Position numbers and translations under genes: made by a program. This document shows, in pieces, positions 1-64,000 of a stretch of DNA of 64,000 nt. Positions within the stretch are counted from its first letter, which is position 1. The number at the start of each line of letters is the position of its first letter. The notes under the pieces were generated by a model. That model made no database searches. It was given only the letters and a program-made list of their open reading frames with translations, and was not told where the DNA came from. This DNA comes from Salpingoeca rosetta (Eukaryota; Protista; Choanoflagellata), in contig JAWQFM010000001.1 of assembly GCA_033442325.1 (NCBI GenBank), positions 1,672,138 through 1,736,137 on the forward strand, given 5' to 3'.

Positions 1-215
1 ACTGGCACGACCGAGGTGCAAACGCTTCTTAAAACACACACACACACACTCACAGAGCACAACACGCATCACACCAGTGCACGCGAAAACCCACATGGCG
101 CACACTCTCACGCGCAACACTCACTCATACACACGCACGCACCCACACAAACACACACATCCACATACTCACGCACACACACAAACACACACACATATAC
201 ACATACGCTGCATAG

Positions 216-1294
216 GTCGTCGTCGTCGGTGATGTTCAAGACACAGGCGCATGTGTTTCAAATTGACCCGCAGACGAAAAAGTCATGGCTGCCGCTCTCC
301 AAAACAGCGATACCCGTGAGCATTGTGAAGCAGGAGGACGGAACACACCGCATTCGCGCAGCGCCTGCTGATGGCGACGAGGTCATGTCCAGCACCCTTA
401 GCCAAGGCATGCTCTTCACAAAGACCGCGCCCAAGTTTGGGCAGTGGACAGACACAAAGGCCGGCACTCTCTATGGCCTCGGCTTTGGCGCAGAAACAGA
501 CACCCTGAACGTACGTGCCTTGCAGGCGCACGCGTGCATGTAGTGCTGATACTTTGTGCGCGTGTGCATATGCGCGTGTGTGTACATGCTGTATGCTGTG
601 TACATGTGCATGTGCGTGCATGTGCGTGCATTAGCTTGGATGATGGTTCATGCTCGCAGTTTGTGCGCATGTTGTGCGCATGCTGTGTGCATGCACTGTT
701 CCTCCTCAGCCGGGGTACATTGCATGCTTTTCCAAGCATGGACTACGCGCATGATAACGCATTGCTCTCCCGCTTTCACTTGCCTTTGCGCTTTGTGTTC
801 GCTACTGTGTACGCTTGCATCAGTTTGCGGACGCGTTTTCAGAGGCGTTGGCAAAACTCGACGACTCCTCAACGTCAACGACACCTGCATCGTCAGTGGA
901 CATGTGTGTTTCGATTCTTTGCTTGTGTTTTCATTTCATGCACATGTGATGCGTGCGCAGCGGTTGCTGTGTGCATGGTGTGGGTGTGCGCGTGTGTTGC
1001 CAGGTATTTTGCCTGAGTTTGGTGTCTTCAGGTTAAGTGCTTCAAGTTGCGCCCTTTCATGGGTTGGGGTGTTTGGCAGTCCCTCCAAGTATGACTTGGT
1101 TTCGACTGTCGTTCACACCGCTTGCCCTTGCCTTCCTTATATTCTTTCCATGCCGATGATCATCCTGTCCCACATGTACAGGCCACCCAAGGTTGCCCCG
1201 AAGCCAGCCACCGCAGCAAAGCCAAGACAGGAGCCCGCAAAGTGCGTGTGTACCCTGCAATGCGACAGCCCTCGCTTCACCCACACAACGCACG

Positions 1295-1353
<59 letters not shown>

Positions 1354-2357
1354 TGTGACCTCTCATCCTCGGCATTTTGTTCCTTCTTCGTTAGGGAGAA
1401 AGAGAGCGCGAAACCGAACAAGCCGTCGTCTGCGAGCACGGGTGATGCAATCGGCTCCCCCGTCGACTCACAGGAGGTGCGACACCCTGTGCTGTGATGT
1501 GCTGTGTACTTGTGAGTGTATGTGTGTACGTGTATGTGTGTATGTGTATGTGTGTGTTTGTACGTGTGTGTGTGTTAAGTGTGTGAGGTGTGCATTTTGT
1601 TCCAGATCACACCGACTGTGCCTTTTCTGTTGCTCCCACCAACCCAACCACACCAACGCACACCAACACCACGCGGCGGCCAGGTTGCAACGTTACGGTA
1701 TGAGAACGAGCGACTGCGTGCGGCGCTGGCGACAAGCAGCGCAAACGCAAAGAAGTGGGAGGAGGAGCTGCAGAACTTGCGCAACACAAACACGCGACTC
1801 AAGACCGCGCTGCAAGAAAGCGGCAAAAACGTCCTGCAGTGGAAGAAACAGGTTGGTGATGGTAGTGATGGTTGTGGTGGTGGTGGTGGTGATGGTTGTG
1901 GTGATGGTTGTGGAGGAGGAGGGTGGTTTGCAGGAATGTGCGCGATCGTTTGTGTGCGTGTGTGTGTGTATGTGTGTGTGTGTGTGCGAGTACATACCTG
2001 TGCACGTGAACGTGCCTCTGCTGCAACACACGCTGAGCTGTGCGCTTCCACCTGACCACTCAATTTTGTCATGTGTGCACAATGCGGGGATGATGTGTGG
2101 CGGCTGCCAGCTTGCAGCGTGGAAGGACGAGACAACACGACTGAAGAAGCTGTTGAAGGAGAAGGAGGAGAGCAGCAGCACCCCCGACGCCAGCAGCACA
2201 GCGAGTCAACCAGACCAGGAGGTTGTCACCAAGCTTGAGGTGCGTGCGTGCCTGCATGTAATGTGTGTTGCGTTGTGGTGGTGGTGGTGGCGGGAGGTGG
2301 ATGCGTGCTTGCGTGACTGCCACCACCACCACCACCTCCTCAATCGTCATCTTCATC

Positions 2358-2388
<31 letters not shown>

Positions 2389-2683
2389 CCACCACCACAC
2401 GCCCTTGTCCTGTTCAGGAGGAGGTAGCGGCAGCCAAGGCGGAGCTGGCCGAGGTGCGGCAGCAGCTTGAGGCGTCACAGAACGCGGAGAAGTCCGCTGT
2501 TGACCAGCAGCAAGAGGCTGAGGCAACCGTCGTGCAGCTCAAGGAGCAGATCAAGGTGATGCTGCTGCCCTCACGTGTGTTGATGGTGATAATGGGTGTG
2601 GCTCTGGGGACGGGGGGCGGCTTGCATCGTGGACGATGGGCTGTAATGTGAAGCGGCCCACCAGTTCCTCGTGCACCCGTCCT

Positions 2684-2764
<81 letters not shown>

Positions 2765-3097
2765 ATGCACAGACGCTGACGGCTGCTGCGGAGTATCAGA
2801 GCAAGTACGAGCGGCTGGCGGAGGATATGGACGCGTGGAAGACGTCGTACGCGAACAAGTTGGCTGATCTCGACGACCTTCACGTCGCACTCGGCGCCCT
2901 CTTGCAGCGGTCAGCCAACCACACCGCAGTTGGGGATGTGTGTGTGTGTGTGCGTGTCTGGAGAGTGGGAGAAGTGCTTGAAGTGGTTGTCAGATGTGGA
3001 CCGTGCGCGTGTATGCGTATGCATATGCGTGTGTGTGTGTGTTTGTATGCGCGTGGGTAACTGACATGATTTCGTTGACTGAAATTGCAGGGAGTGA
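216..3097 (+). CDS. HOMER: Homer scaffold protein (EVH1 + C-terminal coiled coil); multi-exon, 5' end possibly upstream of window
   Basis: Exon 216-510 encodes [18 protein letters not shown]...[24 protein letters not shown], the Homer class II EVH1 signature. Later exons (~823-900, 1182-1241, 1397-1476, 1684-1851, 2111-2239, 2419-2555, 2773-2909) give the Homer coiled coil ([24 protein letters not shown]...[21 protein letters not shown]). The final micro-exon ~3091-3097 is tentative. Confidence 0.93.
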
Positions 3098-3506
3098 CCA
3101 AGTGCACGGATTGGGAGGCAGCACACAGCGTGTCATGAGGTAGATGTGCCGTGTTGCTGCCTGATGTTATGTGTGTACAGATTGATCGATGCAGCCACTA
3201 GTCGATGCCCCGCTTGAGTGAGTGCGTGTGTGTGTGTGTGCTTTTGCGTGTGCATTTGTATGCGTGTGTGTGTGTGTGTGTTTGCGCGCGCGTGGGTGTG
3301 TTTTATGCCTGTTTTGTCGTTTCGAACCATTCTTTGCTTCGTGATTAAAACCTCTGTTGTCACTGGACTTGTCGTGTGGTTTCGATTAAGGCGAGCAAGC
3401 ACATCCATACACACACACGTGCAAATGGAGACGCAGAGAAGCAGTTATGCACAAATATGTACAGAAATGCACACAGACAGACAGACAGACATGTACACAG
3501 GCAGAA

Positions 3507-3543
<37 letters not shown>

Positions 3544-3606
3544 CACACACACAGACACACACACACACACATACCGAGGCGCAAGCCACGGCACAGTGTC
3601 CTTGGA

Positions 3607-4474
3607 TCAGACGTTGAGTTCTGTGCCCTCCTTTGTGCTCTTTGATCCCCAAAGCGATGCAATGAGCCCGAGACCGCGCCGCGTTGGCGTGGACGCTGCT
3701 GGTGCCGATTGCGATGAAAACGGAGAGAAAAGCGACCGTACCTTGCTGCCGCTGCCGTTGTTGTTGGCTGCGTTGTTGTTGTTGGTGTTGTTGCTTGCGG
3801 TGGCTGTGGTGCGGGCAGGCAATGATGCTCCTGGTGTTTGGTGTGAGGTGTTGACGGCCCCACGGCCATCCTTCTGCTGCTGTTGTTGGCTTGCACGCGT
3901 GCTCATGGGTGTTGATGGCAGCGATGATGATGACGAAGATGAGGACGCTGCCGCTGCTTGTGCACGGGCGATATCAAGGACGGGTTTCAGCACGCGTTCC
4001 TTCAAATGAATCTCATTTCTCAGCTGTTCCCGCTCTGCAAGTGTGCGCAGCAGCAGCCTGTTTCTCGCGGCAATCAGCTCCTTCAACACGTGCGCAGTGG
4101 ACTTGAGTTCCTGCATGGACATTCCCTGCGCTGTCTCGCGGGTGACAATCTTCACGCCAGCAATGTGCTGCGTCGATGCAGCGTACACCCGCAGAACCTG
4201 GTTCAGCTTGTCCTCCATCGCCGTGCTCGACGTCTCGCTTCGGCCGTCACTGCACACCTCGCTTCGTCCGTCGCTCTCACGCGTGTGGCGGGCAGCGCTG
4301 CTGCTGTTCATGATCACTTGTGTCATGTCCTCATCGTCGTCATCATTGTTGTCATCAATGAAATCAAGGGCACCATCACCATGTACACGGTCGCCGTCCT
4401 TGATATCTGCATGTGAGTGCAATGATCCCTGCTGCTGGGTCGTGGCCTCACTTGCCACAGCAGCAGCCGGTCGG

Positions 4475-4561
<87 letters not shown>

Positions 4562-6828
4562 ATTCTCGGCTCCAGGTCGGGTGATGTGCGTGCATTGGAT
4601 GGCAGTGCGGGGGCGCTGCTGTCAACTGCATCATCTTCAGCGCCCTTCTTCCCCAGTTCAGCCCCATCGTCGCTCGTATGCATTTCCCCAACACGCGCAA
4701 AGGCATCTGCCAGCGACATTTCTTCATCCTGGGAACCACTGTCATCATCATCATCACCATCATCATCACCGTCACTGTCACCATCATCGCCATCATCATC
4801 GTCATCATCAGCTGGCACGGACGTGATGGGCTTGCTGGCCACCTTTGTTTCCTCCATGCTCGGCAGGAGCCGCTGCAGCAGCGCCACCGTCATGCGGTTG
4901 TTCGCCTCAATGTCGCCCGTCTCCTCGCGTATCTGCGTCAGCACCAGGTCCTCAATCTCGTCCAATACAGAGCCCGTGGGCCCGGCCTGGTCTGAGCCCT
5001 CCAGCGACGACAGCAGTGTCTTCACTTCGTCCATCTCTGACGTCAGCGTGTCGATCTTTGTGTCGCGGATCATGACTGCCTCCTCCAGGTTTCGCACTTG
5101 CAACTCCTGTGCGGCGCCCTCCTCCGTTCTGTGCACCAGCTCGTCCTCCAGAGATTGGATGCGTTTTGTTGCGTTGGCAAGGTCCGCCTCCAATTTCGTC
5201 ATGGAGCTCACCGCGTCGTTTCGCTCTGTTTCCAGCTGTTTCACAGTCAGCGCGCGTAGGTCCCTGTCTGCATCAAACATCTTCAGCTCTGTCCTCAGGC
5301 TCTCGCTCTCCGTCTGCAGGCGCTTCACCTGTCCTTGCAGCTGCGCCTGTTCCCTCTTTGCGTCATCCAGTGCTTGCTGCACCTCCGCGCGCCGCTGCTT
5401 CTGCTTCGTCACCTCCGCCTCCAGCTCGGCCACCTGGCGTGCCACACACACACAGACACATAAACACAGACAGACACACACACACAGACACAGACACACA
5501 CACACAGACACAGACACACACACACACGCACAGACACAGACACACACACACACACAGACACACACACACACACACATGGAGGGCGGGTGGTGAGGTGACA
5601 CAGGCAAGAAACGAAAACAACCACACGGGCTTTGGAGCAGTGAAGACAGTCGCAAAGAAAAACAAAACGAGAAAACACACATTGAAAGGCATAGGGGAGA
5701 ACGATAGTAACATACGACCTGGATAATCGCGTGCACACCACACGCCTTCGTGATCGCATTCAACACAAGTGCTAGCGTTTCCAAACACAAAACCGAAGGG
5801 CTACCGTGCAAGTACCGTGGTATGGAGACGTGTGTTGTCGGCCTGGCACTCTGCGGCCTTCTGTTTTGAAGCAAGAGCATCATGCAGGTCGTTGTCCAGG
5901 CGTGCAAAGTCCTCCGTGAGCTGGTTGTGTGCCTCTGTCAGGCGCTCGTATTGCCGGCGCAGTGCACTCTCTTCCTCACACAGCTCAGCCGTCTGCTGCT
6001 CCGCGTATGTGCCAACCGCCTGTAGTTGGGGCGGGGGGGGGGGGTTCGGGAGTGTGTATGTGTGTGCATGTGTGTGTGTGTATGTGTGTGTGTATGTGTG
6101 TGTTTGTGAAAGAGACAACATGAATGAGAACGTGTGAAAAGGACACAGTGTGCGCACGTGCGTGCGCGTGTGTGTATGCGTGCATTCCGCGAGCCGCTCT
6201 CCACGTGAGCACGCGGTTTCAAGCAAAGAGGCACATACCTCACAAAGGCGACGAACAGCGGCCTTGTCCACGCCATACGTGACTTGAAGCTCTCTGAACA
6301 TGGATGCAAGTGGACCCCACGACTGGGGTCCATCTGCAACCATACGGTCTGAGAACGTGTCTTGCAGCGCCGCATCTATGGATCTGCCAACATCCAGCAA
6401 ATGAGCGAGCAAGTGAGTGGGTGTTTGACTGTGCGTGACAGCAGCAGCAGCAGTAGCAGTGGTAGCAGCAGTAGCAGCGGTGGAGGTGGTGGTGGTGGTG
6501 GTGCAGAGGCGGCCAGGCACGGTGCTGTGTACGAGTACCTCGCGTGTGATAACATGGGGCAGAGTGTGCAAGGTGTGGGAAGGTGCGACACGCCAGTCAA
6601 GGAAGGAGTACTCACGCATCCCATTGCTCGTCGCTGTCTTCTGAAGACGGTGTGTTGGGCTGTAAATATGCTGTCATTGCTGTACAGAAATCCGACTTGG
6701 ACACGATCCCATCCGCTGCAAGAGGTGACAGCAGTCGCAGTTCACCAGCACAAGCGTTCAAGAAGGCTGTGAGGTTGAACTGAAGGTGACCAACAATCAA
6801 CGCACACACACACACACACACGCACGCA

Positions 6829-6889
<61 letters not shown>

Positions 6890-7442
6890 GACACACACAC
6901 ACACACACNNNNNNNNNNNNNNNNNNNNNNNNNNNNNNNNNNNNNNNNNNNNNNNNNNNNNNNNNNNNNNNNNNNNNNNNNNNNNNNNNNNNNNNNNNNN
7001 NNNNNNNNNNNNNNNNNNNNNNNNNNNNNNNNNNNNNNNNNNNNNNNNNNNNNNNNNNNNNNNNNNNNNNNNNNNNNNNNNNNNNNNNNNNNNNNNNNNN
7101 NNNNNNNNNNNNNNNNNNNNNNNNNNNNNNNNNNNNNNNNNNNNNNNNNNNNNNNNNNNNNNNNNNNNNNNNNNNNNNNNNNNNNNNNNNNNNNNNNNNN
7201 NNNNNNNNNNNNNNNNNNNNNNNNNNNNNNNNNNNNNNNNNNNNNNNNNNNNNNNNNNNNNNNNNNNNNNNNNNNNNNNNNNNNNNNNNNNCGAGTTGTG
7301 TGAGCAGGCTGTGCAGGGTGACTTCATTGGAGGCGACTGCGTTTGAGCCAATGGACTCGAGCACGTTGCGTAGCTCCGTCATACCAAATCCCCCATCCTC
7401 GCCCACAAAGTGGTCGTACAACGCTTCAATTTGGTCTGCCAT
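3607..7442 (-). CDS. N-terminal EF-hand-like, long coiled-coil protein with polyQ and a C-terminal FEZ1/SCHIP1-like coiled coil (putative motor adaptor)
   Basis: ATG at 7442 ([34 protein letters not shown]-hand-like). Exons at ~6623-6779 ([13 protein letters not shown]), ~6235-6377, ~5814-6020 and a large final exon 3607-5434 with heptad coiled coil. Exon 1 runs into the N gap. Confidence 0.75.
4475..4560 (-). repeat. Pure (CAA)n tract encoding about 29 Gln
   Basis: (GTT)n on + strand, in frame as polyQ in the final exon of the coiled-coil gene. Confidence 0.9.
6909..7291. other. Assembly gap (N run)
   Basis: 383 Ns adjacent to a (CA)n tract. Confidence 1.
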
Positions 7443-7626
7443 CTTCCACGACTGGTACCACAAACCAACGGCTAACCCTATTTCCTCCTTCTTCCTCCTC
7501 CTCCTTCTTCGTCCTGCTTTGGTGTCTGAACGGCGAGCCGTGTCACGGTGCTCTCTGCGCCACTCCCAAACTTTTGCTTTGGTCCTTCGTTTGTTGCCCG
7601 CTCAGAGAGCCGAAAATGGCTTGAAA

Positions 7627-7660
<34 letters not shown>

Positions 7661-8690
7661 GCAGAGAGAGACAGACAGACAGACAGAGAGACAGACAGAC
7701 AGACAGACAGAGACAGACAGACAGAGACAGAGACAGAGTGACAGAGTGACAGAGAGACAGAGAGACATACACACAGGGAGAGAGGCGCTTTCGAACGCAG
7801 TGCTTTCTCCCTCCCTCCCTCCCTCCCTCTCTCCCTCTCTCCCTCTCTACCTCTCCCCTCCGTCTTTCGTATCGCAGAAGTCGGTGCCGCGAGAATAGTC
7901 CAGAAACAACTCACGGTGTGCACTTGTGTTTGTTTGTCTTGCCTTTGTGATTGCACGCAGTTCGGAAGCATGTCTTGTTCCATGAGACAAAGAAGAAGTA
8001 GGCAAGCCACGCCCTCCACCTTTGGTCCCTTCTAGTCCTCTGTGAGTCTTCTGCTTGTTTGAACAACGTTTGCTCAGCAAGCCTGGTGAGAGAGAAGTCG
8101 TTGTGTCTTTTTGTTTCATGCTGCCTTGTAAGTTGCTTGCAAGCTTGCTCTCCGAACCCCTCTTACTCTGTCCTCGCTCAAGCCCCCCCCCCCCTCTTTT
8201 CAGCGTTGTTGCTACCTCCCCTTGTGCATACAGCAACACAAATTACAAGAGTGAGAACAGGCATCGTTTATGAGTAAGGACGAAAATCAATCGGGGAGGG
8301 GTCAAATGAAGGGACGCAGTTGGGTGGATGAGGACAGATAAATGCCAAGAACTCCAAACACACCCACACACCCCCAACACCCCCACACACCCACCCCCCC
8401 CCCCCACACACACACACACAAGCGCAATGTCAACAACATCCGCTCAAGTGACATGATGTCCCTAACATGGACACAGCACTCAGCGACAGGACAAAACAAC
8501 ACATGCAGCGAATCCCAGGCACGGAGCGAGTCGTGTCATCATTTGAAAAGGAAACCACATCACTGATCGTATGTTTGTTAACACAAGCAAGCATTCAGAC
8601 TGAAGCAAATGGAAATCGTCACCAAGCACGTGGCACGTGTGCAGGAGTGGAATAAAGAAACGGAGACGGTGTGGACCCGCTATGCGTTGT

Positions 8691-8765
<75 letters not shown>

Positions 8766-8791
8766 GTTGTGCATGCTTGCGAGCAGCCGCG

Positions 8792-9526
8792 TCAGTACGT
8801 TGCGTACTGCTCCGGCTCATCATAGCGCGCCTCGCCGGTCTCGCGGTGGTAGAAGACGGTCCCAAACTGCTCCGAGTCGACGCGTATCCACTCTGCGCCC
8901 GGTGGCAGCGCCTCAAACCATTCCCGCGCCATCAGCACACGCATCGCCAGCCGGAAGTGCGGCCACGCAACCTCCCCATATGCCTCAAGCTCCGTCACAG
9001 CAACAACATAGTCCAGCTGGACACGCAAGTGGTTGTGTGTAGAGGGTGTGCGAGTGCGCGTGTGTGTACGTGTGAATTTGTGCATGCGAATGTGCGTGGA
9101 TGCAGAAGTACGCGCGAGTGCGCGGTTGAAATGATGCAGGTGAGTGTCAGCACGGCGTGGAGCAGTGAACTATCCTTCCTCTCTTCCGCTGTCAAACCTC
9201 AACCAACCAGCCCACCGACCAACCGGCCCACCAACCAGCCCACCGACCAACCGACCAACCGGCCCACCAACCAGCCCACCAGCACACCAGCCACTGCCCG
9301 TGGACATCTTACGTCCTCCTGAGAGAGGTTGAGGCCGAGGTCTGGGGACGAGAGCACGGCGACGAGTTCATCTGGGGCGAGCGATCCGCGCGCTGTGGTG
9401 TCGCCGGCATGAAACGCATACAGCGCCGTCAGGTCAATCTCATTCTGCGGCGGCGCGTACACCCTGGACAGCAAGGCAGTGGGGGGGGGGATGGTGGTGT
9501 GGAGGTTTGAATTTGTTTGTGTGTGT

Positions 9527-9610
<84 letters not shown>

Positions 9611-12600
9611 TTTTGCGCGTGATAACAGCAAATGTAAGCGGTTGTGAAACGCATGTCTGCACGCAACGCAACACCACGCCACGCTAACAATCCCACTCCG
9701 AGCCACCAACACACACACACACACACATGCGCAGGGGGAAACGCACTGCCTGTGGTAGTCGTCGACGTCTTGGGGCAGCTGAATATCGAGGGATGCGGAG
9801 GGTTTGTGGAAGTGGACCTCATATGGCGGGCGCGAGTACACAAGCTGCCACTCGTCACCTGTTGAAGGGTGGAGGAAGGAAGGAGTGATGGTGAAGGAAG
9901 GCGTAGAGGTCGACAGGTACAGACACGTGCACGTAGCAAGCAAGCAAGCAAGCAAAAGAGCATTCGCACAGTGGAGCATACACACACACACATGTCCGTG
10001 CACACACAACTAGCACTCCCGCCCCCAGAAACACATCGCATAAACATGGGGGCAGCGGACCTTGTGCATCGCCGTAGACGTGGGCGAGGAGATTGACAAA
10101 CAGTGGTTGCATTTCGTCGAGTGTAACGCGGCCGTTGCCAGTCGTGTCTACTGCCTCCATCATCTGCGCCTCCTGCCCAGCCGTCAGCGCAAGCCCAAGC
10201 GTCTCTGTGTACGCCGCGTGCGCAAACTCGAGCGCGTTCAGATAGCTGTTCGCATGGGCATGCGGGGCGCAATGCACAGGGTGTGAGAGGTACACGCACA
10301 CGCGCACACACGCACACATGCACACACGAAAGCAGACAGGCAAACAAAACAAACAAACAACAAACAAAACAAACAAACACACCCGTTGTTGTTGACGTCT
10401 GCTGCTGCGAAGAGATCACGCACGAGTTCATCCGCCGAAACCATGTCATCGTCACCTTTATCATTATCACCATCAGCATTCTGTGCTGTCGTGGTTGCTG
10501 ATGCCTGCTGCTTCTGTTTCTGTTGCTGTGGTGCCTGTACGTTCTGCCTAAGCTCTGCATCCTGACCCTGCGCTTTGGGTTGCTCGTCAGCGTGACCACC
10601 GTCATCATGTTTCTCCCTGTCATCGGATGTTTTCGCCGGTGCATTGGCGCTATCCTTCGCACGTGCGCCACGTTCCGCTGCGACCTTCTTCGGCTGCTCG
10701 GCCCCTTTGGTCCCCCTTTCATCACCACGGCCGGCTCCTGTTGTCCTATCGTTTCGTGGACGCGGCGAACGCGAACGCGAGCGTGCTCGCGACGATGAAG
10801 ACGGCGTGGGGGACGCTTCTCGCTCTTGCTTCTGCTGTGGCTGCTTCTCCTGGTGCTGCTGGTGGTGATGGGGTGACAAGCGCCCTGGCGATGGAGGAGC
10901 CTTGCTGTTCCTTTCAGCACCGCGGCCGTTTCCTGTCCGCGCGCTCGCATTTCTGCTGCGATGCGGAGAGTGCACGCGCGAGTGTGACCGTGACCGTGAC
11001 CGTGACCGCGACCGTGGTTGTGATGGCGATTGGCGATGGGACGCGGCAGGGGAGCGCCGATTGTTGCGCAGTTCAAGGTCAGCAAGCAGTCGTCTAAAGT
11101 GGTGATGGTGGTGATGATCATGGTGAGTTGATGGTGGTGAGTTGATGGAGGCGCGATGGTGACCGATGCACAGACAGCAGAAAATGTCCTCACATGTGCA
11201 TGCACTCATGTCTAAGCACACTTTTTGCCACACACACACACACACGCAGACACATATAAACACATACACACATGTGCATACACACACAGACACATGTGCA
11301 TACATACACATTCAAACTTATATGCACATGCACAGATGTCCGTGTGAGAGTGCAGCACAGCGAGGAATTGACGTACTCTGCATCGCGTGCGCGCTGCAAG
11401 ACGGACTCCTGCACATTCTTCAAATGCTGATCATCCACGCGTCCCAGTAGCTCTTTCGTCGCCCTCTCGTCCTCGCTTGGACCTCTAACGCCCGTCACAA
11501 ACACATCATCATCGCTGTCGCTGTCATCGCCTCCATCACCGCCATCGTCTGCATCATCCTCGCTGCCCGTCCACGCATCAGCATCACTCTCATCGGGAAT
11601 GTAGCCGCGCCACGGCTTGTTCTTCAGCGCGTTCTGTGCCACCTGTCCTGCCCGCTCTGCTGCAAGCTGCCGCTGCGTCTGATGCAAGCGACGCCGTGTT
11701 GCCGCGCTTGACGTGCGTGTGGCTGGCTTCTGTGCATATGTGCCATTGGTGGTGGTGGTGGTGGTGGTGGTGGTGGTGGTCGCGTTGTTGTTTACGGGCG
11801 GCAGGAGCGGCGGGGCGGGGCGGGCCTTGTCTGGTGGCGTGATCATCCTGCAGCGCAGCAAGCAGCAACACAACAGCGGTTGGTGGTGTGGGGCTGATGA
11901 GGAATGGGCGGAGCACACTCTTGAGTGCAAATCGTGACGCGCACAGCACACACATGTGCATGGTGGTACATGGTGCATGCATGTAGAAGCCAATGTCAGC
12001 ATCACACACACGCACACATACATACACAGAGGTGAATTCAAACACAATGGTATTGAAATGCACACACACACACACACACGCACTTGTAGTTGAGGTCGTG
12101 ACGGCCTTTGGCAAGGATGACTTCGTCCTTTGACACGAAGACGCCGTGCTGCTCGGGACACGAGAAGTACCGTTTGCCCTTCAGCACGCCGTCCGTGTCC
12201 CCAATCGGGTCGTCCAGCTACCGCCATGGAATGCATGATGTGAGGACGTGTGGGACAAAAACGGGCGCAGGTGCACTTTGCCACACGTGCACTGCAAACG
12301 CAGACAAACACACAAACACACACAAACAAGCACGCAGACAAACACAAAAACACACATACACTCTTCCTGCTGCTGATTTGCTCTCCTGTTGCCACCAAAT
12401 CTCTTACATGGACGCCGACGTGGATGTTGGGGTTGATGTATGGGGTATCAAGACGACCAACCCAGCGCACAAGACCGACACGATCGCCCGTCACCAGCAC
12501 ACGGTCCCCGACTTTGAAGGGGAGCTTTGGCAGCCGCTCCTGTGTGTGCATGTGCATGCATGTGGGTGCGTGCATGTGTGCACATGCATGAGAGTGTGCG

Positions 12601-12880
12601 TATGTGAGAGGGCTGAGGACGAACGCACTCATGGTGAAAGTTTGTACACGAAGAGGGGAACGTGCGTGCGCTACAAGCAACGAGCACGCACAGTCAACCC
12701 GCCTTCATTTCAACACACGCACGCGTCACATGTGCACACATGCACACACTTACGGCATACACATGTTCTTACCATGGAGCGCTGCTTCTTCTCGAGGCGG
12801 CGGCTGTGGCGGTGAATGGACCTGCACGTGCTGCATCTGCATGGGGACTGGGCAGTGCCATTGCTGTTGTGCACTGCCAT
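8792..12880 (-). CDS. CAP-Gly + Arg/Ser-rich linker + EF-hands + WW-like repeats protein
   Basis: CAP-Gly: FKVGDRVLVTGDRVGLVRWVG (~12408-12540) + LDDPIGDTDGVLKGKRYFSCPEQHGVFV (~12087-12218). EF-hand loops DVNNNG (~10390), DTTGNGRVTLDE (~10120-10150). WW-like segments DEWQLVYSRPPYEVHFHKP (~9800-9860) and EWIRVDSEQFGTVFYHRETGEARYDEP (8810-8895). Start codon tentative. Confidence 0.75.
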
Positions 12881-13091
12881 TGAGAAAGAAGAGGGGCCGA
12901 GGATGGGAGCGAAGTGAGCAAGACGCAGCCAGGACGCGTGAGCAGTGCGCCGCAATGCCACCAGTGCAGTGAGCACGAGCACTATGACACGCACACCATT
13001 GCACTGCCACACGGACAAAGGGAGGAACACAACAACAGACACAACACACACATACACAACAACATACACAACAACAGACACAACAACAGAC

Positions 13092-13148
<57 letters not shown>

Positions 13149-13588
13149 GCAACAGCAACAACAACAACAACTTAAACAACAACAACTTAAACAACAACAA
13201 CAACAACAACAACAACTTAAACAACAACAACAACACACACACACACACACATACACAAACGCACGCGCTTACAATCTGTGCTAAAGTTCCAGCTTGGACG
13301 CTGCCGCTCATCCAAAGGCGGCAGCATGCTGCCACTCGTGGATCGCAAGCGACGCGTCATTGCAGGCAGGCGCAAGGCACAGCTACACACAAGGAGGTCG
13401 TGTTGTTGTTGTGCTTGTGTTGTTGTGCTTGTGTTGTTGTGCTTGTGTTGTTTGCTGGCGTTGTTGGGACGACACAAGACACACAGAAAGATAGTAAACA
13501 AGAAAAACAATGGACGGGTGGATGGAGATGGCGGCGACATTCACACACCACACACACACGCACACACCACACACACACACAGTTGAGG

Positions 13589-20963
<7,375 letters not shown>

Positions 20964-21333
20964 ACAGTGTGTGGTGGTGTTGTTCGTGTGTGTTGTGTTG
21001 TTGTGGTAGCTTTGATTGGCGGGTGATCTGATGTGTTGTTGTGTTTCGTTATGTTACATTACGTGACATGATTTGATGTGATGTTTGTGACAATATGGTT
21101 GATTCCAACATTTATGGTGTTATCCTCTTCAAAGCGCAAGGGGAGCAAAGTGTAAGGTTGTTCTGCTTGCTTGCTTGCTAGCATAAATGAATTCACACCA
21201 AACCAAACCAAACCAAACCACTGCTGAAACGACACAACCTGGGAACATACAACAATACACGCGCTAGGGCCTACAACCAATGTCTTCCCAACAACCACAT
21301 CTGTGTCTCCTTCCTTGCTTGTTTTCGTCGTCA

Positions 21334-22646
21334 TTAGTCCCGATGACTAGTGTCCGCCTTTGTGTCAACATCACCACCATCATCGTCAGCATCGTCGTCG
21401 TTGTCACTGTCGCTCAACAAGAACTCCTGAATCTCTTCCTTCATGCGTTGCCTGCGGCAGTGTGAAGGACCGTGGTGTGAGCGAAGGAGTGGGCGTGGGC
21501 GCTGTGTGTGTGTGATGTGTGGTGTTTATATGTGGTGTTTATATGTGTTGTGTTTAATGTGTGGTGTGTGAATGTGTGTGGGTGTGTTGTGTGTGTGTGC
21601 GTGCGTGTGTGCGTCGTGTGCACGTGGGTGTGTGTGTGCATGCGTGCGTCGTGCGTTGTGTGTTGTGTGTGTTGTGTGTTCGCATGTGTCATGTGTGTTT
21701 TTTGTAGGACGGACCTGGAGACGCGCTGTGCGACGCGAGGTTGGATGTGCGGCAGCTGAAGTGATGCGCCGTCCTGTTGTGTGTGTGTGTGTGTGTGCAG
21801 TTGAATGCGCAGAGGTGGTGGTTGTTGTTGTTGTTGTTGGAAGGGTTGGACGAGACAAAGTGGGTGGGAGAATGTCCATGAGACAAAAGGAGACAGCGCA
21901 CACGCAAACACACACATGTAAAAAAAAAAAAAAACCGCACCGCTTGTTGTAGGAGGTTCCTGCAACCGTAGCAAACAAGCTTGACAAGGTTCGTCATTGC
22001 ACTCATCGGTGCTGGCGATGTGGTTGGTGTGGATGGTTCGACAGCAGTCGTACGCGCGTCTGAGGAGCACTCGCACGCAGAGCTGCAGCACGTCGAGGTA
22101 GCGGTCGCCGGGGAGCCAATTGGCACCTGGCAGCGTGGCCGGCACACCATCAAGGATGGTGAGGGGGTGCAAGCCATGTGACCACACGCTTGCCTTCAAC
22201 TGGAACGCACACATGAGCGCGCACACACACACACACACATACGTACACGCATATACACGCACAGACATACACACACACACAAGCACACATCATTCACATG
22301 TACACACATGCACACACATCGTGCACATTCACGTACGTTGACGGTGATTGGCTTGTGATGGTTTGCGAGGCGATTGATGTCTCGCGGCTCAATGGCATCA
22401 CCGCACAGCACACACACGTCAACGCTGCTGCTGGTGGTGCTGGTGGTGCTGGTGGTGCTGGTGGTGCTGGTGTCCGTGGTAGCACTTGGTGTTGTGGTGC
22501 TGGTCGAGGAGTTGGTTTCGCGTGACGGTGTCAGCTTCTGCGCGATGCGAATGACAGAGGCTGAAGTGGATGGAAAATCCACCTCCAGGCCCGCAATAAA
22601 ATGCTCCGTCAACCGCTCGTAGCTCGCGTTGAAATTGGCCTGCAGC

Positions 22647-22721
<75 letters not shown>

Positions 22722-25485
22722 ATTTGGATGAGAATGAACGGGGACAGTAACAGTCATGTCAACCCATGTTTCCCACGCTCAAGCAAGCAAGCAAGCAAGC
22801 AAACACTGCGCGGTGACCTTTGTTGTGAAGCAAGTGCGGCCGAGAACAGGCACGCTGCCGGTGTAGTTGTACAGCGCAACCTCCTTTGCGGAGAGCAGAC
22901 GAAACGCTTTCATAAAGTGGACGCCCTCTCGCTCCGTCGAGAAGTCCTGCTCATGCGGGAGAAGGATTGTGACGTGTGCGTGTGTGTGTGTGTGTGTTTG
23001 GTTGTTTTGGAGCGGAATGGAACGTTACGAGATGTAACTTGGGCAGTATGCAAAGCACTGCAAGTTGGTAGCAGGTAGGCAGACAACATGTCAAGCATTG
23101 TCACAAGCACAAGCACAGGCGCAAGCACACGCACAAGCACATGTACGCAGACGTACGGTCAAGTGTGCGATGGCTGCTCCACGCCCACGTGTGAGAAGAG
23201 TGAGGCAGTGCATGGCGAGCTGCGTTGCACAGTCGCCAAGCATCACCTGCAGTCGACATCCAACGACAACAACAGCAGCGCAGGTGAGTTGTGCACTTGA
23301 ACACGCACACATACGAGCACATTAGCGCACACATACACGAACACCGACACATACATACACATGCACAATACACATGCACAATACACATACAATTCATTCT
23401 AGACGCACCTTTGTAGTGCCGTGCAGATGTGCAATTCGCACCAAGAGATCAAACCTGAAGGAGCGCAAAGGTAAAAGAAGAGAAATGAACACACCAGCTT
23501 TCATCACGGCTCTGCTTAGGGCGCGCGCGCACACATACACACATACACACACCCACAGACGTACACACCAACACGCGTTCACACCCGCACACCTGAGGAT
23601 TCGCAGCATTTCTTCTTTTGCTGTTGGTGTCTTGAGCGCTGCAAACACGCTGCGCAGCTGTTGCGCCGTGCCATCTCGCACGTCCTGTGCACGACGCAGG
23701 TCAGCTGCAAACAGGTCCTCCAGGGCATACACGTGCAGCTCAAAGCCGTAGCGAGACGCAACCTCTCGCATTGCTTCGCTGGTGGGCGCATGAGCACGCT
23801 GCTGCTCGGGCAACACCGTGCGCTCTGTGTGTGTATGTGTGTGTGAGTGAGTGAGTGAGTGTGTGTGTGTGTGTGTGAGTGTGTGTGAGTGAGTGAGTGA
23901 GTGAGTGAGTGAGTGTGTGTGTGTGAGTGAGTGAGTGAGTGAGTGAGTGTGTGTGTGTGTGTGTGAGTGAGTGCGTGAGTGAGTGAGTGAGTGAGTGAGT
24001 GTGTGTGTGTGTGTGTGTGATAAGATAGTCAGAGCTGAGCAGCAGGTGCAAGATTGCTGCATGTGACTGGCAAGTGAGGGCACGCACCGTCAATATGGAC
24101 GACAAACGGGTTGATGCGAAGAGGTCGCTTCTTGGCGTGTGTCATCTACAGTGGGCGAGACGAACAACGAAAGGAAGACAGGGTAAGCATGCTCATGCCG
24201 CATTGTGTCGGATGTAGAGCGCTACGGAGAAAAGCAGGTGGAAAGCTCTGGTCAAAGGCAACGCCGCCCAGCACATCACACAGCGTCGTATGGTGCTGTG
24301 TTTCGTGAAGACCCTCACCTCCTGGATCAGTGCCAGCAGACACGAGGACCTGTTGCCGCCCGAGTACGCGAGCATCACCTGCGATCCCATAAGCCAAAGG
24401 GAAGAGGTATTCAGTGCAGGAAGAAGCCACAAATATCAGCAGCCATGGAAGTGAAGGAAATCGGGGAGGGGGGAGACAGAGGTGGGTAGGTGAAGCACAG
24501 CGACTGGCACACACATAGCGCAAGCTGACTGACTGCCACAACCTCACAAGCTCCCTTCAAGAATACAATGGACCCAATGTGAACACCAACACGCGTACAC
24601 ACACACACACACACATACGTATCGGTTGAGCACCTTTTCCATCTGCTTCATGATGCGATGCTGTCCCATGTCCCTGCGCGCCTTTCGAATAAAGGCGTCA
24701 CGGAAGCATTCCCTTTTGAATGTGTGCGAGTGGTGTGCATTGGCGTGTGAGCTGGCGCGTGTTTGGGTGGCAATGCGAGGCATGTAGGATCAAGGCGAAG
24801 CTTCCCAGGCACGCACAAGCGCTGCGTGTGTGTGTGTGTGTTATGTTGGAACCTGCAGTAAGCGTCCAGTTTCCGCAGGGTAAACTCGCTCTTCTTGCCG
24901 CACTTGTTGCAAACGGACATGTCCAACGCCCTATGCGCAACACAACAAGCAACATGAGGAAGCGAGCGGGGGTTAATCGACAGATGGGTGGTGGGCACCT
25001 GATGTGAACACCTAATGTGAACACCCAATGTGGGCACCTGATGTGAGCACCTGATGTGAGCACCTGATGTGAACACCCAATGTGAACACCTGATGTGAAT
25101 GTGGGCACCTGATGTGAGCACCAGCAAACACATGCACACATGCACGCATGTACGAGGTGAGCAGATGCTGTGTCTGTCCATGACGCCTTATTCTTTCCAT
25201 CACGCGAGCACAAGATTGTATGGGAAGTGACATGTACCTGCGGCGGTAGGCGCTCTTCTTCTCATGGTACTCTGCCATCTTCTTCTTGCGCTCCTCTTGT
25301 TGTTTCTGGCTCAGTTGCTGCTGCTGCCCGTCTTGCTGCTGCTGCCCTTGTGTTGTTGTGGCATGGCGGTCCACGGCATCACGCACACCCTCCTCCCTCA
25401 CACCAACACCAGCATCACCAGCAACATCAGCGTGGTCGCGGCTGCTGCTGCTGCCCGCAACGTGCTGCCGCTTTGGCTCGCTCAT
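21334..25485 (-). CDS. CTU2: Cytoplasmic tRNA 2-thiolation protein 2 (CTU2/NCS2)
   Basis: Spliced motifs CNKC...DAYCRECF, VMLAYSGGNRSSCLL, FVVHID, KTPTAKEEMLRILR, VMLGDCATQLAMHCLTLLTRGRG, LTEHFIAGLEVDFPST, CVLC, VCYGCR and C-terminal RMKEEIQEFLL. Confidence 0.88.
24993..25122. repeat. 13-bp minisatellite (CACCTGATGTGA[A/G]), about 10 degenerate copies, in CTU2 intron 1
   Basis: Direct tandem units visible in sequence. Confidence 0.85.
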
Positions 25486-25892
25486 CCTTTTGCCTCTCTG
25501 CTTGTTCTTCCCGCGTTACGACGACTGAATTCAGGCGTCGCAAGAAATCGCCGAGTCAGCGAAAAATATGGGCTTGCTGGCTGGGCAACCTTCTGCAATC
25601 GCTTTCCGCTTTGCTTTTTCCTTCTTCCTTTTGCCTCACGTGGACGCAAGCGCGACAAGCAACAACACAAGAGCAGCACGCTGCACATTGCCACCAGCCG
25701 TCGCTGTCTCCTCCTGTCTGCTTGTAGTTTGTTGTTGCTGTTGCTGTTGTTGTTGTTGTACAGCCAGGAACCCCTTCTCCCATCCCGTCGCGTCGCGTCG
25801 CGCCCTGTCCCTGCAACAACACACCCACGCGTGAAGCGGAAGCAGGTCGTCTTCTCCTCCCCCCCCCTACCCGCAGAACACAAACCGCCAAC

Positions 25893-27469
<1,577 letters not shown>

Positions 27470-28147
27470 CTCCCCGGCTTGCTCGTTAGCTGGCTGTAGC
27501 ATTTTCAGCGCGTCGGCGATTATGTAGTGGTGCGACTGGTTGGTTCAGTTTTTGCGTCTGTGTAAGTTGGTGTTCGTTGTTGCTGCTGCTGCTGCTGTTG
27601 TTCTTCGTGCCTTTTAACCCCCCCCCCCCTCCATTTCTTTCTCGTTTCTCTCTCTCTCTCCTTCTCAACGTGATGCTTGGGCTTGTCTGTTTCGTTGCCC
27701 GCTTCTCAACCAATCAACGCCTCGTCTCTCCAGTCCCCCCCCCACCTTTCCTGTTCCTCTATGACCGAGATAGCTCAGGTTGTTTGTGTGTGTGTGTGTC
27801 TGAGTGTGTGTGTGTTGTGCTTTGCTGACATACGTGAACAACTTTGTGTTGCTTCCTGTTGTGGTTGTCGTTGTTGTTTGACATGACGTGAAATACACAT
27901 GACACATAAACAACGGTGTGACGTGGTGTCAAGAAGCTTTGTGTGTGCGCGCGAGTGACCCCCCGTGTTGCGATGTGACGCAGTGTTCCACTCCCTCTGC
28001 CTGGTGGTTTTGTGCGGAAGTTAAAAGAGGGGTTGCAAGAGGCGGGTTCTTTTATTGAATACGACGAGCGAGCAAGTCAGTCAAAAGAGAAACCACAGCA
28101 CTCTCACGGGGAAGGGAGACAGCTGGACTGGAGCACCAGGGAGCGTC

Positions 28148-29080
28148 TTATGCCTTGAGGCTCTCGCGGAGCTTGGCAAGGGCGCGGGAGTCGGGCAGGG
28201 CCTGTGAAACAAGAAGAGCAAGCCGAGCAAGCAAAAGTCATAATGTGTGTGAGCGGATGCAAAGGGATCAGCAACAACAGTCCGTCGTGGCGGTGATGGT
28301 GAGGGTGAGGTGATTGGCAAACAACACAAAGAAATAAATATCGGGCAGGGGGAATGCAAAACGAGAAAAAGGGGAGAAGAAAGAAGAGGAGGAAGGGCGT
28401 GTTGAAACGCAAAGTAGGGGGAGAAAAGGGTTGCGCGTCGTTGGTTCAGACAACTAAGATTCCGGATTGAAGTTCTCCGCAGATGCTACACGCTTTTCGG
28501 CAGCCTCAGAAGAGGGAGCTTGAAGCCATTCTCATCAAGACCGTTCGCACTCGAGGAAAGCAAAACAAGAGTGGAAGTTGGGGGGGGGGAACGATGGAAG
28601 GAAGGAGGGGGAAAGGGAAACTGAGACAGAAGAAAGGGAAGAGGGGTAGGGGGTAAAAGAACGTAGCAGAGAAGGAAAGATGGATAAGGCGAGACAGGGA
28701 GGGTTGCGCGTCGTTGGTTCAGACAACTAAGATTCCGGATTGAAGTTCTCCGCAGATGCTACACGCTTTTCGGCAGCCTCAGAAGAGGGAGCTTGAAGCC
28801 ATTCTCATCAAGACCGTTCGCACTCGAGGAAAGCAAAACCAGAGTGGAAGTGGAAAGGGGGGAAACGATAGAAGGAAAAAGAAGTAGGGGGGGAGGGTTG
28901 TGGAGGGAAACAGCAGGGGAGGGGATGGCGAAGAAAAGGAGAAAGCAAGGAAGCAAGGGAGGAGGGGAGGAGGGTGCCAAGGCAAGGAAGAAATACAAAT
29001 GGCACCCAACAAAAGAGGAACACGCCAACCATCCAGAGACCTGCCAGCCACACACACACACACACACACACAAACAGAAG

Positions 29081-29114
<34 letters not shown>

Positions 29115-29564
29115 CACAAACAAACAAACAGAAGCACACAGCCATACACAAACAGAAGCACACAGCCACACACGAGCGCCGTCTGCACGAACCTTGACGG
29201 CGACGCAGCTGCACTTGACAACCTTGCGGGGGTTACCGTCCTTGTCAATCTTGCAGAGACCAGCCCACTCGCCGAGCTGCTTCTTGCTCTCGACGGTGAC
29301 GAAAGGAACCTTGCGCTCGGCGCAGAGGGCCTCGATGAGCTTGGTGATGTTCTTCTCGTCGCAGTCGTTGGCGACAACGGCGAAGATGGCGTCACCGCGG
29401 GAGATGGTCTTGGCCACCTCGCGCAGACCGCGGACGATGCCATCAGAATGCACGGCATCGCGAAGCACAAGGCGCAGAGCCTCCTCGTTGGTGAGCTCGG
29501 CCTCGACGGCAGGGGTCTCAACCTGCTCGGGGGTGGTGTCCATGGTCTGCTGCTCCTCAGCCAT
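28148..29564 (-). CDS. RPS12: 40S ribosomal protein S12 (eS12); join(29193-29564, 28148-28201)
   Basis: DGIVRGLREVAK...LGEWAGLCKIDKDGNPRKVVKCSCVAVK, then a GT...CAG intron and terminal exon ALPDSRALAKLRESLKA*. Confidence 0.97.
28443..28542 (-). ncRNA. Intronic box C/D snoRNA, SNORD100-like (18S Gm436-equivalent guide), copy A
   Basis: Minus strand: terminal GGT, box C TTGATGA (28538-28532), guide TCAAGCTCCCTCTT, box D' CTGA (28509-28506), box D CTGA (28449-28446), terminal ACC. The guide is complementary to conserved 18S AGAGGGAGC. Sense to the RPS12 host. Confidence 0.85.
28716..28815 (-). ncRNA. Intronic box C/D snoRNA, SNORD100-like, copy B (identical to copy A)
   Basis: Exact copy offset by 273 bp in the same RPS12 intron. 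Confidence 0.85.
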
Positions 29565-29983
29565 TGTTGGTGTTTGGTGATGAAGGTGTGTGTGTGACCG
29601 TCCTCAAGTCCTCCACTGAAGCGGGGTAAGCGTCGCTGCCGCGTGTCGTTTCGGGTCGCACAAGTCGATGATGGAAAAGGCACAAGCCAAGACGAGAGAC
29701 AAGCGAGAGACAACACATGCATACAGATCGGGGAGATTTTCACAGATTTTCAGCAGCTTGGAGAACCCCACACCTTTTTTCAGTGTCTGTACCATACGTT
29801 GCAAATTGCAACTCACTGCACCGTGCAATTGGCACATCCACCCCACCAAGCGACAGTGCGGACGAACGTGCTGCTTGCTGGCTTGCTTGCTTGTGTCCTT
29901 TGTGTCACGTCAGGGATCACAGCAGGGGTCGAGGCAGCAGGGATCACAGCGGCAGCAGTGGCAGGAGCGGCAGGAGGGGGAAG

Positions 29984-34109
<4,126 letters not shown>

Positions 34110-34596
34110 CCAGCCCTCTTTGTGTGTGTGCGTGTGTGTGTGCGCGTGTGTGTGTGTGTGTTTACAATATCAAGCAAGCATTGTGTATCTTGTGGGAAGT
34201 TGTTTCGGGTCACATAGGTATGAATATATTGACAAGCGAGCAAACAGACCCAAGATGGAACGGAGAGAGAAGAAGCGAATCAAGACGCGGAAACGAAGCA
34301 GGTGGTGGCGGCGAGAGAGGGGAGAGGGAGGGATTCATGAGGTAAGAAGGGCGTGTGGTGTGTCTAACAAGCGCACGGGGGGGGGATGCATGAGCATCAA
34401 CAGCAAGGAGGCGTGATGGAGTGGATGTAAGCAAAGTGAGCAAGTAAGCGTGGAAGAATCAATGGCCAGTGAATGGGCGAAAAAAATGACGGACTAAATG
34501 AGCAACATGGTCCAATGGCGCACTGATGGCAGTGGCTATCTTGGTGCTGCAGGTGTGCGTGTGTATGTGTGTGTTTGTGTGTGTGTGTGCGTGTGT

Positions 34597-36131
<1,535 letters not shown>

Positions 36132-36631
36132 GGCTGGAGTAGCTGTGTCAACAAAGGTGAAACACCAAAAGCGCGTCCCCAAGTCGTCAGAGTTGAGAAG
36201 GGAGGAAGAGGAGAGTGGTTAGATGGGGAATGAACTCGAGTCTGTCTTGGTTGCTGGCTGGATGGATATGGATAGATGGATGTGGCTGAGATGATGGCTG
36301 TTGTGGTGGTTTGAGTTGTTGTTTGACTGAGCTCCTTGTCGTTAACGAGAATTGGTGAATGTCTCCAACAAATCTTCACAACCGCCCGTTTTTTCCACCA
36401 ACGGCGACTGACTGAACAAAGTGGTGCTGGTGGTGCTGGTGCTGTTGTGGTTGGTGCTGTTGTGGTTGGTGCTGTTGTGGTTGGTTGTCTCGCTGTGCGT
36501 ATCGCATTAAGTCACATTGTCACACCACATTGGGTGTGTTCCAGAGCCTTGCTGCTCATCTGTTCCTCTTGTTGGGGTTGTTTCTTTCTTTCCTCGCTGC
36601 ACCTGCCATCCCTCCCCCTGTTTGCCACACC

Positions 36632-36772
36632 ATGTCGCGAGTGACACTGGGAAGCCAAGCTGTGGTGGGGAAGCTGGAGCGCCGCTTTGCCTCTGCAAGC
36701 GAAGCATACGCTGCGCGCCGCACATGGAAGAACCCAAAGGCAAAGAAGGCCTTCCTCTACCACATGCAACAG

Positions 36773-36810
<38 letters not shown>

Positions 36811-37832
36811 CTGGGAGGGGGTCAGGAGCGAGAGAGAGAGAGAGAGCGTGTGTGTGTGTGAATGGAAGAGGGAACTAGGGAATATGTATGTGTGTGTGTG
36901 TGCGCGCGAGAGAGAGAGAGAGAGAGTTGGGGGCAGGGGCCGGGGAGAGAAACAGAGTAAACAAGCGAGTGTTGTGTATCGTCCTTGCGCTGCGTCTGCA
37001 GCGCCAAACGCCCCTTTGGTCATTGACGTCGTGCCCGTGGCATGTGCGTGTTGCGCAGGTATCAAGGGAGGCCTTCCAGTTGTTGCGATCCAACGTCGCC
37101 GTTGGTGGCTCACCTTGGGACTACACCCTCAAAGATGACGGTGAGGCACAGCCTGTGCTTTTGTGGTCCGCTTGCTGTGAACGCCTTGTCCAAGCGGCAT
37201 CGAGTCCTGTGTTCGTCGTGAGACGAGCGTGCTCACCCATCCTGCCTCCAACCCACCACCTTGTTTGTCACGGCACTGCTTGGTTTGCGTTGATATTTGA
37301 TGGCAGACACGGCGCCGCGTGATCGCGACCTCTCTGCACAGCTCAAGGCGATCCAGCTGGAGGTGTACGAGCTCATCTCCCGCGTCACCCAGCACCGCGC
37401 ACAAACCCCGCAAGCCATCGACGCAAAGCTGGCGGAGTGCCCGCCGCTGGAAGTGCCAACTGCTGAGGCCATTGCCAAGGCAGACGAGACAGCATCTGCT
37501 CCAACAGCAGCAGGCGACACAGCAGCGCCATCAGGTCAGCCGCGCTTGCTGCTGCTGCTGCTGTTGTTACTGAGGGCTCTTTGTGTGTTGTGTGATGTCT
37601 CTCTGTTTGACGATGGACTGGCTCCTCGATCGTCCTGCTCACCCCCGCAATATGGCTCCGGGCTTTGTGTTGTCGTGCTTGCAGAAGCAACGCGAGAGCT
37701 GCTCGATCGGCTGGCAAAGGCAATGGACGAGATTGCGGAGCTGAGTCGCACCCTGCCACAGCGCAAAGCGCAGCTGCACACCCTTGCCCGCGCGCTGGAG
37801 ATCCAGGTGTGTGTGTGTGTGTGTGTGTGTTT

Positions 37833-37891
<59 letters not shown>

Positions 37892-38061
37892 GGCTTGCGG
37901 TTCCTGCTAGGTGCAAATTTGTTTTTTGTGTTTTCGCCCACCTCACAGCTGTCAATTCGTTCTTCTCTGAACAGACGAACAACCTGATGTTGCCGGACGA
38001 GAGTGAGGAAGAAGGCTCGGCACAATCGCAGCAACAAGAAGCAGCCCCTGCCACGACTTGA
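36632..38061 (+). CDS. NSL1: Kinetochore MIS12-complex subunit NSL1/Mis14-like
   Basis: Five exons (~36632-36772, 37059-37141, 37306-37534, 37685-37806, 37974-38061). Motifs RVTLGSQAVV, FQLLRSNVAVGGSPW, YELISRVTQHRAQTPQAI and DEIAELSRTLP...LARALEIQ parallel recalled human NSL1 segments in the same order. Confidence 0.68.
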
Positions 38062-38065
38062 AGTC

Positions 38066-38115
<50 letters not shown>

Positions 38116-38354
38116 TTTGTGTACGTTTGTGCAGCGGAGTGCGGGGAGAGGTGTGCGAGCATGTTTACATTAACAGACGAATTGAATTGAATGTTCCCAA
38201 CACACGCTTGCGTTTGTGTGTGTGTGTGTGTGTGCGTGTGTTGTTCCATCTCGTTTTGTGGTCAAGACTCCATTTCATTTTGGTTTGGCTTTGCGTGCAT
38301 GGCATGATGGACAAATGAGAGATCACTGACGAATGACACGGCACTGCGCAGTTG

Positions 38355-42568
<4,214 letters not shown>

Positions 42569-42696
42569 GTCGTCGATGTGTGGCCGGCGATTGCTCTGGG
42601 TTGCAGTGTTGTCATCACTTAATTGGATGGTCCTTCTTCTTGCTTGCTGCATTGTTTGTGTTTGATTTGAAGAAGCAAGGTTGTGAGCTAGCGAAG

Positions 42697-42883
42697 ATGA
42701 GTGTGGGTGTTGAGCGCTTTGAGGTGCCCTTCCGCGAGGAGGATATGGAGGAGGTGAGGCAAAAGCTTGCGCAGGCCCGCCCAGCTCCCGCATCACCCTC
42801 CCCAGACTGGAAGGCAGGCACCCCGACGCACGTGCTCCAGGACGCAATCAAGTCAGTGCACATATGTCTGCATGCGCGCGCGC

Positions 42884-42970
<87 letters not shown>

Positions 42971-44031
42971 GGTAGAACTGAGCTTGCGGGTTATCGTTCT
43001 CTTGCACGCTTACACACTTGTACGGTTGCACGCTTACACACTTGCACGCTTGCACGCTTACACACTTGTACGGTTGCACGCTTGTACGCTGATGCTGTTG
43101 GCCATCTCAGGTACTGGAAGGAGTCATACGATTGGAAGGCCGCCGTGGAGAAGCTGAACACCTTTGATCACTTCACATGCCCAGTGGATGACCTCCGCAT
43201 CCACTTCATCCACCAGGTTTGTGAATTGTGTGTGTAGGAAACATATACATGTGTGTGTATTGTGTGTGTGTGTGCGTGCGTGCGTGCGTGTGTGTGTGTA
43301 ATTGGTTGACGGCAAGTGGCGTCCGTGTTGGTCCGTTACATGTGTGCGTTTGAACACTGCCGTGTGCCGTGGAGCAGAAGACGACAGCCAAGGAGCGCAC
43401 ACCACTGCTGCTGATCCATGGTTGGCCCGGGTCCGTGTTTGAGTTTCACAAACTCATTCCCCTCCTCACCGCCGACAAGGTATGCACATGTGCATGCACG
43501 TATGTGTGTGAATGGAGTTGTGTGTGCGCATGTGTGCATGCGTGTGTGCACGCGTGTGTGTACTTGTGTGTGCATGTGTATGTGTGCGTACATGCGTGTG
43601 TGTATATGAGCATGTGTGCGATCACGCATCACCGTCTTGTGTTTTGTGCACTGCTGTGTGCACCACTATGTGCTTCTGCCGTGTGATCCTGTGCACTTTG
43701 GAGTTGTAACTGAAGTGCATGTGCTATGACTAGCAGAGGATGAGCACATGACTACCCTCACGCACACACACATACGCATATGAACAGGACGGGCATGGTT
43801 TCGATGTGATTGCGCCATCGCTGCCCGGATATGGGTGGAGCGAAGCACCGAAGCAGGAGGTGAGCACATGTGAATGTTGTTACGATGGAAGGAGTGGGTG
43901 GCGAAAGACGGGCGTGCCATGGAAGCTTAGTCTGCTGGTCAGCAGTGCGCGTGTTGACATACGTGGATTATGTGGTCTCATTGGCACTTGTCCGTATGCG
44001 TGTGTGTGCGTATGCGTGTGTGTGTGTGTGT

Positions 44032-44063
<32 letters not shown>

Positions 44064-44853
44064 CGGGTTGCTATGCTGAGCAGGGCATGGATACGTATGC
44101 GATTGCGAATGTGTTTGACAAGCTGATGAAGAAGCTTGGTTACGAGCACTACGTCGTGCAAGGCGGAGGTAAGGGAATGGATGCCGGCATTGCGGAGCGG
44201 CTTGATGTTGGAAGGATGCGAGAATGAGCGTGGAGTTGGAGCTGTGGCGAGGGGCACGGAGACGTAAGCAGTTGATGGCAGCCCAGAAGGCGAGCAACCC
44301 ATGACTGCCTGTCTGCCGCATACCTTTGCACACAGTCGCACCTAGTCACGCACACGTGCTCTTGTTTGCACTCTCCATTCACACACACACACACACGCAC
44401 GCACGCACATACACACACACACACACGCACGCACGCACACACGCACACACACACACACACACACAAATACCCTCCACTGTTGTTGTTTGCGTGCACTGGC
44501 AGACTGGGGCGGGATCATTGCGCGGGCGCTGGGGCGGCACCACGCGAAGAGCTGCGTTGGTCTGCACGTGAACTTCCTGGCGTGCGTACCGCCCCCTGTG
44601 CGCGGGCCGGTGTCGCTGTGGCACAACGTGCGGCACTGGGCCCCGCTTGTGCTGGCGCCGCTGGTGATGAGCAAAGAGGACAGCGCCATGGTGGCAACCA
44701 CGCGCACATTCTTTCGCGAGGGCACCGGCTACCAGTTCATCCAAGGTGTGAATTTATGTATGCATGTATGTGTGTGTGCGTGTGTGTGCCTCTGGGGCTC
44801 CCGTCAACGCCGCTGCTTCCTTGTTCTTACCCTCATACCCACGTGTGCAATTG

Positions 44854-44906
<53 letters not shown>

Positions 44907-45807
44907 ATTTGATAGCGACGCGACCAGACACGCTTGCGCAGGGGCTAAACGATTCGCCAGTGGGCCTGCTGTCATGGCTGCTCGAGAAGTTTTACGCGTA
45001 AGTGTCGCTGTTGTGCGATGGTCCGAGTGCTTGTTGTAGTCGCCAGTGTGCAGCCGAGCAACGAGTGCAGAGCTTTTCAAGGGCCATATCGTTGGTTGGT
45101 TGGTTCGTGTGTTTGGTTGTTTGTTGCTAACCTTGCTTGCGTGCATGACTGCATTTGTGTGCTTCCGTACGTATTTGCCTGCGTTGAGCGGACTCCCTGT
45201 CACACACACACACACACACACAAACGCACACCCGTATGCACACACACATATACACATACACACACACACACACGCGCGTATGCACAGGTGGAGCGACAGC
45301 TCTGCGGCGGAGCCGTTCCGGTCTGTGTCGCTGGATGAGGTGCTGACGCATGTCATGATCTACTGGACAACGCAGAGCATTGGCTCGTCCATGCACCTGT
45401 ACTATGAGAGCCTGGCTGTGATGCGGAGCAAGCCGCTTGCCCTCTCTGGCGGCTACATTGACGTGCCCACAGCTGCAGCCTGCTTCCCAAAGGTGTGCTG
45501 TGTTTTTGTGCGTGTGTGCATGTGCGTGCGTGTGTGTACGCGCTTGCATGTGCGTGTGCGCGTTTGTGCACAACAGGCTGTGCTGTTGGTTTGGGGCGCG
45601 CGGTGTTTGGAGTACAGCATGTTTTGTGATCAGCCTACGCCTCACTGCTTGCTGATGTGGGATGGGTGTGCGTGCGTGGGTTGGTGGTTTTTGTAGGAGA
45701 TTATCCAGACGCCTGAGTCTGTGGCCAGACGCACGTATAACTTGCAGCAGTACACGAAGTTTGAAGCAGGCGGCCACTTTGCCGCCCTCGAACAGCCAGA
45801 GGTACAT

Positions 45808-45864
<57 letters not shown>

Positions 45865-46497
45865 GTTGGGGTTGGGGAGGGGGAGTTGGTTTTGGAAAGG
45901 GTAATGAAAGAGTGAGAAAGAGACATGATGAGGGAAGAGGAAGCAAGGTAGCCCCTGTCGTGCTGCTGAAGCTGGTGGTGGTCTTGTTGGTGGTTGTGGT
46001 GATGGTGGTGGTTGTTGTCTTGTCTTGTCGTGGGTGGTGGTCTTGTTGTGTTGATGATGTTCGTGGGTGGTGGTCATGCCACTGCGATTGACCTGCCACC
46101 ACCTCCGTGCGTATGTTTGGTACTCTCACACACACACACCCATTCGCACCCGTTGTACACATGTCACACACACACACAACACACAACACACAACACAACA
46201 CACATCACACAACACGCAACACACACACATACTCACACATACACACACACGCACACACAATACACATACACACGCACACACACATCACCCGTATCACGCA
46301 TGTCGCGTGCGCAGGTGCTTGCGAGCGATGTGCGGCGCTTCTTCGGTGGAAGGTCCACGTTCTCCAAGCTGCAGCAGCGCGCGTCTGCACTCGGCAACGC
46401 GTCGCCACGCACCCTGGCCCCGCCCGACTGGGTGGACATGATGTGTTTGGTGCTCGTGGTTGCGCTCGTGCTGTGGTTTGTGTTGTCCTGGGTGTGA
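42697..46497 (+). CDS. Microsomal-type epoxide hydrolase (EPHX1/JHEH family) with C-terminal hydrophobic helix
   Basis: YWKESYDW, IHFIH, LLLIHGWPGS, VIAPSLPGYGWS, VQGG|DWG (nucleophile Asp), LNDSPVGLLSWLLEKF, MHLYYE, FPK|EI, GGHFAALEQP. Ends ...WVDMMCLVLVVALVLWFVLSWV*. Confidence 0.93.
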
Positions 46498-46898
46498 AGC
46501 TGCAGGCGGCAGCACAGAGCAGATGTGCATGGGTCGTCGCTGCGCTGTGTGCTGTGATGCGACATGTGACAGCACGATGTTGTGCTGACTGTGTCGAATA
46601 GCCGCTGTTGGACTGTTGTCTCGCTGTACGCGATGTGTCTCTCTCCCTTCATATGTTCTTTCCCCTATCTGTTGCAGTTGCAGCTGATGTTGCATGTTAC
46701 CTGCCATCTGCTGATGGCGTGTTCCGGCGTGGCCAAGTGTCAGTCACATGGTGTCGTTCGTGCCTCACCTGCCCGCATGACGTGCTCGGTTGCGCGTTAT
46801 TACACTCAACAACCGGCCACAGCCAAGACAGCCCATCACAGTCGTGTCATCATTCCGTGCATGTGCATGTCTGTGAATCTGCGTGTCTGTCTCTCTCA

Positions 46899-46996
<98 letters not shown>

Positions 46997-47185
46997 GATT
47001 GAGACATCGTTTAATGCACACGGGACAGGTAGAGATTAAGATGGGCGTGCAAAAGCACCACCCCACAGCAACACCAGCACCAACAATAAGTTGAGACAGC
47101 CTCAGGGCAGTCGAGACAAGATACCAACAGCAAGCGAAACAGGAAATAGAAGCAGCAGCGGTGGCAGGAGCAGCCGTCTGAAAGC

Positions 47186-48323
47186 CTACGATGAGCGCTG
47201 CATGTCTTCCTGGTTGGAGAGATGGTGCAACTGCACCACAATGGAGGCGCCTAACGAAAACATTCATGTGTGTGTGTGTGTTCATGTGGTGGTGGTGATG
47301 GTTTGCAGCGATGAGCAGGTGTGTCGTTCACAGTGTGCGTCACTTACAGTGTGCAGCATTCAAAGGGCATGCTATTCAAAGTAACAACACGACAAGGACA
47401 TGGTCAGCAGCAGCAGCAGCAGTAGCAGAAGAAGCGTTCACGTACCAAAGCCAAGGCCTTGGAGGAAGAGAACAAAGGCGCGAAGAACGCTGCCTGGTCG
47501 TTCCTCCGTCACCAAATTTCCGCAGTCGTAAATCTGCGCATAATCCAAGCGGGAAGCAGGGTAGGGCGGTACGCGTGGAATCAGATACAAGGCGACGAGA
47601 GACACACAGCCAAAAACAAAGGGGGGGGGGTTAAGCAGCGACAGAGATAAGCACGGGACAGAACAAAAAAAAACCCAAACCATAGAGGCTGAACAACAAA
47701 CCATAGAGGCTGAACAACACACAAGGGGACACAGAAGAAGGAGAAAGCGACTGGAGGAAAGAGACAAAGGGTCTCATACAACATTGGCTATGTACAGGGT
47801 TGTGCGTACACAGACGCCTTTCGTCTACCTTCAGGTAAGACGACTTTGCGCCCGGGAGGAGGCCGTTGAGCTGCTCAATCTCGTTGAGGTGCAGCGAGTG
47901 GTGGCCGCCAACCAGCAGGATGTCGCAATGCGGCGGCGCCGCCTCCACAGCGGCATACAGGTCGTCGCGGCTGCCAACCATCAGCGGTGTTTGTTTGTGT
48001 GTTGAATGGTTTGGTTTGTGTGTTGAATAGCGTGTACAAGTTGGTGAGTGGCTGTTGCTGCGCAAGAAACATCGACTCCACGCGTACAGCCAGTTACTCG
48101 AACTCACCATCGCACACCACATCACACTTCCACAACACAGCCTTCCGTCGCCACGCATTGCCTGCGCATCGCACCTGAGGCAGGTGTTGAGGAACAGGGA
48201 CAGGTTGCGCGGGTTCACGTTGGCTGTGAGGTGCTTTCGCATCGCCTCCACCATGTCAATGTTGTTGGTCACAGTTTTCTGTCCAGTGAGAGAGAGAGAG
48301 AGTGTGTGTGTGTGTATGTGTGG

Positions 48324-48378
<55 letters not shown>

Positions 48379-49465
48379 TCAGTGAGCATGTGAATATGTG
48401 AGTGAATGAGTGAGTGCGTGCATGTGTAAGTGCGCGTGAGTGAGCATGTGCGAATATGTGAGTCAGTGAGCATACGTGCGACCAAGCACACTGAACGGCA
48501 AGTGCAACTGAACCGACACCATGCACTCACGTCGCTGAAGTAGTGGTCGAGCAGTTTGTCTTGCAAGGACGGCGGCACCGTTTGCGCATACGGCAGCCGC
48601 ATCAAGTCCATCTTCACACACACACACACACACACACACAGAAGTGACAATTGCGTGGAGTCGGGTGAGTGGTGGCTGATGAGGACACACGGTAGGCTGC
48701 GAAGCAAGATGCACACACACACACAGACACACACGTAGCACAAATCCGAAAGTATGCAGGCACGCAACGACAGGCACCAAGGGGGAAAACTTGCCTTGTA
48801 CATGAGGTACTCCCACCACCCAACGCTCCTGAAGTTGGTGCCAACCAGCATCAGTCCAGTCAGCCCTCTTCGCCGCTCCTTGTTCAACTGCACGGTGCGT
48901 GTGTGTGTATGTGTGTGTGCGTGTGTGTGTGTGTGCGTGTGTGTTCAGTTGGAAGAGAATTGGCCGCCAGTGTCGTGCACAGCACAGCACGACCGCGCGT
49001 GTTCACAGGCAACGAGTGAAGAAGAAGCAGACAGGTGCAGCGACGCACTGAGCAGCGGAGCAGGACGTTGCCGCCAGCACCGGCGCCGACGCCAATCCAC
49101 ATCTTCACCCTGCACCAGCATGCACACAAAAACCAATGCGCACACACACACACACACGCACGCACACACACACACACGCACGCACACACACACGCACGCA
49201 CGTAGGTGAGCACGAGCGACGTGACAAGGCAGCACCCAATGCACAGTTCATGCACACACACACATGCAGCTTGTGTGCGCGCGTATGCCTCCACCACAAA
49301 CCCGAGTGATTCAAGAAGATCAAAGACTTGGTTTGCGAGCCCGTCAAGCGTCGGAAATTGGAAGCCCTCGGGCAATGGCGCGGCGTTGGGCTCCTGGTGC
49401 AGGCATGGGTGGCACATGCGAGCATGCGTGCATGGTGTATGAATGTGTGCGTGCAAGGTGTGCAC

Positions 49466-49537
<72 letters not shown>

Positions 49538-50565
49538 GCACGGTGTGCAAATGTGTGAGTGAGTGTGTGTTGCACGGTGAGTGTTTCGGACGAGAGCAAG
49601 AGTATGTGTGAAAGCAAAGAGGGCTGAAGAACGGCGACAAGAAGGGGAAGCACGCAAAGCTAGCCAGGGCAGCTGCAACGATACGCAGCAACGTTACGGA
49701 TGGTGCTCTGGCTTCCTCTTTGTTCTCATCTCACCTGGCCAGGAGCGTGCACGTGAATGATGCAGAAGGAATCAAGAAGCTTCTCTGCCGCAGGGAACGT
49801 GAAGAACGACTGAAAGCACGCCCGGTCTGCGCAACCCAAAGCAGGCGGTATGAGGAAGATTGGTGTTAGAAGTCGCCCTGGCGACAACAAGGGGGGAACA
49901 GAGGGCGAGGAAAGGAACGCAAACAGTACAGAGAGAGGGACAGAGAGAGAGAGAGGCAGAGAGAGAGAGAGGCAGAGAGAGAGAGAGACGGAGAAGAAAC
50001 AGACAGCGAGGGAGACAGAGACAGGGAAAGGGTTGGAAGGAGGCAGACTCCCCCCCCCACGCACAGCGACCGCAAGACGAAGCAACGCACAGTCGAGTCC
50101 GACGTCGTGGTAGGTCACAATTGCTGGCTTCACGACAGGCTTTCCATCTGCCTGCTTTGATGCCGTGGTCAGGGACCCTTGCACAATGTAGGTGATTGTG
50201 CCTTGGCGTGTGACAAACGTTGCTGGCGCCTTTGGTCGTGCATTCGCATGTGCGTGTGTGTAAGAAACAACATCTGTGAGTGCACAAAGAGTATCCACGA
50301 TACGTGCACACGCTAGTGATCACGCCACACATGAATCCATCATAACAGCAACCATCCTCGAGCACGCAATCATTCACAACACACACACACACTCACTCAC
50401 TCACACACAGACACAGACACAGACACAGACACAGACAGCCAGGCACACAGAACCATGGCTGTTGTCATGCACCACCTGCTCTTGTGGAAGGGCACCAATG
50501 TCTGCGAGCGCGGGCGCCTCCTCCACGACGCTCGACAGCGCGAACTCGGTCTTCTCCTCGGCCAT
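47186..50565 (-). CDS. NDRG: NDRG/Ndr family protein (catalytically inactive alpha/beta hydrolase fold)
   Basis: PAIVTYHDVGLD, CFQSFF, FCIIHVHAPGQ, FQFPTLDGLA, WIGVGAGAGGNVLLR, GWWEY, LLDHYFS, NPRNLSLFL, DCGNLVTEERP, LFLQGLGF. Terminal exon ~47186-47250. Confidence 0.9.
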
Positions 50566-50700
50566 GGCACACGTGTGGTGATGGGACAGGTACGGTGGTG
50601 GTGGAGGGTTGTCAGCGTTTGCAAAATGACAGCATAAATTGCATTCAACAACCACGTGCAAACGCCACAAGCGACGACACCACACCACACACAGCTGGAT
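50566..50700. promoter_or_regulatory. Compact (135 bp ATG-to-ATG) bidirectional promoter NDRG/RRS1 with two CACGTG E-boxes
   Basis: Divergent ATGs at 50565(-) and 50701(+); CACGTG at 50570-50575 and 50653-50658. Confidence 0.5.
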
Positions 50701-52072
50701 ATGGACGTGGATCAGCTGCTGCGGGAGTCGCAGCAAAAAGCAGAGGCCCTCAAGAAGCGTGTGCAGGTGCAGCGCACAGAGGAGTACTATGTTGACGAAG
50801 GAAACATGTTTGGTGCCGATCCAAGGCCAGTCGACCTGCACAAATTCAAGTACGTGCAACAACGTCTGCGATGAGCGATTGTTCCATGCCATGTGCATCA
50901 TGCGCACTGCTACTGCTGCTGTTCGCAGCCGACGACCCCACACGCAATTGCAAAGGATCGACACACAAACTGCACATGCATGGTCATCACACAAATTGTA
51001 CACACATACACAGGGTCATCGCACAAACCGTCATCGCACAAACTGTCAACGCACTCGCACACACAGGCACAACCACACTCACACTCACACTCACACTCAC
51101 TCGCACTCACGCAACACAACACGCAACACCCAACACGCAACAACTCGTGCACTAATTCTGTCGCTCTCCCATGCTCCCACCATCATTGCACTCGCACACC
51201 TTCAGCTCCGAGGCTGGTCGTGAGGAGATGAAGGAGACGGCGCGCGAGAACGTGCAGCTGCTCTTCAACGCCATCTGGAAATTGCCCATGGAGAACGACG
51301 ACGAAGGCCGCTTCGCCGTCCTGCCACCACCAAAGATGAGGCTGCCGCGCCAGAAGCCTGCGCCAGAGCAGCGCGAGAAGACACGCTGGGAGAGATTTGC
51401 AGAATTGAAGGGCATCAAGAAGACAAAGCGCAGCCGCATGCTCTACGACGAAATGTCTGGGGTAAGCGCGTATGTTGTGTTGCGCTGTGTGTTTGTGATA
51501 TATGCGTGTGTTTGTGACATGTGTTGTGTGTGCATGTGCGTGTGCGTGTGTTGGCAACAGGGGCTCGCATTTCCATACTCGCACCTGTGTGGGTGTGCGT
51601 GTGTTTTCTCGCGTATGTGTGTCCACCTCCTGTGTGTTCTCCATGCACGTGCACCTTCGCGTGGTTTGTTTCCATGGCAGCAATTGCATGCTGTGACGCA
51701 TCTGATTGCGTTTGCTGGCGTGATTGTGACCACAGGAGTGGCGCCCTCGCTGGGGATACAAGCGCGCCAACGACGCAGCAGCTGTGCCCTGGATCGAGGT
51801 CAAGGAAGGCTCTGGTGAGTCCCAGTCCGTGCGTGTGTATGTGTGTGTGTGTTTCCGTGTTCGTGTGTGTGTGTGTGTGTGAGTGTATGTGTGTGTGTGC
51901 TCGGATGTCTCCGCATTCATGCTGACCACTTGCTGCTAAGCTGCTTGCGTTCCAGTGGTTGATCTGTCCTTGTATTTCCTATGTCAGCTGGCTAATGACA
52001 CGTGTTTCGATCCACCATAGGTGCCCATCTGCTCACCACCCTCCTTAACCTTTGCTTTGCATTTTCCATACA

Positions 52073-52113
<41 letters not shown>

Positions 52114-52331
52114 TCAAGACCCCCCCCCCCGTGTACGTGCCTGTGCTGCGTTTTAGACCCGTATGAGGACCAGTATGAGAAGCTGAAGAAAGACAAGAAG
52201 GCGCGGGTGGAGAAGAATGAGCAGCAGCGCCTCAAGAACATTGCTGCTGCGCGACTCAAGGCAAAGGGCATCCCCGCAAACAGACACCTCATCCAGAAGG
52301 AGGCAAGCGCACCCCAGTGTATGCCTGTGTG

Positions 52332-52373
<42 letters not shown>

Positions 52374-52904
52374 GGGTAGTGATGTTGCGTTGTGGGATGC
52401 TTGCACGGAGTGCGTATTCTCGGTGGCTGGGGCAACCAATCACCATTGATGTGTCACAACCGCGCCACCGCTGTTGCCACCGCTGTTGCCATCATCGCCT
52501 CACCCCCGCGTCTGTACCGCCACGGCCTCCAATATGGACGGCATTCCCCGCCAGCTGAAGAAAGCGATTGCCATTGGCCGCAGCTCGACCGCATCGGCCG
52601 GCGTCTTCGACAAGGACCTCGTACGCCACGCCCTGCCCTGCTGCGCTGTGTTGTGTTGTGTTGTGTTGTGTTGTGTTGTGCTGTGCTGTGCTGTGCTGTG
52701 TTGCGCTGCATTGTCGGGTAAATGTGTTTGGTGCACTGCGTCGTGTGGCGGATTTGTTGTGGTCTGTTGCATCGCATCACGGCTTGTGTTGGAGCAATGC
52801 TCCTTTTGCGAGTGCATCCCTCACATGCTCAACCCTTTTTCACCATTGGCGCTCATCTACACAGCCCGGAGAGGCCAAGATCAAGAAGCAGGGCAAGCGC
52901 ACCA

Positions 52905-52996
<92 letters not shown>

Positions 52997-53148
52997 CTGC
53001 CCATCACCACCACCCCTCTGTATCTCCTTCCTCCCGCTCACATGAACCAATGTTGTGTGTGTATATGCGTATGTATGCTATGATGTGTGTTGGCCACGCG
53101 TGCAGCGCGCGCCGGCGACCGGGCAGGAGAAGGCAGGCGGACAGAGCA
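50701..53148 (+). CDS. RRS1: Ribosome biogenesis regulator RRS1; 3' terminal exon not identifiable
   Basis: VDEGNM, ARENVQLLFNAIWKLP, LPPPKMRLPRQKP, TRWERFAELKGIKK, EWRPRWGYKRAND, KKARVEKNEQQRLKN, STASAGVFDK. Confidence 0.93.
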
Positions 53149-53233
53149 GTGAGGCGTGTGTGCATGCAATACATATGCTATGCTCAGAGGTGCTGCAAAT
53201 GATGCGAACAAGTGCGGCTGCTGTCGTGCTCAC

Positions 53234-62695
<9,462 letters not shown>

Positions 62696-63486
62696 GGCCA
62701 AGAAAGGGCTGCGTAGTTTTGTGCGTGTGTGTGCTGTGTTGTGTTTGAGGGGTGGGGTGGGGACGTTCAATGACTCGTCTATCCTCCTCGATGCTGCCTG
62801 ACGCTGGGTTGGTGGTTGCTTGCCACTCCCTCACTGTTGGTATCAGCAGACGCTTGTCGTGTGTGTGTGTGTGTGTGTGTGCTGGTGGATGGCCACACTC
62901 TCCCAGCAGTGCTGGTGGTGGTGGCTGCTGATGAATAAACACAGGCTCGCGCGCATCAACATGCACACGCACACACGCACCAGTGACACGCAGTGGCAAG
63001 CAAGCAAGCAAGCAAGTGACGGGGGTTGTGTGTGGCTGGCTATCGCTGTGCGCTGTTGCCGGTGGTGCGCTTTGCTCGCTCGCTTGGTGCGCGGTTGTGT
63101 GTCACACACAGACCTGGTGCAAACGGTCGGTTTTTCAGAAGAAGAGGAATTTAATTTATTGTCTGGCCAGTAAGGATTCCATGTACCGTTAACTGGACAG
63201 TGCCAAGTCCTTGAAATGGTTCGTGAATTTTCGTTCGCCCGCAATCCAGTCGCACAAGCCCAGCGTGTCTGTCACACACTCGCCACCAACCCATCCACGT
63301 GGTCCAAGCTGAGGTCGACCCCTCTGTGCTCCTTCTCCCTCTCTCCCTCTCCCCACCGCCTCCTCTTCACGTTCCTCGCGAGCAAATAAGCAAGTGCGGC
63401 GTGCCTTTGGACACAAGTGTGCGTGTGAGAACTTGTCTACTTCTGTCTATTCCACTTTTGCCTATTTTTCTCTGGCAAGCGGTAGG

Positions 63487-64000
63487 ATGTTGACGGTCGC
63501 GGATATGCTGCTTCTGGCCGAGGGCGAGGAAGCCCTGTACGCTCAAGAGCCGTACGAGAGTGACGACGACTCGGATGACGAAAGCAGCAGCAGCAGCGAT
63601 GACAGTGACAGCGATGACAGTGACAGCGATGATGATGGTGATGATGATGACAGCTCTGACGATGATGAGGAGGATGACAAGAAGAAGGATGACAAGAAGG
63701 ATGACAGCTCCGACAGCGACAGTGACAGTGACAGCGACAGTGACAGCAGCGATGATGAGGAGGATGACAAGAAGAAGGATGACAAGAAGGATGACAGCTC
63801 CGACAGTGACAGCGACAGCAGCGATGATGAGGAGGATGACAAGAAGAAGGACGACAAGAAGGATGACAGCTCCGACAGTGACAGCGACAGCAGCGATGAT
63901 GAGGAGGATGACAAGAAGAAGGACGACAAGAAGGATGACAGCTCCGACAGTGACAGCGACAGCAGCGATGATGAGGAGGATGACAAGAAGAAGGATGACA
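63487..64000 (+). CDS. Asp/Ser/Lys-rich repeat protein, truncated by window end
   Basis: Open frame MLTVADMLLLAEGEEALYAQEPYESDDD... followed by 72-90 nt units encoding DDEEDDKKKDDKKDDSSDSDSDSS; unit lengths are multiples of 3. Confidence 0.6.
   Translation, partial: MLTVADMLLLAEGEEALYAQEPYESDDDSDDESSSSSDDSDSDDSDSDDDGDDDDSSDDDEEDDKKKDDKKDDSSDSDSDSDSDSDSSDDEEDDKKKDDKKDDSSDSDSDSSDDEEDDKKKDDKKDDSSDSDSDSSDDEEDDKKKDDKKDDSSDSDSDSSDDEEDDKKKDD

What the first reader, a model, noticed from the sequence alone, without database searches (positions are those of the whole stretch)
28443..28815. SNORD100-like snoRNA nested in RPS12: host-gene/snoRNA pairing apparently shared with humans
Seen: box C (TTGATGA), D' and D (CTGA) boxes, a terminal GGT/ACC stem and the guide GCTCCCTCT one nucleotide before D', in the sense strand of the RPS12 intron. 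Known: eukaryotic 18S contains GATTCCGGAGAGGGAGCC. The D'+5 rule places methylation on the first G of GGG (human G436). From recall, human SNORD100 guides 18S Gm436 with the same D' guide and lies in an RPS12 intron. Inference: either a host relationship retained since before animals or convergent colonisation; snoRNAs usually switch hosts over such distances.
Basis: partly seen in the sequence, partly recalled or inferred. Interest (0 to 1): 0.82.

Follow-up and report, generated by a model that had tools for sequence, protein, structure and literature searches.

The report
SNORD100-type snoRNA pair in RPS12 intron
The single coding intron of the ribosomal protein S12 gene of the choanoflagellate Salpingoeca rosetta carries two identical copies of a small guide RNA predicted to methylate one conserved G of 18S rRNA; the same RNA sits in exactly the same intron in another choanoflagellate, a sponge and a coral, so this gene/RNA partnership, already known within animals, is older than animals.

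Summary
The given coordinates run from the end of one copy to the start of the other: two 100-nt box C/D snoRNAs on the minus strand (28815..28716 and 28542..28443), identical over 140 nt, in the spliced 991-nt intron of S. rosetta RPS12.

The D' guide pairs with the organism's own 18S and selects the first G of GGG, the human Gm436 equivalent. A second 9-nt element pairs with the adjacent 18S sequence, as published for human HBII-429 (SNORD100).

Rfam models do not reach threshold. A profile built without choanoflagellate sequences finds only these two copies (E about 1e-6).

An orthologue lies in the same phase-0 intron, after the CSCVxV(K/T) codon, in Monosiga, the sponge Corticium, the coral Acropora and two environmental contigs. 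It is absent from RPS12 of Capsaspora, Sphaeroforma and two fungi. In 27 of 120 metagenome loci with the motif, RPS12 exons flank it on the same strand, but in at least four different introns. Mouse Snord100 is in the neighbouring intron.

Retention since the choanoflagellate-animal ancestor is favoured. SNORD100 in RPS12 from sponges to vertebrates was published in 2012, so this is a modest extension. The mature RNA and the methylation are not shown.

The parts
29193..29564 (-). RPS12 (eS12) coding exon 1, 124 codons, ends ...CSCVAVK
   Evidence: ORF and translation; 100% identical to the protein named 40S ribosomal protein S12 [Salpingoeca rosetta]; high RNA depth
28202..29192 (-). Host intron, 991 nt, GT..AG, phase 0; the only intron in the coding sequence
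   Evidence: Junction reads skipping 991 nt in three RNA runs and one spliced contig; boundaries read
28148..28201 (-). RPS12 coding exon 2 (17 codons + stop)
   Evidence: 124+17 = 141 aa, the length of the database protein
28716..28815 (-). snoRNA copy A (upstream in the transcript): stem GGU 28815..28813, C box 28810..28805, guide 28792..28783, D' 28782..28779, candidate C' UGCGGA 28754..28749, extra 18S-pairing UCCGGAAUC 28739..28731, D box 28722..28719, stem ACC 28718..28716
28443..28542 (-). snoRNA copy B (downstream), identical to copy A; every element is copy A minus 273 nt (C box 28537..28532, guide 28519..28510, D' 28509..28506, extra pairing 28466..28458, D box 28449..28446)
28700..28839 (-). 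140-nt block identical to 28427..28566, including an outer flanking stem GUGCG (28823..28819) / CGCGC (28710..28706) around copy A
28427..28566 (-). Second 140-nt identical block, around copy B

Best explanation
These are two functional copies of one intron-encoded box C/D snoRNA, the choanoflagellate orthologue of animal SNORD100 (HBII-429) and plant snoR30.

Inferred mechanism, from the established behaviour of the family. The RPS12 pre-mRNA is transcribed and spliced (shown). Snu13, Nop58, Nop56 and fibrillarin assemble on the C/D and C'/D' motifs. Exonucleases trim the excised intron down to the roughly 100-nt snoRNPs; a cut in the 173-nt spacer is needed to separate the two copies. The D' guide GCUCCCUCUU pairs with 18S 437-446, and fibrillarin 2'-O-methylates G441, the equivalent of human G436. 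The element UCCGGAAUC in the C'-D spacer pairs with 18S 430-438, immediately 5' of the guide duplex and overlapping it by 2 nt. It acts as the 'extra base-pairing' that stabilises short guide duplexes. The 8 nt next to box D have no rRNA target, so this is a single-site guide.

Evolution. The snoRNA already sat in the last coding intron of RPS12 (phase 0, after CSCVxVK) in the common ancestor of choanoflagellates and animals. It has been kept there in S. rosetta, Monosiga, a homoscleromorph sponge and a coral. It was duplicated locally in S. rosetta. It was moved to other RPS12 introns in bilaterians, and lost (or lost with its intron) in some lineages.
For: Anatomy and target complementarity:
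- Boxes, stem and guide are as described.
- The terminal stem is in the canonical k-turn register. It covaries across 26 family members: 93 of 104 cells paired, against 49 +/- 4.7 in shuffles.

Family identity:
- The best Rfam match is snoR30, of the SNORD100 clan, with 14 identical guide+D' bases.
- A profile built only from non-choanoflagellate members hits just these two sites in the window plus seven other loci, at E 8e-6 to 9e-7.
- A 9-nt perfect complement to the adjacent 18S segment had no equal in 102 control 18S windows. The same or a shifted complement occurs in Monosiga, Acropora, Corticium, fungal-type and other environmental members and in published sponge SNORD100s.
- HBII-429 is listed among human snoRNAs with conserved extra base-pairing, and a 1-2 nt overlap with the guide duplex is described as common.

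Constraint:
- 0 differences in the 140-nt core against 10 in the 42 upstream columns (Fisher p = 1.7e-7).

Host transcript and machinery:
- The host intron is transcribed on the sense strand and spliced.
- Fibrillarin is encoded in the genome.

Positional orthology:
- The intron lies immediately after the codon for K/T of CSCVxV(K/T), phase 0, in S. rosetta, Monosiga, Corticium and Acropora, and each carries the snoRNA.
- Environmental contigs L136 and L027 show the same.
- 27 of 120 metagenome loci with the motif have RPS12 exons, and all 27 are on the same strand.

Literature:
- SNORD100 lies in RPS12 from sponges to vertebrates, and sponge expression was verified.
- AtsnoR30 Gm390 corresponds to HBII-429 Gm436.
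Against: - No direct evidence for a stable ~100-nt RNA. The three RNA runs are long-fragment libraries, intron depth is only 1-4% of exon depth with no peak over the copies, and reads in the duplicated part map twice.
- No methylation data exist.
- Rfam gathering scores are not reached: 17.9 against 60 bits for snoR30, and no SNORD100 hit in the genome at E<=10.
- The terminal stem is only 3 bp, and C' is degenerate.
- The single-sequence fold is no more stable than shuffles (z = 0.48). This is usual for C/D snoRNAs.
- The Monosiga orthologue has a C.A mismatch in the guide and is not found by the leave-out profile.
- Retention is weakened by patchiness. A close relative of S. rosetta has the same intron (107 nt) without the snoRNA (L015). 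Two other choanoflagellate-like contigs lack the intron (L016, L021).
- Bilaterian copies sit in other introns, which shows that the snoRNA does move.
Confidence: 0.72

Rival explanations
1. Convergence. A genuine SNORD100-type snoRNA entered RPS12 independently in choanoflagellates and in animals, because highly and constitutively expressed ribosomal-protein genes are favoured landing sites for mobile snoRNAs.
For: The snoRNA occupies at least four different RPS12 introns in different lineages: the first intron in Branchiostoma and one environmental type, about residue 44 in L141, about residue 79 in another type and (by inference) mammals, and the last intron elsewhere. It is absent from RPS12 in close relatives of S. 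rosetta and in Capsaspora, Sphaeroforma and two fungi. Hoeppner and Poole found no positional conservation of intronic snoRNAs at great depth and favour ongoing mobility.
Against: Six independent sequences share the identical codon-level, phase-0 intron position: two choanoflagellates, a sponge, a coral and two environmental contigs. They also share detailed architecture, namely the same 9-mer UCCGGAAUC at 8-10 nt from box D, and the same C' variant UGCGGA in S. rosetta and Acropora. Independent insertion into one of about four introns of one gene among thousands, repeated several times, is far less parsimonious. Moves between introns of the same gene are explained by cis-duplication, which Perina et al. 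report in sponge ribosomal-protein genes; Suberites carries SNORD100a and b in RPS12.
Confidence: 0.18
2. Relic or chance. The two units are non-functional remnants (a recently duplicated dead snoRNA, or a chance set of short motifs) that are spliced out and degraded with the intron.
For: No read peak over the units. Sub-threshold Rfam score. Weak 3-bp terminal stem and no thermodynamic signal.
Against: 0.00 matches expected by chance. The core is perfectly conserved while the flanks diverge. The guide and the extra-pairing element both match the organism's own 18S perfectly. Orthologues with covarying stems exist in many lineages. These are the only carriers of this guide in the genome.
Confidence: 0.05
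3. Other role. The snoRNA is real, but its main role here is something other than rRNA methylation, for example coupling RPS12 splicing or expression to snoRNP assembly, or acting as an 18S folding chaperone through its 17-nt bipartite pairing.
For: The bipartite complementarity covers 18S 430-446 continuously, and the two duplexes overlap by 2 nt, so they may not form at the same time. Two copies in one intron is an unusual arrangement.
Against: The guide sits in the exact register for methylation by the D'+5 rule. The homologous site is recorded as methylated in plants and humans, with this family as its guide. Nothing in the data calls for another function.
Confidence: 0.05

Closest known systems
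SNORD100 / HBII-429 (Rfam RF00609), animal box C/D snoRNA hosted in RPS12
   Same: Same D' guide and same predicted target, the first G of the conserved GGAGAGGGAGCC motif (human 18S Gm436). Same host gene. Extra base-pairing to 18S next to the target. Demosponge SNORD100s published by Perina et al. (Amphimedon, Suberites; one Suberites copy verified by cloning) have the same layout, including CCGGAAUC 10 nt before box D.
   Different: About 100 nt long, against about 73-75 nt for the short RPS12-hosted environmental type (res-79 intron) that I take to be bilaterian. Not detected by the Rfam SNORD100 model. Two identical copies in one intron. It lies in the last coding intron, whereas mouse Snord100 is in intron 4 and the last intron (5) holds Snora33. 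Non-animal organism.
snoR30 / Z108 (Rfam RF00046), plant member of the same clan CL00073
   Same: Best Rfam match. The 14-nt guide+D' is identical to the model consensus. The homologous target is Arabidopsis 18S Gm390.
   Different: Score of 17.9 bits against a threshold of 60. The rest of the molecule does not align. The genomic context of plant snoR30 was not examined here.
Extra base-pairing box C/D snoRNAs (van Nues et al. 2011, EMBO J 30:2420)
   Same: A conserved second antisense element pairs with rRNA immediately next to the methylation guide duplex and overlaps it by 1-2 nt. HBII-429 is on their list.
   Different: Their functional tests were on yeast snR75, snR76 and snR70. Nothing has been tested for this snoRNA.

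Membership tests
Box C/D snoRNA | Box C (RUGAUGA) near the 5' end and box D (CUGA) near the 3' end | tested here: met
   UUGAUGA and CUGA in both copies; 0.00 combined-motif matches expected by chance
Box C/D snoRNA | Terminal stem bringing C and D together in k-turn register | tested here: met
   GGU/ACC, 3 bp directly flanking the 3-nt bulge, plus an outer GUGCG/CGCGC stem. The same register covaries in 26 homologues, 93/104 paired against 49 +/- 4.7 in shuffles
Box C/D snoRNA | Internal D' and C' boxes | tested here: inconclusive
   D' is a perfect CUGA. C' is only a degenerate UGCGGA, identical to the Acropora orthologue; divergent C' boxes are common
Box C/D snoRNA | Antisense guide of at least 9-10 nt ending next to D or D', with the target at the fifth position | tested here: met
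   10 contiguous pairs with the organism's own 18S 437-446; position 5 faces G441
Box C/D snoRNA | Accumulates as a stable small RNA bound by fibrillarin, Nop56, Nop58 and Snu13 | not testable with these tools
   Only long-fragment RNA-seq was available, and the duplicated region maps ambiguously. A fibrillarin gene is present
SNORD100 / snoR30 clan (Rfam CL00073) | Reaches the Rfam gathering score of RF00609 or RF00046 | tested here: not met
   No hit at gathering score. snoR30 gives 17.9 bits against 60, E about 1. RF00609 gives no match at E<=10 in the genome. This is a curated model threshold, not a biological criterion
SNORD100 / snoR30 clan (Rfam CL00073) | Guide specifying the G equivalent to human 18S G436 / Arabidopsis G390 | tested here: met
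   The guide+D' 14-mer is identical to the snoR30 consensus and to Corticium; published sponge SNORD100s differ only at the base next to D'. The target motif is identical in the organism's own 18S. Site equivalence is taken from the literature
SNORD100 / snoR30 clan (Rfam CL00073) | Sequence similarity to family members beyond the guide | tested here: met
   nhmmer profiles built without any choanoflagellate sequence hit only the two copies, E 8e-6 and 9e-7. A profile of the family also recovered Branchiostoma and Acropora copies that were not used to build it
SNORD100 / snoR30 clan (Rfam CL00073) | Conserved extra base-pairing to 18S adjacent to the target (reported for HBII-429) | tested here: met
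   UCCGGAAUC against 18S 430-438, with 0 of 102 control windows as good; literature
SNORD100 / snoR30 clan (Rfam CL00073) | 2'-O-methylation present at the target and dependent on the snoRNA | not testable with these tools
   No RiboMeth-seq or mutant data were available
RPS12-hosted SNORD100 (Perina et al. 2012) | Located in the sense strand of an RPS12 intron | tested here: met
RPS12-hosted SNORD100 (Perina et al. 2012) | Same orthologous intron as in animals | tested here: met
   Same phase-0 position after CSCVxVK as in Corticium and Acropora. NOT the same intron as in mouse (intron 4 of 5) or Branchiostoma (first intron)

The most novel reading that the evidence does not exclude
The SNORD100 / last-RPS12-intron association dates to the common ancestor of choanoflagellates and animals. 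That would make it one of the deepest documented cases of an intronic snoRNA kept in one specific orthologous intron, and the first extending outside Metazoa. On this reading the snoRNA is what has preserved this intron in otherwise intron-losing RPS12 genes. The later hops to neighbouring introns proceeded through tandem or cis duplicates like the pair caught here.
Probability: 0.6. Interest if true: 0.55.

Novelty: new member of a known kind. Interest (0 to 1): 0.45.

Why it matters
Intronic snoRNAs are generally regarded as mobile. A 44-genome survey found no positional conservation at great depth and proposed 'constrained drift' (Hoeppner and Poole 2012). The RPS12/SNORD100 pairing was the clearest exception within animals (Perina et al. 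2012). Showing that the pairing extends to the unicellular sister group of animals, down to the same codon-level intron position, gives a datable and experimentally tractable case of long-term snoRNA/host linkage, because S. rosetta can be genome-edited. It also gives a natural series of intermediates (tandem pair, neighbouring-intron copies, relocated copies) for studying how snoRNAs change introns without changing host. It adds a first annotated methylation guide with extra base-pairing for choanoflagellate rRNA. The increment over published work is modest.

Tried and rejected
- Rfam: nothing in the whole window at gathering threshold. Permissive thresholds gave only a sub-threshold snoR30 hit. 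RF00609 found nothing over the whole genome.
- A second methylation guide next to box D: no convincing complement in the 10-kb rDNA unit, so the snoRNA is treated as a single-site guide.
- The reading that UCCGGAAUC is a D guide for the equivalent of human Um428: rejected, because that pairing is 9-17 nt from box D, out of register for the +5 rule.
- Read evidence for a mature small RNA: the libraries are unsuitable, and the apparent fragment ends at 28586 and 28859 coincide with the repeat boundaries, so they are mapping artefacts. No verdict.
- An LSU Rfam search of the genome failed. The SSU copy on contig C3 had no LSU within 10 kb, so the unit on contig C4 was used instead.
- Host genes of the non-RPS12 environmental homologues: ORF inspection gave nothing usable, and this was not pursued.
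- L019 (Acropora-like) and L021 were intronless, probably transcripts or intron-poor genes, and uninformative for intron content.
- No human or other primate contig was fetched or compared. The mammalian intron assignment rests on literature plus inference.

Full report
**What is there.**
The window comes from Salpingoeca rosetta. The exon translation is 100% identical to the database protein named 40S ribosomal protein S12 of that species, and the assembly is 55.4 Mb.

RPS12 lies on the minus strand:
- coding exon 1, 29564..29193, ending ...CSCVAVK;
- one GT..AG phase-0 intron of 991 nt, 29192..28202;
- exon 2, 28201..28148.

Three stranded RNA-seq runs give 3615, 1917 and 3187 reads across exactly this junction, and they place the RNA on the minus strand.

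The intron holds two units 273 nt apart that are identical over 140 nt (28839..28700 and 28566..28427). There are 10 differences in the 42 aligned columns upstream, and similarity is lost within 12 nt downstream (Fisher p = 1.7e-7 for core against flank).

**Anatomy of each ~100-nt unit (coordinates for copy A; copy B = minus 273).**
- Stem GGU (28815..28813), then a 3-nt bulge (C, U, and the first U of the box).
- Box C UGAUGA (28810..28805), then a 12-nt spacer.
- Guide GCUCCCUCUU (28792..28783).
- D' CUGA (28782..28779).
- A degenerate C' UGCGGA (28754..28749).
- UCCGGAAUC (28739..28731), then 8 nt.
- Box D CUGA (28722..28719).
- Stem ACC (28718..28716).
- An outer GUGCG/CGCGC helix in the flanks.

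The combined C-guide-D' motif occurs twice in the window, with 0.00 expected from shuffles. The unit occurs nowhere else in the genome. None of the six other genomic guide+CUGA matches that were fetched (of nine) has a C box; three were not inspected.

**Target.**
An Rfam-defined 18S copy contains GAUUCCGGAGAGGGAGCC at 430-447, and all 13 genomic occurrences of the motif are identical. The guide forms 10 contiguous pairs, one of them G-U, with 437-446. The fifth guide nucleotide upstream of D' faces G441, the first G of GGG.

The literature equates this site with human Gm436 (HBII-429/SNORD100) and Arabidopsis Gm390 (snoR30), both in Rfam clan CL00073.

UCCGGAAUC is a perfect complement of 18S 430-438. 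That segment abuts the guide duplex and overlaps it by 2 nt. No other of 102 control 18S windows matches the C'-D spacer as well. This is the 'extra base-pairing' of van Nues et al. 2011. They list HBII-429 among human snoRNAs with such a conserved element, and they note that 1-2 nt overlaps are common.

The 8 nt next to box D have no rRNA complement.

**Family membership.**
Rfam finds nothing at gathering score. With permissive settings the best hit is snoR30, at 17.9 bits against 60 and E about 1, carried by 14 identical guide+D' bases. The SNORD100 model finds nothing in the genome.

I therefore built profiles from homologues found here. A profile of 31 sequences recovered Branchiostoma and Acropora copies that were not in it (E about 1e-7). 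Profiles that exclude both choanoflagellates hit only the two window copies among about 100 kb searched on both strands (E 8e-6 and 9e-7).

Across 26 homologues the terminal stem covaries in the canonical register: 93 of 104 cells paired, against 49 +/- 4.7 in shuffles.

Demosponge SNORD100 sequences in Perina et al.'s Table S7, one of them verified experimentally, have the same layout, including CCGGAAUC about 10 nt before box D.

**Host gene and intron in other organisms.**
Carriers in the same intron as S. rosetta:
- Monosiga brevicollis RPS12 has its last intron right after CSCVAVT. Inside it is a unit with CGAUGA, guide GCCCCCUCUA-CUGA, C' UGACGA, UCCGGAAUC and CUGA (L014:4533-4620). Its guide has one C.A mismatch.
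- The homoscleromorph sponge Corticium candelabrum (L018:5547-5639) carries an orthologue in the intron immediately after CSCVVVK, phase 0.
- The coral Acropora (L142:5173-5262) does the same.
- Environmental contigs L136 and L027 do likewise.

Distances from box D to the 3' splice site are 73 nt in Corticium, 114 nt in Monosiga, 243 nt for S. rosetta copy B and 422 nt in Acropora.

Carriers in other RPS12 introns:
- A scan of metagenome contigs for C box + guide + D' returned 120 loci. 61 of them pass a D-box and stem filter. 27 carry RPS12 exons, always on the same strand.
- In those 27 the snoRNA sits in at least four different introns: the first intron, about residue 44, about residue 79, and the last intron.
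- Branchiostoma has it in the first intron, with D' CUCA.
- Mouse Snord100 is in intron 4 and Snora33 in intron 5, with the ATG in exon 2. Perina's table gives human RPS12 four coding introns. Together these place the mammalian copy in the intron at about residue 79, next to the one used in S. rosetta. This mapping is my inference, and I did not fetch any human or primate sequence.

Not present in RPS12:
- Capsaspora, which has one intron near the start.
- Sphaeroforma.
- The fungi Gongronella and Blastocladiella.
- L015, a close relative of S. rosetta, keeps the intron (107 nt) without a snoRNA.
- L016 and L021 lack the intron.

**Interpretation.**
The element is almost certainly a genuine box C/D snoRNA guiding 2'-O-methylation of the G436-equivalent of 18S, helped by extra base-pairing.

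Choanoflagellates, a sponge and a coral share the codon-level intron position and fine architecture: the same 9-mer at 8-10 nt from box D, and the same C' variant in S. rosetta and Acropora. This favours inheritance from the choanoflagellate-animal ancestor over independent colonisation.

The different introns used in bilaterians fit duplication into neighbouring introns followed by loss. Perina et al. report such neighbouring-intron duplicates in sponge ribosomal-protein genes, and Suberites carries two SNORD100 copies (a and b) in RPS12. The S. rosetta pair is a tandem version of that process.

The association cannot be traced deeper than Choanozoa with these data, because the sampled filasterean, ichthyosporean and fungi lack the intron.

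**Novelty.**
[quoted passage not shown] That paper used Monosiga RPS12 only for intron statistics and did not report a snoRNA there.

Searches of the paper library for snoRNAs in choanoflagellates found nothing relevant.

Another first-stage note of this scan (s1-442285) had flagged the two identical copies on the same stretch. That note agrees with what I found.

This is a new member of a known family, in a known host, one step outside animals.

**Limits.**
No mature small RNA and no methylation are shown. The taxa of the metagenome contigs are unknown, and many of them are not independent. The Monosiga guide mismatch is unexplained.

Noticed in passing
window 29037-29140 (minus strand: 5' part of the RPS12 intron): Long imperfect (TG)n/(CA)n microsatellite with interspersed GCTTCTGTTT units. 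RNA reads are cut there and depth drops to zero.
   Followed up: no
L142:3922-4005 (Acropora RPS12, intron between the exons for residues ~48-87 and ~80-107): A second, weak hit of the snoRNA profile (E 0.006). It may be a different box C/D snoRNA in a neighbouring RPS12 intron.
   Followed up: no
L057, L074, L119, L137, L089, L101 (metagenome contigs): Tandem arrays of 2-6 SNORD100/snoR30-type units at about 300-430 nt spacing, in GC-rich, CT-repeat-rich DNA without RPS12 exons. All carry CCGGAAUC 7 nt before box D. They look like polycistronic snoRNA clusters of an unidentified eukaryote.
   Followed up: partly
L024, L050, L056, L054 (metagenome contigs): A longer (~100-115 nt) variant of the family. 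Its extra-pairing element is GAAUCGAACC(AA), complementary to 18S 423-434 instead of 430-438, and it is not linked to RPS12. I suspect a fungal origin, but this was not tested.
   Followed up: partly
G000:C3:1866861-1868969 (L010) versus G000:C4 (L009): The SSU rRNA copy on contig C3 scores 1582 bits but has no 5.8S or LSU within 10 kb downstream. The copy on C4 scores only 1252 bits and is followed by 5.8S and a partial LSU match. The 18S motif occurs on 13 contigs, so rDNA copies appear dispersed and heterogeneous in this assembly.
   Followed up: no
L015:2468-2574: An AT-rich close relative of S. rosetta (RPS12 about 78-85% identical) keeps the orthologous last intron, but it is only 107 nt with no snoRNA. 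Its 297-nt upstream intron contains C/D-like motifs that do not match this family.
   Followed up: partly
L023, L045, L079, L141: RPS12-hosted environmental homologues also occur as two diverged copies within one intron, so intra-intron duplication of this snoRNA is recurrent.
   Followed up: partly
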